Assembly (NCBI GenBank): GCA_045600845.1
Contig: JAZRYR010000026.1
Span: forward strand, 1,234 to 65,233
Length of the DNA stretch: 64,000 nt
Source of the DNA: Lachnospiraceae bacterium
GTDB taxonomy: Bacteria > Bacillota > Clostridia > Lachnospirales > Lachnospiraceae
Direction: 5' to 3'
The position numbers and the translations under genes are program-made. Each line of letters begins with the position of its first letter. The stretch's first letter is position 1. This document shows positions 1 through 64,000 of the stretch, piece after piece. The notes beneath the pieces are model-generated. The model saw only the letters and a list, made by a program, of their open reading frames with translations. It was not told the origin of the DNA and did no database searches.

Positions 1-120
1 TCCTTTATTTTCAAGGATTTTCGTTGATTGTCTGCGTTTCCGCCACACCTGCACGACTAGAACATTATCGTAGATTTTACGGAAAAAGTAAAGAACAATT
101 TTAATTTTTTGGAGGTAAAA

Positions 121-594
121 ATGAGATATTGTAGTAATTGCGGAGCATTAAACGAAACAGAAGCTAATTTTTGCTCCAACTGTGGCAAGCCGGTAAACCA
201 AATAACAGAACATATGGAAGGAAATACAAATAATAATTATCAGCCGATATATAGTTATACGCAAGGAACACCACAGGCTGCAAATACGGTTCCGGAACCA
301 GCTCCGGTAAAAGGAAAGGTTTTCGGTATTTTAAGCTTTGTATTTGGTATCGTATCCACCGTCTTATCCTTTATTGCATTATTTCCACTGGTGGGGCAGA
401 TTTTTGGCTTTTTTTATCTGGCAATGGCTATCGTCGGTCTTGTTTTCTCCGGAAAATCCGATTTCCGTTTAGCAAAACCGGGAAAGATTTTATGTATCGT
501 TGGAATTGTTTTATCCGGACTTTTCCTTATTCTGGGCTTTATTATTCTCTTCGGTGGAATACTGGAATATCTTGATTACTATTATTATTTTTAA
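121..594 (+). CDS. Zinc-ribbon domain membrane protein: N-terminal CxxC-x10-CxxC, Pro/Gln-rich linker, C-terminal multi-pass hydrophobic region
   Basis: The ORF track gives 109..594 from a TTG. An ATG at 121 lies 6 nt after GGAGG (111-115), so I use that start. The N-terminus reads MRYCSNCGALNETEANFCSNCG. The C-terminal half is hydrophobic (FGILSFVFGIVSTVLSFIALFPLV...). Confidence 0.75.
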   Translation: MRYCSNCGALNETEANFCSNCGKPVNQITEHMEGNTNNNYQPIYSYTQGTPQAANTVPEPAPVKGKVFGILSFVFGIVSTVLSFIALFPLVGQIFGFFYLAMAIVGLVFSGKSDFRLAKPGKILCIVGIVLSGLFLILGFIILFGGILEYLDYYYYF

Positions 595-1169
595 TAACTA
601 AAACTTCCCATACTCCGAATGGAAATCACACCTATAAAATCCAATAAAACAGGTAATCATCAAAGTTCTCCTACTTACATGACTTAAAATATTTTTTTAT
701 AAAATGATTCAGATGCAGTGATGTCTGAACTGATTCAAAAGTAGCCATATGCGGTTACGGTGATGTCTGAAATGCTTCCGAACCATCCATATACGGGTGT
801 CCCAAAAGTGCACACCCGCAAAATTGCATATTAATAAAAGTTCAGACATCAGTTTAACCGTATATCGAGGGTCTGAAGCAATCTGCGACCTCTATGGTCT
901 ATGGAGAGCATTTTTTGTATCAGCTACACCTACGCTTTCAATCTCTTCCTCTGAGTATGCCGGTATGATGTGACGATAGTAATTTTTTAGCTTAAGAAGT
1001 GTGTAACCATGGTGTATGCCATGGTTACCATGTTTTTTCAGATATTCGGTTGCGCATTTAACACATCTAAGTACGCACCGTGCTTTTGCTGTTTGACACG
1101 GGAACCTCATCTATGAGATAAGACATTTCAAGGTTCAACACACTTTATCGGTGTGGGAAGTTTTAGTTA
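595..1169. mobile_element. MITE-like non-autonomous element or IS remnant bounded by 19-bp terminal inverted repeats
   Basis: The left repeat at 595-613 is TAACTAAAACTTCCCATAC. The reverse complement of 1151-1169 is TAACTAAAACTTCCCACAC, an 18/19 match. Inside are imperfect direct repeats with a roughly 42-bp period starting GTGATGTCTGAA at 718 and 760, and an inverted copy TTCAGACATCAG at 841-852. There are also perfect hairpins at 1003-1012/1019-1028 and 794-800/812-818. The only ORF (72 aa, 892..1110, minus) has no SD and is crossed by the 10-bp hairpin. Confidence 0.5.
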
Positions 1170-1313
1170 CTTATTCTTATGGTCTATAAGGTATATTTGC
1201 ATATAGCTTGTACTACGGTTTTATGATATATTGTCTTTAGATGTCTGTTTGCCTGGTTTAAAGTAAATCAATAAACAGGAGATTTAACAATTAAAAAAAG
1301 AAGGGTGAAAATA

Positions 1314-2642
1314 ATGAAATTTAAAAAAATGTTCAAAAAGGCTGTCTTGTTTTTCACTGTAATGAGTCTTGTTATTGCTGCAAATGTTACTTTCGCATTT
1401 GCTGAAGATTCAGGCACAATAACAGTTACTTTTGATGCCGGATACGGAAGGTTTCCTTTTAAAGGAGGTCCTCATATTCAAAAAGCAGACTTAACAGTTG
1501 GTGAAAAATATCCAGAACGTTTTCTAAACCCAGAAAATATTCATCGAGATGGCTATTCATGCGAAGGCTGGTTCTATTACACAGAAAATCATGAAAAAAT
1601 CATGATTGATAAAGACAGTCTTGTTTCCGAGGAAGCAACTCATATTTATGCAGATTGGAAGGCATCGAGCCCAGATATATTCAGTTCCCTTTTATTTAAT
1701 GGCAGCTCTACAGGGCACAAGGATTTTGTCATAAGATTTTATAATGACGAAGGAACAGATAAAAATTATATTGATAAATTAGTAAATGAAATCAGGAAAT
1801 ATTGTGAATTTCCCGAAGAGCTTATCCGTAGATCATCAAGCAGTCTGGGTCACAATTATGCGGAGTTAATAGATACATTTTTCGAATTACCATATAACCG
1901 CGAAGCAGAGGAACTATCAGAAGAGATATCTGTATGTATTGATCCAAACGATGTATATGAAAAATCATTAGTTATAACAGAAAATAAACCAAATGGAGAT
2001 CCAGTACGTGAGCTCGTTGTCATTCCTCATGAACAAGATGATCTGCTTGATACCTTCAGCCATTGGGAAATCAACAATGTCCGTATTGAAGCAGGTAAAG
2101 AATACATCTTCAATCTTTTCAATCCAAACGTAGATTTAGAATGCTATGCTGTTTACAAAGATGATAAAATTGATTTGTCGGTAGCTGGCAAGACTGGTCA
2201 CAAAAACTATGAAGTTACCTATGAAGATGGACTTGGAAGTAATACAGAAACACTCGAAAATATTGATTTCGATATATTTGCAGGCAGGGAATTCTTTTAT
2301 AGATCTAACAGTGATAACAGTTTAGAAATCTGGTTTGGTAATGAAGAGGAAATTTGCCAGCAGCATTATACGATTCGTCCAATTGCTACGGACGGTTATG
2401 AACCTAAATCATGGAAATTTAACGGAAATGCAATTTCTGCCGGAAACAGAACATATATCGACCTTGAAGAGTTACTTAACGAAGGTACATTATCCCTGAC
2501 TTTTGAATCTGAGTATTCGACAATAAACCCAAAGACAGGTGATACCTCGCAGCTAATGTTATATATAGTTTTGTTGCTGCTTGCTTCATGTACAATGTTT
2601 GTTTTAACAAATAATATGAAGAAAAATAAGAACACGAAATAA
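1314..2642 (+). CDS. Secreted, probably cell-wall-anchored surface protein with a signal peptide and a C-terminal NPKTGD sorting-signal-like motif
   Basis: An ATG at 1314 follows AAGAAGGG; the ORF track starts at a GTG at 1305. The N-terminal signal-like sequence is KKAVLFFTVMSLVIAANVTFAFA. The C-terminus has NPKTGD (2526-2543), then a hydrophobic helix and a KKNKNTK tail, which is the LPXTG-type tripartite layout. Confidence 0.7.
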   Translation: MKFKKMFKKAVLFFTVMSLVIAANVTFAFAEDSGTITVTFDAGYGRFPFKGGPHIQKADLTVGEKYPERFLNPENIHRDGYSCEGWFYYTENHEKIMIDKDSLVSEEATHIYADWKASSPDIFSSLLFNGSSTGHKDFVIRFYNDEGTDKNYIDKLVNEIRKYCEFPEELIRRSSSSLGHNYAELIDTFFELPYNREAEELSEEISVCIDPNDVYEKSLVITENKPNGDPVRELVVIPHEQDDLLDTFSHWEINNVRIEAGKEYIFNLFNPNVDLECYAVYKDDKIDLSVAGKTGHKNYEVTYEDGLGSNTETLENIDFDIFAGREFFYRSNSDNSLEIWFGNEEEICQQHYTIRPIATDGYEPKSWKFNGNAISAGNRTYIDLEELLNEGTLSLTFESEYSTINPKTGDTSQLMLYIVLLLLASCTMFVLTNNMKKNKNTK

Positions 2643-2673
2643 GAATTTTACACTAAATAAACCCACAAAGATT

Positions 2674-2706
2674 GGCCGATGATTTATTGTTCATCGGCCT
2701 TTTTTA
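2674..2706 (+). terminator. Rho-independent terminator of the surface-protein gene, overlapping the 3' end of the convergent LtaS-like gene
   Basis: The stem GGCCGATGA (2674-2682) pairs with TCATCGGCC (2691-2699) around an 8-nt loop, followed by a T-run at 2700-2706. Confidence 0.7.
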
Positions 2707-4687
2707 TTGCTTGATAAAAATCTGTTTCCAGAATTAAACGGGAGAAAATCATTTTGTTTTTTACCACTTTTTGAATCTTCGAAATATAAGATGCATCTAC
2801 TGTTATACCATCCTTCGGCGTAAAAGTATCGGTACTGGAGTTATAAAAGCCTTTTTCTGTCATCCAGGAATAGTCCGCCCAAATAACAAGCGGTAATTCG
2901 TCAGAAAAAACATCCCGTCCGGCCAATAACCGGGAATCATAATCCATTCCAAACAGATTCAGTAGAGTAGGCAGAATATCTACACTATAAACCGGCTCTG
3001 AAACAACAACTGGGGCTGATTTTTCCATGGATTTACTCCAGATGATCAGACAGTTATGATCCCTTTGGGCATAATTCTGTGGTTCAAAACCGTACAGCTC
3101 CGGCAGATAGTTTCGATCCGCAGCCCAGGCATCACTTTTCGTCAATCCATATGGATAATGATCCGGACTTAATATAAGGACCGTATCGTCTGCAATACCG
3201 GCCTTTTCCAATTCCTCTATCAGAAGGGAAAGGGCTTCATCAAAATCTATTTCTGCACAGAAATATGTCTTTATTATGTCGGAATAATCCAGATTATCTA
3301 CCCGGTTCCAGTATTTTTCCACCAAATGGCTTGCATCCTTCATATACGGGAAATGACCACTTAGCGTCATGTAGTATATACAAAATGGGGTCTTGTCCAA
3401 ATACTGAGGAATAGAATACTGCATCATTTCCAGATCACTTCGTGGCCAGGTATCCGACAAAGCCGTTTCCATGCCATTTCCATCCGCAATAAATTTTTCA
3501 TATCCAAAATTCCGATGGGTTTTATTGCGGTTATAATATTCCACGGTACCATTATGATATGCATAATTTGTATATCCATTATGGATTGTCTGGTTTCCCA
3601 GCGTAAACGGAAGATAGACGTTACCTGCTTGCCGGAAAGAAGCCATTGCTTCTGTCGGAATAAGACCCAGGAGATTTGCAAACTCTCCGGTTGCCGTACT
3701 GCCATTATAATAAGGCTGATAAAAATCCTCAAAAACAAAGCCTTCCTCTATCAATTTATAGAGTGTAGGCATGGTATCCGGACGGATCATTTCTTTGGAC
3801 ATGGATTCGACCGTAATAAAGATAATGTTTTTATCTTTAAATAAACCCGTATATGGATTCTTGCAAGAAGGCTGAAGACTATCTACATATTCCGCGATTG
3901 TCTGGCTTTTTCGATTCGTGCTGTTTTCTGCTATTTTTTTATAATCGATTTTCAGCTGATGAAATCCATGGATTTTTCCATCTTGAGAAGATGAATCTAA
4001 ATAATTCACAGAATTTTCCAATCGCGAATTGAATGGATTTGGAAAGATAATGTAAGCTAAATCCAGTTTATATGCTGTTTGAACCGAGAAGGTCCGAACC
4101 GTCAGATCAAAATTGTATTCGCTGGTCATTTTCATTCGGCTGGATGCATTTCTTGCCATCAGGCCGATTCCTGCAGCTTCGAAAATAAGGAAACCGATGA
4201 TAAAAACAATTTTTGCATTTTTTTTACTTTTCCGAAAGCCTAATTTTCTTAAAATAAAGAAAAAGAGAATAAAAAGGAGGGCAGGAATTTCAAACAACAG
4301 AATAACCCCGATTCCTTTTGAAATTAAGGTTAATATGGAGTTAGAAAATTCCTCAATAACGCCTTCTGCACCTGCAAGAATGGTTTTTATATCCATATAG
4401 GACTTATAACAGGAAAAAATATAATAAGTCATCAGGAAAAGTAAAGATGAAGCCTCAACGAAAAGAAAAGCCAGAATATTGTTTAGTACTTTTATTTTTG
4501 TCAAAGAAAAAAGAAGATTAAATACCGCCCCTGCTGCAAAAGAGATGAAAAAACATGCCACCGCATTGAATGTCTCAATCTTCGTTCCGGTCAATATACG
4601 GGCCAGAGCTTCCAGATAGAGGAGAGACAGCGGAAGGAAAAAATAAGTAATGATATTCGTTTTTTCTTTGTTTACCGATGTTTTCAT
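2684..4687 (-). CDS. LTA synthase family protein (polytopic N-terminus plus extracellular sulfatase/phosphoglycerol-transferase domain)
   Basis: This 667-aa ORF has a multi-TM N-terminal roughly 190 aa. The following domain has sulfatase-like segments (NIIFITVESMS..., MTLSGHFPY, LILSPDHYPYG) typical of LtaS-type enzymes. Confidence 0.8.
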   Translation of the reverse strand: MKTSVNKEKTNIITYFFLPLSLLYLEALARILTGTKIETFNAVACFFISFAAGAVFNLLFSLTKIKVLNNILAFLFVEASSLLFLMTYYIFSCYKSYMDIKTILAGAEGVIEEFSNSILTLISKGIGVILLFEIPALLFILFFFILRKLGFRKSKKNAKIVFIIGFLIFEAAGIGLMARNASSRMKMTSEYNFDLTVRTFSVQTAYKLDLAYIIFPNPFNSRLENSVNYLDSSSQDGKIHGFHQLKIDYKKIAENSTNRKSQTIAEYVDSLQPSCKNPYTGLFKDKNIIFITVESMSKEMIRPDTMPTLYKLIEEGFVFEDFYQPYYNGSTATGEFANLLGLIPTEAMASFRQAGNVYLPFTLGNQTIHNGYTNYAYHNGTVEYYNRNKTHRNFGYEKFIADGNGMETALSDTWPRSDLEMMQYSIPQYLDKTPFCIYYMTLSGHFPYMKDASHLVEKYWNRVDNLDYSDIIKTYFCAEIDFDEALSLLIEELEKAGIADDTVLILSPDHYPYGLTKSDAWAADRNYLPELYGFEPQNYAQRDHNCLIIWSKSMEKSAPVVVSEPVYSVDILPTLLNLFGMDYDSRLLAGRDVFSDELPLVIWADYSWMTEKGFYNSSTDTFTPKDGITVDASYISKIQKVVKNKMIFSRLILETDFYQAIKKADEQ

Positions 4688-4695
4688 GATTTTTC

Positions 4696-4724
4696 ATTAT
4701 AGTTTCTATCAAATGAAATTGCCA
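4696..4724 (-). promoter_or_regulatory. Candidate sigma-A promoter for the LtaS-like gene
   Basis: On the minus strand the -35 is TGGCAA (complement of 4719-4724), the spacer is 17 nt, and the -10 is TATAAT (complement of 4696-4701). The ATG lies 8 nt downstream with no SD. The -35 is weak. Confidence 0.35.
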
Positions 4725-4747
4725 TTAAAATTTATGTGAAGTATAAT
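4719..4747 (+). promoter_or_regulatory. Candidate sigma-A promoter for polA
   Basis: TTGCCA (4719-4724), a 17-nt spacer, then TATAAT (4742-4747). The polA ATG at 4754 follows after only 6 nt and has no SD. Confidence 0.55.
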
Positions 4748-4753
4748 AATCTT

Positions 4754-7396
4754 ATGGAAAATTTAAGAGAAAAATTATTATTGATTGATGGTCACAGTAT
4801 TGTAAATCGTGCTTTTTATGGAGTCCCGGATCTAACGAATTCTGAGGGGCTCCATACCAACGCAATCTATGGATTCCTGAATATCTTCTTCAGTACCTAT
4901 TCAAAAGTGAAACCAGATTATGTCATTGTTGCTTTTGACATGAAAGCAAAAACCTTCCGGCATAAAGTGTACGAAGCTTATAAAGGAAACCGGAAAGGAA
5001 TGCCGGAGGAATTGAACCAGCAAGTTCCGATATTAATTGATGTGTTGGAAAGCATGAAAATAAAAACAGCACGTTTAGAAGGCTATGAAGCAGACGATGT
5101 AATCGGAACATATGCAAAATCTGCTGAAAGGAATGGCTTGGATGTTGTTATTTTATCGGGAGACCGAGATCTTCTTCAGTTGGTATCCGATACTACCATG
5201 GTGGCTCTGCCAAAAACAAAATCCGGAGGAACGGAAATAGAGTTCTATTACGAGGCAGACCTGTTAAAAGAATATCAGGTATCCCCGAAAGAGTTTATCG
5301 AACTGAAGGCACTTATGGGCGATTCTTCGGATAACATTCCCGGAATTCCTGGAATTGGTATTAAAACCGCGACAAACATCATTACCCAATACCATTCTTT
5401 AGAGAATGCGTTCGAACACGCTTCCGAAATCAAACCAAAAAAAGCTCAGGAAAACCTGGTGGAATTCATAGAACAGGGAAGAATGAGTCTGTTTCTGGCA
5501 ACCATTAATACCCAGGCTCCCGTGCCGATGGATTATTCTGCTGCCAAAGTGGAATCCGAAGGGGATTTCTATAATGATAATTCTTACCAGTTATACAAAA
5601 AGCTGGAACTTAAAAATCTATTGAATCGTTTTGACATGGAAAAAAAGGCAGACTCAGTTTCTGCAGAATATTCCTTCCTTCCACCAGAACAGCTTCCAGA
5701 TCTTCTTTGGAATATGAAAAGCAAAGGTCTGGATGCCGGCATTTTCTTTGATGAAGACCTTACCTTAATTTCTATTACTTATGAAGAAGATGACCAGCTT
5801 CTTACCTATCTCCTGGAAGGTTCTTTGGAAGCTGCAGAGCAGATATTTAACTCCGGAATAGATTTATATGTTTTCGGTTTAAAGAAGATGTTTCATGCAT
5901 TGAACTGCAGAGACTTTTTTTCTGATTCTATTTTTGACCTGACGATTATGGCTTATCTTTTGAATCCTTTGATTTCTGCTTATTCTTATGACAGTATTTC
6001 AAAAGATTATTTAAACCGTATCGTTCCTTCCAGGGAAGATCTTTTAGGAAAGAAAAGCTTAAAAGAATCTTATCCGGAAGATAACAGCCGGTTGAACTGT
6101 GAAAAATTGGCAGCCATTTCTTCCCAGAACGCTTATCAGGCTTATCCTGTGTTGAAAAACAAACTTCTTCAGGAGGATATGTGGGAATTATTTACGCAGA
6201 TGGAAATGCCTTTGGTTTATTCTCTTTACAACATGGAACAGAAAGGAATCCGGGTGAATAAAGAAGCCTTGAAGCAGTTTTCCATCCAGTTAAGTGAAAT
6301 GATCACCGGCTTTGAAAAAAACATTTATGAAGAAGCCGGGGAAGAATTTAATATTAACTCTCCAAAACAGTTAGGCGTTATTTTATTTGAGAAATTAAAA
6401 CTCCCGGCAGGGAAGAAAACAAAAACCGGTTATTCGACCTCTGCTGATGTTTTAGAAAAACTGGCGGATGAATTTCCGATAGTTAATAAAATCCTGAAAT
6501 ATCGCCAGCTGACAAAACTGAAATCAACCTATGCAGATGGTTTGGTAAATTATATTGAAGAGGATGAACGAATCCATGGAACTTTCAACCAGACGATTAC
6601 CGCTACTGGCCGAATCAGTTCCACGGAGCCGAATCTTCAGAATATACCGATTCGGAATGAACTGGGACAGGAAATCCGTAAATCTTTTGAAGCAAAAGAA
6701 GGCTGCGTTTTCCTGGATGCAGATTATTCCCAGATTGAATTACGGCTTCTTGCGCATCTATCCGCTGATGAAAACCTTATTGAAAGCTATAAACGGGATG
6801 CAGACATCCATAAGATTACGGCTTCTAAGGTATTTAATACTCCGTTGGACGAGGTTACCAAAGAGCAGAGAAGCAATGCAAAAGCAGTAAACTTTGGTAT
6901 TGTATACGGTATCAGTTCTTTCGGACTGAGCCAGGGCTTGAGTATTTCCAGAAAAGAAGCCAATGAATATATTAAACAGTATTTTGCAACTTACCCAAAA
7001 GTTAAGGAATTTCTTGATAACACAGTAAAGAAAGCAAAAATTGATGGATACACCACGACCATGATGGGAAGAATCCGTCCAATACCGGAACTGAGTTCTT
7101 CTAATTTCATGCAGAGAGCTTTTGGCGAAAGAGCAGCAAAGAATGCTCCGATTCAGGGGACTGCGGCGGATATTATAAAAATCGCCATGATCAATGTGGA
7201 CAAGGCTCTTCGAAAAGGTGGATTTCAGGCACGAATCGTTCTCCAGATTCATGATGAGCTTCTGATTGAAGCTCCGGAACAAGAGGCGGATGCAGTAAAA
7301 GAACTTTTATATAACGAAATGAAAGATGCCGTTTCCCTGAAAGTTCCATTAGAAGTGGAAGTAAATATAGGGAAGGACTGGTTTGAGGCTCATTAA
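4754..7396 (+). CDS. polA: DNA polymerase I
   Basis: An ORF of about 880 aa. It has a 5'-nuclease N-terminus (LLLIDGHSIVNRAFYG, GDSSDNIPGIPGIG) and family-A polymerase motifs (DADYSQIELRLLAH, RSNAKAVNFGIVYG, QIHDELLIEAP). The ORF track starts at a GTG at 4736; the ATG at 4754 (MENLREK) fits the PolI N-terminus. Confidence 0.95.
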   Translation: MENLREKLLLIDGHSIVNRAFYGVPDLTNSEGLHTNAIYGFLNIFFSTYSKVKPDYVIVAFDMKAKTFRHKVYEAYKGNRKGMPEELNQQVPILIDVLESMKIKTARLEGYEADDVIGTYAKSAERNGLDVVILSGDRDLLQLVSDTTMVALPKTKSGGTEIEFYYEADLLKEYQVSPKEFIELKALMGDSSDNIPGIPGIGIKTATNIITQYHSLENAFEHASEIKPKKAQENLVEFIEQGRMSLFLATINTQAPVPMDYSAAKVESEGDFYNDNSYQLYKKLELKNLLNRFDMEKKADSVSAEYSFLPPEQLPDLLWNMKSKGLDAGIFFDEDLTLISITYEEDDQLLTYLLEGSLEAAEQIFNSGIDLYVFGLKKMFHALNCRDFFSDSIFDLTIMAYLLNPLISAYSYDSISKDYLNRIVPSREDLLGKKSLKESYPEDNSRLNCEKLAAISSQNAYQAYPVLKNKLLQEDMWELFTQMEMPLVYSLYNMEQKGIRVNKEALKQFSIQLSEMITGFEKNIYEEAGEEFNINSPKQLGVILFEKLKLPAGKKTKTGYSTSADVLEKLADEFPIVNKILKYRQLTKLKSTYADGLVNYIEEDERIHGTFNQTITATGRISSTEPNLQNIPIRNELGQEIRKSFEAKEGCVFLDADYSQIELRLLAHLSADENLIESYKRDADIHKITASKVFNTPLDEVTKEQRSNAKAVNFGIVYGISSFGLSQGLSISRKEANEYIKQYFATYPKVKEFLDNTVKKAKIDGYTTTMMGRIRPIPELSSSNFMQRAFGERAAKNAPIQGTAADIIKIAMINVDKALRKGGFQARIVLQIHDELLIEAPEQEADAVKELLYNEMKDAVSLKVPLEVEVNIGKDWFEAH

Positions 7397-7996
7397 ATGA
7401 TTATTGGTGTAACAGGTGGTGTCGGTGCCGGGAAATCGACAATACTGGATTATCTAAAAACAAAATATCATGCATATATTATTATGGCGGATGATGTGGC
7501 AAAAGATTTAATGAATCTGGGCCAGACGGGTTATGATGCTGTGGTTTCGGAATTTGGGACGGACATTCTTGACCCGGATAAAAATATCGACCGTCCTAAA
7601 TTATCCTCCATTGTATTTAACAATGATGATAAACTGGAAAAGCTGAACGATCTGATTCATCCTCTGGTAAAGGATTATATCCTGGAGAAATTCGATTTTT
7701 ATCGGACCTATATTCCAGACCGGATTGTTGTCCTGGAAGCGGCCCTTCTGATAGAAGAAGGATATAAAGAGTTTGTAGATGAATTGTGGGCAGTTATTAC
7801 GAACACCGATGTCCGGATTCAGCGTTTAAAAGAAACCAGAGGTTATTCTGAAGAAAAAGCATTAAGTATTATTGATAATCAACTCTCCAATGAAGAGTTT
7901 GCTGCAAACTGTGATTTTGTGATCAACAATTCTTATGGTTTAGAAGATACGCAGAGGCAGATAAGGGAACATCTTGATCGAATTATTAATCAATGA
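7397..7996 (+). CDS. coaE: Dephospho-CoA kinase
   Basis: The ORF is 199 aa with the P-loop GVTGGVGAGKST. Its ATG comes immediately after the polA stop, the usual polA-coaE linkage. Confidence 0.9.
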   Translation: MIIGVTGGVGAGKSTILDYLKTKYHAYIIMADDVAKDLMNLGQTGYDAVVSEFGTDILDPDKNIDRPKLSSIVFNNDDKLEKLNDLIHPLVKDYILEKFDFYRTYIPDRIVVLEAALLIEEGYKEFVDELWAVITNTDVRIQRLKETRGYSEEKALSIIDNQLSNEEFAANCDFVINNSYGLEDTQRQIREHLDRIINQ

Positions 7997-8951
7997 AAAG
8001 AATTCTGGCGGAAGGCTGGATAAAATCATTTTTAAATATCTGGACAAGGCTCCGGCGAGCTTTGTCTATAAAATGCTACGCAAAAAGAATATTGTTCTAA
8101 ATGATAAAAAAGCTTCCGGTAATGAAATCTTAAATCCGGGGGATTCGGTGAAGTTTTATCTGGCAGACGAAACTATTGCAAAATTCCATTCCACCCATAA
8201 AGAAACTCCGATTAAAAAAGAGATTCGTTCCTTGATTTGTTTTGAAGATGATAATATCCTTGCTTTGAATAAACCAGCGGGAATGCTTACCCAAAAAGCT
8301 ACGGAAAAAGATATCTCTTTGAATGATCTGCTACTTCCATACTTACATCATCCGGATGATGTATTTACACCGGGTATTTCCAACCGTTTAGACCGGAATA
8401 CCAGTGGAATTGTACTGGCAGGTAAAAATTTAAATGCAACCCGCAGCCTTAATGAAATCATCAGAAACCGCTGGCTCAGTAAAAAATACATCTGCCTGGT
8501 AAAAGGCGAAATTGAGCAAGAACAGACTTTTAAGGCATATCTGTCAAAAAATGAGGAACGCAATCAGGTAACGGTCCGTCCGGTTCAAACAGAGGAATTT
8601 CCTAAAGAGATTATCACCCAGATTCGGCCTTTGGATGGAAATGATAAATACACCCTTCTGGAAGTTGACCTCATTACAGGAAAGAGTCATCAGATTCGAG
8701 CTCATTTAGCTTATTTAGGCCATCCTTTGGCTGGTGACAATAAATATGGCGATAAGGAATTCAATCAATATTTTTCCATGAAATATGGGCTGAAAAACCA
8801 GTTTCTTCATGCATATACCGTGGAATTTCATGATATAAAAAACCATTTGGATTATTTAAACGGAAAGAAAATATGCGCATCTCTTCCGGAAAATCTGATA
8901 AAAATTCTTAAAGGAGAAAAAATATGGCAACATGGGACAGCAGAGGCTTAA
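7974..8951 (+). CDS. RluA-family pseudouridine synthase with an N-terminal S4-like domain
   Basis: It has the catalytic motif NRLDRNTSGIVLAGKN and the C-terminal motif GKSHQIRAHLAYLGHPLAGD. The TTG start overlaps the coaE 3' end. Confidence 0.85.
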   Translation: MIELLINEKNSGGRLDKIIFKYLDKAPASFVYKMLRKKNIVLNDKKASGNEILNPGDSVKFYLADETIAKFHSTHKETPIKKEIRSLICFEDDNILALNKPAGMLTQKATEKDISLNDLLLPYLHHPDDVFTPGISNRLDRNTSGIVLAGKNLNATRSLNEIIRNRWLSKKYICLVKGEIEQEQTFKAYLSKNEERNQVTVRPVQTEEFPKEIITQIRPLDGNDKYTLLEVDLITGKSHQIRAHLAYLGHPLAGDNKYGDKEFNQYFSMKYGLKNQFLHAYTVEFHDIKNHLDYLNGKKICASLPENLIKILKGEKIWQHGTAEA

Positions 8952-9454
8952 GAGGCTCTCAATTTGAAAATATAATTAATCAGTCCAATGAAAAATACAG
9001 AGAATTACGGCTTGGTTTAGTACAGAAGATACCGACCCCGATCAAACCGGTAGAAATTGATGACAACCGTCATATTACTTTGGCTTATTTTGAAAAGAAA
9101 AGCACCGTAGACTATATTGGCGTTGTTCAATCCTTCCCGATCTGCTTTGATGCAAAAGAGTGCAAGGAAAATACCTTCCAGTTATCGAATGTACATGATC
9201 ATCAGTTTGATTTCATGACGGATTTTGAGGAACAGGGTGGAATCTCCTTTTTACTGATTAATTTTACCGGTGCGGATAAATACTACTATATGCGCTACTT
9301 TGAATTAAAACAGCTTCTTACAAAAGCAAAAAATGGAGAAAAGAAGAGCGTAAATATTGATGAATTAGACAGTAATTATTTTATTACCGAAAAGCTGGGT
9401 GTGCCTCTGCATTATCTGGAAGGTATTAATATGGACCTGCAGGAGAGAGATTGA
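8924..9454 (+). CDS. recU: Holliday junction resolvase RecU
   Basis: The 176-aa translation matches RecU-type segments: GSQFENIINQSNEKYRE..LVQKIPTPIKPV, STVDYIGV, FDAKEC, NVHDHQFDFM, GGISFLLINF. An SD (GGAGAAAAAAT) precedes the ATG. Confidence 0.85.
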   Translation: MATWDSRGLRGSQFENIINQSNEKYRELRLGLVQKIPTPIKPVEIDDNRHITLAYFEKKSTVDYIGVVQSFPICFDAKECKENTFQLSNVHDHQFDFMTDFEEQGGISFLLINFTGADKYYYMRYFELKQLLTKAKNGEKKSVNIDELDSNYFITEKLGVPLHYLEGINMDLQERD

Positions 9455-11334
9455 TGGAAAGAAAAATGGCGCTTACGGAGCGTATTTTATTAAATGTGGA
9501 AAAACCTGCCCGATATACCGGAGGAGAGGTGAATTCCTGTATGAAAGACCGTGAAAAAGTGGATATCCGTTTTGCCATGTGTTTTCCGGATTTATATGAA
9601 ATCGGCATGAGTCATTTAGGCATGCAGATTATTTATTCCATGCTGAATAAAAGAGAAGATATCTGGTGTGAACGGGTATTTTCGGTCTGGCCGGATCTGC
9701 AAAAGATTCTTCTTGAGGAGAAAATACCATTATTTGCCCTGGAAAGCCAGGATCCCATTAAGGATTTTGATTTTCTTGGCATTACTTTACAGTATGAAAT
9801 GGCGTACACCAATGTTCTTCAGATTCTGGAGTTATCCCAGATTCCTTTTCATACTGACGAACGCAGTGAAAGAGACCCGATTGTTATCGGTGGAGGCCCA
9901 TGTGCCGCCAATCCAGAGCCATTAGCAGACTTTTTCGACCTTTTTTATATTGGAGAAGGTGAAACTGTATATTATCAGTTAATGGACGTATATAAGGAAA
10001 ATAAAGTCTCTGGTAGAAGCCGAAAGGATTTCCTTTTGAAAGCTGCTGCCATTGAAGGAATCTATGTTCCTTCTCTTTATGAGGCATCCTATAACGAAGA
10101 TGGAACAATAAAATCTTTTGAACCGAAACCGGAATATGAAAACAGTGCTCCAAAAACCGTTTTAAAACAGGTAGAGTCGGATTTGAGTAATTCTTTCTAT
10201 CCGGATAAGCCGGTGATTCCATATGTTCAGGCAACCCAGGACCGGGCAGTCTTAGAGGTGCAGAGAGGATGCATCCGTGGTTGTCGTTTCTGTCAGGCAG
10301 GAATGATTTATCGTCCTTTCCGAACTCGTTCTTTGGATTTTTTAAAGAAGTATGCCAAATTTCTCATTGAAAATACCGGTTATGAAGAATTGTCCCTTAC
10401 TTCCTTAAGCACGAGTGATTATCCATATTTTGCAGAATTAATGGAGTATCTTTTCGAAGAATTCAAAGACCGAAAAGTCAATATTTCCCTTCCATCTCTC
10501 CGTATCGACGAATTTTCCTTAGATGTCATGAGCAAAGTTCAGGATATTAAAAAGAGTTCCCTAACCTTTGCTCCGGAAGCCGGAACACAGAGAATGCGGG
10601 ATGTGATCAATAAAGGTATCACGATGGAAGATATTGTGTCTGGATCTACTCTGGCTTTTAAAGGCGGATGGAATAAAGTAAAGCTTTACTTTATGCTGGG
10701 TCTTCCTACGGAAACGGAAGAAGACATTCTTGGCATTTCCGATTTATCGGAACAGATTGCGAAAATCTATTATGATACGGTTCCGAAAGAGGAGCGTACG
10801 GGTAAAGTTCAGATTACGGTAAGCACTTCTTTCTTTATTCCGAAGCCATTCACACCGTTCCAATGGGAGCCAATGTATGAACCAGAGGTATATCTGAAGA
10901 AAGCCTGCACCTTGAATGATTCCATTAAAGGGCAGTTAAATAAAAAAAGCATCCGTTATAATTGGCATGATGCAAAGACTTCCGTAATCGAAGGGCTTCT
11001 TGCCCGTGGGGACCGAAGAGTTGGTGAAGTGATAGAAAAAGCATATCAAAATGGTGCTGTTTTTGATGCCTGGACCGATTTCTTTGACTATGAAAATTGG
11101 ATGAAGGCATTGGAGGGCATGGAATACGGAATGGATTTCTTCGTTTACCGAAGAAGAGATTTAAATGAAATCCTTCCTTGGGATTTCATTGATATTGGTG
11201 CTACGAAAGATTTTATGAAGAGGGAATATGCAAAGGCTTTAAAAGCGGAAGTGACACCAAATTGTAAAGAAAAATGTGCCGGTTGTGGTGCAGGAGTTTT
11301 CAAAGGAGGGATCTGCTTTGAAAATAAGAATTAA
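9454..11334 (+). CDS. B12-binding-domain radical SAM protein (TIGR03960-like)
   Basis: It has the CxxxCxxC cluster motif (GCIRGCRFCQAG) and is about 625 aa. It is conserved upstream of the DUF2344-type partner and rng in Clostridia. The ATG at 9454 overlaps the recU stop (TGATG). Confidence 0.8.
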   Translation: MERKMALTERILLNVEKPARYTGGEVNSCMKDREKVDIRFAMCFPDLYEIGMSHLGMQIIYSMLNKREDIWCERVFSVWPDLQKILLEEKIPLFALESQDPIKDFDFLGITLQYEMAYTNVLQILELSQIPFHTDERSERDPIVIGGGPCAANPEPLADFFDLFYIGEGETVYYQLMDVYKENKVSGRSRKDFLLKAAAIEGIYVPSLYEASYNEDGTIKSFEPKPEYENSAPKTVLKQVESDLSNSFYPDKPVIPYVQATQDRAVLEVQRGCIRGCRFCQAGMIYRPFRTRSLDFLKKYAKFLIENTGYEELSLTSLSTSDYPYFAELMEYLFEEFKDRKVNISLPSLRIDEFSLDVMSKVQDIKKSSLTFAPEAGTQRMRDVINKGITMEDIVSGSTLAFKGGWNKVKLYFMLGLPTETEEDILGISDLSEQIAKIYYDTVPKEERTGKVQITVSTSFFIPKPFTPFQWEPMYEPEVYLKKACTLNDSIKGQLNKKSIRYNWHDAKTSVIEGLLARGDRRVGEVIEKAYQNGAVFDAWTDFFDYENWMKALEGMEYGMDFFVYRRRDLNEILPWDFIDIGATKDFMKREYAKALKAEVTPNCKEKCAGCGAGVFKGGICFENKN

Positions 11335-11998
11335 ATTCACAAAAGAGGAATCCGTAAAATATATCGGCCATCTGGACATCATGCGTTTTTTTCAGAGATG
11401 TTTCAACCGGGCAGGAGTTAAAATGTCGTATTCGGAAGGATTCAATCCTCACCAGAAAATGAGTTTTGCCATGCCTTTAGGCCTTGGGATTACCAGCGTG
11501 GGAGAATATGTAGACTGTGAAATAGCAGATGGACAGGATCTGAAAGCCATAGTAGAAAGCATGAATCAGGTTGCAGGGGATGGTTTTGTAATTCTGGATA
11601 TAAAAAAAATCAAACCAAATGGAACAAAGGCTATGGCAGCTGTTAAATATGCCAGCTACAAAGTTCTTTTTGATGAAAAAGTTCTGACAGACCAGGCTCT
11701 CCATGCGGCAATTTCCAGCATTTTGGGGAAAGAATCCATAGAGATTCTTAAAAAAACAAAGTCTCTGGAAAAGATGGTAGATATACGAAAACAGATTATT
11801 GACTTATCCAGCAAAGAATATTGTGCTGAAATGATTCTGACTGCCGGAAATGATAATAATTTAAAAGCGGAAACGGTAGCCGAATTGATTTTAAAGGAAG
11901 CGGGTATTGATTATCAGCGGGAATTGGTTAAAATAATCCGGACAGATTTAATTGCAGACAGATTTATTTCTTTAATTGATTTTGAAACAGAACGTTAA
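11318..11998 (+). CDS. Radical-SAM-associated protein (TIGR03936/DUF2344-like)
   Basis: The N-terminus KIRIKFTKEESVKYIGHLDIMRFFQRCFNRAG is typical of this family. I chose the TTG at 11318 because AAAGGAGGG (11301-11309) lies 8 nt upstream. The ORF track start at 11276 lies inside the preceding gene. Confidence 0.7.
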   Translation: MKIRIKFTKEESVKYIGHLDIMRFFQRCFNRAGVKMSYSEGFNPHQKMSFAMPLGLGITSVGEYVDCEIADGQDLKAIVESMNQVAGDGFVILDIKKIKPNGTKAMAAVKYASYKVLFDEKVLTDQALHAAISSILGKESIEILKKTKSLEKMVDIRKQIIDLSSKEYCAEMILTAGNDNNLKAETVAELILKEAGIDYQRELVKIIRTDLIADRFISLIDFETER

Positions 11999-13206
11999 TG
12001 AAAAGACAAGGAAAGCTAGTTATTACCAAGATACAGGATTATATTTTTTCATTACTATATGATAACGACAACAAAGTAATGCAGATCAACTGCGATGGAA
12101 ACGAAGACGTTATCCTGAGTAATATTTACATCGGAAGAGTAACAAATATTGTTCCGAACATTAATGCTGCATTTATTGAATATGCCAAAGGAAAAACCGG
12201 TTATTATCCGTTTGAAGATGGAATTGAGCCTTTATTCACAAATTTGGAAAGAGCTGACGGTCCCTTAAGAATCGGAGATGAACTTCTGGTTCAGGTTTCG
12301 AAAGAAGCGGTGGGAAACAAAGAACCTGTTCTGTCTTCCAATATAACTTTCGTGGGAAAATATGTGGTATTTTCTTTAAAGAACAGAGGAATCTCTTTTT
12401 CCAATAAAATTAAGTGGCCGGAATTAAAAGAAGCGATTCATAGTCGTTATGAAAAATTTGGTTTTGATCAGTATGGCTTTATCGTCCGTACCAATGCGAT
12501 GCATGCTTCCATTGACAGTATTTTTGAAGAAATCGAATTTTTCAGTAATTTATGGAAAGCAACAAACGATTTACGGTTATATAAAAAAAGCTTTAGCAAG
12601 GTATTTCAGGCACCTAAATCCTATATTTCCAGTATTCGGGACGGTTATCATAATGAAGTCGGCCAGATAATAACCGATAATGAAGCCATTTATAAGGAAA
12701 TCCATGAATATCTGGAAGTATATCAACCCATGGATATAAATAAATTAAAGCTTTACGACAATAATGTTACCTCTTTGCAGACGTTGTATAACGTCAGACG
12801 GGATATTCAAGATGCCTTAACGGAAAAAGTATGGTTGAAATCCGGTGGTTATCTGTATATTCAGCCGACAGAAGCTTTAGTATCCATTGACGTGAATTCC
12901 GGAAAATATGTTTCCAAGAAAGATTCCCAGAAAGAATTTTTGAAAGTTAATCTGGAGGCAGCGGAAGAAATTGCGCATCAGATCCGGATCCGGAACCTTT
13001 CCGGAATCATCATCGTTGATTTTATCAATATGATTCCGAAAGAATATAAAGATTTCCTTTTAAAAGCCTTTGAACAGTTTGTCTCGGAAGATCCGATCAA
13101 AACAACCATTGTGGAAATGACGAAATTAAATCTTGTGGAAATTACCAGAAAGAAAGCAAGAAGGCCTTTATATGAACTAGTTGATAAAAGTATTCTATTG
13201 AAATAG
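11998..13206 (+). CDS. rng: Rne/Rng-family ribonuclease (RNase G-like)
   Basis: It has an S1-like N-terminus (NIYIGRVTNIVPNINAAFIEY) and the catalytic region LVSIDVNSGK. Its ATG overlaps the upstream stop (TAATG). Confidence 0.8.
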   Translation: MKRQGKLVITKIQDYIFSLLYDNDNKVMQINCDGNEDVILSNIYIGRVTNIVPNINAAFIEYAKGKTGYYPFEDGIEPLFTNLERADGPLRIGDELLVQVSKEAVGNKEPVLSSNITFVGKYVVFSLKNRGISFSNKIKWPELKEAIHSRYEKFGFDQYGFIVRTNAMHASIDSIFEEIEFFSNLWKATNDLRLYKKSFSKVFQAPKSYISSIRDGYHNEVGQIITDNEAIYKEIHEYLEVYQPMDINKLKLYDNNVTSLQTLYNVRRDIQDALTEKVWLKSGGYLYIQPTEALVSIDVNSGKYVSKKDSQKEFLKVNLEAAEEIAHQIRIRNLSGIIIVDFINMIPKEYKDFLLKAFEQFVSEDPIKTTIVEMTKLNLVEITRKKARRPLYELVDKSILLK

Positions 13207-13268
13207 AAAAGTTTTTTTGGTAGAATAGTGTGACTTTATGTTGTAAATGCACTACAGAGAGGTGTTTT

Positions 13269-14228
13269 ATGAGTACACTTATTGAAGAAATTAAATCAGG
13301 AAACAAGAATGCGGTTAAAGCGATTTATCAGGAATATGCAAAAGACGTTTATAATTTTGCAAAATCCATTACCGGTGACCATGATTCTGCTTTAGCAGCT
13401 ACAAAAAAGACTTTTGGTAAACTGATCAACAATATCAAAAAAGGCGATGAGCCAAAAGAAATCCGTACCGCTCTTTTAAAGATTGCATATGATGAAGCAT
13501 GTGCTATTGCTATGCCGTCTTTAAATAATGCTCCAGCTCCGGAAATGAATACAGAAGCTGCTCCGGAACCGGTTGCAGAAGAACCTGTACCGGAAAGAAT
13601 CCGTCCGGTCAAAGCGGAAACTCCTGTTGTAACAACAGAATCAGAAGCTCCTGCCCACGAAGAAATCTATATGCCGAAAGGTGGTTATGATTCTCTTCAG
13701 GTAGAAGAACCGATTCGGGAAGAGGTCGAAGAAGCCGCTGAAATGCCACGCAGAAGAAGACCGGAAGGCGAGGCTGCTCCACGCAGAAGAAGACCGGAAG
13801 GTGAAGCTGGTCCTCGTAGAAGAAAACCTTTTGTAGAAAATCCGGAAGGTGAAATGGAAGAACGTCCTCGTAAAAGAAGACCGATTGTTGAAGAAGCTCC
13901 AATCGAAGAGGTGGAAACTTTTGAAGAAGAAGTAGAAACCCCGGAAGAAGAGTACGAAGCTCCAAAGCCTAAGAAAAAAGCAAAACCGGTTCGTGAAGAA
14001 AAACCAGTGGAAGTATATGAAGCTTTTGATGAAGAAGCAGAAGAAGAGGAGGAAGAGGATGATCGTCCTCGTAACAAAGGACTTTTCATTTTCTGTATTA
14101 TATTAAATATCGTTCTGATTCTGATTCTCTTATGGTTCCTTGGTGGATTGCTGGTTAACTTAGGAGTTCTTCCTCAAATGGATTTAGGATACTCCTGGTT
14201 CAACAACACGATTTATCCATTGTTCTGA
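13269..14228 (+). CDS. Membrane-anchored protein with a sigma-70 region-2-like N-terminus, a Pro/Glu/Arg-rich low-complexity linker and a C-terminal TM helix
   Basis: The ATG at 13269 follows GAGAGG. The N-terminus AVKAIYQEYAKDVYNFAKSITGDHDSALAATKKTFGKL resembles ECF sigma region 2, but I see no region 4. The linker contains PRRRRPEGEA repeats, and the C-terminal TM is GLFIFCIILNIVLILILLWFLGGLLV. Confidence 0.6.
   Translation: MSTLIEEIKSGNKNAVKAIYQEYAKDVYNFAKSITGDHDSALAATKKTFGKLINNIKKGDEPKEIRTALLKIAYDEACAIAMPSLNNAPAPEMNTEAAPEPVAEEPVPERIRPVKAETPVVTTESEAPAHEEIYMPKGGYDSLQVEEPIREEVEEAAEMPRRRRPEGEAAPRRRRPEGEAGPRRRKPFVENPEGEMEERPRKRRPIVEEAPIEEVETFEEEVETPEEEYEAPKPKKKAKPVREEKPVEVYEAFDEEAEEEEEEDDRPRNKGLFIFCIILNIVLILILLWFLGGLLVNLGVLPQMDLGYSWFNNTIYPLF
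13746..13828 (+). repeat. 33-bp in-frame tandem repeat (2.5 copies) encoding PRRRRPEGEAx
   Basis: Copy 13746-13778 and copy 13779-13811 differ at 3 positions. A partial third copy covers 13812-13828. Confidence 0.9.
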
Positions 14229-14238
14229 CGTAAATAAA

Positions 14239-14265
14239 CTGCCGGATTCTTCCGGCAGTTTTCTT
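14239..14265 (+). terminator. Rho-independent terminator
   Basis: CTGCCGGA (14239-14246) pairs with TCCGGCAG (14251-14258) around the tetraloop TTCT, followed by TTTTCTT. Confidence 0.8.
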
Positions 14266-14275
14266 ATATATTCTG

Positions 14276-14304
14276 TTGACTTTTCTTTTTTTATTTGATA
14301 AACT
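14276..14304 (+). promoter_or_regulatory. Candidate sigma-A promoter of the rplU-rpmA operon
   Basis: TTGACT (14276-14281), a 17-nt spacer, then TAAACT (14299-14304). A leader of about 90 nt follows before the rplU SD. Confidence 0.55.
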
Positions 14305-14394
14305 TTCATAGTTGGCCGCGCAGTGAGGTTTTTTAAGATTGTAAATGATATTTGCAACACCGTAATTGGCGAGTATATTTTTAGGAGGTACGTT

Positions 14395-14706
14395 ATGTAC
14401 GCAATCATTGCAACTGGTGGAAAACAATACAAAGTTTCCGAAGGTGACAAAGTTAGAGTTGAAAAACTCGAAGGTGAAGTTGGTTCTGTAGTATCTTTCG
14501 ACCGTGTTCTCATGGTAAGTGATGAAGCAGTAACCGTTGGTAATCCTACTGTTGAAGGCGCTGTAGTTGAAGGCAAAATCGTTGACCAGGGCAAAGCGAA
14601 AAAGGTAATCGTTTACAAATATAAACCAAAAACCGGTTATCATAAGAAAAATGGTCATAGACAGCTTTTTACTGAAGTAGAAATTACAAAAGTTTCATTA
14701 GGCTGA
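14395..14706 (+). CDS. rplU: 50S ribosomal protein L21
   Basis: [18 protein letters not shown]... is preceded by AGGAGG (14383-14388). The ORF track starts upstream at 14323. Confidence 0.95.
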
Positions 14707-14742
14707 AAACAAGTATTAGTGTTTGAAAAGGAGTTGAGATAA

Positions 14743-15003
14743 ATGGCACATAAAAAAGGTGTGGGTTCAACACGTAACGGTAGAGATTCCGAGTCCAAGC
14801 GTTTAGGCGCAAAAAGAGCAGATGGACAGTTTGCTAAAGCTGGTAACATTTTATACAGACAGAGAGGCACAAAGATTCATCCAGGTGAGAACGTTGGTAT
14901 TGGTAAAGATGATACATTATTCGCACTTAAAGATGGAAAAGTAAGCTTCCACAGATTAGGAAGAGATAAGACTCAGGTTTCTATCATTCCTGTAGAAGAG
15001 TAA
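14743..15003 (+). CDS. rpmA: 50S ribosomal protein L27 (no N-terminal propeptide)
   Basis: The translation starts [25 protein letters not shown]..., and an SD (AAGGAG) lies upstream. Confidence 0.95.
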
Positions 15004-15014
15004 CTCAAAACTAA

Positions 15015-16352
<1,338 letters not shown>

Positions 16353-16354
16353 TT

Positions 16355-16636
16355 ATGACAAGTAAAGAAAGAGCGGAACTTAGAAGCGCTGCTCATCATT
16401 TAGAACCGATAATTAATGTAGGAAAAGAAAGTCTTACACCAGAAGTAACCAACGCCATTGACGAGGCTTTAGAAGCCCGGGAACTGATCAAAGTTGGTGT
16501 TTTAAAAAACTGCTTTGATGATCCTAGGGAAATTGCGGAAATGGTTGCAGAAAGAACAGCCAGCGAAGTTGTCCAGGTTATGGGGAAAAAAATAACTTTA
16601 TACCGCTACAATAAGAAAAAACATCAGAACAAATGA
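16355..16636 (+). CDS. yhbY: YhbY-family (CRM domain) RNA-binding ribosome-assembly protein
   Basis: At 93 aa it reads LTSKERAELRSAAHHLEPIINVGKESLT...ELIKV. It sits in the conserved obg-yhbY-nadD-yqeK-rsfS order. Confidence 0.85.
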   Translation: MTSKERAELRSAAHHLEPIINVGKESLTPEVTNAIDEALEARELIKVGVLKNCFDDPREIAEMVAERTASEVVQVMGKKITLYRYNKKKHQNK

Positions 16637-17232
16637 AAATAGGAATTTTAGGCGGAACTTTTGATCCGATTCATTACGGACATTTGCTTCTTGCAGAAAC
16701 TGCATACGATCGTTTTCATCTGGATAAAGTGCTGATCATGCCGGCAGGAGACCCTTATTTTAAAGATTTAGATAAAATAGGGGAAGATCTTCACCGAGCA
16801 GAAATGACTAAAATTGCGATTTCCGACAATCCACATTTTAATTATTCTGATCTGGAACTTAATAGAGAAGGGAATACCTATACCATCGATACTTTACGAA
16901 CTCTTCATGAACAATATCCGGAGGATGAACTGTTTTTTATCGTCGGAAGTGATACCTTATTTCAGATAGAAAAGTGGAATCGTCCGGAAGAAGTTTTTTC
17001 CCTTGCCACTTTTCTCACCAGTACCCGAAATATTGATGTTGAGGAAATTGACCGCCAGATAAAATATTTGGAAGAAAAGTTTTCCGCAAAGATATATAAT
17101 GTTTTTATGCCGGATATGGAAATATCTTCTACAGACATTCGGAATAGAATTCATGATGGTCTATCTGTTAAATATTTCACAACCGACGGCGTAATCGATT
17201 ACATTAAAAATAATAAATTATATATAGATTAG
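16633..17232 (+). CDS. nadD: Nicotinate-nucleotide adenylyltransferase
   Basis: It carries the GGTFDPIHYGH motif, and its ATG overlaps the yhbY stop (ATGA). Confidence 0.9.
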   Translation: MKIGILGGTFDPIHYGHLLLAETAYDRFHLDKVLIMPAGDPYFKDLDKIGEDLHRAEMTKIAISDNPHFNYSDLELNREGNTYTIDTLRTLHEQYPEDELFFIVGSDTLFQIEKWNRPEEVFSLATFLTSTRNIDVEEIDRQIKYLEEKFSAKIYNVFMPDMEISSTDIRNRIHDGLSVKYFTTDGVIDYIKNNKLYID

Positions 17233-17242
17233 AGGCGATAAT

Positions 17243-17833
17243 ATGCAACTGGAATACTTGACTTTTATTCAGGAAATTCTTCAGGATGATTTAGATTATG
17301 AAAGATATTGGCATACAATAAGTGTTGCTTTTACGGCTAGTGCTTTAGCCATGAGATACCATTATGACAGCCCCGATAGAGCCGAAATCGCAGGCCTTTT
17401 ACATGATTGTGCAAAATGTATCGATGATGAAGACCGTATTCCGTTATGCGAAGAATATGGCATTATGCTGAATGAATATGAATATCGGAATCACGCTTTA
17501 ATTCATGCAAAACTGGGTGCAGAAATTGCTGCGGATAAGTTCGGCGTATTAGACCGTGAAATTCAGGATGCCATCCGGACCCATACAACGGGAATGCCGA
17601 ATATGTCCATGTTGCAGAAAATCATTTATGTAGCAGATTATATTGAACCAAACCGAGATGATATTATTCCGCATATAGAAGATATCCAAACTTTAGCCTT
17701 TACGGATATCGATAAAGCAGTATGTACGATTGCTAAAAATTCCATTGAATATTTGGAATCTCAGGGCAGAGATATTGACCCTGCTACCAGAGCTACTTAT
17801 GATTTTTACCGCAGATTAACGGAGGAAAAATGA
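17243..17833 (+). CDS. yqeK: HD-domain bis(5'-nucleosyl)-tetraphosphatase YqeK
   Basis: HD motifs are present (WHTISVA..., LLHDCAK, THTTG). It holds the conserved position after nadD. Confidence 0.85.
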   Translation: MQLEYLTFIQEILQDDLDYERYWHTISVAFTASALAMRYHYDSPDRAEIAGLLHDCAKCIDDEDRIPLCEEYGIMLNEYEYRNHALIHAKLGAEIAADKFGVLDREIQDAIRTHTTGMPNMSMLQKIIYVADYIEPNRDDIIPHIEDIQTLAFTDIDKAVCTIAKNSIEYLESQGRDIDPATRATYDFYRRLTEEK

Positions 17834-18177
17834 ACGCAAAAGAAATAACAAAAATCGCATTTATGGCATTAGATGAGAAGAAAGCTGTTGATATTAAAAT
17901 TATTGATATCAGCAAGATATCGGTTATTGCCGATTATTTCATTATAGCCGGAGGAGCCAATGAACGTCAGGTAAAGGCATTAGCTGAAAATGTTGACGAA
18001 AAATTAGGCAAAGCTGGTGTCTTTCCCAAATCAACAGAAGGATATCAGAATGCAAAATGGATTTTAATGGATTATGGCGATGTTATTATCCACGTGTTTA
18101 ATCAGGAAGACCGATTGTTCTATGATCTGGAGAGAATCTGGGTGGATGGCCAGTCTGTTGAAATTGCAGAACTGTAA
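17830..18177 (+). CDS. rsfS: Ribosome silencing factor RsfS
   Basis: At 115 aa it has ADYFIIAGGANERQVKALAENV and DYGDVIIHVF. Its start overlaps the yqeK stop. Confidence 0.9.
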   Translation: MNAKEITKIAFMALDEKKAVDIKIIDISKISVIADYFIIAGGANERQVKALAENVDEKLGKAGVFPKSTEGYQNAKWILMDYGDVIIHVFNQEDRLFYDLERIWVDGQSVEIAEL

Positions 18178-18194
18178 AATCCGGAATAAATAAT

Positions 18195-18256
18195 AAAAAA
18201 GAGTCTGATATTAAGGAACTACTTACAGCATCCTCATAATCAGACTCTTATTTTTA
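18195..18256. terminator. Bidirectional terminator between the convergent rsfS and lexA genes
   Basis: The stem GAGTCTGAT (18201-18209) pairs with ATCAGACTC (18239-18247). It is flanked by an A-run upstream and a T-run downstream. The loop is long, about 29 nt. Confidence 0.6.
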
Positions 18257-18266
18257 TTTAAATTGA

Positions 18267-18881
18267 CTAAAACAAACGGAAAACTCCGATAACCTCGCCC
18301 AGAATCGTACAATCCGGAACAATAATCGGATCATAGTCCGGATTTTCCGGTTGGAGACGAATATGACCATTTTCTTTATAGAAAGTTTTAACGGTAGCTC
18401 CATCTTCAATAAGTGCAACCACCATATCACCATTCCGTGCCGTATTTGTCTGTCTTACAATAACTTTATCACCGCTGAAAATACCAGCATTTATCATACT
18501 GTCACCTTTAACAATCAACATGAAAATCGGATCATTTGGAAGCATATCAACCGGAATAGGGAAGTAATCCGTAATATTTTCCTGAGCCAATAAAGGCTCA
18601 CCAGCAGCAACACGGCCAACAATCGGAACCTGTGCACATTCCCGTCGATTTAAAGAATATTCATCATCTATGATTTCAATAGCTCTTGGTTTTGTAGGGT
18701 CTCTCCGGATAAAACCATTCTTTTCCAATGTTTCAAGATGAGCATGAACTGAGGCGGTAGATTTCAGATTAACTGCCTCACAGATATCCCTTACGGTTGG
18801 AGGATATCCTTTTGCTAATGTTTCCGATTTAATATATTCAAGGATTTCAAGCTGTTTTGCGGAAATTCTTTCTTTTGCCAT
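18267..18881 (-). CDS. lexA: SOS transcriptional repressor LexA
   Basis: A winged-HTH N-terminus (LSAKQLEILEYIK..GYPPTVRDI) is followed by the cleavage and S24 peptidase region (VAAGEP, VKGDSM, VALI..). I chose the ATG at 18881 because AAAGGAGA lies just upstream; the ORF track starts at 18899. Confidence 0.95.
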   Translation of the reverse strand: MAKERISAKQLEILEYIKSETLAKGYPPTVRDICEAVNLKSTASVHAHLETLEKNGFIRRDPTKPRAIEIIDDEYSLNRRECAQVPIVGRVAAGEPLLAQENITDYFPIPVDMLPNDPIFMLIVKGDSMINAGIFSGDKVIVRQTNTARNGDMVVALIEDGATVKTFYKENGHIRLQPENPDYDPIIVPDCTILGEVIGVFRLF

Positions 18882-18949
18882 AGAGAGTCTCCTTTTCATT
18901 GACTAAATACTGAATCTGTTTTTTTCTTTTAATAGAATTCTATCATACC

Positions 18950-18975
18950 GAACAAACATTTGCAAACATTTGTTT
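18950..18975. promoter_or_regulatory. Two degenerate LexA (Cheo-type) boxes proximal to lexA
   Basis: GAAC-AAAC-ATTT lies at 18950-18961 and AAAC-ATTT-GTTT at 18964-18975. Each has 2 mismatches to GAAC-N4-GTTC. Confidence 0.4.
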
Positions 18976-18984
18976 GGAAAAGTG

Positions 18985-19013
18985 TTGACAAACAAATGTT
19001 CGTGTTGTATCAT
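18985..19013 (+). promoter_or_regulatory. Candidate sigma-A promoter of the yneA-like gene
   Basis: TTGACA (18985-18990), a 17-nt spacer, then TATCAT (19008-19013). A LexA box occupies the spacer. Confidence 0.55.
18990..19001. promoter_or_regulatory. LexA box
   Basis: AAAC-AAAT-GTTC has one mismatch to GAAC-N4-GTTC. It lies within CAAACAAATGTTCGTG, which recurs 30 bp downstream. Confidence 0.65.
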
Positions 19014-19019
19014 AAGGGC

Positions 19020-19031
19020 AAACAAATGTTC
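19020..19031. promoter_or_regulatory. LexA box
   Basis: This is a second identical copy of AAACAAATGTTC, between the -10 and the SD of the yneA-like gene. Confidence 0.65.
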
Positions 19032-19057
19032 GTGCATATATTCTTGGGAGATAAGAA

Positions 19058-19399
19058 ATGAAAAAGAGCAGAATTAATAGAAAAAAACAAGTAAAAAAAC
19101 AACTGGTTCGTTTTTTGACCGCTTTAGTTCTAATTGTTCTTACCGTATGCGTTATCCTTTTCAGTAATAAGAATATAACAAATGCAGACGAAAATGGGGA
19201 ATCCGTTAAACTGAATAAATATTATAAAACCATAACGATTGAATCCGGAGATACTTTATGGAGTATTGCGGATGAATATAAATCCGGTTCTAATAAAAAC
19301 ACGAAAGAATTTGTATCCGAATTAAAGTCCATGAACAATCTTCATTCCGATGAAATTATGTCCGGACAGAAATTACTTGTTGCTTATTTTGCAGAATAA
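19058..19399 (+). CDS. LysM-domain membrane protein, YneA-like candidate SOS cell-division inhibitor
   Basis: At 113 aa it has a basic N-terminus plus one TM (LVRFLTALVLIVLTVCVILF) and a C-terminal LysM domain (YKTITIESGDTLWSIADEY...GQKLLV). It is divergent from lexA with LexA boxes between, as for B. subtilis yneA. Confidence 0.7.
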   Translation: MKKSRINRKKQVKKQLVRFLTALVLIVLTVCVILFSNKNITNADENGESVKLNKYYKTITIESGDTLWSIADEYKSGSNKNTKEFVSELKSMNNLHSDEIMSGQKLLVAYFAE

Positions 19400-19414
19400 T
19401 TGTTTTTATATCCT

Positions 19415-19483
19415 ACAGCCTATAGTAAGGCCTCACATTATTTCTTCTAATAATCTGAGCGCAAACTATAGGCTGTTTTTTAT
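19415..19483 (+). terminator. Probable terminator with a 12-bp stem and a large loop
   Basis: ACAGCCTATAGT (19415-19426) pairs with ACTATAGGCTGT (19465-19476), followed by TTTTTTATTTTTTT. Confidence 0.5.
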
Positions 19484-19635
19484 TTTTTTATAAACAATTA
19501 TTTCAATCAAGCATAAATAATGTTATAAAATATTAATAAAGTCATCAAAAAAATAAGATGATAGAAAAAGCCGTAAATATATTCGTAGTATATACGAATT
19601 TTAAAATAATGAATTATTATGAGGTCAGGAAAAGT

Positions 19636-20211
19636 ATGTCGATTTATTTTGTTCGCCATGGAGAATCAGAAGCAAATGTTGGTCTGATTGTAGGAATGGA
19701 TATGCCGCTTACCGAAAAAGGAAAAAAGCAGGCGGAGAATATCCGTCCGATTATCCACTCTATTAAAGCAGATGAATTCTTCAGTTCCACAAAAATCCGT
19801 GCGATTCAAACTGCAGAAATAGCAACGGAAAATAAGAAACCTATCACGCATTTACATGTTTTTGACGAAACTTATTTTGGTTCCTTTGAAGGAGCAAATC
19901 CAGACGATGGAAAGGATTCGCCTTCCGTAATCCCTCGATTAGCGAAAAATCCATATATCATTCAAACAGAATTTGGCGGAGATAATTTTCTGGATAGAGC
20001 AAAAGAAGTAGAACAATTTCTTCTAAGCTATCCAGAAGACAGAACTTGTCTGATTTTTGCTCATGATTCTCTGTTGAGAGCATTGATCACGTATATGAAA
20101 ACTGGTGATATCTATGGAATGTCTGATTTAAGAATTCATAATTGTGAAATACTGAAATTTGATAAAATGCCGGATCAAACGTTTCATATCACCCCTCGTT
20201 TTGGAGAATAA
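19636..20211 (+). CDS. Histidine phosphatase family protein (phosphoglycerate-mutase-like)
   Basis: MSIYFVRHGESEANVG contains the RHG catalytic motif. The ATG at 19636 is the first start consistent with the family N-terminus; the ORF track starts at 19558. Confidence 0.8.
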   Translation: MSIYFVRHGESEANVGLIVGMDMPLTEKGKKQAENIRPIIHSIKADEFFSSTKIRAIQTAEIATENKKPITHLHVFDETYFGSFEGANPDDGKDSPSVIPRLAKNPYIIQTEFGGDNFLDRAKEVEQFLLSYPEDRTCLIFAHDSLLRALITYMKTGDIYGMSDLRIHNCEILKFDKMPDQTFHITPRFGE

Positions 20212-20333
20212 AACCTGGCATAAATCGAAATATCCTTTTTCTATATTATCTCGTATAAACGAATACCAAAGGCATATTTTGAGAAAATTATACTATAATC
20301 GGTATGGATACTATAACGAAAGGCAGCAATAAT

Positions 20334-22055
20334 ATGAAAAGAAAGATCTTAATCAACGGAAAAATTTATACAGAAGATCAACGAAATCCTTGGGCTGAGG
20401 CGGTTGCGATCGATGATAAGCACTTTGCCTGTGTAGGAAAAAATAAAGAAGTAATCGCCTATGCAAAATTTCATTGGAATACAGATTTTGAATGGATTGA
20501 TCTCGGCGGAAAGACCGTGCTTCCTGGATTAATCGAAGGACATACGCACCCGGCAATGATGTCGAAATCTGCCTGGGTCCTTCATGGCGCAGAAACAGAA
20601 AATGAAGACGATATGTATGAAGACATTAAAAAATTTGCGGTGCTTTATCCGAAAGAGAAGCTCCCATATTTTGTTTATACTCGTTATCTGAATGAATGGT
20701 TCGGCCCAGAAGGTCCAAATAACAAGCGTCTGAACAAGATAATTTCGGATCGTCCTGCTCGCATCGAGGACAACAGTGGTCACGGTTGCCTCTACAACGA
20801 TGTTGCACTGGAAATGCTGAAGGACGAAAATGGCATTCCTCGCAACAGTAGCCCAATTGCAGAACCTTATTTTGTGAAGGATGAGGATGGAAACTACACC
20901 GGGTGGGCACAACAGGCTCTACTTCCGAAAGATGACGGGATTTATCAGAAATCCGGTTTTCATTACCCGGATGCGATGAGTGATGAGCTGTCCGGGGAAA
21001 TCTTTGACACCTTTCATCATTATGGCATTATGGTATGCATGGATGGTGTTACCGAAACAGAGGGCGATATCCGATATCTTTACGAAAAGGATTTAAATGG
21101 AAACCTGAATATAAACTATGAAGCTACCTGCGTTCTTCCTGTCATGAACGATGAAGCTATTGAAAAAACCATAGCAAAGATTCGCGACTGGCAGAAAAAG
21201 TACACCACCGATCATATTAATTGCAATATTATGAAATATTTTATTGATGGGTCGATTGAGTTTGGCGATGTTCTTACAGTTGAGCCATTTATCGACGATC
21301 CCGAGGGTCAGAATTGTGGCACTGGCTGCCACTGCACGGTGGAGGAAATGACGAACCTAATGGTACGTCTTAACAAAGAAAGGATTGACCTCCATATCCA
21401 TTGTGTCAGCGACGGTGGTCTGCGCATAATATGTGATGCCTGTGAAGCTGCGCAAAAAATATGTGGTGACGACTGGTGTATCTATGTTACCGCTGCCCAT
21501 TGCGAGATTATCCATCCAAATGAAATCCACCGTATCCATGAGTTAGGTATTTTCATGGATACCACGCCGATCTGGAGTGGTATGGGTTCAGCAACACATT
21601 TAGCTAAACTTGGGTATGAACGTTGGAGTAGGCTACATGTCTATACCGATATTATCGCGGATGGCGAACACGTCGGATTTTCAAGTGATGTCATTGAGGC
21701 TACAGAGAAAAAACTTCTCAATCCATTCACCGGTATCCAAGTCGGTATCACCCGACTTTTTCCAGGTGATATCGATGAAATCGATCATGACCGCTATTAT
21801 GAAGATGGGGGCCGACCACCAAAAAGTGGTCGACTTACACTGGAGCAGATGATTCACGGATATACTGTTACCAACTCCATTCGTATGCGTCTGAACCATC
21901 GTCTTGGATCCATTGAAGTTGGCAAAGATGCAAATTTAGTCGTACTATGTGAAGATATCTTCACTATGAATCCGGAAGACATTTGGAATATTGACACCGA
22001 ATATGTGTATTTTGAAGGAAAAGAAATAGTCAATACAAGCAAAATTCGACGATAA
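20334..22055 (+). CDS. Amidohydrolase family metal-dependent hydrolase (YtcJ-like)
   Basis: The N-terminus KILINGKIYTED...VLPGLIEGHTHP carries the HxH metal motif. The C-terminus GSIEVGKDANLVVL is typical of amidohydrolase-3 proteins. Confidence 0.8.
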   Translation: MKRKILINGKIYTEDQRNPWAEAVAIDDKHFACVGKNKEVIAYAKFHWNTDFEWIDLGGKTVLPGLIEGHTHPAMMSKSAWVLHGAETENEDDMYEDIKKFAVLYPKEKLPYFVYTRYLNEWFGPEGPNNKRLNKIISDRPARIEDNSGHGCLYNDVALEMLKDENGIPRNSSPIAEPYFVKDEDGNYTGWAQQALLPKDDGIYQKSGFHYPDAMSDELSGEIFDTFHHYGIMVCMDGVTETEGDIRYLYEKDLNGNLNINYEATCVLPVMNDEAIEKTIAKIRDWQKKYTTDHINCNIMKYFIDGSIEFGDVLTVEPFIDDPEGQNCGTGCHCTVEEMTNLMVRLNKERIDLHIHCVSDGGLRIICDACEAAQKICGDDWCIYVTAAHCEIIHPNEIHRIHELGIFMDTTPIWSGMGSATHLAKLGYERWSRLHVYTDIIADGEHVGFSSDVIEATEKKLLNPFTGIQVGITRLFPGDIDEIDHDRYYEDGGRPPKSGRLTLEQMIHGYTVTNSIRMRLNHRLGSIEVGKDANLVVLCEDIFTMNPEDIWNIDTEYVYFEGKEIVNTSKIRR

Positions 22056-22090
22056 CTCATGTATTTGATTTGTCAAAGGAAGATTGGAAA

Positions 22091-22221
22091 ATGAAAAATA
22101 AAGTAAAATGTAATAATGGAAATTTCATTGGTATGGTGCTGAACTTCCGTATTTATTTGATAATGGTTTCAATCATTTTGAAGAAGTCGTATATCCTAAA
22201 AACGAGTTTGTTAAACTCTAG
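22091..22221 (+). pseudogene. Possible heavily deleted carboxylesterase (type B) remnant
   Basis: Frame A reads MKNKVKCNNGNFIG, like the esterase N-terminus (xVxTxxGxVxG). The adjacent frame reads YGAELPYLFDNGFNHFEEV...*, like the conserved C-terminal H-x-x-ELPYVFGN segment. The two are joined with a frameshift. This is speculative. Confidence 0.25.
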
Positions 22222-22256
22222 AAAATAATAGATTAAATGAAAAGGAGAAACAGAAA

Positions 22257-22586
22257 ATGAATGATAATTTTGCAAACGATATTATGAACAATGAAGAATT
22301 TAAGGAAAAAGTAAGCAAGGTACAATCAAAAGAAGAATACATAAAATTGCTTAAGGAGTATTCTATTTCTGAATCTGATTTCGGGGAAGTTAAAGATGAT
22401 GAACTTGAAAAAGTAAGTGGTGGAAAAAGTATAATTGATGTAATTGAAGAACATACTTTTACAGCTTTTCAATGTACGGAATGTAAATATACTAGAAGCA
22501 GACAAGGTTATTGGCTTCCAACAATTGAAGAATGTCCGAAATGCCATAAAGAAACATTTCATGCAAAACAAGTCTTTTTTGCATAA
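22257..22586 (+). CDS. Nif11-like / double-glycine leader peptide fused to a 53-aa CxxC-x16-CxxC core (candidate exported peptide or RiPP precursor)
   Basis: An SD (AAAGGAGAAA) precedes the ATG. The leader reads EEFKEKVSKVQSKEEYIKLLKEY.ISESDFGEVKDDELEKVSGG. Relative to the GG at nt 22419-22424, hydrophobic residues sit at -4, -7, -12 and -15 and Glu at -8. The core contains CTEC...CPKC. Confidence 0.7.
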   Translation: MNDNFANDIMNNEEFKEKVSKVQSKEEYIKLLKEYSISESDFGEVKDDELEKVSGGKSIIDVIEEHTFTAFQCTECKYTRSRQGYWLPTIEECPKCHKETFHAKQVFFA

Positions 22587-22809
22587 ATTTAACGATTGCA
22601 TATAAGCTCCTTTTTTTTGAATATTTCTTTTCACTATTTTTATACGGATTAATAAACGTAATGACTAATGTTTTGGTACTGTTATTTTGCCTGAATTTTT
22701 CTTAAAAATAGTATAAATGAGGAACCGATTTTTTTTAAGTCGATACAAAGCTTATATACTTAAATTATTTAAATATAAAGTGTATTTTTATGAGCCCCGA
22801 TCAAAAATA

Positions 22810-23877
22810 TCACGTGCTTTCGGTATGATCTTCGCGTAATGAGACCATATTTCGGGCCATACGACGTCTTTCATCTTCAATCGCTGCGTAATGCTTTTTT
22901 GTCGTGTTAACGTCAGAATGGCCTAATACGTCGGCCACAAGGTAAATGTCTCCGGTTTCCTTATAAAGCTGTGTACCATAGGTGCTTCGAAGCTTATGAG
23001 GAGTTATTTTCTTAAGCTGCGTTACCTGGCCGGCATATTTTTTTACCAGCCTTTCCACACTTTTTACCGTAATGCGACGTTTCTGCATCGATAAAAAGAG
23101 AGCATTTTCATAACCAGTCATTGGTATTATTCCATTACGTTCCCGGATGTAGTTCAAAAGAGCATCTTCCACTTCATCCCCAAAATAAACTACAACCTGA
23201 TTACCACCTTTTCTGGTAATACGAATACCATGATTTTTAAAATCCACATCATTAAGATCTAAGCCAACACATTCAGAAACACGAATTCCGGTTCCCAGAA
23301 GCAATGTGACAATTGCGAGATCCCTTACTTTAGTCTTATCATGGAAGTTTTGTTCCTGTTTTGTCATATTTTTTCCATTTTCAACAACATCCAGCAGATC
23401 TTCCACTTCATCTTTATCCAGTCGAACAATCTCTTTTTCATGCAGTTTCGGCATTTGGATAATCTGAGCCGGATTATTTTTGATCATTTCCATCCGGTAA
23501 AAATAATTATACATGGAGCGAAGAGAGGAGAGCTTTCTCATAAGCCCTCGTTCCGAGTTCGTGCATTCTACATCTTCATCATTATTGTAAACTTTCAGAT
23601 AATCCATATAGTCCTGAATAATCGATGGCGTAATTTTATCCAGAATATTAATACGATACTCCGTAATTTCCTTATCTTGTCCTAAACCAGTTTCATTTTT
23701 AATATAAGTAAAGAAAACCTTTAAATCAAAAGCATAAGCCATTCTGGTACGGGCAGAGGTCGTTGGCTCAATCCCTCGGAAAAAAGCAGATGCAAAGGCA
23801 GGTAATTCTTTGCATTTTTCTCTTAATTTCAGGTTTGTATCTATTTTAAACTGATCATGATAACTTCTATTTGACAT
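22810..23877 (-). CDS. Tyrosine-type site-specific recombinase (Xer-like)
   Basis: It has an N-terminal SAM-like core-binding domain. Catalytic signatures are GTGIRVSE (Arg), HKLRSTYGT (HxxR) and LGHSDVNTTKKHY (His...Tyr). It lies 22 nt downstream of the ttcA-like gene on the same strand. Confidence 0.85.
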   Translation of the reverse strand: MSNRSYHDQFKIDTNLKLREKCKELPAFASAFFRGIEPTTSARTRMAYAFDLKVFFTYIKNETGLGQDKEITEYRINILDKITPSIIQDYMDYLKVYNNDEDVECTNSERGLMRKLSSLRSMYNYFYRMEMIKNNPAQIIQMPKLHEKEIVRLDKDEVEDLLDVVENGKNMTKQEQNFHDKTKVRDLAIVTLLLGTGIRVSECVGLDLNDVDFKNHGIRITRKGGNQVVVYFGDEVEDALLNYIRERNGIIPMTGYENALFLSMQKRRITVKSVERLVKKYAGQVTQLKKITPHKLRSTYGTQLYKETGDIYLVADVLGHSDVNTTKKHYAAIEDERRRMARNMVSLREDHTEST

Positions 23878-23899
23878 AATCTCACCTTACATAAGAAAA

Positions 23900-24649
23900 T
23901 TATTTGTTACTTTCTTGGTCTGAACCAGAACTAATTGGTTTCTTATAAGAGGGTACCGTCTCCAGAATCGCCCGATACATACGTTCTTTCGCACCCGGAT
24001 GATCCCTGTTTAGCTGATTTGCAAGTTCTTTCGCGTATTGACGTTTCGTTTCTCCGTCCACAGGACATGGATTCTTCAGTACCGGAATCTCATATTTATT
24101 AGCAAAACCAATAATATCCGCTTCCTCTACATACATTAACGGACGGATAAGCGTTAAATCCATCCGATCTAAATAAGTAACCGGGGAAAAAGAGTAGAAA
24201 CGCCCCTCAAAAATTAAAGAGAGTAGCATAGTATCGACAATATCATCTTTATGATGACCAAACGCCGTTTTATTACAGCCATGTTCCTTCGCCAGAGAAT
24301 TCAGAGCCCCTTTCCGCATTTTTGCGCATAAGGAACATGGATTTTTTTCTTTCCGTTCATCAAAAATAATAGAGGAAATATCCGTTTTTGCTACATAGTA
24401 TGGAACGTCTAATTTTTTGCAGAATTCCTCTATTTTTTCAAAATTAATATTTCCAAAGCCAAGATCGACACTGAGGGCTTCCATTTCATATTTTTTTGGA
24501 TAAAAACGTTGCAGTTCTTTCATACAATATAGAAGTGCCAGGGAATCCTTTCCTCCGGAAACGCCGATAGCAATCTTATCACCATCATCAATCATGGAAT
24601 AATCATCCAAAGCCCGTCTCGCATAACTCATCAGCTGCTGAAGTTTCAT
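23900..24649 (-). CDS. TtcA-family tRNA 2-thiocytidine synthetase-like PP-loop ATPase
   Basis: It has the PP-loop GVSGGKDS and the Cys motif NPCSLCAKMRKG. Confidence 0.8.
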   Translation of the reverse strand: MKLQQLMSYARRALDDYSMIDDGDKIAIGVSGGKDSLALLYCMKELQRFYPKKYEMEALSVDLGFGNINFEKIEEFCKKLDVPYYVAKTDISSIIFDERKEKNPCSLCAKMRKGALNSLAKEHGCNKTAFGHHKDDIVDTMLLSLIFEGRFYSFSPVTYLDRMDLTLIRPLMYVEEADIIGFANKYEIPVLKNPCPVDGETKRQYAKELANQLNRDHPGAKERMYRAILETVPSYKKPISSGSDQESNK

Positions 24650-24804
24650 TTTTTCATCTCATTTCTATTGGGAGCAGTGCGCCGGATTTTTCAAAATCCT
24701 TGCTATACTGCAATTAATATGGTAATTTTACATAAATTGAACTTGTCTTCAAAGAACACTTTAACGACATCATTATATATCGAAAAAGAGGAGGATGCAA
24801 GTAT

Positions 24805-24843
24805 AAAAAAGCTGAAAACGCTGTATTTTACAGGGTTTTCAGC
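24805..24843 (-). terminator. Rho-independent terminator overlapping the rluD stop codon
   Basis: On the minus strand GCTGAAAAC pairs with GTTTTCAGC (24811-24819 and 24835-24843), followed by TTTTTT. Confidence 0.6.
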
Positions 24844-25748
24844 AATTCCTCAAAGTATTCCGGACGTTTTGCTTCAAATTCCATATAATTCATCGTTGTT
24901 GGATGAACAAATCCTAAGATTTTTGCATGTAAGGATTGTCCTTGAAGTTGTTCGCCGTTTAATTTAAATTCTGCTGGCTTTCCGCCGTATGTAACATCTC
25001 CCAGAACGGGATGTCCTTTGCTGGCCATATGAACACGGATCTGATGGGTTCTTCCGGTTTCCAGCACACATTCAATCAAGGTTGTTTTAGAAAACTCCTG
25101 AAGGACTTTGTAATGTGTTACCGCAGGTTTTCCATTTGATGTTATAGCCATCAGCTTCCGGTCGTTCGGTTTTCGTCCAATGTTACCGGAAATAATGCCT
25201 TCGGGCTCTTTAAACTTTCCAACAACAATCGCTTCGTATTTTCGCGTTATGGAATGTTCTTTCAGCTGTTCCGCTAGATTTCGATGCGCCAGATCGTTTT
25301 TTGCACAAATAATGACGCCTGTCGTATCCTTATCGATTCTATGAACAATTCCAGGCCTTAAGACACCGTTAATGCCAGATAGATCTTTACAATGATATAA
25401 TAACGCATTTACGATAGTTCCACTGTAATGCCCAGGCGCAGGATGAACCACCATGCCTTTCGGTTTATTGACCAAAATTACGTCTTCATCTTCATAAAGT
25501 ATATCTAAAGGAATATTTTCCGGTTTGATTTCCAATTCAATGCTTTCCGGAACATCAAAACAAATTACATCGTCAATTTTGACTTTGTAATTTGCTTTAC
25601 AGCTTTTATCATTGACAAATAAACAGCCGTCTTTAATCAATTTCTGAATGTAGCTTCGGGAAAATTCTTCCGACTGTTCTGCCAAAAATCGGTCAATTCT
25701 TAAGCCTTCATATTCATCCGGAACATTGTATACAATCTTGCCCATCAC
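24828..25748 (-). CDS. rluD: 23S rRNA pseudouridine synthase, RluD subfamily
   Basis: It has an S4 N-terminus, the catalytic motif VHRIDKDTTGVIICAKN, and GRTHQIRVHMASKGHPVLGD. It sits in the conserved lspA-rluD pair. Confidence 0.85.
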   Translation of the reverse strand: MMGKIVYNVPDEYEGLRIDRFLAEQSEEFSRSYIQKLIKDGCLFVNDKSCKANYKVKIDDVICFDVPESIELEIKPENIPLDILYEDEDVILVNKPKGMVVHPAPGHYSGTIVNALLYHCKDLSGINGVLRPGIVHRIDKDTTGVIICAKNDLAHRNLAEQLKEHSITRKYEAIVVGKFKEPEGIISGNIGRKPNDRKLMAITSNGKPAVTHYKVLQEFSKTTLIECVLETGRTHQIRVHMASKGHPVLGDVTYGGKPAEFKLNGEQLQGQSLHAKILGFVHPTTMNYMEFEAKRPEYFEELLKTL

Positions 25749-26320
25749 TATTTTTCCTTTTTCGATGAAAAAATATTAAAATTCGGATCCTCTTTGTATA
25801 CAAAAAGGAAAAAGATTACAAGAAAAATTGCACTGCAGGTTACACAGATATCTGCAAAATTAAAAATAGGGAAATTAATAAATTTGAAATAAATGAAATC
25901 CACAACATAGTTATGTGCAATTCTGTCAATAAAATTACCGATTGCTCCCGCACCTAAAACAGCTAGCGTATAATTTAAAAAAATGCCACTTTTAAAAGTT
26001 TTCGGTGCAAATAAGGATTTATCTAACAACAGATATTGATTTAAGCGATTTCGGACACGGAACCAAACAAAAATAACAACTGCCAAAACGATTACTGTTA
26101 TAATGTAAAACAAAATCTGTCTGTTTTTCATAAATCCGAAGGCCGCGCCATTATTTTCCAGATATTGAAATTCAATCACATTTTTAATAAAAGGAACGTT
26201 TGGCTTACCTTTCAAAGTCTGCACTACCCAGAATTTCGTTAATTGATCAATCACTAATAAAAGAACAAATAAAATAATCTGAATAATCGAATGTTTTTTT
26301 ATCTTATTTGCAAATTCCAT
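25748..26320 (-). CDS. lspA: Signal peptidase II (lipoprotein signal peptidase)
   Basis: Motifs NNGAAFGF and FNFADICVT are present, and there are four TM segments. Confidence 0.9.
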   Translation of the reverse strand: MEFANKIKKHSIIQIILFVLLLVIDQLTKFWVVQTLKGKPNVPFIKNVIEFQYLENNGAAFGFMKNRQILFYIITVIVLAVVIFVWFRVRNRLNQYLLLDKSLFAPKTFKSGIFLNYTLAVLGAGAIGNFIDRIAHNYVVDFIYFKFINFPIFNFADICVTCSAIFLVIFFLFVYKEDPNFNIFSSKKEK

Positions 26321-26363
26321 TTTAGCAAATTCCCTTTTCGCTCTACTCTGCGAATTCTTTCTT

Positions 26364-26402
26364 AAAAAAATTTAGCTGCCTCTCGTTTCCGATAGGCAGC
26401 CA
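26364..26402 (-). terminator. Rho-independent terminator after sepF
   Basis: On the minus strand GCTGCCT pairs with AGGCAGC (26375-26381 and 26394-26400), followed by AAATTTTTTT. Confidence 0.65.
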
Positions 26403-26421
26403 AAAAATCGTTTAATTTCAT

Positions 26422-26955
26422 TTACAGTAATGGTGACTTAAATCCTGTAATATCAAAAGAACTGTCATCGCCGCCAATTAAGTCCTGAAAATCACCGGAA
26501 ATATCAATGGATTCCGGAGTTGCAATAAAGATGTAGTTTGAAATCTTCTGAAGATTTCCATCTAATGCATAGCAAGAACCGGAAATAAAATCGATAATAC
26601 GCTGTGAAATTTCAACATGAAGACCTTCAAAGTTAATAATTACAGCTTTTCCATCTAATAAAGTTTCTGTAATCTCACGAGAGTCTTCGATAGATGATGG
26701 TTTAAATACACATACTTCATGCTGACTCAGTTTATTGTTGGAACGAGGAATGATTGGTTTTACCGGTTTCGGTACACTCTTCGGTTTCTCTTCGAATACT
26801 TTTTCCTTTTTCTTTGGAGCTGGCTCATTGAATTCTTCTTCGTCATAGAATTCATCATCTTCTATGTATTCATCTTCATACTCATAATCGTCATCGTAAT
26901 TATCTTCTTCTTTAATGTTAAAAGCTCCTAAAAATTTATCGCTGAATTTTCCCAT
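26422..26955 (-). CDS. sepF: Cell division protein SepF
   Basis: An acidic low-complexity linker precedes the conserved C-terminal domain VCVFKPSSIEDSREITETLLDGKAVIINFEGL...QRIIDFISG. It is adjacent to yggS. Confidence 0.85.
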   Translation of the reverse strand: MGKFSDKFLGAFNIKEEDNYDDDYEYEDEYIEDDEFYDEEEFNEPAPKKKEKVFEEKPKSVPKPVKPIIPRSNNKLSQHEVCVFKPSSIEDSREITETLLDGKAVIINFEGLHVEISQRIIDFISGSCYALDGNLQKISNYIFIATPESIDISGDFQDLIGGDDSSFDITGFKSPLL

Positions 26956-26965
26956 GATAACTCCT

Positions 26966-27664
26966 TTATATTATATTATAATTTCTTGCGCCAAAAATAC
27001 TGGTTCCAACCCGAACGATGTTCGCTCCCTCATTTATGGCAACAATAAAATCTCCACTCATACCCATTGAGAGGAAATCCATAGAAATATTATCTATGTT
27101 TCGACTTTCAATGTCAATAGATAAATGTCTTAAATTCGCAAAGTATCCCCTTACCTCTTCCGGCTCGTCAGTCTGCGGAGCAATTGTCATTAATCCTTTT
27201 ACTTTAATATTTTTTAACTTGGAAATTTCCTTTACCAGTTCCATTGCTTCAGTTTTATCTGTTCCAAATTTAGATTCTTCCCCGGCAATATTTACTTCAA
27301 CCAGAATATCCGTAATAACGCCTGCTTTTTTGGATTCTTTATCAATTTCTTCCGCCAATCTCAAAGAATCTACGGAATGGATCAGATAAGTCTTTCCAAT
27401 AATCTGTTTCACTTTATTTCTTTGAAGGTGGCCGATCAGATGCCAACGAATATCCCGTGGCAAAACATCAATTTTTGTCATCAATTCCTGGACTTTATTC
27501 TCACCAAAATCACGGATTCCTGCATCATAAGCTTCTTGAATATCCTCTGCCGGATGAGTCTTGCTTACCGCAACTAAGGTGACTTTCTGACCATACTTGC
27601 TGTTTTTTTCCGCTTCTTCAATTTGACTTTTAACTTTTTCTAAATTTTCCTTAATCCCACTCAT
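26966..27664 (-). CDS. yggS: YggS-family pyridoxal-phosphate homeostasis protein
   Basis: VTLVAVSKTHP contains the PLP lysine. GENKVQE, HLIGHLQRNK and LSMGMSGDF are also present. Confidence 0.9.
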   Translation of the reverse strand: MSGIKENLEKVKSQIEEAEKNSKYGQKVTLVAVSKTHPAEDIQEAYDAGIRDFGENKVQELMTKIDVLPRDIRWHLIGHLQRNKVKQIIGKTYLIHSVDSLRLAEEIDKESKKAGVITDILVEVNIAGEESKFGTDKTEAMELVKEISKLKNIKVKGLMTIAPQTDEPEEVRGYFANLRHLSIDIESRNIDNISMDFLSMGMSGDFIVAINEGANIVRVGTSIFGARNYNII

Positions 27665-29052
27665 CGGTTTATTATATCGTTTTCCTTTACTTTTGATGCA
27701 TTTTTTACAATCTGTTCAAATAAATTAATCCTGCTTGTAACCGGATCCACAATATAAAAGCTATTGTTTTCACCGATAATATCTACATTCCGGAAAGTTG
27801 CATATCCAGCCCTTGCAACCAGAACTCCTTGCAAGTTTTCTTTTGCGCCAACCTGATATCTGCTGTCACTGTCATTCTTTATTAAAACATCCCCATCCGA
27901 AAAATCATCGGTGCCGACATAGCAATATTGATCCGTTTTTTTAACGATGGCTGGAGTAACAAAGACTATAGATGTACTTCCATCTTCTAATATCACCTCT
28001 TTGTTGAAGCCGTAATCTGAGGAATTCCCACCCTGGGACAAATACTCAACAGGTATTGTATAGTACTGTTTTTCGGTGATTGCCGTTTTCGGTACTTTAA
28101 TTCCTTTTTTTGTATTGTCAATTATGGAAATCGGAGTGTATCGTTCCGTAACATAGCGGATCATATATTTATTAAGGGTAAGAACACCATAAGTATTCCC
28201 CGCTTTCGTAAACATCTCAAAAGCGGCATCTGCAACAATATTGTCTTTTAAAAACTGAATCGTTAAATAATCCGTGTTTTCAAAAACCGTTGGATCCGAA
28301 ATCTGGAAAATCAAATTCCATTTTTCTGAAGTAACAACCTTATAAACAGGGCTGCCCTCTTCTACTAAATCGTTGGATTTAATTATATTTTTCTGGTAAT
28401 CGGATTTGTTAAATGAAGAGGTTTCTACCATGTCTGGCTTTATGTTTTCAAATCCATCAATATGGTGAAGCATAATTCCGGAAATATCGGAAGATACAAT
28501 CTTATACGCATTTTCCCCAGAACTAGACAAATCCGCATTGATACTCTCAAATACGCTGCTGTTGATCAGCTCCAGAATCTGTGATTCGACTTTATATTTG
28601 TAATTGTAAATATCATAATAGTGTTCTTCCCGGAAAGAAGTGTCAAAATCATATAGTCCGGAACGAATCTTAGAAAGATTGGCATCACTGAGAATTGATT
28701 GATCCTTTGCCGCTTTTTCTAACATGGACGAAATTTCACCGGTCCCATCCACAACATAAGTCTGCTGGCTGGCATGGATATTGGTTGCATCACCAACAAA
28801 AAAGTTTATATAACCGGAACCGGCGGAATTAACGATGGTTTCCTCCCGGAGAATCAATGCATTATATTGACCTTCATAACGGCTGGCGGTCTGACCAACA
28901 GATGCTTCATATATTTCCGTTCTTCCGTTAAAAAGATAGATACAAAAATTAACAACTAAATACAGGATTATTATCGCACATACAATGATCCCTATATTTA
29001 GTTGCCTCTTTTTATTATTTGATTTATCTTCAGGATAATTATCTTTTGACAT
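27661..29052 (-). CDS. Single-pass membrane protein of unknown function (possibly HlyD/barrel-sandwich-like)
   Basis: At 463 aa it has an N-terminal TM (IGIIVCAIIILYLVVNFCIYLF) and a large beta-rich extracytoplasmic part. Both ends are translationally coupled (TAATG at 29052, ATGA at 27661-27664). Confidence 0.5.
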   Translation of the reverse strand: MSKDNYPEDKSNNKKRQLNIGIIVCAIIILYLVVNFCIYLFNGRTEIYEASVGQTASRYEGQYNALILREETIVNSAGSGYINFFVGDATNIHASQQTYVVDGTGEISSMLEKAAKDQSILSDANLSKIRSGLYDFDTSFREEHYYDIYNYKYKVESQILELINSSVFESINADLSSSGENAYKIVSSDISGIMLHHIDGFENIKPDMVETSSFNKSDYQKNIIKSNDLVEEGSPVYKVVTSEKWNLIFQISDPTVFENTDYLTIQFLKDNIVADAAFEMFTKAGNTYGVLTLNKYMIRYVTERYTPISIIDNTKKGIKVPKTAITEKQYYTIPVEYLSQGGNSSDYGFNKEVILEDGSTSIVFVTPAIVKKTDQYCYVGTDDFSDGDVLIKNDSDSRYQVGAKENLQGVLVARAGYATFRNVDIIGENNSFYIVDPVTSRINLFEQIVKNASKVKENDIINR

Positions 29053-29471
29053 TAAAGTGATAGTACAATATACTCCTTAAACCTGTCAGAAATTTCAGAT
29101 GCATCTAATGATAAGCTTACAATAAAATCAACGCCTAGTTTATTCGCCAGAATAATCAATTTATCAATAATTTCATCTACATTCTGATTCTCCGCATTGG
29201 CCAGAGTCAGAAAACTGTCAAAATAGATTGCTTCTATGTCATTATTTCCGGATATCAAGCCACAAACAAATCCCATAAGAACTTCAAAACTGGAAACCGG
29301 ATATTCTAAAACATTAATCAAACGGATATTTCTATCTAATTCAAACATGTGCTTGGCATTCTTATCAAGATAAATTACAACGCCGTCAGAGTTTTTCGCT
29401 TCTTCATTCGCATTATCTAACAGAAATTTTGTTTTTCCTTTACCTTTTGCGCCCATAACAAGTTTGACCAT
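29052..29471 (-). CDS. Small P-loop NTPase of unknown function
   Basis: At 139 aa it has a Walker A motif (GAKGKGKT) and a Walker-B-like motif (IEAIYFDSF). Its stop overlaps the downstream start. Confidence 0.5.
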   Translation of the reverse strand: MVKLVMGAKGKGKTKFLLDNANEEAKNSDGVVIYLDKNAKHMFELDRNIRLINVLEYPVSSFEVLMGFVCGLISGNNDIEAIYFDSFLTLANAENQNVDEIIDKLIILANKLGVDFIVSLSLDASEISDRFKEYIVLSL

Positions 29472-29491
29472 AATTACATTACCTCCAAGTA

Positions 29492-29887
29492 TTATTTATA
29501 TGCGTTTCGCCAATCTAAATCACCACGGTTGATTGCCATTATAAGAATTTCCGCTGTCGCAACATTTGTTGCTAAAGGAATATTGTGCATATCGCAAAGA
29601 TCATAAACGCGGGCATAATCCAACTCGTTCTGACGCATCTTTATCGGGTCACGCAAAAAGATAACCGCATCGATCTGGTTACATTCAATCTGAGCGCTCA
29701 TCTGACGCCCGCCACCCAAATGTCCTGCAAGGAACTTATGGATATTCAGGTTCGTAACATCTTCAATAAGACGACCCGTAGTACCAGTAGCATACAGCTC
29801 GTGTTTACTTAAAATACCTTTATAAGCAATACAGAAATTCTGCATTAATTCTTTTTTTGAATCATGTGCAATCAATCCAATATTCAT
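29492..29887 (-). CDS. mgsA: Methylglyoxal synthase
   Basis: The translation includes MNIGLIAHDSKKELM...LYATGTTG...GGRQMSAQI...IFLRDP. Confidence 0.9.
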   Translation of the reverse strand: MNIGLIAHDSKKELMQNFCIAYKGILSKHELYATGTTGRLIEDVTNLNIHKFLAGHLGGGRQMSAQIECNQIDAVIFLRDPIKMRQNELDYARVYDLCDMHNIPLATNVATAEILIMAINRGDLDWRNAYK

Positions 29888-29906
29888 AACTATATTTTAT
29901 CAAAAA

Positions 29907-30608
29907 TCAGTTATTTATCAATCCCGTTTCTTTAAAACTTGTGTATTTTCTGTCACCAATAATGATATGATCTAAAACCTGAATACCAATCAGTTCCCCG
30001 GCCTCCACTACTCTCTTTGTTGCTGCAATATCATTTTTGCTGGGTTTTGTGTTTCCACTGGGATGATTATGAACCAGAATAATATTAACAGCATCATGAT
30101 CCAGCGCCGCAATAAAAATTTCTCTGGGAGAAAAAAGCGCAGAATTAACAGTACCCTGCGAAATCGTAATATCTTTAATCAACTCACAGGCCGAATTCAA
30201 TAACAGCAAGATTACCATCTCGTTTTTACTATGGCGCATCCGCTCCATATAATATTGTGCAATGGATTCCGGGTCTGACATTAAAAGCATTTTTCTTCTG
30301 CTGGTATTCGAAATCCGCTGAGACAGCTCCGCTACCGCTTTCACCTGTAAAGCCTTCACAACACCAACGCCATGGATGGAAAGAAGATCTTTCATATCCA
30401 GATATTGGATATTCAGAATGTCCTGTTGGTTAATGTCTTCAAACCCTAAGATATTTTCAGCCACCTCTACGGAACAATTTTCTTTCGTTCCCGTACGAAG
30501 AATAATTGCTAACAGTTCCGCATCGGTAAGTGATGCCGGACCATATTTCAGAAATTTTTCATCTGGTCTGTGATCCGGCTGTAATTCCTTCATTGTTAAT
30601 CTATTCAT
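29907..30608 (-). CDS. radC: RadC-family JAMM-motif protein
   Basis: It has an HhH region (LSIHGVGVVKA) and the JAMM motif ILVHNHPSGNTKPSKND. Confidence 0.85.
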   Translation of the reverse strand: MNRLTMKELQPDHRPDEKFLKYGPASLTDAELLAIILRTGTKENCSVEVAENILGFEDINQQDILNIQYLDMKDLLSIHGVGVVKALQVKAVAELSQRISNTSRRKMLLMSDPESIAQYYMERMRHSKNEMVILLLLNSACELIKDITISQGTVNSALFSPREIFIAALDHDAVNIILVHNHPSGNTKPSKNDIAATKRVVEAGELIGIQVLDHIIIGDRKYTSFKETGLINN

Positions 30609-30638
30609 AGTGCCTCCTTGGTGTAGGCACCCTCGTGA

Positions 30639-31892
30639 CTATGAAATCTGTAAAACAGACTGTAAAGCCTTTAACAAAGCATATTTTCCATTCTCATAGG
30701 TTAATCCACCCTGAAAATATACCGTATAAGGCTCCCGTAAAGGTCCATCCGCAGAAAGCTCGATGGAAGATCCATTCATAAAAGCTCCGCTGGCCATAAT
30801 AACTTTATCACTATAAGCCGGCATTTCCGCAGGAACTGGTCTTACATAACTATCCACATAAGATGCAGCCTGAATTGCTTCACAGAATTTAATAACTTTT
30901 TCCGGAGATAAAAGGTCGATGGCTTCCACGATGCAATGATGGATCTCCTTCGATTTTGGAGAAGTCTGATATCCATATTCTTCAAAAATAGCTGCCGCAA
31001 AATGAGCATTTTTCAAAGCTTCCGCTACAACCTTTGGAGCTAAAGAAAGTCCCTGGAACAGCGCTTTTAAAGTACCAAGGGAACCTCCTACTTCCTTACC
31101 AAGTCCTGGCGCCGTAAGACGATAGGAGCATCTTTCAATAAGATCCGCTCTTCCGACAATGTATCCTCCCATAGGAGCCAATCCGCCTCCAGGATTCTTT
31201 ATCAAAGAACCGACACAGATATCCGCACCTACATCGGTAGGTTCGATTTCTTCTACAAACTCTCCATAACAGTTATCTACAAAAACAATAATATTTTCAT
31301 TAATATTTTTAATAAACTGTGCAGCTTCTTTTACCTGGTCACAGCTGATGGTTGGTCGGTTTACATATCCTTTGGAACGCTGGATATATGCGATTTTTGT
31401 TTTATCAGTAATTGATTTCCGGATATTATCATAATCAAACTGGCTGTTCTGAATCAACGGAATAATGGAATGTGTAATACCATATTCTTTTAAAGAATTC
31501 GGGCTATCTGTAATCCCGATGGACTGCTCCAGACTGTCATACGGCTTCCCTGTTAAGAATACAATATGGTCACCCGGAAGAAGAATTGCCGAAAGAGCCA
31601 AGAACAAAGCGTGGGTTCCACAGGTAATCTGGGTTCTTACCAAAGCGTCTTCCGTATGGAAAATATCCGCATAAACCTGCTCCAATTTTTCCCGGCCCAT
31701 CTCATTGTATCCATATCCGGAGCTGGCATTAAAGTCCGCCTCACATACACTGTTTTTTTGAAAAGCCGATAAAACTTTATATTGATTCGCTTCGGAAATC
31801 TCTTCAATCTTTCGAAACATATCCACTAATTCATTTTCTTTTTGTTCTGCAAGATCAAGTAAGTTTTTCTCTATATCCGGATATCTAAACAA
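30639..31892 (-). CDS. Methionine gamma-lyase-like / aluminium-resistance family PLP protein (YnbB-like)
   Basis: It is 417 aa. The translation includes SGYGYNEMGREKLEQVYADIF and GSLIKNPGGGLAP (the lysine region). It holds the conserved position downstream of miaA. Confidence 0.75.
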   Translation of the reverse strand: MFRYPDIEKNLLDLAEQKENELVDMFRKIEEISEANQYKVLSAFQKNSVCEADFNASSGYGYNEMGREKLEQVYADIFHTEDALVRTQITCGTHALFLALSAILLPGDHIVFLTGKPYDSLEQSIGITDSPNSLKEYGITHSIIPLIQNSQFDYDNIRKSITDKTKIAYIQRSKGYVNRPTISCDQVKEAAQFIKNINENIIVFVDNCYGEFVEEIEPTDVGADICVGSLIKNPGGGLAPMGGYIVGRADLIERCSYRLTAPGLGKEVGGSLGTLKALFQGLSLAPKVVAEALKNAHFAAAIFEEYGYQTSPKSKEIHHCIVEAIDLLSPEKVIKFCEAIQAASYVDSYVRPVPAEMPAYSDKVIMASGAFMNGSSIELSADGPLREPYTVYFQGGLTYENGKYALLKALQSVLQIS

Positions 31893-32826
31893 TTTCTTTC
31901 TCCTTTAACATTAATAACATTTTATTCATCAGTTCTGGTTCCGATGAAAAATCTTCGTAGTTCAACCAGATGGTTTCTTTTTCTCTTTTAAACCAGGTAA
32001 TCTGTCTTTTGGCAAAATGGCGGGTACCTTGTTTAATTCTCTCTACCGCTTCTTCCAGGGAAATATTCCCCTGCAGATACTGGGCAATTTCTTTATAGCC
32101 CAGTCCTTGCATGGAAACCAGATCGGTTCCGTAGCCCTTTTTCAATAAAGCATTTACTTCTTCAACGAGACCATTTTCAATCATCCGGTCCACTCTATAA
32201 TTAATCCGTTGATAAATTTCTTCCCGTTCCCGGTTCAATACAAAATAGGCATAATTATAAGGGGATTGTTTCTGACGCTGTTCCAGATTATGCTCCGATA
32301 TTTTTCCACCGGTTATTTTATGAAAAACCAAAGCCCGGATCACTCGTTTTACGTTATTCGGATGGATTTCTTCTGCCGCAAGAGGATCCACTTCGGAAAG
32401 CATCTGATGCAGCCTTTCCGCCCCTTCTTTTTCAAGAATATTTTCACAAAACTTACGGAAGTCTGAATCGTCCTCCTCTTCCGTGAAATCGATATCATAT
32501 AAAACAGCCTGAATATAAAAACCGGTACCACCAACAAGAATCGGAATTTTATCCCGGCCCTGAATCTCTTTTATATATTTCTTAGCCTGATTTTTAAATT
32601 CATAAACATTGAATTCTTCAGATGGGTCATATTCGTCAATCAGATAATGAGGAATCCCCTTCATTTCTCCCGGCTTTATTTTTGCTGTCCCTACATCCAT
32701 GCCTTTATATACCTGCATGGAATCTGCACTGATAATCTCTCCTTTGATTTCCTTCGCTAAAGAAATTGAAAGGTCCGTTTTTCCCACAGCCGTTGCCCCG
32801 GCAATAATAATCAAAGAATCGTTCAT
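31885..32826 (-). CDS. miaA: tRNA dimethylallyltransferase
   Basis: The P-loop GATAVGKT is present, along with SADSMQVYKGMDVGTAK and VGGTGFY. Confidence 0.9.
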   Translation of the reverse strand: MNDSLIIIAGATAVGKTDLSISLAKEIKGEIISADSMQVYKGMDVGTAKIKPGEMKGIPHYLIDEYDPSEEFNVYEFKNQAKKYIKEIQGRDKIPILVGGTGFYIQAVLYDIDFTEEEDDSDFRKFCENILEKEGAERLHQMLSEVDPLAAEEIHPNNVKRVIRALVFHKITGGKISEHNLEQRQKQSPYNYAYFVLNREREEIYQRINYRVDRMIENGLVEEVNALLKKGYGTDLVSMQGLGYKEIAQYLQGNISLEEAVERIKQGTRHFAKRQITWFKREKETIWLNYEDFSSEPELMNKMLLMLKEKEIV

Positions 32827-34661
32827 TAAAGGAGCCTCTTAAATTTTCTTTCCAACTCAGATTTTGACATTTGGATAATGGTCGGCCTTCCGTGAGGACA
32901 GTTATATGGATTTTCAAGCTGTAATAACTGGTCAATCAGAGAATTCGCTTCCGCAAAAGAAATTTTATTCCCTCCTTTTACGGCAGCTTTGCAGGCAGCA
33001 GACGCAATCCGGTCTAAAAGAAGCTCGGATGCCATGGTTGGGGAAATCTCCCCTAATTCGTCTAAAAAACTTAAAAAAAGATTGTTTTCATCCAGAGTAA
33101 ATAAATCCGCAGGAACCGCGGAAACCGCATATTCGGAGCCCCCAAAAGGACGGATTTCAAATCCCATTTCCTCTAACTGAGCCTGATACCGGTTCAAAGT
33201 TGCTTCCTCGGAAGAACTTAAAGTTACTACCAGGGATGGCATAAGATTCTGGGAATAATGTTTCTCATTTTTTATTTTATTTAAAAACTCTTCATATAAA
33301 ACTTTTTCATGGGCCGCATGCTGATCAATGATATATAAAGAGTTATTGTACTCCACGATCCAATAGGTATCGAAGATTTCCCCGATCAGGCGATGACTGC
33401 TTCGGGCTTCGGAGCTCAAAAAGTCCTTGCTGAATAATTCAGTCTGAATATATTTTGCGGTCTCTTTTTCTTCTTCTATGAGCGGATCCGCCGGAAAAAT
33501 TGATGAAGAATTCACTGAATATTCCGTATCCTCCGACAGAAGCTGAAACTGCTGGATCCGGTGATGTTCAAAAGGTTCCGGCGCAGCTTCTTTTACGGGT
33601 TCCGGATCTGGTTTTAAAAACCCATTCTTCTTTTCTTCTTTCGCAGAAGAAATTGTAAATGCCGGAATGTTTTCCCGCTGTTTTAATCGTTCCGAAAGAA
33701 CTTCCACAATCCAGTTATATATCTTTTCATTATCAAAGAAGCGAATTTCCGATTTTGCCGGATGAACATTGACATCCACCAGTTCCGGTTCGATTTTCAG
33801 GTTCAGGATAGCAAACGGAAAGGTTCCTTTCATCTGATAACCTTTAAAAGCTTCTTCCACAGCACCGGAAATCACCCGGTCTTTCACATATCGTCCGTTA
33901 ACAAACATTAATTCAAAGGAACGGTTCGCACGGGCCAGTTCCGGTTTTCCTATAAAACCGGATAATTCCATCAGGGGGTCCGAATACTGAACCTCCAGAA
34001 GGTTGGCAGTGATATCTCTTCCGTATACCGCATAAATTGCATCTTTTAACACCCCATTACCGCTGGTGTTGATCTTAACGGACTTATTATTAATAAATTT
34101 AATGGCTATTTCCGGATGGGATAAAGCGATTTTTCCGACAATATCAGAAATATAACTTCCCTCGGTATGCGGCGTTTTTAAAAACTTCAAACGGGCAGGG
34201 GTATTATAAAAAACATCTCTTACTACCACCGTCGTGCCATTTGGGAGACCCGCTTCGTCAAAAGAGATTTCTTCCCCGCCATAAATTTTATAGATGATTC
34301 CCGTCAGGCTCTCTGCGGTTTTCGTGCATAATTCCACTTTAGAAACTGCACTGATACTGGATAAAGCTTCCCCGCGGAAGCCCAGAGAATGGAGGAAAGA
34401 CAAATCCTCTGCCGTTGAGATTTTGCTTGTGGAATGTCTTAAGAATGCTTTCCGGATCTGCGATTTATCTATACCGCTTCCATTATCGGAAACACGGATC
34501 AAAGAAATGCCCCCATCTGCAATTTCAACCGATATCATGGTAGCACCGGAATCAATGGAATTCTCCATTAATTCTTTCACAATGCTGAGAGGTCTTTCAA
34601 TGACCTCTCCTGCAGCAATCTTATCGATTGTCAGTTTATCTAAAACATTGATTTCTTTCAT
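32826..34661 (-). CDS. mutL: DNA mismatch repair protein MutL
   Basis: It has a GHKL N-terminus (IAAGEVIERPLSIVKELMENSIDSGA, DNGSGI, GFRGEAL) and a C-terminal dimerisation and endonuclease region. The ATG at 34661 (MKEINVL) avoids overlap with mutS. Confidence 0.95.
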   Translation of the reverse strand: MKEINVLDKLTIDKIAAGEVIERPLSIVKELMENSIDSGATMISVEIADGGISLIRVSDNGSGIDKSQIRKAFLRHSTSKISTAEDLSFLHSLGFRGEALSSISAVSKVELCTKTAESLTGIIYKIYGGEEISFDEAGLPNGTTVVVRDVFYNTPARLKFLKTPHTEGSYISDIVGKIALSHPEIAIKFINNKSVKINTSGNGVLKDAIYAVYGRDITANLLEVQYSDPLMELSGFIGKPELARANRSFELMFVNGRYVKDRVISGAVEEAFKGYQMKGTFPFAILNLKIEPELVDVNVHPAKSEIRFFDNEKIYNWIVEVLSERLKQRENIPAFTISSAKEEKKNGFLKPDPEPVKEAAPEPFEHHRIQQFQLLSEDTEYSVNSSSIFPADPLIEEEKETAKYIQTELFSKDFLSSEARSSHRLIGEIFDTYWIVEYNNSLYIIDQHAAHEKVLYEEFLNKIKNEKHYSQNLMPSLVVTLSSSEEATLNRYQAQLEEMGFEIRPFGGSEYAVSAVPADLFTLDENNLFLSFLDELGEISPTMASELLLDRIASAACKAAVKGGNKISFAEANSLIDQLLQLENPYNCPHGRPTIIQMSKSELERKFKRLL

Positions 34662-34663
34662 GA

Positions 34664-37255
34664 TCAGCAAAGTTCTTTCAAATGATACAGAATATTCAAA
34701 GCTTCAATTGGTGATATTTTATCTACATCCAGCGATTTTATATACTCTTCCGCCTCACTGGATTTATCAATTACCTGCTCCATTCCTGCTTCCTTAACCA
34801 CCGAAAGCTTTTTATCCGATTCCCTAAACGTTATATCTGCACTACCTAACTGGCTTACAATCTTCTGGGCACGTTTTGTGATAGAGGATGGAACACCTGC
34901 CAAAGCAGCAACCTGGATACCGTAGCTCTTGTCGGCACCGCCACGAATAATCTTTCTCAGGAAAATAATATCATCCCCCTGCTCTTTGACACTGATACAA
35001 TAATTCTTTACCCCATCTATTCTTCCTTCCAGTTCCGTTAATTCATGATAATGGGTGGAAAAGAAGGTTTTTGCCCCACATTTTTCCTTATCGGCAATAA
35101 ATTCCACAACCGCCCAGGCAATACTCAAGCCATCATAAGTAGAAGTTCCTCTTCCGATTTCATCCAGAATTACCAAGGAATCCGCGGTTGCATTTCTTAA
35201 AATATTCGCAACTTCCGTCATTTCCACCATAAAGGTACTTTGTCCGGATGCAAGGTCATCGGAAGCTCCGACTCGGGTAAATATCCGATCACAAGTACAG
35301 ATATTCGCATAAGAAGCCGGCACAAAACTTCCCACACTTGCCATTAAAACGATCAACGCAAGCTGCCGCATATAAGTAGATTTTCCAGCCATATTCGGGC
35401 CGGTAATAATACTGACACGGTTCTCCTCATTATCGCTATAAGTATCATTTGGAATGAATAAGCCTTCCGACATCACTTTTTCCACAACTGGATGCCTGCC
35501 GTCTTTAATATCAATAATTCCCTGATCATTAATTTCCGGTCTTACATATTTATTCTGTTCCGCAACATAAGCTAAGGACGCATAAGCATCGATCTGGGCA
35601 ATGACCGAAGCCGTTTTCTGGATTCGTTTTACTTCGTTATTGATCTGGTCACGGATATCACTGAAAAGATCATATTCTAACGCAAAGAGCTTTTCTTCTG
35701 CGCCCAAAATCAGATCTTCCAGTTCTTTTAACTCATCCGTAATATAACGTTCTGCATTCACCAAAGTCTGTTTCCGGATATAACGCTCCGGTACTTTATC
35801 TTTAAAGGTATTGGTTACTTCAATATAGTAGCCAAATACTTTATTAAACTTAATTTTCAGGGTCTTAATACCCGTAGCTTCCCGTTCTTTTTCTTCAATC
35901 TGAGCCAGCCAGTTTTTTCCTTCAAATTTCGATTTTCTTAAAGTATCAATCTGTTCCGAATATCCTTCTTTAATGATTCCACCATCTTTAATGGCCAAAG
36001 GAGGATCTTCCACAATGGATCTGTCAATCAGCTGGGCGATATCTTCCAGACAGTCCAGTTCCTGATACAGCTCCTGCAGCAGAACACTATCATAATGACT
36101 CAAAGAATATTTAATCGCCGGAAGCATCTGAAGAGAACTTTTAAAAGCAATCAAGTCTCTCGGATTCGCTGATTTATAAGAAATCTTCGCCAGAAGTCTT
36201 TCCAGATCATAAATCGGACTTAAATATTCACGTAATTCATCACGATCAATCAAAGAACGGTTTAACTGCGCTACTGCGTCCTGACGAGCCTTGATTTCCG
36301 TTATATCAATCAATGGCTGCTCAATAAAGAAACGGAGGCGTCTCGCTCCCATGGCGGTTTTGGTTTTATCCAATACCCAAAGCAGACTTCCCTTCTTATT
36401 CTTTTCGCGCATGGTTTCTGTTAATTCCAGGTTTCTTCTGGTCGCAGAATCCACAACCATATATTTGCTGGTAGAATAAGTCGTCAGTTTATTTAAGAAA
36501 CTCAAGTTGTTTTTCTGGGTATCATAAAGATATAAAAGCAAAGCCCCAACGCAAGGAATACAGCCTGGAAAATCATTTAATCCCAGTCCGCTCAGATCCA
36601 TCACATTAAAATGCTTCTTAATTGTTTCAATGCACTCCTGCTGACTAAAATAGGAATCTTCCAACGTATACAAAGTAATTCCTAATTTATCTTTCAAAAA
36701 CGCAATATTAACCGGGGACATGCCAAAAGCCTTGTTGGATATAATTTCTGCAACAGGGAATTTGTTGATTTCGTCCATTAAACCGCTGTCGGAATCCACG
36801 GTAGTTGCATAAAAATTTCCGGTAGTGATGTCCACAAAAGAAATTCCATAAAAATCCGGTGTATAATAAACACACATCAGATAATTATTCTTGTCTTCAT
36901 CCAGAGCCAGATTGTTCGTATTGGTACCAGGTGTAACGACTTTTATTACATCACGTTTTACAATTCCTTTTGCCAGTTTCGGGTCTTCTAACTGTTCCGC
37001 AATCGCAACTTTGTATCCTTTCGAAACAAGTTTATTGATATAAACATCAACCGCATGAAACGGAACTCCACACATCGGTGCCCGTTCTTCTAGTCCACAA
37101 TCTTTTCCTGTTAAAGTTATTTCCAGTTCTTTCGATCCTACTAATGCATCATCAAAAAACAGTTCGTAAAAATCACCTAACCGATAAAAAAGAATGCAGT
37201 CACTATATGCTTTTTTCGTCTCAAGATACTGAGACATCATAGGAGATAATGCCAT
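34664..37255 (-). CDS. mutS: DNA mismatch repair protein MutS
   Basis: At 863 aa it has TPMMSQYL-type N-terminus (SPMMSQYLETK), FYELFFDDA, the Walker A motif GPNMAGKST, and DEIGRGTSTYDG. Confidence 0.95.
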   Translation of the reverse strand: MALSPMMSQYLETKKAYSDCILFYRLGDFYELFFDDALVGSKELEITLTGKDCGLEERAPMCGVPFHAVDVYINKLVSKGYKVAIAEQLEDPKLAKGIVKRDVIKVVTPGTNTNNLALDEDKNNYLMCVYYTPDFYGISFVDITTGNFYATTVDSDSGLMDEINKFPVAEIISNKAFGMSPVNIAFLKDKLGITLYTLEDSYFSQQECIETIKKHFNVMDLSGLGLNDFPGCIPCVGALLLYLYDTQKNNLSFLNKLTTYSTSKYMVVDSATRRNLELTETMREKNKKGSLLWVLDKTKTAMGARRLRFFIEQPLIDITEIKARQDAVAQLNRSLIDRDELREYLSPIYDLERLLAKISYKSANPRDLIAFKSSLQMLPAIKYSLSHYDSVLLQELYQELDCLEDIAQLIDRSIVEDPPLAIKDGGIIKEGYSEQIDTLRKSKFEGKNWLAQIEEKEREATGIKTLKIKFNKVFGYYIEVTNTFKDKVPERYIRKQTLVNAERYITDELKELEDLILGAEEKLFALEYDLFSDIRDQINNEVKRIQKTASVIAQIDAYASLAYVAEQNKYVRPEINDQGIIDIKDGRHPVVEKVMSEGLFIPNDTYSDNEENRVSIITGPNMAGKSTYMRQLALIVLMASVGSFVPASYANICTCDRIFTRVGASDDLASGQSTFMVEMTEVANILRNATADSLVILDEIGRGTSTYDGLSIAWAVVEFIADKEKCGAKTFFSTHYHELTELEGRIDGVKNYCISVKEQGDDIIFLRKIIRGGADKSYGIQVAALAGVPSSITKRAQKIVSQLGSADITFRESDKKLSVVKEAGMEQVIDKSSEAEEYIKSLDVDKISPIEALNILYHLKELC

Positions 37256-37256
37256 T

Positions 37257-38687
37257 TTATTCCATTAAGGATCCCATATAATAGAATCCCTTTGCCTCCG
37301 TTAACCGGACCGGAACAATCTTTCCAATCAGGTCTTTATTTCCTTCAAAATGTACTACACTATTATTACTGAGTCTTCCACTGAGATATTTTGGGTCCTT
37401 TGGATTTACCTCTTCTACCAAAGCTTCCCCAACGGTTCCTTCATATTTCATGGTCTGCTCTTTTCCTACTTCCGTTACCAGCTCCAATAAACGGTTAAAA
37501 CGGTCATTTACGACATCCTTTGGAACCTGGTTCGGCATGGCTGCCGCTTTGGTACCCGTACGCTTGGAATAGATAAAAGTAAATGCACTGTCAAATTGCG
37601 CTTTCTTCACCACATCCAAGGTCTCTAAGAAATCTTCTTCCGTCTCCCCAGGGAACCCCACGATAATATCTGTGGTAATTGCCACTCCTTCAATATTGGA
37701 ACGGATTTTTTCTACCAGTTTCAGATAATCTTCTTTTGTATATCTACGGTTCATTTCTTTTAAGATTACAGAACTTCCGGACTGTAACGGCAGATGTATA
37801 TGACGGGCAATCTTTGGAGTATTTTTAATGACTTCAATCAGCTCATCCGATAAATCCTTTGGATGGGAAGTCATAAAACGGATTCTCTGTATTTTTTCAA
37901 TTTTTGCAACATCCGAAAGAAGCTCCGGGAACCCATAAGCATAAGAATTTACATTCTGTCCTAAAAGCATGACTTCTGTTACACCATCGTCTGCCAGTCG
38001 TTGAATCTCATCCAGAATATCCGCCTTATCACGGCTTCTTTCCCGTCCACGGACATAAGGCACAATACAGTAACTGCAGAAATTATTGCAGCCATACATA
38101 ATATTTACGCCGCTTTTGAAGGCAAACTTCCGCTCGGAAGGAAGATTTTCAACAATTTTATCCGTCCCATCTAAAATCCGGATCTGCATGGACTGCTCAG
38201 CAAAATGCAGGAATAATAATTCCGCTAATTGATAGATATTATGGGTTCCAAAAATGATATTTACATGACGATAGCTTTTACGAATTTTATCCACAACTTC
38301 TTTTTCCTGCATCATACAGCCGCAAAGAGCAATCACCATGTCTTTATTTTTATCCTTCGAGCTCTTTAAAACTCCCAATCTGCCATAAACACGGACATTG
38401 GCATGTTCCCGCACCGTACAGGTATTGTACAGCACAAAATCCGAATCTTCGCTGGCACTTTCTTCATAGCCGATTTCTTTTAAGATCCCCAGGAGTTTTT
38501 CCGAATCTTTTGCATTCATCTGACAGCCAAAGGTATTGACACAGGCCGTAAGTTTCCGTCCCTTTTCTTTCTCCAGAACCTGAAGAATCTGCCGGCAGAT
38601 ATGAACAAAATAAAATTGTCTTTCCGGCTCTTCTTCCGGAGCATTTTTTAATATGGTATTTTTCTCTTCTTCTGTAAAACTAATCAT
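37257..38687 (-). CDS. miaB: tRNA-i6A37 methylthiotransferase MiaB
   Basis: It has the UPF0004 domain cysteines, the radical SAM motif CNNFCSYC, and a TRAM C-terminus. Confidence 0.9.
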   Translation of the reverse strand: MISFTEEEKNTILKNAPEEEPERQFYFVHICRQILQVLEKEKGRKLTACVNTFGCQMNAKDSEKLLGILKEIGYEESASEDSDFVLYNTCTVREHANVRVYGRLGVLKSSKDKNKDMVIALCGCMMQEKEVVDKIRKSYRHVNIIFGTHNIYQLAELLFLHFAEQSMQIRILDGTDKIVENLPSERKFAFKSGVNIMYGCNNFCSYCIVPYVRGRERSRDKADILDEIQRLADDGVTEVMLLGQNVNSYAYGFPELLSDVAKIEKIQRIRFMTSHPKDLSDELIEVIKNTPKIARHIHLPLQSGSSVILKEMNRRYTKEDYLKLVEKIRSNIEGVAITTDIIVGFPGETEEDFLETLDVVKKAQFDSAFTFIYSKRTGTKAAAMPNQVPKDVVNDRFNRLLELVTEVGKEQTMKYEGTVGEALVEEVNPKDPKYLSGRLSNNSVVHFEGNKDLIGKIVPVRLTEAKGFYYMGSLME

Positions 38688-39844
38688 TATTCCACGTATA
38701 AGTAATAATCTTCTCCGTTATTGATTCCTGCAATAAAGGTTGCTTTTTCATTAAATACTACATCCATTCTAGGATAGTTATATATTCTCATGTGGGAATT
38801 CCTACCTAGTTTGTTGGTACAAATAAACAGTTTTCCAATAATATCCAAAAAAATATCATCGTAAAAGGAAATGTCATTTTCTGCGGTTTTCATGTTAATG
38901 AACTCATAACTGTCCTGCGTATTCTGTCTCACGTAAGGGTCATTATTCACCACATAGGAAATCCTCAGGTCTTGTTCCTTCAGGTCGGAAATCTTTACCG
39001 TGTATTTTTCTCCGGTCACATAATTGAGAAACAGACATTCCGACTGTTTGACATTCATATCCACCACATTGTAATAGATATACTCGTCTTTTACTTCCGG
39101 TTTCAGAATATATTTATCGTAATAAGTGGTAGTCAAAGGCTCCATGTCGATATTGCCAAGCTGCAGCATGATGTCTGAAAGAAATTTTTTACTGGTCGTC
39201 CGATAAACACTTTCAATCAGCGCTTCATTCTGAGAAGCGTAGTTGAGCCTGGAATCTTCCAGAAAGGAAAAGCCCGTTTTTATCAGAATTTCCGTATCAT
39301 TTAAAGGAAGGATGGTATTGATTCCGTTATTGTTCAGATTTTCTTCGATAATCGGAATCGGTTCATCTAATTCCCCCGAGTATAAGGTCTGGGTAAAGAT
39401 TATGTTACCCATTAATTTATCTGCCTCCGAATTGCTGACGACTTCCGTCTGAACCAGAACATTGGTACTGTTCAGAATGAAGGCTCGGATGACTTTATCC
39501 GAGGTCAGACAATCTGCTGTTTCATTAAAAGAACATAGGATTGCCGTCTTTTTCGTAGTCAAATGATAAGAACGTATTTTTATTTCTATCTTGTCCTCTT
39601 CCAGATTTCGGTAAGTGGCATAATAGACTTCCTCACACGGCTTATAGGCAACATAAAGCTTGACAAAAACGACTTTCTCGACCTCCGGAAGCAGTTCTTC
39701 CATCGTATTGGCAACAGGATCAAAAAGGCAGATTCTCAATAGATCCACCGGCTTCTTATCCTGGTAATACAATTCAAGAATATAATCTCCCCGAACTGCC
39801 AGATCATATAAATAACCATCTTTTTTCAGAATATTGATATTCAT
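38687..39844 (-). CDS. Hypothetical cytoplasmic protein, beta-rich, no recognisable motif
   Basis: This 385-aa ORF has no signal peptide or TM. It is tightly packed between the flavoprotein gene (3-nt gap) and miaB (TAATG overlap). Confidence 0.6.
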   Translation of the reverse strand: MNINILKKDGYLYDLAVRGDYILELYYQDKKPVDLLRICLFDPVANTMEELLPEVEKVVFVKLYVAYKPCEEVYYATYRNLEEDKIEIKIRSYHLTTKKTAILCSFNETADCLTSDKVIRAFILNSTNVLVQTEVVSNSEADKLMGNIIFTQTLYSGELDEPIPIIEENLNNNGINTILPLNDTEILIKTGFSFLEDSRLNYASQNEALIESVYRTTSKKFLSDIMLQLGNIDMEPLTTTYYDKYILKPEVKDEYIYYNVVDMNVKQSECLFLNYVTGEKYTVKISDLKEQDLRISYVVNNDPYVRQNTQDSYEFINMKTAENDISFYDDIFLDIIGKLFICTNKLGRNSHMRIYNYPRMDVVFNEKATFIAGINNGEDYYLYVE

Positions 39845-39847
39845 GTT

Positions 39848-41479
39848 TTATGCCTTATATCTGCTATATATTTCTTCAAATACTTTGATTCCATCCATTG
39901 CAGCACTGGTAATGCCACCAGCATAGCCGGCACCTTCTCCACATGGGAAAATTCCTTTTATATTGCTTTCAAAATGGGCATCCCGAAGAATGCGGACCGG
40001 AGATGAAGTACGACTTTCCACTGCAGATAAAACAGCATCCGGATCTGCATAATCTTTTATCACTCTATTAAAAATACCAAAAGCTTCCTTCAGGGAATCA
40101 CAGACAAATTCCGGAAGGATTTTGTTAATATCCGCAAAGGAACGGTTTCCTTTACTGCTTGGATAGATACTTCCAAATCGAACAGAAGGTTTCCCTTCTA
40201 TAAAATCGCCCATCAACTGAACCGGAATTCGTCCCTTTCCAAAAGTATATGCATTCTTTTCCAGAATTCTCTGGAACTCAATCCCTGCCAGCGGATGCTC
40301 AGACGGGAAGTCCTCCGGAGTAATATTCACGATAATTGCGGAATTGGCATTTTCCCCATCCCGGTTGGAATAACTCATTCCGTTCACACAGACATGACCA
40401 TTTTCGGAAGATGAATTTACAACATATCCTCCCGGACACATACAGAAGGAATAGACGTTCCGCCCCTTGGAGGTTTTCGTTGCAAGTTTATAATCCGCAA
40501 CAGGAAGAGCATCTCCATAGATTTCCCGGTAATTCTCACCGTATTGAGCCTTATTAATTTTCTCTTGGGAATGTTCTACACGGACACCGACCGCAAAAGC
40601 TTTCTGCTCCATAGAAAGGCCGTGACCATAGAGGCTTTTAAAAGTATCTCTGGCAGAATGACCAATGGCCAAAACCAGATTATTACAGTCAACTTCCATC
40701 GTATGCGAGTGCCCATTCATCATGGATTCCAGCTTGATGCTGTCCAGGATTCCGTTGCTTGCAGAAAAACCGATTAATTTCGTGTTAAAAACAACTTCTC
40801 CACCATTTTGAATAATTTTTTTTCGCATGTTCTTGACAATCTTACACAGAACATCCGTGCCCAGATGAGGCTTATTCACATATAATATTTCTTCCGAAGC
40901 ACCATTTTCTACAAAGGTCTTAAGAACCAGATGGTTTCTGCCCTTTGGATCATTAACGCCGGTAGCCAGTTTTCCATCGGAAAAGGTTCCTGCGCCGCCT
41001 TCTCCAAACTGGATATTGCAATTTTCATTTAATGGAGACTCTTCATTCCAGAATTTCTGCACCATTTCCGTCCGTTTATCGACATTATCACCCCGCTCTA
41101 TCAGAATTGGTTTGTAACCATATTCCGAAAGGAAATAAGCAGCAAAAAGACCCGCCGGTCCACTACCGATAACGTAAGGACGCACGTTCATGGAAAGATT
41201 TCCTTGTTCCGGAAGGATATATTGCTTTTCCTGTTTTTGGCTGATGGTTTTACTCTTTTTGCATGCCTCAAGAACTTCTTTTTCGTTTGTAACATCAACA
41301 TCAATAACATAGTTGAAAGTAATGTTCGATTTGTTCCGGGCATCTAAAGATCTTTTGACGATGGTATACTTGATCGAGCAAATGGCATTCTCATCTACTC
41401 GAAGTTTTCTGCAGATAGCAGACTCTAAATCCGCCTGTGAATGTAATACGGGTAATTGAATTTGACTGATCCGAATCAT
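39848..41479 (-). CDS. FAD-dependent oxidoreductase (COG2509-like uncharacterised dehydrogenase)
   Basis: It has the dinucleotide fold YVIGSGPAGLFAA and the C-terminal motif CGEGAGYAGGI. Confidence 0.8.
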   Translation of the reverse strand: MIRISQIQLPVLHSQADLESAICRKLRVDENAICSIKYTIVKRSLDARNKSNITFNYVIDVDVTNEKEVLEACKKSKTISQKQEKQYILPEQGNLSMNVRPYVIGSGPAGLFAAYFLSEYGYKPILIERGDNVDKRTEMVQKFWNEESPLNENCNIQFGEGGAGTFSDGKLATGVNDPKGRNHLVLKTFVENGASEEILYVNKPHLGTDVLCKIVKNMRKKIIQNGGEVVFNTKLIGFSASNGILDSIKLESMMNGHSHTMEVDCNNLVLAIGHSARDTFKSLYGHGLSMEQKAFAVGVRVEHSQEKINKAQYGENYREIYGDALPVADYKLATKTSKGRNVYSFCMCPGGYVVNSSSENGHVCVNGMSYSNRDGENANSAIIVNITPEDFPSEHPLAGIEFQRILEKNAYTFGKGRIPVQLMGDFIEGKPSVRFGSIYPSSKGNRSFADINKILPEFVCDSLKEAFGIFNRVIKDYADPDAVLSAVESRTSSPVRILRDAHFESNIKGIFPCGEGAGYAGGITSAAMDGIKVFEEIYSRYKA

Positions 41480-41565
41480 AATTATTGATTAAGAATCCTT
41501 TCTATTAATTTTTCTATATTTTAACATATCTCATAAAATAAACAATACTCACTTCTCCTTACGGA

Positions 41566-42780
41566 TTACCATTTATCTATACCAGCCACACAGGCGGCCG
41601 TCGGCCATGCCCATTGCAGGTTATAACCACCGCAAATGCCGTTAATATCCATTATTTCCCCAGTGAAGTACAAGTCTTCAATGAAACGGGATTCGCAGGA
41701 TTCCGGCCGGATTTCGTCCGCAGATACGCCTCCCGCAGTTACCTGGGACTCGGCAAAAGAACATAAGTCCACCGGATGAATTTTAAATCCTTTAATGATA
41801 TTGGACAGACAGATTGCCCATTCCTCTTTTGATACTTTTTTACAGTTATTCTTAAGTTCTTTTTGCAAAACATTATCCAGTTTTTTATTAAGGACACCTA
41901 AAAGATAATTCTCTTTTTTTCGGGAGAGGAAGGCTGTCAGTTCCTCTTTTGGGATTTCCGGCAACAGGTCAATTTTGATCAAAGGACGTTTTCCTGCCTT
42001 CAGCATTCTCCCTAAAACGTTCGACATCTGAAATGCCGGAATACCGGAAATACCATAATCATTAAACTGAAGATTACCGGATACCTCCATCAACACAGCA
42101 CCTTTTTCATCAAATAAACTGATTTTGGAATCATTTCTGACGCCGGATAGCTCTTTAAAAAATGTATCGGAGCATTTAATGCCACACAAAGAAGGAATTG
42201 GCTTTATGATTGTATGTCCGAAAGCCTTAGCAATTTCATATCCGCTACCGTCAGATCCCGTTTTCGGAGCGCTCATTCCACCCGTTGCCAAGACTAATCT
42301 GTTGCAGGAATACTCATCATCGATAAAGAAACTTTTCCCCTTTTTTATGACTTTAACCGGCTGGTAGTTCAACAGAAATTCTACGCCAAGTTTTTCACAT
42401 TGGAATCTCAAGGCATCCAAAATAGAAGAAGCCTGTTCGCTTCTCGGATAAATGTAACCGTTTTTGTTTTCACATAAAATGCCGAGGCTATTAAAAAAAG
42501 CGATGGTATCATCCGCATCAAAATTACGGAGAACCGTTTCAGCAAATTCTTTATTTTCCAAAGGATAATATGGATAAATCCCTTCCGGATTAGAGTCAAA
42601 CAAATCTACCTTACAGTAAGTGTTTGTAAGATTGCATTTTCCATTTCCGGTAGAAAGAATCTTTTTCCCGACACGATCCTTATGTTCAATTACTAGAACG
42701 GAATTATTCTCTTTTTTAGACATTATGGCGGTGCATAAACCAGATGCACCGCCACCAATAATAATTATATCGTATTTCAT
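41566..42780 (-). CDS. HI0933/BaiN-like (aminoacetone-oxidase family) flavoprotein
   Basis: The translation includes YDIIIIGGGASGL, GNGKCNLTN, LATGGMSAPKTGSDGSGY and ITGGYNLQWAW-type C-terminus (ICGGYNLQWAW). Confidence 0.8.
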   Translation of the reverse strand: MKYDIIIIGGGASGLCTAIMSKKENNSVLVIEHKDRVGKKILSTGNGKCNLTNTYCKVDLFDSNPEGIYPYYPLENKEFAETVLRNFDADDTIAFFNSLGILCENKNGYIYPRSEQASSILDALRFQCEKLGVEFLLNYQPVKVIKKGKSFFIDDEYSCNRLVLATGGMSAPKTGSDGSGYEIAKAFGHTIIKPIPSLCGIKCSDTFFKELSGVRNDSKISLFDEKGAVLMEVSGNLQFNDYGISGIPAFQMSNVLGRMLKAGKRPLIKIDLLPEIPKEELTAFLSRKKENYLLGVLNKKLDNVLQKELKNNCKKVSKEEWAICLSNIIKGFKIHPVDLCSFAESQVTAGGVSADEIRPESCESRFIEDLYFTGEIMDINGICGGYNLQWAWPTAACVAGIDKW

Positions 42781-42786
42781 TAAATA

Positions 42787-44874
42787 TTATTCTTCGTCGT
42801 CTGTATGACGATTTGCAACTTCTCTTTCCTGAACATCTGAAGGAGCCTGCTCATAACGAGAGAATTCATATTCGAAATCACCAAATCCGCCTGTCATAGA
42901 ACGAAGGATTGTGCCATAACCAAAGAGTTCAGACTGTGGAATGTCTGCTTCGATGCAGGTAACACCACTTGAAACAGGGTTGGAACCAAGTACACGGCCT
43001 CTTCTCTTATTTAAGTCACCCATAACATCACCGGTGAATCTATCCGGGATCGTAACTTTCAGGCTGGCGATAGGCTCTAATAATACCGGGCCAGCTTCCA
43101 TGAAGCCTTTCTTGAATGCAAGGATGGTAGCCATCTTGAATGACATTTCATTAGAGTCTACTGGATGGTAAGATCCATCATATAAGGTAGCCTTAACACC
43201 AACTACTGGATAGTTCGCAAGAGGTCCCTTCTGAACGCAGTCCTGAAGACCTTTTTCAACTGCTGGGAAGAAGTTCTTAGGAACGCTACCACCAACAACC
43301 TCTTCTGTAAATTCATAAGGTTTTGTTGTGTCGCCAGAAGGAGCGAATCTCATTCTTACGTCACCATACTGTCCATGTCCACCAGACTGTTTCTTATGTT
43401 TACCCTGAACATCTGATGTCTTCTTGATAGTCTCACGGAATGCGAAAGCAGGTTTTTCAAGCTGAACATCAACTTTGTATTTTTCTTTCATTTTAGAAAC
43501 GATAACATCCAGCTGCTGATCGCCAATACCGTAAATAAGTGACTGATGGTTTTCTTCGTCTGCTACAACCTTCAGAGTCTGATCTTCTGCACATAATTTC
43601 TGAAGTGCCTGCTGGATCTTATCTTCTTCGCCTTTATTAACAGCGCTGTATTTCATGTAGGTATAAGGTTTAGCCATGTCAAATTTATCAAGAACGATTG
43701 GAGTTTCTTTCTTGGATAATGTATCGCCGGTCTTAGCCAGGTCTAATTTACCGATAGCACCGATATCGCCAGACTGGATTTCTTTTACTTCTTCGAAGTT
43801 TTTACCGCGCATTACATATAATTTGGATAATTTCTCGCTCTCATCTGTAGCACCATTGAATACCTGGTCATCAGAATGAAGAACGCCGGAATATACCTTA
43901 ACTAAGGAATATTTACCGATAAACGGGTCAACGATGGTCTTAAATACATAAGCTGCCAGAGGAGAATCTTCTTTGCACTCTGCATCAAAAGCTTCGTCAG
44001 TTTTAACGTTCTTTCCAGATTTCTTTACAGGGCTCATATCCGGAGCTGGGAAGAAGTCAGCTACAGCCTCAAGAACTGTTCTTGGTCCAAAGTTCTTTGT
44101 AGATGCACCAACAAGTACAGGAACCATATCACCTTCAGAAACGGCCTGTTTCAAAGCGGAGGCGATTTCTTCTTTTGTAAATTCTTCACCACCGAAGTAT
44201 TTATCCATGAACTCTTCACTGGTTTCAGCTACATGTTCCATAATCTCTTCTTTTGTAGAAGCAACTTCATCTGCAAGATCGCCAGGAACATCGGCTTTAT
44301 CACATTTTCCGTCTGCTTTATATTTCATTCCTTCTTCAGACATAACATCAGCATAACCTACCAGAGCTCCGCCTTCTTTGATTGGAAGCTGGAATGCTGC
44401 TATTTTATTACCAAAAGAATCTTTTAAAGCAGCTAAAACACCGTTGAAATCAGCATTTGCATCATCCATACCGGAAATGTAGATCATACGAGGAATATTG
44501 TATTTCTCACAATAATTCCATGCTTTATGAGCACCAACTTCAATACCGCTCTTTGCATTTACTACGATAACTGCGGAATCAGCAACAGAGATACCTTCCT
44601 GAGTTGCACCAACAAAATCGAAGTAACCAGGAGTATCCAGTACATTAATCTTTAATCCATTGAATTCAATAGGAATAACCGTTGTACTGATAGAAAACTG
44701 TCTTTTCTGCTCTTCTTTATCAAAATCGCTGATTGTATTGCCGTCAGCAATATTACCCATTCTATTTGTAATACCTGTTGTTAAAGCAAAAGCTTCAGCT
44801 AATGTAGATTTTCCAGAACCGCCATGACCTAAAAGAACGACGTTTCTGACTTTGTCTGTCTTATAAACATTCAT
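42787..44874 (-). CDS. Elongation factor G paralogue (EF-G2-like translational GTPase)
   Basis: At 695 aa it has G motifs GHGGSGKST and DTPGYFDF and all five EF-G domains by length and pattern. It is not in an rpsL-rpsG-fusA-tuf context. Confidence 0.85.
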   Translation of the reverse strand: MNVYKTDKVRNVVLLGHGGSGKSTLAEAFALTTGITNRMGNIADGNTISDFDKEEQKRQFSISTTVIPIEFNGLKINVLDTPGYFDFVGATQEGISVADSAVIVVNAKSGIEVGAHKAWNYCEKYNIPRMIYISGMDDANADFNGVLAALKDSFGNKIAAFQLPIKEGGALVGYADVMSEEGMKYKADGKCDKADVPGDLADEVASTKEEIMEHVAETSEEFMDKYFGGEEFTKEEIASALKQAVSEGDMVPVLVGASTKNFGPRTVLEAVADFFPAPDMSPVKKSGKNVKTDEAFDAECKEDSPLAAYVFKTIVDPFIGKYSLVKVYSGVLHSDDQVFNGATDESEKLSKLYVMRGKNFEEVKEIQSGDIGAIGKLDLAKTGDTLSKKETPIVLDKFDMAKPYTYMKYSAVNKGEEDKIQQALQKLCAEDQTLKVVADEENHQSLIYGIGDQQLDVIVSKMKEKYKVDVQLEKPAFAFRETIKKTSDVQGKHKKQSGGHGQYGDVRMRFAPSGDTTKPYEFTEEVVGGSVPKNFFPAVEKGLQDCVQKGPLANYPVVGVKATLYDGSYHPVDSNEMSFKMATILAFKKGFMEAGPVLLEPIASLKVTIPDRFTGDVMGDLNKRRGRVLGSNPVSSGVTCIEADIPQSELFGYGTILRSMTGGFGDFEYEFSRYEQAPSDVQEREVANRHTDDEE

Positions 44875-45038
44875 ATGAAAATACCTCCAATAGTTTTTTC
44901 TAAACCGTACAGAGTTAGTTTACTAAAATAAGCCTTTATTTACAAGTGTTTTTTAAAGATATAAAGAGAAATATAGGCTGTCCGAACATTTCAAAAACAA
45001 AGGCAGTTGCAAAGGGTTTGCAGTACTTTTCGAAAGAA

Positions 45039-45590
45039 TCAAACCGGAGGTTTGAAACTTTTTTCCACCTCATAAACAACATTGTCGCTAAAATGCCACC
45101 ACTCGTCCTGATATGGAATAAAGCCGGCTTCAATCATTGTTTCCTGAAGCATCCAGGCATTGACAACCGATTCCTTGTCCATGACATCCCGATAATCACG
45201 GTCGGCCAATGGGGAAAAGCTGTCAAACTCCGTCGGCATGATAACCTCTTTTCCATCAGAATCAATAACGGTCACATCCACTGTATTTCCTCTACTATGG
45301 TCAGAAAAGCCCGTCGTTGGATCTGCCACAAAAGTACTGTCCGGATAAACTTCCCATAAAATAAACTGGGCATAAACCGGGCGATATGCATCCCATATTT
45401 TTAACCCGTATCCCTGAAATTTCAGTATTTCCTGGGCTTTCATAAGCTTCTGTACTGTGCCATATCTCAGCCAGGCGTCGGTAAAATCATATATTTTTTT
45501 GCCGGTAAAATTGTCCGGGCCGGCATATCTTAACTCTACTTCTAGCTCCGGAATATAATCTTTCACTCTTACAAATTCTTTATCTTTCAT
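45039..45590 (-). CDS. D-alanyl-D-alanine dipeptidase (M15D, VanX/DdpX-like)
   Basis: Segments LKIWDAYRP, SDHSRGNTVDVT and WWHF match the zinc ligands and catalytic pattern of VanX-type dipeptidases. The ATG at 45590 (MKDKEF) is preferred over the GTG at 45602. Confidence 0.8.
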   Translation of the reverse strand: MKDKEFVRVKDYIPELEVELRYAGPDNFTGKKIYDFTDAWLRYGTVQKLMKAQEILKFQGYGLKIWDAYRPVYAQFILWEVYPDSTFVADPTTGFSDHSRGNTVDVTVIDSDGKEVIMPTEFDSFSPLADRDYRDVMDKESVVNAWMLQETMIEAGFIPYQDEWWHFSDNVVYEVEKSFKPPV

Positions 45591-45676
45591 ATTTTCTCTC
45601 ACTTTATTTTATTATGGCGATCGCACAGAGCGCTCGCTCATGGTCTTCTTTCCGCTTAAACTTCAGCTTTTAAATT

Positions 45677-45757
45677 AGTTTAGTTGCTCGGCTCATGAAA
45701 AAGTTTAGTTGCTCCATATGCGCTTCGGCTCCTGTATGTGTTTAGTTGCTCCATATG
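45677..45757. repeat. Three direct copies of (A)GTTTAGTTGCTC; the last two extend to 18 bp
   Basis: Copies lie at 45677-45689, 45702-45714 and 45740-45751. GTTTAGTTGCTCCATATG is identical at 45703-45720 and 45740-45757, a 37-bp period. Confidence 0.8.
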
Positions 45758-45832
45758 AACATATTCTAAACAGCCGGCCGCCATTTGCCAACCGTCTTTT
45801 CTGTTCTTTATATTTTAATACAAAAAAGAGAT

Positions 45833-45894
45833 GGAGGCTTTCCGCTTTTTTCTCTGCTTTTTATTAATTTAACGGAGGCTTTCCGCTTTTTTCT
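45833..45894. repeat. Two identical 21-bp direct repeats, GGAGGCTTTCCGCTTTTTTCT, with a 41-bp period
   Basis: The copies lie at 45833-45853 and 45874-45894, followed by the AT-rich tract TTTATATATATATT (45897-45910). Confidence 0.85.
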
Positions 45895-46055
45895 AGTTTA
45901 TATATATATTTGACGGATGAGATTCCGCCATTTTTAAGTCATTTCATGATTTTGACGGAATTTTTGTTATCATTCTCCATCAAAAAGACCAGAAAAAGAC
46001 AAAAAAACTGAAAACTGGTAAAACTTTTCCGTCAAATCCAGCAAAAAATCATTTA

Positions 46056-46373
46056 TTGACGGAAAAAGACCCATGTATTTCCGTTAACAGAGTCTTAAAG
46101 AACTTCTTTTGACGGAAAAAGACCCATGTATTTCCGTTAACAGCGTCTTAAAGAACTTCTTTTGACGGAAAAAGACCCATGTGTTTCCGTTAATAGAGTC
46201 TAAAAGAACTTCTTTTGACGGAAAAAGACCCATGTATTTCCGTTAATAGAGTCTTAAAGAACTTCTTTTGACGGAAAAAGACCCATGTGTTTCCGTTAAC
46301 AGAGTCTTAAAGAACTTCTTTTGACGGAAAAAGACCAGTATTCTTCTGTCAATATGACCATAAAGGACTTCTT
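46056..46373. repeat. Tandem array of six 53-bp units (five near-identical, one degenerate), each with an ACGGAAA-N12-TTTCCGT dyad and an AAGAA-C-TTCTT palindrome
   Basis: Units start at 46056, 46109, 46162, 46215, 46268 and 46321. The unit sequence is TTGACGGAAAAAGACCCATGTATTTCCGTTAACAGAGTCTTAAAGAACTTCTT. Units 1-5 differ at 1-3 positions, and unit 6 keeps only the ends. Extra TTGACGGA(A) copies lie at 45910 and 45952, with an inverted copy at 46027-46035. Confidence 0.95.
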
Positions 46374-46388
46374 TTGATGGGAATCAAC

Positions 46389-47198
46389 TTACAAAAGAAA
46401 AATTCGAATCATTTCATCAACAAGAAGCATGTCCAGCGGGCTCTTTTTTGTCTCAGCCGTAACAATAAGGTTAATGCCCTGGATAATTCCAGCGTCAAAA
46501 AAAGTTTTTTCACAGAACAATGTCTTGCGCAAATAGTCTGGATTATCCATCATCCCACGATGATCCCAATACCATACTTTTTCCGTATTTACGTTTAAAC
46601 AACGGAAATCGATACTAATACGCGTGCCATTCAGATTGAGCACCTCATCATAGTGATAGGGAATGGAATAATTTTCCAGACGAGAAACGATTAAGGCTTC
46701 CGATTTACTTCGAACTTTTAAACCTGGAACAATTGTTGGATATATCAGATTTTCCTTATATTCCCAATTTCTCTCATATGGTTTTTTCTTCCACTGGAAA
46801 TGCCGGTCATCTTCCAATTGCCGTTTTGGAAGTAATTGTGCCAGCCATGGATTATTACATAACAATTCTTCCGAACAATACGGCGTTCGGAAATTATTTA
46901 ATAAAGCGTCAATGACTTCTATTCTGTTTGAAATATCTTTAGATAAGACTTCAGCATACATTTTCTCCGCGACCAGGTTTGCTTCCGCTTTCAAAGAATC
47001 ATTCACATATACTCTTTTATAATTGTGTGGATGACGTTGCTCTGGTGAATGAAAATGGAGATATAATTCTTCCCTCCCATTATTTCGATGCACTCTGGTC
47101 AAATGAGCATCGGGAGCTTTTGATAAAATCATCGCAAGATTTTCCAGCTCTGCTTCCAGTTTGTTCCGATAATTTGTAAGATTTTCTAATGTGATCAT
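46389..47198 (-). CDS. Orphan protein with a helical N-terminal half and a C-terminal region resembling a PD-(D/E)xK / TnsA-N-like nuclease fold
   Basis: The ORF is 269 aa. The C-terminal pattern is VRSKSEALIVSRLENYSIPYHYDEVLNLNG.RISIDFRC...VWYWDHRGMMDNPDYLRKT..K..FFDAGI..G.NLIVTAE. That is a Glu in a helix, a hydrophobic-D-F strand and an acidic strand. The assignment is by pattern only. Confidence 0.55.
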   Translation of the reverse strand: MITLENLTNYRNKLEAELENLAMILSKAPDAHLTRVHRNNGREELYLHFHSPEQRHPHNYKRVYVNDSLKAEANLVAEKMYAEVLSKDISNRIEVIDALLNNFRTPYCSEELLCNNPWLAQLLPKRQLEDDRHFQWKKKPYERNWEYKENLIYPTIVPGLKVRSKSEALIVSRLENYSIPYHYDEVLNLNGTRISIDFRCLNVNTEKVWYWDHRGMMDNPDYLRKTLFCEKTFFDAGIIQGINLIVTAETKKSPLDMLLVDEMIRIFLL

Positions 47199-47291
47199 AG
47201 TTAAGAATTCCTTTGAGAAAAGATAATAATTTGAAATTGATTGAATTTCCGTTGTAGATGTGAAAAAGAATTCACGCCGAATACAATTCGA

Positions 47292-47339
47292 ATTAAAGAG
47301 AATAAATGCTCATCAATTAAAGAGAATAAACGCTCATCA
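47292..47339. repeat. 24-bp tandem duplication upstream of the orphan ORF
   Basis: ATTAAAGAGAATAAATGCTCATCA (47292-47315) and ATTAAAGAGAATAAACGCTCATCA (47316-47339) differ at one position. Confidence 0.85.
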
Positions 47340-47428
47340 GATAAAAAGTAATACGCATATTAATATGATAATATAATTATTTCATCTCAGCAAGCGTATA
47401 CATCTGAAAAAATCTCTTGTTATACACC

Positions 47429-47458
47429 ATAAAAGACCGCGATCTCACTCGCGGTCTT
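47429..47458 (-). terminator. Rho-independent terminator of recA
   Basis: A 10-bp stem, AAGACCGCGA (47433-47442) with TCGCGGTCTT (47449-47458), has a 6-nt loop. On the minus strand it is followed by TTTTAT. Confidence 0.8.
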
Positions 47459-47538
47459 TTCCGAATATTTCCTTAAACATCCAGGAATTTTTTAATAATT
47501 AGCGTCTTTTTTCTATTCACACATGGTCTGGTTTCTTA

Positions 47539-48612
47539 TTACTCCACATCCAGTTCCAAGTCATCCGGATTAATTTCTGCCATTTCTGCCTCTGCCATTT
47601 CTTCTTCCGTATAGGCATCTTCTCCCATACCAAGTTTCGCACGGACAATGGTTTCAATTTCATCAAAGGTTGATTTATTTGCTTTCAGGAATACTTTCGC
47701 ATTTTCACGTCCCTGACCAATCTTATCACCTTTATAGGAGTACCAGGCACCACTCTTTTCAATCACGCCTAATTCAACTGCCTGATCCAAAATGTCGCCA
47801 ACCGCAGAAATTCCTTCGCCAAAGATAATATCGAATTCCGCCTCTTTAAAAGGAGGAGCTACTTTATTTTTAACAACCTTTGCGCGGACTCTGTTACCGG
47901 TTACTTCGCCGGACTGCTTAATCGTTTCAATCTTACGGATATCGATACGAACCGATGCATAGAATTTCAAAGCACGACCACCCGTAGTTGTTTCTGAAGG
48001 ACCATAAAATACGCCGATTTTTTCTCTTAACTGATTAATGAAAATAATTGAGCAACCGGTCTTGCTGGTAACTGCAGTCAATTTACGAAGAGCCTGGCTC
48101 ATCAGACGGGCCTGGGCACCTACGGTAGCATCTCCCATTTCCCCTTCAATTTCGTGCTTTGGAACCAGCGCTGCTACGGAGTCAACAACGATAATATCGA
48201 TCGCTCCGGAACGAACCATGGTTTCACAGATTTCCAGTCCCTGCTCTCCATAGTCTGGCTGGGAAATATATAAATTATCAACATCAACGCCGATATCATG
48301 AGCATACTTCGGATCCAGCGCATGTTCTGCATCGATAAAACCGGCAATTCCTCCGTTCTTTTGTACCTCTGCAACAATATGCAGTGCTAAGGTAGTTTTA
48401 CCGGAAGATTCCGGACCGTAAATTTCTATAATCCGTCCACGAGGAATACCGCCAACACCAAGGGCTTTATCCAGGCTGATCGATCCGGTATGGATCACAT
48501 CTATATCAAGGGCAGTTTTATCGCCCAGTTTCATAACGGAGCCTTTGCCGTAATCTTTTTCTATTTTAGCAATAGCAGCATCTAATGCTTTCAGTTTTTC
48601 GTTATTGTCCAT
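47539..48612 (-). CDS. recA: Recombinase RecA
   Basis: The translation includes [23 protein letters not shown], the Walker A motif [19 protein letters not shown], and an acidic C-terminal tail. Confidence 0.97.
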
Positions 48613-48635
48613 TTTGATCTCCTTCTTTTTAAAAA

Positions 48636-48649
48636 CGAACTTATGTTCG
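48636..48649. promoter_or_regulatory. Perfect LexA (Cheo) box upstream of recA
   Basis: CGAACTTATGTTCG is a perfect palindromic CGAAC-N4-GTTCG. It lies between the candidate -10 and the recA SD. Confidence 0.85.
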
Positions 48650-48654
48650 TATTA

Positions 48655-48683
48655 ATATTATATGATAAAAAACCATTTGTCAA
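48655..48683 (-). promoter_or_regulatory. Candidate sigma-A promoter of recA
   Basis: On the minus strand: TTGACA (complement of 48678-48683), a 17-nt spacer, then TAATAT (48655-48660). An alternative TATAAT is offset by 2 nt with a 15-nt spacer. Confidence 0.6.
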
Positions 48684-48812
48684 CTATATTTAGTAAAAAG
48701 GACACGGGCGGATACCGACCTTGTCCTCATCATAGCATATAAAAACTGTAAACATTATTAAGTATCTGTTAAATAAAAAACGTAACAAGAAACCAGCGAA
48801 AATCCTCGGTTT

Positions 48813-50030
48813 CTACAAGATTTTATTCATCAGTGTGAGGGCTTTTGCAACAACAGCCTCACGAATATCATTTCTGGAAAAAGGCAGATTCAGTTCTTGG
48901 ACAATGGTCTGGTCCTGATAAGCTACCGCGATATAAACAAGTCCCACATGCTCGCCATCTGGTCCTGCATAACCCGTAGTCGCAACACCCATATCACTTC
49001 CGGTAACTTTCGCAACGCCTGCCGCCATCAGAGAAGCGCATTCCTTACTTACTGCACTGTACTGCTCCAGGACTTCCAGCTCCACGCCCAATCTTTCATG
49101 CTTCGCCTCATCACAATAGGTAATAAAGCTTTCTTTTAATACCTCGCTGGCTCCGGCCACATTGATCAGCCTACCCGCCAGCAAGCCCCCGGTACAGGAC
49201 TCCGCACAAGATACGGTCTGATGCTTCTCCATCAGTTTTTTCACAACAACATCTTCTAAATCTTCATTCTCATCCGTGGTAAAAATATACTCACCCAATT
49301 CCTGTTCAATCTGTTCCAGAATCGGCTGAATCAGTTCCTGACAATTCTTCTCACTCTTCCCTTTTGCCGTAATCCGCAAATGAACCTGATTGGTTTTCGC
49401 ATAAGGTGCGACCGTCGGATTCACACTTTCCGCAATCAGTTTCTCAATCCGGGAAGCAGCTTCACTTTCTCCGATACCGGATAATTTCACCATGACAGAG
49501 GAAATCGTCTCTCCTTGGCGATGACGAAAATATGGAATCAGATATTCTTCAAACATCGGAATCAGTTCTTTGGGTGGTCCAGGAAGCAATATTGCGATTT
49601 TCTCATTTTTTTCGATTATGAGACCGGGTGCAGTACCATTATGATTATATAAAACTGTCGCTCCCTCCGGAATCATCGCCTGTTTATAATTATTCTCTGT
49701 AATTTTGCAATTCATGGCTTTCACTCGTTCGATTAAGTTCTCTTTCGCCTTTTCATCTACTACCAGATTCAGTCCCAAAGCCTCACAGACGATTTCTTTG
49801 GTAATATCATCCGGCGTCGGTCCTAAACCACCAGTAAAGAAAACCACTTCGGATCTGGAAAGAGCCTGAAAAACCACTTTCTTTAACCGTTCCGGATTAT
49901 CCCCTACAACCGTCTGGTAAAATAAAGAAAGGCCAAATTCTGCACATTTTTCAGACAGATATTTGGCATTTGTGTTTAAGATATTACCAAGAAGTAATTC
50001 GGTTCCAACGCATACAATCTCAGCATTCAT
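48813..50030 (-). CDS. cinA: Competence/damage-inducible protein CinA (MoCF-binding plus NMN deamidase-like domains)
   Basis: The translation includes MNAEIVCVGTELLLGNILNTNAKYLS, TGGLGPTPDDITKE, and the C-terminal CinA domain SCTGGLLA. It sits in the conserved pgsA-cinA-recA order. Confidence 0.9.
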   Translation of the reverse strand: MNAEIVCVGTELLLGNILNTNAKYLSEKCAEFGLSLFYQTVVGDNPERLKKVVFQALSRSEVVFFTGGLGPTPDDITKEIVCEALGLNLVVDEKAKENLIERVKAMNCKITENNYKQAMIPEGATVLYNHNGTAPGLIIEKNEKIAILLPGPPKELIPMFEEYLIPYFRHRQGETISSVMVKLSGIGESEAASRIEKLIAESVNPTVAPYAKTNQVHLRITAKGKSEKNCQELIQPILEQIEQELGEYIFTTDENEDLEDVVVKKLMEKHQTVSCAESCTGGLLAGRLINVAGASEVLKESFITYCDEAKHERLGVELEVLEQYSAVSKECASLMAAGVAKVTGSDMGVATTGYAGPDGEHVGLVYIAVAYQDQTIVQELNLPFSRNDIREAVVAKALTLMNKIL

Positions 50031-50602
50031 TATTTAATTTCAAATCCTTCCCTGTTTTTATAGAAGTAATCAAGCATGGAAATAATCGTAAGGGCTAAGG
50101 CAATGTACATTATAACAGAGGTTACAATGCTGTAAACATTCCATACCGTCATGCTCCAACCCTTCCGGATTACCAGACTCTCCATATCGAATGTCATAAG
50201 AATCAGCATACTCATCTGGAAAACAGTTTTAAACTTTCCCCAGTAACTAGCTGCAATAACCGTTCCTTTCGTCGCAACAACCTGACGAAATCCACTAATA
50301 GCAAATTCTCTTGCCAAAATAATAATACATACCCAGAAAGGCATTCTTCCCAAAGCAACAAAGCAGACCATCCCGGAAAGAACCAGTATTTTATCTGCCA
50401 ATGGATCTGCAAATTTACCAAAATCCGTTACCATATTATATTTTCTGGCAATTTTCCCATCTAAAGTATCCGTAATACAAGCAACGCAAAACAAGACCAA
50501 TGCTATATGACTACTAAAAGGGAAAAAATTGGTCATTAAAAAGAAAATATAAAACGGGATAAATACAAGACGTAAGATCGTCAGCTTATTTGGTAAATTC
50601 AT
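50030..50602 (-). CDS. pgsA: CDP-diacylglycerol--glycerol-3-phosphate 3-phosphatidyltransferase
   Basis: It has the CDP-alcohol phosphatidyltransferase motif DTLDGKIARK...GKFADPLADK and several TM helices. Confidence 0.9.
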   Translation of the reverse strand: MNLPNKLTILRLVFIPFYIFFLMTNFFPFSSHIALVLFCVACITDTLDGKIARKYNMVTDFGKFADPLADKILVLSGMVCFVALGRMPFWVCIIILAREFAISGFRQVVATKGTVIAASYWGKFKTVFQMSMLILMTFDMESLVIRKGWSMTVWNVYSIVTSVIMYIALALTIISMLDYFYKNREGFEIK

Positions 50603-51930
50603 AGTTTCTTAATTAATTCTCCATATAAATCATAATCACTACATTCTACAGCACGCGCCAGAACAAAATCTCCGCTCAATAATTCCATATCCGAATTCAG
50701 ATAAAAAAAACCGTCTACATCCGGGGCATCCATATAAGTACGTCCCACATAAACATTATCTTCAGAAAGTTTTCCTTCAATTAAGACAACAAAATCCTTA
50801 TCAATTCTTAACTGTAATATAGCAGAAGAAATCTGTTCCTGCAAACGCATAATTTCATCTCTTCTAAAATTTTTTATTTTCTCCGGAATTTGGCCTGTAA
50901 ATTCCGCTGCACGAGTGCCCTCCTCCTGAGAATAGGAAAAAACTCCCAGATGGTCAAACTTCACTTTCTTTACAAATTCCTTTAAGATTTCGTGGTCTTC
51001 TTCCGTTTCTCCCGGGAAACCGGAAATCAAGGACGTTCTCAAAGTGACTCCCGGGACGATTTTTCGTGCTCTGGCGATGGTATCTTCTATATCCGCCCTG
51101 CTGGTCTTTCTTCCCATTTTTTTCAAGATGGAATCGGAAGCATGCTGGATTGGCATATCAATATACTTACAGATTTTCGGTTCCTTTGCCATTACCTCTA
51201 AAAATTCGTCGGTAATATCTTCCGGATAGCAATACAGAACCCGGATCCATTCCAGACCATCAATCTCACATAATCTTGTCAATAATTCCGAAAGACGGTT
51301 TTCTCCATATAAGTCGGTTCCGTAAATCGAAGTTTCCTGAGCAACAACAATCAGTTCTTTCACGCCACTTTTCGCCAGAAATTCTGCTTCCGCTACTAAT
51401 TTATCAAACGGGTAGCTTTTATAACGGCCTCGGATATGGGGGATAATGCAATAAGAACAAAACTTATTACATCCCTCTGCAATTTTTAAGAACTCATAAT
51501 AGCCACCGGTAGTAATCAGACGATTATCCGGTTTTTTTATTTTTTCTTTATAATCTACAAACGAGTTAATACTAGAATCCAGTCTGCAGGCCTCTACGAT
51601 ATCGGAAAGATCCGTCGTTCCGATATAAGCATCCACTTCCGGCATTTCTTTTAATAATTCTTCTTTATAACGTTCTGAAAGGCAGCCGGCAACCACCAGC
51701 TTTTTGCACTTACCTTCTTCTTTCATCGCTGCCATTTCCAAAATGGTCTCGATGGATTCCGTTTTCGCATCATCGATAAAACAGCAGGTGTTGACCACAA
51801 TGACATCTGCTTCATATTCATCATCAGTAAAAGAAAAGCCGGCGGCCTCAAGCAGCCCCAGCATTTCTTCAGAATCTACTCTGTTTTTATCACAGCCAAG
51901 TGATATCCAAAATAACTTATTCTTTATCAT
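50599..51930 (-). CDS. rimO: Ribosomal protein S12 methylthiotransferase RimO
   Basis: It has SLGCDKN, the radical SAM motif CNKFCSYC, and a TRAM C-terminus. I chose the ATG at 51930; the ORF track TTG at 51939 is further upstream. Confidence 0.9.
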   Translation of the reverse strand: MIKNKLFWISLGCDKNRVDSEEMLGLLEAAGFSFTDDEYEADVIVVNTCCFIDDAKTESIETILEMAAMKEEGKCKKLVVAGCLSERYKEELLKEMPEVDAYIGTTDLSDIVEACRLDSSINSFVDYKEKIKKPDNRLITTGGYYEFLKIAEGCNKFCSYCIIPHIRGRYKSYPFDKLVAEAEFLAKSGVKELIVVAQETSIYGTDLYGENRLSELLTRLCEIDGLEWIRVLYCYPEDITDEFLEVMAKEPKICKYIDMPIQHASDSILKKMGRKTSRADIEDTIARARKIVPGVTLRTSLISGFPGETEEDHEILKEFVKKVKFDHLGVFSYSQEEGTRAAEFTGQIPEKIKNFRRDEIMRLQEQISSAILQLRIDKDFVVLIEGKLSEDNVYVGRTYMDAPDVDGFFYLNSDMELLSGDFVLARAVECSDYDLYGELIKKL

Positions 51931-52159
51931 CACTACCAATAATTCTTACTTTCTGTGAATAGATTTCATCAATAGCCGTAGATAAAGGCTTTGTAGAAGG
52001 ATTTTCTACCAGAGCTGATTCTCCGTCAACTAACTGACGAGCCCTTTTGGAAGCAGCCATAACGATGGAATATCTGCTCTGTACCACAGGCTGTTCGCCA
52101 TTTTCTACTTCACTATTAACCGCGTCCATTAAATCCGTATAGGATGGATGTAACATCAT
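51917..52159 (-). CDS. rpoZ: DNA-directed RNA polymerase subunit omega
   Basis: At 80 aa it contains SRYSIVMAASKRARQL. Its start overlaps the gmk stop (ATGA), in the conserved gmk-rpoZ order. Confidence 0.85.
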   Translation of the reverse strand: MMLHPSYTDLMDAVNSEVENGEQPVVQSRYSIVMAASKRARQLVDGESALVENPSTKPLSTAIDEIYSQKVRIIGSDDKE

Positions 52160-52731
52160 ATCAAATCACCTTTTTCCTTTTCACGAGATACTATATTATG
52201 CAACATCTCAACAGATTTTTCAATATCTTCATTAACAATCACATAATCATATCTGTTGACAAAGTCCATTTCTTCCTCGGCCCGTTTCATTCGTTTCTCG
52301 ATTTCCTCTTCCGTTTCCGTGCCACGTTTTAACAATCTGTTTTTTAACTCTTCCATATTAGGAGGGAGAATAAAAATCGTAATTGCTTCCGGAATCTTAT
52401 CTTTTACCTGAAAAGCACCCTGAAGTTCAATTTCCAGAATAATATCTCTTTCCTGAAGCAACTGATTCTCTACCCAATCCTTTGGCGTTCCATAATAATT
52501 ACCAACATACTGCGCATGTTCCAAAAACAAACCTTTTTTCAGACGATCTTCAAATTCCTCTTTGGAAATAAAGAAATATTCTTTTCCATTGGTCTCACCA
52601 GCTCTAGGCTTTCTGCTGGTAGCAGAAATCGACAAGACATACTGCGGATATTTTTCCATCAACCGATTGCAGATGGTGCCTTTTCCCGCTCCCGATAAAC
52701 CGGAGACAATCAGTAAAATTCCCTTTTTCAT
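52156..52731 (-). CDS. gmk: Guanylate kinase
   Basis: The translation includes GLSGAGKGT, SATSRKPRAGE..G.EYFF and the YDYVIVND-type C-terminus (YDYVIVNED). Confidence 0.93.
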   Translation of the reverse strand: MKKGILLIVSGLSGAGKGTICNRLMEKYPQYVLSISATSRKPRAGETNGKEYFFISKEEFEDRLKKGLFLEHAQYVGNYYGTPKDWVENQLLQERDIILEIELQGAFQVKDKIPEAITIFILPPNMEELKNRLLKRGTETEEEIEKRMKRAEEEMDFVNRYDYVIVNEDIEKSVEMLHNIVSREKEKGDLI

Positions 52732-52742
52732 TTTTGCTCCTG

Positions 52743-53621
52743 TTATTCAATATTCTGAACCTGTTCACGAATTTTTTCGATGCAGGTTTTCAATTCGATT
52801 CCAATATTGGTAATTTCAATATCATTAGATTTGGAAAGAATCGTATTGGATTCACGGTTCATTTCCTGTGCAAGAAAGTCAAGATTTCTACCGGTTTCTC
52901 CACCTTTTTCCAGAATATCCCTCATATTATTGATATGGGTAGCCAAGCGAACCAGTTCTTCATCCACAGCAATTTTATCAGCAAACAAAGTAACTTCTGC
53001 AGCAATACGACCTTCATCCATCTGGCTGTTTTCCAGGAAATCTTTTACCCGTTCTTCCAGCTTCGCTTTATAATCCGTAATGATCTGTGGCAGACGGCTC
53101 TCAATAAATTTCACATGAGAACTCATTTCATCCAGCTTCATGAAAATATTGTTTTTTAAAGCTTCGCCTTCTTTTTCTCTGGCCTCTTTGAACATGGAAA
53201 AAGCATTGCGTAATACTTTTTCCAGAAAAGCCCACATTTCTTCTTCATTAATCTCTTGCTCTTCTAAAACAAGAACATCCGGACATTTGGCAATGGTGGA
53301 AGAATGGATTTCATCATTAATTCCCAAGTCTTCCTGAATCTGACGGTAATAATCGAAATATTCTTTTGCCAGTACGGCATTGTATTTCAGACAGGATCCG
53401 TTTTCTGTCTGGTTCTCATAGGAAATATACAGGTCCACTTTTCCACGGACTGCATATTCTTTTAAAATGTTACGGATATTCGCCTCAAAAACATTGAATT
53501 TTCTAGGCATTTTGATATTCAGATCCAGATATTTATGGTTCACGGATTTTAATTCCACCGTAACCTTTTTATCCGGTTCCACCTGCTCGGCTCTTCCAAA
53601 GCCCGTCATACTGTAAATCAT
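52743..53621 (-). CDS. yicC: YicC/YloC-family endoribonuclease
   Basis: It has MTGFGRAE, SVNHKYLD and the C-terminal motif NRESNTILSKS...KTCIEKIREQVQNIE. Confidence 0.85.
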   Translation of the reverse strand: MIYSMTGFGRAEQVEPDKKVTVELKSVNHKYLDLNIKMPRKFNVFEANIRNILKEYAVRGKVDLYISYENQTENGSCLKYNAVLAKEYFDYYRQIQEDLGINDEIHSSTIAKCPDVLVLEEQEINEEEMWAFLEKVLRNAFSMFKEAREKEGEALKNNIFMKLDEMSSHVKFIESRLPQIITDYKAKLEERVKDFLENSQMDEGRIAAEVTLFADKIAVDEELVRLATHINNMRDILEKGGETGRNLDFLAQEMNRESNTILSKSNDIEITNIGIELKTCIEKIREQVQNIE

Positions 53622-53692
53622 TTTATTTTGTCCTTTAAAAATATATTTATATATTTTGCCTCCTCTTATTCAGGAATCCGGCAAATACATAT

Positions 53693-55156
53693 CTAATAAA
53701 AATAATAATTAAAAATGTAATGAGAAAAATCTACAGCCTTTTCTTCCGTAAGGCTGGTGTCTTCTAAATTGAGACAGATTACCAGCTTTTCACCATCTTT
53801 TTCAGCATATCCAACGAACCAGGACATGTCAACATTTAAATTCTTATTGCTTAAAGTCTCAGCGGTACCGGTTTTTCCATAAGCCGTATAGTCTTCCCAG
53901 GCCAGACATTGCGCAGTTCCATCAGTAACTACAGAGCGTAGATATTCCTGAAGTTTCACATTTTCACCAGCTTCAAAAAGAGACAGGTAAACCTTATCTT
54001 TAAAGTTTTTAATGGTCGCCCCGGAAGGGCTGGTGACTTTCGTTACCAGATGAGGCTTCATAAGCACTCCATCATTGGCAATGGCACTCATGATCAAGGA
54101 CAGATGAAGGGGATTTGTCTGCGTTTTTCCCTGACCAAAAGCAGTCTGCATGATCATGAATTCTGAATCATCTTTCGTCAGCTGAAATGCTGCTTTATTG
54201 TATGCAATATCGATATCGATATTGGAATTAAACAGTAATTTGGAATTATTGGCATAAAACCGATCCAGATCCAGTTGTGTGCCGATGGTTGCAAATGCAC
54301 AGTTGCAGGAGTTTGCAAAAGCCTCCTCTAAATTCTGCAAGCCGTGCTCCGTATAATCATGACATGCGATGGAATAATCGTCTTTTTCTAACGTACTGGT
54401 GCAATTATATTCAAAATTGTTATATTCCGGATTTTCCCTCATATATTCCAATAAAGTAAATATTTTAAAGGTGGAACCCGGAGTATACTGCCCTTGAGTT
54501 ACTCTGTTTACCAGAGGGCTGTTTTCTTCATCTGCAATAATATCTTCCCAGTTTTCTTCAATATAATTCGGATCAAAGTCGTCTTTGGAAACCATGGCTT
54601 TAATCTGTCCATTGGTCGGGTTCAGACAGATTGCGGAAGCTTTCAGTCCATCCAGAAGGTCGGAAATATATAACTGAAGGTCCTTATCCAAAGTCGTATA
54701 CATGTCATCTCCCGGATTCTTTTCCCCCTTGAATTCATTGGAAATCTTATCCAGCATATTCGTATGGGAAGTAAGGAGATAGTAATTATAAGAAGACTCT
54801 AATCCTAAACCGCCGTTGGCTTCAAAGCCGACGACATGGGCAAAGGCTCTTCCAAAGGGATAGATTCGGACTTCTTCGCCATCTTCCCTCTCACTGTAGG
54901 CCAATGCCGTGCCATCACTGCTGAAGATTGTGCCGCGTTCTACCGTTTTTTTAAAACTATCGGACCGTTTGTTATATCGATTATTAATAACAGAGGACGC
55001 ATCAAAAGTTAAAAATATGCAGATGTAAACAATCAGTGCCAGCGCAAGAACTGCAAAGAAAATGGACACTTTAAGTATATCCTGGTTAATGATACGGCCA
55101 CGATTAATCTTTTTTCTGGTCTTATTCAGTTTTTTCCGTTCTCTGTCACTATTCAT
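53693..55156 (-). CDS. Class B penicillin-binding protein (PBP2/FtsI-type transpeptidase)
   Basis: An N-terminal TM is followed by the SxxK motif (GSTFK), SxN (NSCN) and KTG (GKTGTAE). Its start is coupled to the upstream SEDS gene. Confidence 0.85.
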   Translation of the reverse strand: MNSDRERKKLNKTRKKINRGRIINQDILKVSIFFAVLALALIVYICIFLTFDASSVINNRYNKRSDSFKKTVERGTIFSSDGTALAYSEREDGEEVRIYPFGRAFAHVVGFEANGGLGLESSYNYYLLTSHTNMLDKISNEFKGEKNPGDDMYTTLDKDLQLYISDLLDGLKASAICLNPTNGQIKAMVSKDDFDPNYIEENWEDIIADEENSPLVNRVTQGQYTPGSTFKIFTLLEYMRENPEYNNFEYNCTSTLEKDDYSIACHDYTEHGLQNLEEAFANSCNCAFATIGTQLDLDRFYANNSKLLFNSNIDIDIAYNKAAFQLTKDDSEFMIMQTAFGQGKTQTNPLHLSLIMSAIANDGVLMKPHLVTKVTSPSGATIKNFKDKVYLSLFEAGENVKLQEYLRSVVTDGTAQCLAWEDYTAYGKTGTAETLSNKNLNVDMSWFVGYAEKDGEKLVICLNLEDTSLTEEKAVDFSHYIFNYYFY

Positions 55157-56700
55157 TAAAAATCATCCGGATCAATTTGTATGATTTTCTCTTCCTCCGG
55201 TTCCACTTTCTGAATCCGTCTGGTATCTACATTTACTTTTATTATTTTATCATTTGGAAGGTTTTCGGATTCTATTCTTGGTTTCCGGATTTCGTCAGCA
55301 CTATTCTTTTTGTAACTTTGGTAGCCTTCAAAATCAGAAATATCGGCTCCATCTGCAATCATTTCCCTCTCTCGTTCCACATCTGCTTCCGAAATAACAT
55401 AAAGAGCCTGAACAATTCCAATGAATACCATAGATGCCAGAAGGGAACTTCCTCCACTGGAAATAAACGGCAGGTTCACACCCGTAAGGGGAATGAATTT
55501 GATTGCACCACCAATAGTTAAAAAAACCTGAACCGCATAAGCAGCGCCCAAGCCAAAAGCCATCAGTTTGTAGAACAGATTGTTCACTCTTATGGCAACT
55601 CTCATGATCATCAGAATAAAACACAAGGTCAGCATGATCAGAAGAATAGCAAAAATGGCACCGAATTCCTCGGATATCGCAGAAAAAACCATATCATTGG
55701 AAACTTCCGGTATGTACCGAGGAGAACCCCGGAAAATTCCGGACCCAAACCAGCCACCCGTTCCGATGGCGAATAAGGACTGGGCAATCTGATATCCCTT
55801 ATCATCTATATAATCCCAAGGATTCATCCAGATAAGAACTCTTGTCTGGACATGATTGAATAATTTATAAGCAACGACTGCAGCTATGGAAAATCCTACC
55901 GCACCAATACCCAAATAAATGAGTTTCTTCGTTGCGACATAAATCATCAAAATATAGATGATGCTTAAAATCAATGCAGAACCTAAATCCCGGCAGAATA
56001 CAACGATCATTACATGAATTGCTGCACATATAGCAGTAATTACAACTGTTTTAAAACTGTTCGAGTGATAAAATGCCGATGCGACGAACATAACAAATAA
56101 GATTTTAACAAATTCCATTGGTTGGAAAGAGAAAAAGCCCAAATCCAAGGCCAATTTAGCACCTTTTGTTACGGTCGCCAGAATCAGAACCAGAAGTAAT
56201 AGGACCATACCCGCTGCCGCATAAATCCATGTTAAATTTCTCAGGAATTTCGCCCTTTTACATAAAAACACGAATACCAGAAACACTGCTGTTCCAAACA
56301 AAAGAATGAAGAACTGGCGAACAGCGCTGTCAAAATCCAGACGGGTCTGGATAATAAAACCGATTGCCAGGAACATACACATAACATTGTTCATCCCTTT
56401 GCTTAAGGAAACAAATTTCGGTACTACGCAAGACAAAAGAACCAGATAAACTAACTGGCCGCAATAAAGTCCGATCGTCTTGGGAATGGTTAAAGAAATA
56501 TCCGAATTCAACGTAATGTTGATACAGATACAAAGAAACGCCAATCCATGGATCAGCAGAATAAAAATTCGTTGTAAAACAAAGGATGCCTTCTTTTTTT
56601 CATCCGGAACATCCCTTTGCGCCCGGAAGGAAATATATACAAAGTACGCAAAAAAAATAATAATCAGATATTTAGCACTTGTAAGAATTATTTCTGTCAT
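55156..56700 (-). CDS. FtsW/RodA/SpoVE (SEDS) family peptidoglycan polymerase with an acidic C-terminal extension of about 90 aa
   Basis: It has about 10 TM segments. Conserved SEDS segments are FQPMEFVKI and GVNLPFISSGGSS. The C-terminal tail is rich in E, D and K. Confidence 0.85.
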   Translation of the reverse strand: MTEIILTSAKYLIIIFFAYFVYISFRAQRDVPDEKKKASFVLQRIFILLIHGLAFLCICINITLNSDISLTIPKTIGLYCGQLVYLVLLSCVVPKFVSLSKGMNNVMCMFLAIGFIIQTRLDFDSAVRQFFILLFGTAVFLVFVFLCKRAKFLRNLTWIYAAAGMVLLLLVLILATVTKGAKLALDLGFFSFQPMEFVKILFVMFVASAFYHSNSFKTVVITAICAAIHVMIVVFCRDLGSALILSIIYILMIYVATKKLIYLGIGAVGFSIAAVVAYKLFNHVQTRVLIWMNPWDYIDDKGYQIAQSLFAIGTGGWFGSGIFRGSPRYIPEVSNDMVFSAISEEFGAIFAILLIMLTLCFILMIMRVAIRVNNLFYKLMAFGLGAAYAVQVFLTIGGAIKFIPLTGVNLPFISSGGSSLLASMVFIGIVQALYVISEADVEREREMIADGADISDFEGYQSYKKNSADEIRKPRIESENLPNDKIIKVNVDTRRIQKVEPEEEKIIQIDPDDF

Positions 56701-56703
56701 TAA

Positions 56704-57705
56704 TTATTTTTCTATTTTTGTGTAACCCAGGTGTTTATAAGCAGAATCTGTCACCTGTCTTCCACGAGGGGTTCTATTAATAAATCCACATTTCACCAGA
56801 AACGGTTCGTAGACATCTTCTATGGTTCCGGCATCTTCTCCGATTGCCGCTGCCAAAGTATCCAGTCCCACCGGTCCCCCGTTAAACTTGGTAATCATAG
56901 TCTTTAATATTGACCGATCTGTGAAATCAAGTCCTTTCGTATCAATGTCTAAAAGGGACAGCGCATCATCCACGATCTGTTTCGTAATATTCCCGTCCGC
57001 CTTTACCTGGGCATAATCACGAACTCTTCGCAAAATCCGATTGGCAATACGCGGAGTACCTCTGGAGCAATTACCGATTTCCAGAGCTCCGGATTCATCG
57101 ATATTATTTATATTCAGTTTCCGTGCCGAATTAATAACAATCTGAGCCAGTTCTTCCGGTTCATAATATTCCATACGGTGGATAATGCCGAAACGGTCAC
57201 GTAACGGTGCGGAAAGGAGACCGGCTCTGGTAGTTGCTCCGATCAACGTGAAGCGATCTAAATTAATTCTTCGGATCGTAGTCTGCTCTCCGTTTTCTAT
57301 TACAGCATCAAAGGCAAAGTCTTCCATGACAGAATACAAAGCTTCTTCCACAGGCTTGCTTAATCGATGAATTTCATCTACAAATAAAACTCCTCCCTTT
57401 GGAAGCTGTTTTACGATAGCAAGAATTTCTCCCGGATATTCAATCGCAGGTCCGGCTACAATTTTCATGCTTCTTCCCATTTCATTGGCAATAATTCCTG
57501 CCAGGGTAGTTTTTCCAAGACCCGGAGGGCCATAAAGCAGTACATGGTCGATAGGCTCGTTTCGTTCATTGGCCGCCTGAATATAAATCCTTAAATTGTT
57601 CTTGATTTTTTCCTGACCAATATAAGAATCAAAATTCTGCGGTCTTAAATTATTTTCGACCTCTTTTTCTTCCGTTATCAGATTGGTATTAATCGTATTT
57701 CCCAT
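56704..57705 (-). CDS. ruvB: Holliday junction branch migration helicase RuvB
   Basis: The translation includes LRPQNFDSYIGQEK, GPPGLGKTT, LFVDEIHRL and GATTRAGLLSAPLRDRFG. Confidence 0.95.
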   Translation of the reverse strand: MGNTINTNLITEEKEVENNLRPQNFDSYIGQEKIKNNLRIYIQAANERNEPIDHVLLYGPPGLGKTTLAGIIANEMGRSMKIVAGPAIEYPGEILAIVKQLPKGGVLFVDEIHRLSKPVEEALYSVMEDFAFDAVIENGEQTTIRRINLDRFTLIGATTRAGLLSAPLRDRFGIIHRMEYYEPEELAQIVINSARKLNINNIDESGALEIGNCSRGTPRIANRILRRVRDYAQVKADGNITKQIVDDALSLLDIDTKGLDFTDRSILKTMITKFNGGPVGLDTLAAAIGEDAGTIEDVYEPFLVKCGFINRTPRGRQVTDSAYKHLGYTKIEK

Positions 57706-57710
57706 AATAA

Positions 57711-58307
57711 TTAAAATGTGATGTTTGCAAAAATTAAATCGACAATTTCATCAACAGACATAGAATCTGTGATTTTAATATTGGCCAAAGCTCTTACACA
57801 ACTGGTCCGGTCAAAACCAGTGGAAACGACCGTATGAATAGCTTCATCTACACGGTTGTCATCTTTAGAAGACGCTTTCACTACATTAACGCCGGAAGAT
57901 AATAATTCTTTATTTACCTTTCCCTTCAGCTCTACGATAATCTTTTGGGCTGTTTTGGAACTGATTCCTTTCGAGGCCGCAATTAATTTATCATCCCCGG
58001 AAGCAATTGCCATTTTTAAGGTCTCGGTATCAACGGCAGAAAGTATATTTAAAGCCCCTTTAGGACCAATGCCACTGACTTTGATCAAAAGTTTGAACAT
58101 TTCCAGTTCACTTTTGGAGCCAAAACCACAAAGCGAAACATCGTCTTTTCCAAAAGCCATGAAGGTATAAATAGTCGTCTCACAGCCTTCGGATAAACGC
58201 ATTAAAGATGACAACGGCATATTTATTAAATACCCGATTCCATTGTTATCCAGAACTATGAAATTATCATCGATTTGGGCAACTGTGCCTTTTATATAAC
58301 TAATCAT
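57711..58307 (-). CDS. ruvA: Holliday junction DNA-binding protein RuvA
   Basis: It has MISYIKGTV, HhH motifs (VSGIGPKGALNIL, GISSKTAQKI), and sits immediately upstream of ruvB. Confidence 0.9.
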   Translation of the reverse strand: MISYIKGTVAQIDDNFIVLDNNGIGYLINMPLSSLMRLSEGCETTIYTFMAFGKDDVSLCGFGSKSELEMFKLLIKVSGIGPKGALNILSAVDTETLKMAIASGDDKLIAASKGISSKTAQKIIVELKGKVNKELLSSGVNVVKASSKDDNRVDEAIHTVVSTGFDRTSCVRALANIKITDSMSVDEIVDLIFANITF

Positions 58308-58335
58308 ATTTCAAAGTAAAAATAATCCCTGTTAA

Positions 58336-59085
58336 TTACAAATTATAGTTTACAATTTTTGCAAAATCTTCCTTTAAAGCAGCTCCGCCAACAAGACCAC
58401 CATCAATGTCTTCCATAGAAAGCAGTTCCTTCGCATTGGCACCATTTACCGATCCGCCATACTGAATCCGGATTTCTTCTGCCGTCTCATCGTCATAGAT
58501 TTCACGAAGAACGTTACGGATATGTCCGCAAACTTCCTCGGCCTGCTCGGAAGTTGCCACTTTTCCGGTTCCAATGGCCCAGATAGGTTCATAAGCAACA
58601 ATTGCTGTCATCGCATCTTCCCTTGAAACGTTCTCAAAAGCTTTTACAATCTGGTTTTTGATCCATTCCATAGTAATCCCCTCTTCTCTCTGCTCTAAGG
58701 TTTCTCCACAGCAGATTATAGGAATCAACTCATATTCAAAAGCTTTTAATACTTTTTTATTAACAGTCTCATCGGTTTCCGCAAAGAACTGTCTTCTTTC
58801 AGAATGTCCGATAATAACATATTCCACACCCAATTCATAAAGCATGCCCGGAGATATTTCACCGGTAAAAGCACCACTATCCTCAAAATGCATGTTCTGA
58901 GCACCAACAGAGATGGAAGAACCTTTTAAGGCTTCTACCGCACAAGGAATATCTACAAAGGGTACACAAAAAACTACTTCCGCTTCTGAATTTTCTACCA
59001 ATGGCTTTAAAGAAGATATCAGTTCTAATGCTTCCTTTGGAGTTTTATTCATTTTCCAGTTACCAATAATTATTTTATTTCTCAT
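58336..59085 (-). CDS. tpiA: Triose-phosphate isomerase
   Basis: The translation includes [27 protein letters not shown] and YGGSV. Confidence 0.95.
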
Positions 59086-59095
59086 AATCTATCCT

Positions 59096-60289
59096 CTATT
59101 TATCTTCAATTGCTGTAACGCCAGGTAATTCCTTTCCTTCTAAGAATTCAAGAGAAGCTCCGCCTCCGGTAGAAATATGTGTCATTTTATCGCTGAACCC
59201 TAATTGAAGAGCTGCTGCTGCACTATCTCCACCACCAATAACCGTAATGGCATCTAAATCAGCAATCGCGGTTGCAATTGCTTTGGTGCCTTTCGAGAAA
59301 TTTGGAATTTCAAATACACCCATCGGTCCGTTCCAGATAACGGTTTTTGCCTCTTTTAAAGCATCGGAAAACATCTCAATGGTTTGCTTTCCAATATCCA
59401 CACCCATTAAATCATCCGGAATGTTCATTACATCTACGGTCTGGAACGGCGCTTCTTCAGAAATTTCCGGGGCAACTACGATATCTTTTGTAAAAAGCAG
59501 TTTCACATTCTTATCTTTCGCTTTTTGGATCATATCTCTTGCATACTGAAGATAATCATCTTCTACTAAAGAAAGACCAACATGGCCGCCACAAGCTTTC
59601 ACAAAAGTATAAGCCATACCACCGCCGATTATAAGAATATCAACTTTATCCAAAAGATTATTAATAACAGAAATCTTAGAAGATACTTTAGAACCTCCTA
59701 AAACAGCGGCAAAAGGTCTTACCGGATTATTTACCGCATTTCCAAGGAAATTAATCTCTTTTTCCATCAAATAACCAACCGCGGTTTCTTTTACAAACCT
59801 GCAAACTCCGGCAGTGGAACAATGCGCCCTATGAGCCGTTCCAAAAGCATCGTTAACAAAAACATCTGCTAAAGAAGCAAGCTCCTGACTAAAGCTGTCT
59901 TCATTTTTTTCTTCTTCCGGACGGAATCTGGTATTTTCCAAAAGAACCACCTGACCTTCCGTCATATTATATTTAAACCATTTCGCATGGGCACCTACGA
60001 CTTCATTATCTTTCAGGAATAAAACTTCCTGACCAAGCAACTCGCTTAAGCGTTGTGCTACCGGAGCTAACGAAAGAGATTCGTCAACTTTTCCTTTTGG
60101 TTTTCCAAGATGGGAACAGATCATGACCCGTCCGCCGTCGCCGGATAATTTAGCAATAGTAGGAAGAGCTGCTTCAATTCTGGTATCATCCGTGATAACA
60201 CCGTCTTTCATTGGAACATTAAAATCGCATCTTAAAAGGACAACCTTTCCTTTTACATCAATATCATCAATCGTTTTTTTATTCAGCAT
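59096..60289 (-). CDS. pgk: Phosphoglycerate kinase
   Basis: It has [15 protein letters not shown], the GGG.AYTF-type hinge (GGGMAYTF), GPMGVFE and STGGGASLE. The ATG at 60289 is preceded by GAGGG; the ORF track start at 60313 lies inside the intercistronic hairpin flank. Confidence 0.95.
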
Positions 60290-60304
60290 GTATTTTCCCT
60301 CATA

Positions 60305-60342
60305 AAATTTCAAAAGGCCGGCCTTTCTGAAAAGACCGGCCT
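60305..60342 (-). terminator. Intercistronic hairpin between gap and pgk (partial terminator or processing/stability element)
   Basis: On the minus strand AGGCCGGTCTTT pairs with AAAGGCCGGCCT (60315-60342) with one internal mismatch and a tetraloop. It is followed by TTTGAAATTTT. Confidence 0.5.
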
Positions 60343-60354
60343 AAAATTTAATAA

Positions 60355-61404
60355 TTAACCTAAAAACTTATTGCATACGTATTTTACAGTTCTGCATAAC
60401 TGGTTTGTATAAGAAAATTCGTTATCGTACCAAGCAACTACTTTTACCAAAGCCTGATTTTTACCAAGGTTCATAATCTTTGTCTGGGTTGCATCAAAGC
60501 AGGAACCTGCGGTCATACCAATAATATCGGTAGAAACGATTGGGTCTTCAGTATATGCGAAGGAAGGATTTGCTGCTTTCTTCATGCATTTGTTAACATT
60601 TTCCGCAGTAATATCTGCTTTTCCCTTATTGCAGACAGCAATTAATTCTGTAAGAGAACCTGTGCAGGTAGGAACTCTCTGTGCAGCTCCATCCAGTTTT
60701 CCATTCAGTTCCGGAATAACAAGGCCAATCGCTTTTGCAGCACCGGTTGTATTTGGAACAATATTATAAACAGCAGCACGAGCTCTTCTTAAGTCCCCAT
60801 TTTTATGGAAAGCATCTAAAGGCATCTGATCACCGGTATAAGCATGGATGGTTGTCATATAGCCTTTTTCGATAGGAGCAAATTTATTCAGGGCTTTCGC
60901 CATAGGAGCAAGGCAGTTTGTTGTACAACTGGCACCACTGATGATGTTATGGGTTTTCCTAAGAGTCTTCTCATTAACGCCATAAACGATAGTTGGCATT
61001 TTTTCATCGCCCGGACAGGAAATAACAACTTTTTTAGCGCCGGCATCTAAATGAGCCTGAGCTTTTTCGGTTGTTTTATAAACACCGGTACAGTCGATAA
61101 CGACATCAATATCCATTTTTCCCCAAGGAAGGTTGGCAGCATCCCGCTCACCAGTAATCGCTACTTTATAATCACCAATCTTGATAAATCCTTTTCCAGC
61201 TTTTACTTTATCTGCATCTACAAAAGTTCTATAAGTAGAGTCATATTTTAAAAGATGAGCAATTTCTTCTGTAGCTGTAGGACTGGAAACACTTAACAGA
61301 TCATTAATACATACTACTTCTACATCAGGGTCCTGATACAGTACTCTAAAAACTAATCTTCCAATTCGTCCAAAACCATTAATTGCAATTCTTTTTTTTG
61401 CCAT
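60355..61404 (-). CDS. gap: Type I glyceraldehyde-3-phosphate dehydrogenase
   Basis: The translation includes INGFGRIGR, ASCTTNCLAP (the catalytic Cys) and WYDNEFSY. An SD (AGGAGGAAG) lies upstream. Confidence 0.95.
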   Translation of the reverse strand: MAKKRIAINGFGRIGRLVFRVLYQDPDVEVVCINDLLSVSSPTATEEIAHLLKYDSTYRTFVDADKVKAGKGFIKIGDYKVAITGERDAANLPWGKMDIDVVIDCTGVYKTTEKAQAHLDAGAKKVVISCPGDEKMPTIVYGVNEKTLRKTHNIISGASCTTNCLAPMAKALNKFAPIEKGYMTTIHAYTGDQMPLDAFHKNGDLRRARAAVYNIVPNTTGAAKAIGLVIPELNGKLDGAAQRVPTCTGSLTELIAVCNKGKADITAENVNKCMKKAANPSFAYTEDPIVSTDIIGMTAGSCFDATQTKIMNLGKNQALVKVVAWYDNEFSYTNQLCRTVKYVCNKFLG

Positions 61405-61511
61405 AACAGCACTTCCTCCTAATAAAATTAGATATGATTATTATATTATGTTAGCAGATTTATTATATATGAAACTACTGAAAAAAGAAAGACTCCTTTG
61501 TCATATCTTGA

Positions 61512-61552
61512 GATAAAAATTACCGCCTCTTCTCATTAAGAAAAGAGGCGGT
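61512..61552 (-). terminator. Rho-independent terminator after the large surface-protein gene
   Basis: ACCGCCTCTT (61522-61531) pairs with AAGAGGCGGT (61543-61552). On the minus strand it is followed by AATTTTTAT. Confidence 0.7.
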
Positions 61553-61583
61553 ATTTCCTATTTTGTCTTATTTGGATCTCGTA

Positions 61584-64000
61584 TTATTTTGAACGTTTTC
61601 TTTTAAATAATACCATGAATACATTGAAGCCGGCAATAAGTGCACACAGGATTGTAAGTGCAAGCCATAATCCCATATTATTATGGTCTCCGGTTACAGG
61701 AGCTTTTTTCTTAATGGTCAGGTTTGCTTTGTTTAATTTAGCCAATGTGTAGCTTTCATTTGTGAATTCTGCAGTGATTTCATATTCTCCAGCTTCTTCT
61801 CCAGCTTTACGAGTTAATTTAAGGCCGATTTCCTTCGGATCTACCTTTTTACCGTTAATATCGGTAACTGTAGCCGTTAATTCCGGATCTTTATCACCAA
61901 CAAATTTTTCCTTAGCATCAATTGTAATCGTGATAGGCATTTCAACGATATTGAAAATACCATCTTCCTCCGTTAATTCTTCATTCATGAAATGAACATT
62001 GAAGTTCTTGTTTTCCGGATCAACGCTGCCATGGATAAGATATGTTCCAACTTCTTCTCCAGGATCACGTTCTAATACGATTCCTAATTTATCCCATTTG
62101 TATGGAAGTTCTTCAAGGATATAAGTAAGTTCCGGATCTTCCTCAGTGTAATATTTCATTTTGTTTTCAATGATAACGTCAACATCCAATGGAACAATTG
62201 TCAGAGTTGCATCTTCAACTGTTACATTATAGTTGCTGTCCTTAAAATAATAAAAATGGTATAAAGCGGTAATGGTGTATTCGCCAACTTCCGGATAACT
62301 TGTTCTTCTCTTAGCTACTGTCGGAGTTACGCGAAGGACATCACCTTTTGCAACACCTTCTACAACATATTCTAAGCCTTCCGGATCAGCATATCTGCCT
62401 TCAATATCACCATAGGTAACTTCTTTATCCTTCAATGTGATAGTAACATCAGCTTTATTGATAACAAGAGTTGCTTCCGCTGTTGCTTTTTCATGATTCT
62501 TTGAACCTGGATATGTAGCTGTTACCTTGTAGGTTCCTGCATTTACAGGTTTTCTTGTGCTGTAGTAATTTTTTCCAGCATAGGTAACTACAACTTTATC
62601 GGTTAAATCTTCACCGCTTTCAGCAGTTATTTCATACTCTAATCCGTGTCTCTTTCCATCATATACTACTGTGTCATCATCCATCTCGATAGTAACATCA
62701 GCTTTATTGATAACAAGTGTTGATGTAGCAGAAGCGCTTTCATAATTCTTAGAGCCCGGATAAATTGCGGTTACTTTATAGGTTCCTGCATCTAAAGGTC
62801 TACTTGTACTAAGATGATAGGATGTATCAGAATAAACAACCAGAACATCATCCGATAAATCTGTATCATCATCAGCTATAGCTGTTGCTGTAAAACCATG
62901 TCTCTGACCATCATAAACTACAGGTGAATCACCATCTAAGGTTAATGTAACCGGTACCTTAGAAATAGTCAATGTTCCAAGATCAATCGCCGGATTGAAT
63001 TTTGGTGAAAGTGCCAGATAAGCTGTTACAGTATAGTCACCAGCATCAACTGGAGGATTTGTCCGAACTTCCAGTCCTTTCGTGTAAACATAATCAATGG
63101 AATCTTTTATTTCTTCTTCCATTTCTGGATCTGCAGGCTCATAACCCTCTTCTGTTTCAACATATACTTTTACATCAAGGGCATGTGGTTCACCGTCATA
63201 CATTACTTTTTCGTCAACTAATTCAATTTTAACATTATAACGATCAATCAAGTAAGTACGTGAAATAGGAGCTGCAAAGTAATTTCCACCGATAACCAAA
63301 GCGGTCTGTCTGTATAATCCAGGTTCTGTAGGAGGAGTTGTTCCAAGTTCAACTTCAATATCAGATTCAATTCCATAATACAGGACTTTTACATGTTTCT
63401 GATCAATTCCTTCTTTATCATCATCTTTTAATAAGGATACAGAATAATCAAAAGATGCTGCTTGATCTGGATTATTAAACTCATAAGTGCCGATTAATGA
63501 ACGTTTTGGCATTGTCTCATCAAAGGAAAGTTTTAATCCTTCTGTCTGAGGTCCAATAACAAATATATCCGTATCAATATCGAAAGTATAATTGGAATCT
63601 ACGGTAAATGCTGTTACATCATATAAACCGGCATTCTTTGGTCCTTTTCCAAGAGTAACAATAACGTCACCAATAGCCGGAATATTATCTAAAACTTTGG
63701 CAATCTGATTCAGCAGTTCTGCATCGAGACCAAGCAATTCAGCCAAGGTTTTACCACCGGAAAGCGGGACTTCTGTATTCAGAATATTAACAACATCATT
63801 AATTATTGTCTTAATTACGGAAATTTCTTTTCCATCCCCGATTTGAGTCTTGATATATTCATAAATATTATAAGGAATTCCTAATCGATCCAGAATAGCT
63901 TTAATCGGCTCTCTCAATGATTCTGGAATCCATTTGCTATTCGTAATATCAAGACGCTCCTGAAGGCTTTTCGGGAAGTCAATGCTTACAAAACCTTTTG
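61584..64000 (-). CDS. Large surface protein with repeated MBG-type (YDG...H) Ig-like modules and a C-terminal PVTGD sorting-signal-like anchor; the 5' end lies beyond the window
   Basis: The frame stays open to nt 64000, and the TTG at 63917 in the ORF track is internal. Modules of about 83 aa repeat (VVYDGKRHGL...AGTYKVTATYPGSKNHEKA...LVINKADVTI), with a 249-bp DNA period between 62442 and 62691. The C-terminus is PVTGD (61686-61700), then a TM helix and FKRKRSK. Confidence 0.8.
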   Translation of the reverse strand, partial: KGFVSIDFPKSLQERLDITNSKWIPESLREPIKAILDRLGIPYNIYEYIKTQIGDGKEISVIKTIINDVVNILNTEVPLSGGKTLAELLGLDAELLNQIAKVLDNIPAIGDVIVTLGKGPKNAGLYDVTAFTVDSNYTFDIDTDIFVIGPQTEGLKLSFDETMPKRSLIGTYEFNNPDQAASFDYSVSLLKDDDKEGIDQKHVKVLYYGIESDIEVELGTTPPTEPGLYRQTALVIGGNYFAAPISRTYLIDRYNVKIELVDEKVMYDGEPHALDVKVYVETEEGYEPADPEMEEEIKDSIDYVYTKGLEVRTNPPVDAGDYTVTAYLALSPKFNPAIDLGTLTISKVPVTLTLDGDSPVVYDGQRHGFTATAIADDDTDLSDDVLVVYSDTSYHLSTSRPLDAGTYKVTAIYPGSKNYESASATSTLVINKADVTIEMDDDTVVYDGKRHGLEYEITAESGEDLTDKVVVTYAGKNYYSTRKPVNAGTYKVTATYPGSKNHEKATAEATLVINKADVTITLKDKEVTYGDIEGRYADPEGLEYVVEGVAKGDVLRVTPTVAKRRTSYPEVGEYTITALYHFYYFKDSNYNVTVEDATLTIVPLDVDVIIENKMKYYTEEDPELTYILEELPYKWDKLGIVLERDPGEEVGTYLIHGSVDPENKNFNVHFMNEELTEEDGIFNIVEMPITITIDAKEKFVGDKDPELTATVTDINGKKVDPKEIGLKLTRKAGEEAGEYEITAEFTNESYTLAKLNKANLTIKKKAPVTGDHNNMGLWLALTILCALIAGFNVFMVLFKRKRSK

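What the first reader, a model, noticed from the sequence alone, without database searches (positions are those of the whole stretch)
22257..22586. Orphan peptide with a Nif11-like double-glycine leader and a zinc-ribbon-like 53-aa core
Residues 13-56 (EEFKEKVSKVQSKEEYIKLLKEY-ISESDF-GEVKDDELEKVSGG) match the Nif11-type leader used by RiPP and bacteriocin precursors. Relative to the Gly-Gly, hydrophobic residues sit at -4 (V), -7 (L), -12 (V) and -15 (F), and Glu sits at -8. That is the pattern recognised by C39-peptidase ABC exporters (PCATs).

The predicted core (KSIIDVIEEHTFTAFQCTECKYTRSRQGYWLPTIEECPKCHKETFHAKQVFFA) carries CxxC-x16-CxxC, a metal-knuckle layout. It does not look like a Ser/Thr/Cys-rich lanthipeptide, a sactipeptide, or a Gly-rich class II bacteriocin core.

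The window contains no PCAT, modification enzyme or immunity gene. The neighbours are a gene remnant and a convergent recombinase. The peptide is therefore either serviced in trans or represents an undescribed cargo type for GG-leader export.
Basis: partly seen in the sequence, partly recalled or inferred. Interest (0 to 1): 0.65.

Follow-up and report, generated by a model that had tools for sequence, protein, structure and literature searches.

The report
Double-glycine-leader peptide with zinc-ribbon core
A real 109-residue gene in a Lachnospiraceae-like gut bacterium joins a standard "cut-and-export" leader to a small four-cysteine, zinc-ribbon-like protein. It belongs to a very rare, undescribed family (15 members found) that is always encoded away from any exporter, so it is a new cargo type for a known secretion route, not a new mechanism.

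Summary
Window 22257-22586(+) is an intact 109-aa ORF with a Shine-Dalgarno and dN/dS of 0.1-0.3.

**Leader.** Residues 1-56 match the Nif11-type leader model TIGR03798 (E 1.2e-6, 28.6 bits, below the 32.3 cutoff). The match ends exactly at the Gly-Gly. V-4, L-7 and V-12 fit the helix that C39 peptidase domains of PCAT exporters bind.

**Core.** Residues 57-109 carry CxxC-x16-CxxC. Modelled alone they fold confidently (pLDDT 89.9) into a ribbon whose only structural neighbours are Cys4 zinc ribbons; none of those matches is statistically significant.

**Family.** Exhaustive searches found 15 members, all from metagenomes or Lachnospiraceae MAGs. The same core sits behind long Nif11 leaders or behind 17-21-aa classical GG leaders, and homology always starts right after GG. 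That modularity is the strongest evidence for a cleaved leader plus cargo.

**Context.** No member has an adjacent PCAT or maturase. Some neighbour other GG-leader peptides, and one neighbours a CPBP/Abi-type gene.

**Best reading (about 0.55).** An unmodified or metal/disulfide-stabilised mini-protein is cleaved and exported in trans by a LahT-like PCAT. Its extracellular role is unknown. Export, metal binding and the presence of a PCAT in the genome are untested. It is a new variant of a known kind, of moderate interest.

The parts
22242..22247 (+). Shine-Dalgarno AAGGAG; 9 nt lie between its last base and the ATG
   Evidence: Read directly from the sequence. DNA homology to other family loci begins 12-30 nt upstream of the ATG, so it includes this site and little else.
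22257..22586 (+). Precursor gene, 109 aa plus stop
   Evidence: ORF list. dN/dS against homologs is 0.19-0.36 over the whole gene. 14 relatives were found.
22257..22424 (+). Leader, residues 1-56: Nif11-like and acidic (net charge -7), ending in VSGG
   Evidence: TIGR03798 E = 1.2e-6, protein 4-56 aligned to profile 8-68/68. Pfam Nif11 E = 0.019 for residues 4-35. AlphaFold helices at 13-20, 25-34 and 47-53. Leader dN/dS is 0.13-0.28.
22380..22424 (+). Predicted C39/PCAT recognition segment, residues 42-56 (FGEVKDDELEKVSGG): F-15, V-12, E-8, L-7, V-4, G-2, G-1
   Evidence: Positions counted. A helix is predicted at 47-53. It matches the Val-4/Leu-7/Leu-12 knobs seen in the LahT and PCAT1 complexes (PMC6363468; PMC6959990). 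The short-leader family members retain only this segment.
22425..22583 (+). Core/cargo, residues 57-109: 53 aa, predicted mass 6327.2 Da average, pI about 7, hydrophilic
   Evidence: Core-only profile search of 1.84e9 proteins returned 6 hits: 5 true members, the query included, plus one repeat false positive. Homology always begins just after GG. AlphaFold pLDDT 89.9. Masses.
22473..22484 (+). First Cys knuckle, C73-T-E-C76
   Evidence: Both Cys are invariant in 15/15 members, but the spacing varies among CxC, CxxC and Cx4C. A Thr four residues upstream is conserved in all 8 aligned cores.
22533..22544 (+). Second Cys knuckle, C93-P-K-C96 (CPxC type), always 16 residues after the first pair
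   Evidence: CxxC and the 16-residue spacer are invariant in 15/15 members. Foldseek neighbours are Cys4 zinc ribbons.

Best explanation
The gene encodes a precursor made of two modules.

**Module 1 (residues 1-56)** is a Nif11-type double-glycine leader. Its last ~15 residues form an amphipathic helix (V-12, L-7, V-4) followed by Gly-Gly.

**Module 2 (residues 57-109)** is a 53-residue mini-protein. It folds into a zinc-ribbon-like beta structure held together by two Cys knuckles, either as a Zn(Cys)4 site or as two disulfides.

**Proposed mechanism.** A peptidase-containing ABC transporter (PCAT, LahT-like) encoded elsewhere in the genome binds the leader helix in its C39 domain. It cleaves after Gly56 and translocates the unfolded core, which then folds outside the cell. 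No dedicated modification enzyme is needed.

**Proposed role.** The extracellular role is most likely interbacterial, bacteriocin-like or signalling. The near-neutral, hydrophilic core argues against a classical cationic pore-former.

**Shown here:** gene reality, leader homology, recognition-motif conservation, leader/core modularity, the predicted core fold, and orphan context.

**Inferred:** cleavage, export, the partner PCAT, the metal or disulfide state, and biological activity.
For: **(1) Leader homology.** TIGR03798 hits the window protein at E = 1.2e-6 and five relatives at E = 5e-6 to 3.5e-3. All hits end at profile position 68, which is the GG. P0007 reaches the Pfam Nif11 gathering score.

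**(2) Recognition determinants.** V-4 in 15/15, L or F at -7 in 13/15, hydrophobic -12 in 15/15, GG in 15/15. These are the residues shown structurally and by mutagenesis to dock into the C39 groove. V-4 is the LahT-type choice, and LahT comes from a Lachnospiraceae bacterium. A helix is predicted at residues 47-53.

**(3) Modularity.** One core subtype occurs behind 49-63-aa Nif11 leaders (P0011, P0012) and behind 21-aa GG leaders (P0006, P0013). Another subtype has 17-18-aa textbook GG leaders such as MLNNEELEKVSGG. Core homology always starts immediately after GG. Short leaders give sub-threshold ComC and Bacteriocin_IIc hits.

**(4) Context.** Other GG-leader peptides lie next to family members: three in L002 and one 14 nt downstream in L008, L009 and L011. 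A CPBP/Rce1-like gene (PF02517, E = 3e-15) lies downstream in L012.

**(5) Core fold.** pLDDT 89.9 from an 8-sequence alignment. All top Foldseek PDB neighbours are Cys4 zinc-ribbon modules, probability 0.9-0.99, TM about 0.5-0.6. Sub-threshold Pfam hits are to zinc-ribbon families only. The 16-residue spacer and the second CxxC (CPxC in 14 of 15) are invariant.

**(6) Feasibility.** PCAT1 exports a 66-residue unstructured cargo with leader-only specificity. Nif11/NHLP leader conservation tracks the transporter rather than the maturase, and some members occur in species without known maturases.

**(7) Selection.** dN/dS well below 1 in both modules.
Against: - No PCAT or C39 peptidase is present in the 64-kb window or beside any of the roughly 16 family loci. 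Most of those contigs are under 2 kb. Whether the source genome has a PCAT could not be tested.
- TIGR03798 scores are below the curated cutoff for every member.
- The fold matches have non-significant E-values (0.09 or higher), as expected for 53 residues.
- The first Cys pair varies among CxC, CxxC and Cx4C, which is looser than most zinc knuckles.
- The N-terminal two-thirds of the long leader is under purifying selection although C39 domains need only about 13 residues. This hints at another binding partner.
- The core is neutral and hydrophilic (pI about 7, GRAVY -0.5), unlike typical class II bacteriocins.
- No immunity-like gene flanks the window copy.
Confidence: 0.55

Rival explanations
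1. It is a true RiPP precursor. A maturase encoded elsewhere (a LanM-type lanthipeptide synthetase, or a radical-SAM thioether-forming enzyme) recognises the long Nif11 leader and crosslinks the four Cys (lanthionine, sactionine or ranthionine) before PCAT cleavage and export. On this reading the zinc-ribbon resemblance is incidental.
For: - The only experimentally studied Nif11-leader precursors from Lachnospiraceae (LahA1-9) sit in a lanthipeptide operon. Their N-termini (MNENL..., MNDSL..., translated from the primers) resemble this family's MNDNF/MNENF.
- The N-terminal part of the leader is conserved and under purifying selection (dN/dS 0.13-0.28), beyond what the C39 domain needs.
- A Thr four residues before the first Cys is invariant in the 8 aligned cores, and a Ser/Thr four residues after the last Cys is conserved in those same 8.
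- There are weak sub-threshold hits to the plantaricin C lantibiotic model (E = 5e-4 for P0002, 0.022 for the window protein).
- Prochlorosin-type N11P genes are known to be scattered and modified in trans.
Against: - No maturase lies next to any member or in the window. The two MiaB-family rSAMs and the TIGR03960 rSAM are housekeeping.
- The same cores function behind 17-21-aa leaders that lack the whole N-terminal Nif11 part, so leader-directed modification cannot be obligatory.
- Only two Ser/Thr positions are conserved for four Cys.
- The unmodified sequence is predicted with high confidence as a folded ribbon.
- The strict 16-residue spacer and the second CxxC knuckle (CPxC in 14 of 15 members) are typical of structural metal sites.
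Confidence: 0.2
2. It is a cytoplasmic small zinc-ribbon protein. The N-terminal region is a Nif11-like helical domain with an intracellular role, for example nucleic-acid or protein binding. The Gly-Gly is a linker, not a cleavage site.
For: - No exporter is seen at any locus.
- Stand-alone Nif11 proteins of unknown function exist.
- Zinc ribbons are overwhelmingly intracellular modules (neighbours).
- Pfam Zn_ribbon_13 (a nucleic-acid-binding family) scores 22.2 against a gathering score of 23.
- The window copy sits among housekeeping genes.
Against: - The N-terminal domain is replaceable by unrelated 17-21-aa peptides that still end in hydrophobic-x2-hydrophobic-x-V-[ST]-G-G. This is expected for a secretion leader but not for a functional domain.
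- The -4/-7/-12/GG pattern is conserved across all leader types.
- Neighbouring genes in L002, L008 and L009 are themselves GG-leader peptides.
- The Zn_ribbon_13 match spans the leader/core junction (residues 45-79), so it is not a clean domain hit.
Confidence: 0.13
3. In this particular genome the gene is a stranded relic. It would be a horizontally shuffled cassette that landed in the variable terminus region without a cognate PCAT, and is no longer exported or useful.
For: - Homology between loci is confined to the ORF plus 12-30 nt upstream, and every locus has different flanks.
- The window copy lies between an ORF-less stretch and a Xer-like recombinase, at the GC-skew/strand switch.
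- It has the shortest Nif11-type linker (a 17-aa gap relative to P0002 and P0003).
- No promoter or terminator signal rises above the shuffled background.
- There are no paralogs in the window.
Against: - The ORF is intact with a good Shine-Dalgarno.
- dN/dS against its closest relative is 0.25, with all recognition and Cys residues kept.
- The linker region is length-variable across the family (leaders of 49-73 aa), so the gap is not a lesion.
Confidence: 0.1

Closest known systems
Nif11-type leader peptides (N11P, TIGR03798; Haft, Basu & Mitchell 2010), including LahA1-9 of Lachnospiraceae bacterium C6A11, which are processed by the PCAT LahT
   Same: - Long acidic helical leader ending in a double glycine, with V-4, L-7 and a hydrophobic -12.
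- Significant alignment to TIGR03798 that ends at the GG.
- Same bacterial family as the validated LahT substrates.
- Genes can lie far from the transporter or maturase.
   Different: - Scores fall below the curated cutoff.
- The core is not a short Cys/Ser/Thr-rich peptide. It is a 47-55-aa conserved module predicted to fold on its own as a Cys4 ribbon.
- No lanthipeptide, TOMM or rSAM enzyme is nearby in any locus.
Unmodified double-glycine (class II) bacteriocins and GG peptides of Gram-positive bacteria, exported by ComA/BlpA/LagD-type PCATs
   Same: - Short-leader family members have textbook GG leaders, with sub-threshold ComC and Bacteriocin_IIc hits.
- They cluster with other GG peptides.
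- One locus has a CPBP/Abi-type neighbour.
- Promiscuous in-trans export of scattered GG peptides is a known theme (abstract of PMC7018657).
   Different: - The core is neutral, hydrophilic and beta-rich with four invariant Cys. It lacks the cationic/amphiphilic, Gly-rich or GxxxG features of class II bacteriocins.
- No antimicrobial activity or immunity pairing is shown.
CtA, the 90-residue substrate of PCAT1 from Clostridium thermocellum (24-residue leader plus 66-residue cargo)
   Same: A small-protein-sized cargo behind a GG leader in a clostridial organism. Specificity resides in the leader alone, and the cargo is translocated unfolded.
   Different: CtA is encoded next to its transporter. 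No sequence relationship was tested or is claimed. CtA's function is also unknown.
Cys4 zinc ribbons and rubredoxin-like knuckle modules (for example the MCM N-terminal Zn module, the Sir2 Zn module, USP 'fingers', ribosomal zinc ribbons)
   Same: Two Cys knuckles, the second CxxC (CPxC in 14 of 15), flank a beta-hairpin/three-stranded sheet. These modules are the only structural neighbours of the model and the only Pfam families hit, all below threshold.
   Different: - Those modules are intracellular and usually parts of larger proteins. Here the module is free-standing behind a secretion leader.
- The first knuckle varies among CxC, CxxC and Cx4C.
- No match is statistically significant, so this is a fold-class resemblance and not family membership.

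Membership tests
Nif11-like leader peptide family RiPP precursor (NCBIfam TIGR03798) | Score at or above the curated cutoff of 32.3 bits | tested here: not met
   28.6 bits, E = 1.2e-6 for the window protein. Relatives score 17.6-26.7 bits. The hits are statistically significant but sub-threshold, so by the curated rule this is not a certified member.
Nif11-like leader peptide family RiPP precursor (NCBIfam TIGR03798) | Leader homology runs up to, and ends at, a Gly-Gly cleavage motif, followed by a variable core | tested here: met
   Protein 4-56 aligns to profile 8-68/68. All six Nif11-type members scanned end at profile position 68, the GG.
Nif11-like leader peptide family RiPP precursor (NCBIfam TIGR03798) | Genomic or phylogenetic association with a C39-ABC transporter and/or a maturase (LanM, cyclodehydratase) | tested here: not met
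   None in the 64-kb window or in the flanks of L001, L002 or L014. A genome-wide test was not possible.
Pfam Nif11 domain (PF07862) | Gathering score of 23.8 bits | tested here: not met
   The window protein scores 15.7 bits, E = 0.019. Relative P0007 scores exactly 23.8 and P0011 scores 20.7.
PCAT (C39 peptidase-ABC exporter) substrate / double-glycine leader peptide | Gly-Gly (or GA/GS) at -2/-1, preceded by an amphipathic helix with hydrophobic residues at -4, -7 and -12 | tested here: met
   V-4, L-7, V-12 and GG in the window protein. Conserved across 15 members. A helix is predicted at residues 47-53. Determinants are as defined in PMC6363468 and PMC6959990.
PCAT (C39 peptidase-ABC exporter) substrate / double-glycine leader peptide | A cognate PCAT is present in the same genome | not testable with these tools
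   Only the 64-kb window is available.
PCAT (C39 peptidase-ABC exporter) substrate / double-glycine leader peptide | Cleavage after GG and appearance of the core outside the cell | not testable with these tools
   This needs biochemistry or LC-MS. The predicted core mass is 6327.2 Da average and 6323.05 Da monoisotopic.
Zinc ribbon (Cys4) fold | Two Cys knuckles (CxxC type) separated by a beta-hairpin, within a three-stranded sheet | tested here: met
   The model has pLDDT 89.9 with strands at 11-17, 23-27 and 45-52 and the Cys pairs in the connecting turns. The top structural neighbours are all Cys4 ribbons. The first knuckle deviates in some members (CxC or Cx4C).
Zinc ribbon (Cys4) fold | Significant sequence or structure match to a defined zinc-ribbon family | tested here: not met
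   The best Pfam hit is Zn_ribbon_13 at 22.2 bits against 23, and it straddles the leader/core junction. The best Foldseek E-value is 0.087. The PDB sequence search gives only E of 0.15 or higher for ribosomal ribbons.
Zinc ribbon (Cys4) fold | Stoichiometric metal binding by the four Cys | not testable with these tools
   This requires ICP-MS or a PAR assay on the recombinant core.
Lanthipeptide precursor (class II, LanM-dependent) | Core rich in Ser/Thr paired with Cys, and a LanM/LanT cluster | tested here: not met
   Only two conserved Ser/Thr positions. No LanM in any locus. The plantaricin C family model is sub-threshold (15.2 and 20.4 bits against 29).

The most novel reading that the evidence does not exclude
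Some gut Lachnospiraceae and related Firmicutes use the PCAT route to secrete a repertoire of small, hydrophilic, Cys/His-rich metal-binding mini-proteins. This zinc-ribbon family would be one of them, alongside the Cys/His-rich GG-leader peptides found next to it in L002. These genes would be scattered as promoter-less micro-cassettes and all served by one promiscuous transporter. Their role would not be membrane-active killing. It could be extracellular metal capture or delivery, or receptor-specific signalling or toxicity that depends on a folded metal-stabilised domain. That would be a functional class of GG-leader cargo not described before.
Probability: 0.15. Interest if true: 0.7.

Novelty: new variant of a known kind. 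Interest (0 to 1): 0.42.

Why it matters
If exported as predicted, this family would extend the cargo range of double-glycine/PCAT secretion in gut Firmicutes. The known range is short bacteriocins, pheromones and RiPPs; this would add an autonomously folding, probably metal-stabilised mini-protein.

It is also a clean natural example of leader swapping: the same core sits behind Nif11-type and classical GG leaders. This supports the 'mix-and-match' view in which the transporter, not the maturase, constrains the leader.

In practical terms, it is a compact (6.3 kDa) candidate secreted effector from Lachnospiraceae. It could be made in vitro with the already available LahT150 protease and tested for metal binding and for activity on gut commensals.

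The family is very rare: 15 members across searches of up to 5.8 billion protein clusters. No function is known, so its importance is potential and not established.

Tried and rejected
**Searches that found nothing**
- Two JGI metagenome scans, one with leader-derived and one with core-derived patterns.
- A viral contig scan.
- tblastn against plasmids and phages.
- The leader-only protein search, which is limited by the word index and wasted one search.
- Rfam across the whole window at gathering thresholds.

**Look-ups that failed**
- Three attempts to reach the source contig beyond the window failed, because the window's own record is not exposed.

**Ideas tested and rejected**
1. *The upstream 'remnant' is a remnant of the Ntn hydrolase that neighbours the peptide in other loci.* No tblastn match was found. 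My memory-based guess of a carboxylesterase C-terminus got no Pfam support, so the remnant is unidentified.
2. *A XerS-type difSL site lies in the intergenic region 22587-22809.* The best match in the whole window is 21/31, equal to shuffled sequence, and the local 20/31 match is at chance level. No dif site is claimed.
3. *The HlyD_2 protein at 27661-29052 is a peptide-export accessory.* It matches no NCBIfam secretion model and has no adjacent ABC transporter.
4. *The B12-rSAM at 9451-11334 is a RiPP maturase.* It is the housekeeping TIGR03960 type at 998 bits, next to DUF2344 and RNase G.
5. *The collagen IV NC1 match in the PDB (E = 1e-4) is meaningful.* It is a sum of six weak repeats on a 'C..yWL' motif, not homology.
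6. *P0009 and P0019 are family members.* P0009 is a repeat artefact and P0019 is a fragment.

**Weak results not relied on**
- Promoter and terminator scans showed nothing above the shuffled background.
- The full-length AlphaFold model was weak (pLDDT 61.7). Only the core-only model is used for fold claims.
Full report
**1. The observation**

AAGGAG lies at 22242-22247, with 9 nt between its last base and the ATG. Counting back from Gly55-Gly56 gives V-4, L-7, E-8, V-12 and F-15. The 53-residue C-terminal part carries Cys73/Cys76 and Cys93/Cys96, i.e. CxxC-x16-CxxC.

The gene is real. Nei-Gojobori dN/dS against homologs is 0.13-0.28 for the leader and 0.18-0.47 for the core in pairs that include the window gene. 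The overlapping 102-aa antisense ORF is not preserved in homologous loci.

The bare pattern 'hydrophobic-x4-hydrophobic-x2-hydrophobic-x-GG' occurs 10 times in the window's six-frame translation. The motif alone is therefore not evidence; what follows is.

**2. The leader**

NCBIfam TIGR03798 (Nif11-like leader peptide family) matches at E = 1.2e-6 and 28.6 bits. Protein residues 4-56 align to profile positions 8-68 of 68, so the match ends precisely at the Gly-Gly. The score is below the curated cutoff of 32.3. Pfam Nif11 gives E = 0.019.

Five relatives with long leaders also hit TIGR03798 (17.6-26.7 bits), and each match ends at profile position 68. One relative, P0007, reaches the Pfam Nif11 gathering score exactly.

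The LahT study, on a PCAT from Lachnospiraceae bacterium C6A11 whose nine substrates carry Nif11-type leaders, showed two things. [quoted passage not shown] The PCAT1-CtA structure confirms L-7 and L-12 as conserved knobs and -4 as a specificity position, with V-4 in LahT substrates (PMC6959990). The window peptide has V-4, L-7 and V-12, and AlphaFold places a helix at residues 47-53.

The LahA N-termini, translated from the published primers (MNENLEKFFQ..., MNDSLKEFL...), resemble this family's MNDNF.../MNENF... start.

**3. The family**

The family is extremely rare.
- A word-indexed search of 5.8 billion protein clusters found three relatives.
- An exhaustive HMM search of 1.84 billion representatives with a core-only profile found five true hits, including the query.
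- A final profile search with eight members brought the total to 15 full-length members.

All members come from metagenome assemblies or from two Lachnospiraceae MAGs. JGI metagenome, viral, plasmid and phage collections gave nothing.

Across the 15 members:
- V-4 is present in 15/15.
- L or F at -7 is present in 13/15.
- A hydrophobic residue at -12 is present in 15/15.
- GG is present in 15/15.
- There are exactly four Cys, with spacing (1, 2 or 4)-16-2.
- The 16-residue spacer and the second CxxC are invariant.

The decisive observation is modularity. One core subtype (...DDVIYTxMRC...RKKGFW...EKCPKCGQE[TS]LHGKQLI...) is found behind 49-63-aa Nif11 leaders (P0011, P0012) and behind a 21-aa classical GG leader (P0006, P0013). 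A third subtype (P0014, P0017, P0018) has 17-18-aa textbook leaders such as MEDKKMLNNEELEKVSGG. In every case homology to the core begins immediately after GG. The short leaders give sub-threshold hits to ComC and Bacteriocin_IIc leader models.

A functional N-terminal 'domain' would not be freely replaceable by a 17-aa peptide that preserves only the C39 recognition pattern. A secretion leader would be.

**4. The core**

The full-length AlphaFold model was mediocre (pLDDT 61.7). The 53-residue core with an eight-sequence alignment is predicted confidently: pLDDT 89.9, pTM 0.66, a short helix and strands at 11-17, 23-27 and 45-52, with the Cys pairs in the turns.

Foldseek against the PDB gives no statistically significant hit (best E = 0.087), as expected at this size. 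All top neighbours (probability 0.9-0.99, TM about 0.5-0.6) are Cys4 zinc-ribbon modules: an aRF1-type C-terminal domain, USP fingers, the MCM N-terminal Zn module, the Sir2 Zn module and rubrerythrin. Sub-threshold Pfam and PDB sequence hits are likewise zinc ribbons only.

'Zinc-ribbon-like' is therefore a supported fold-class description, not family membership.

Caveats:
- The first knuckle varies among CxC, CxxC and Cx4C.
- Outside the cell the four Cys could form two disulfides instead of binding a metal.

The core is near neutral and hydrophilic (pI about 7, GRAVY -0.5). It does not look like a cationic pore-forming bacteriocin.

**5. Context**

*The window.* The window is a housekeeping chromosomal stretch: PolA, CoaE, RecU, RNase G, Obg, LexA, SepF, LspA, RluD, MutS/MutL, MiaA/MiaB, EF-G, RecA, RuvAB and glycolysis genes. 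It has no C39 peptidase, ABC exporter, LanM, rSAM-SPASM or CPBP gene. The B12-rSAM at 9451 is the housekeeping TIGR03960 type. The HlyD_2 protein at 27661 has no transporter partner. No paralogous leader or core ORF exists in the window.

*Other loci.* DNA homology between family loci is confined to the ORF plus 12-30 nt upstream, and every locus has different flanks.
- L002 has three other GG-leader peptides nearby, two of them with Cys/His-rich cores, plus an IS fragment.
- L008, L009 and L011 have a second GG-leader peptide 14 nt downstream.
- L012 has a CPBP/Rce1-like membrane protease downstream (PF02517, E = 3e-15).
- L001, L003 and L005 have a Cys-Ntn hydrolase (CBAH/AAT type) as neighbour, in three different arrangements.
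- L014 places the peptide between the housekeeping genes scpA and leuS on a 53-kb contig.

No locus shows a PCAT or maturase, but most contigs are under 2 kb. Orphan status is thus a property of the family, not only of this copy.

**6. Mechanism**

The best-supported explanation (confidence about 0.55) has three steps.
1. The precursor is recognised through its C-terminal leader helix by a PCAT encoded elsewhere, LahT-like given V-4 and the taxon.
2. It is cleaved after Gly56.
3. The 53-aa core (6327.2 Da) is translocated unfolded and folds outside into a Cys4-stabilised ribbon.

Feasibility is established by precedent. PCAT1 exports a 66-residue cargo with specificity residing only in the leader. 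Haft et al. found that Nif11/NHLP leader conservation tracks the transporter, and that some members occur in species lacking known maturases. Promiscuous PCAT export of GG peptides is a known theme (abstract of PMC7018657).

The extracellular function is unknown. An interbacterial role is suggested only by the company the family keeps (other GG peptides, one CPBP gene).

Shown: gene reality, leader homology, motif conservation, modularity, predicted fold, orphan context. Inferred: everything downstream of translation.

**7. Rivals**

(a) *A trans-modified RiPP* (about 0.2). This is supported by purifying selection on the N-terminal leader beyond the C39 requirement, the conserved Tx3C and Cx3[TS], LahA being lanthipeptide precursors, and weak plantaricin C-model hits. 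It is weakened by the short-leader variants, the absence of any maturase, and the confident unmodified fold.

(b) *A cytoplasmic zinc-ribbon protein with a Nif11-like domain* (about 0.13). Leader swapping and GG-peptide neighbours contradict it.

(c) *A stranded relic in this genome* (about 0.1, and not exclusive of the others). This is suggested by its position in an ORF-poor, low-GC gap at the strand switch. The intact ORF and its conserved key residues argue against it.

**8. Comparison with what is known, and novelty**

The leader and the inferred export route are known kinds: N11P/GG-leader peptides and PCATs. The core family, and the idea of a zinc-ribbon-like mini-protein as GG-leader cargo, were not found in full-text searches. 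No curated family captures the core.

I rate it a new variant of a known kind. Interest is moderate (0.42). The family is a neat, testable example of leader modularity and of an unusual cargo, but it is rare, its function is unknown, and the mechanism is not surprising given CtA.

**9. Side observation**

Genes run on the + strand up to 22586 and on the - strand from 22810 onward. The cumulative GC-skew maximum falls at about 22.5-23.0 kb. The gene immediately downstream is a full-length Xer-type tyrosine recombinase, best matched by XerS (195 bits, below its cutoff).

The peptide gene therefore probably sits at the replication terminus. A dif site could not be identified: the lactococcal difSL matches no better than chance.

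Noticed in passing
window 22500-23900 (strand switch at 22586/22810; recombinase 22810-23877 on the - strand): The gene-orientation switch (+ to -) and the cumulative GC-skew maximum coincide in the gap between the peptide gene and a full-length Xer-type tyrosine recombinase. Its best NCBIfam match is XerS at E = 1.7e-57 and 195 bits, below the 267 cutoff. This looks like the replication terminus. A dif site was sought with the L. lactis difSL, but the best match (21/31) equals shuffled sequence, so none is identified.
   Followed up: partly
window 20304-22055 (+): The 583-aa Amidohydro_3 gene just upstream has clearly higher GC (0.43-0.445) than its surroundings (0.31-0.37). It is followed by a 200-bp ORF-less stretch (22056-22256). 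This may be foreign or rearranged DNA at the terminus. The 'remnant' could not be identified (no Pfam hit).
   Followed up: partly
L002 802-1089(-), 1535-1714(+), 2066-2281(+): Three further small ORFs with double-glycine leader-like N-termini (…NEDLKNTSGG, …NNELDEVSGG, …DKSLEKTGGG) lie beside family member P0004. Two have acidic Cys/His-rich cores. None has a Pfam hit. An rve_2 integrase fragment and a 1123-aa surface protein lie nearby.
   Followed up: partly
L008 1754-1864, L009 712-930, L011 483-650; variant in L010 624-878: A second GG-leader peptide (MKTKEEIETLHKKLAEITEEELSQVSGG plus a helical hydrophilic 44-aa core) starts 14 nt after family member P0005. In L010 the same start (MKTK) continues into a Sigma70_r2 fragment next to an FtsK/SpoIIIE-like gene, which suggests a recombination junction.
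   Followed up: no
L001 10430-10906(+), L003 1-717(-), L005 302-1537(+): A Cys-Ntn hydrolase (CBAH/AAT type, with a GG|CS autoprocessing-like motif) neighbours the peptide in three loci, in three different arrangements. The L001 and L003 hydrolase genes are 89% identical in DNA, but the peptide genes are only 71% identical and inverted relative to the hydrolase. The L005 enzyme is 34% identical and has an N-terminal membrane anchor. Whether this is a functional link or a shared variable hotspot is unresolved.
   Followed up: partly
L012 590-1372(+): A CPBP/Rce1-like intramembrane protease (PF02517, E = 3e-15) lies directly downstream of family member P0007. From my own knowledge, this family is often annotated as 'CAAX protease self-immunity' in bacteriocin loci. 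The 90%-identical peptide copy in L005 has a different upstream context.
   Followed up: partly
P0015 (71 aa, ENA contig of 1237 bp): This protein shares its first 42 residues exactly with family member P0010 (Nif11-type leader). It then diverges into a Pro/Asp-rich tail with no GG and no Cys core. It is either a frameshifted or recombinant copy, or the leader attached to another cargo.
   Followed up: no
L014 6409-6816(+) and L015 2730-3137(+): A conserved 135-aa membrane protein with an HEYGH (HExxH-like) motif lies near short-leader member P0013. It has no Pfam hit. Between the two genes, an Acyl_transf_3 gene is present in L015, as two adjacent ORFs, but reduced to a 55-aa stub in L014.
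   Followed up: no
window 27661-29052(-): A 463-aa HlyD_2-family protein (PF12700, E = 6e-27) with one N-terminal membrane span sits in the sepF/ylmE cell-division cluster. It has no adjacent ABC transporter and no NCBIfam match. It is probably unrelated to peptide export.
   Followed up: partly
window 22326-22634(-): A 102-aa antisense ORF overlaps almost the whole peptide gene. It is not conserved as an ORF in homologous loci, where the antisense ORFs are broken into pieces of 50-78 aa. It is best explained as an artefact of AT-rich sequence.
   Followed up: yes
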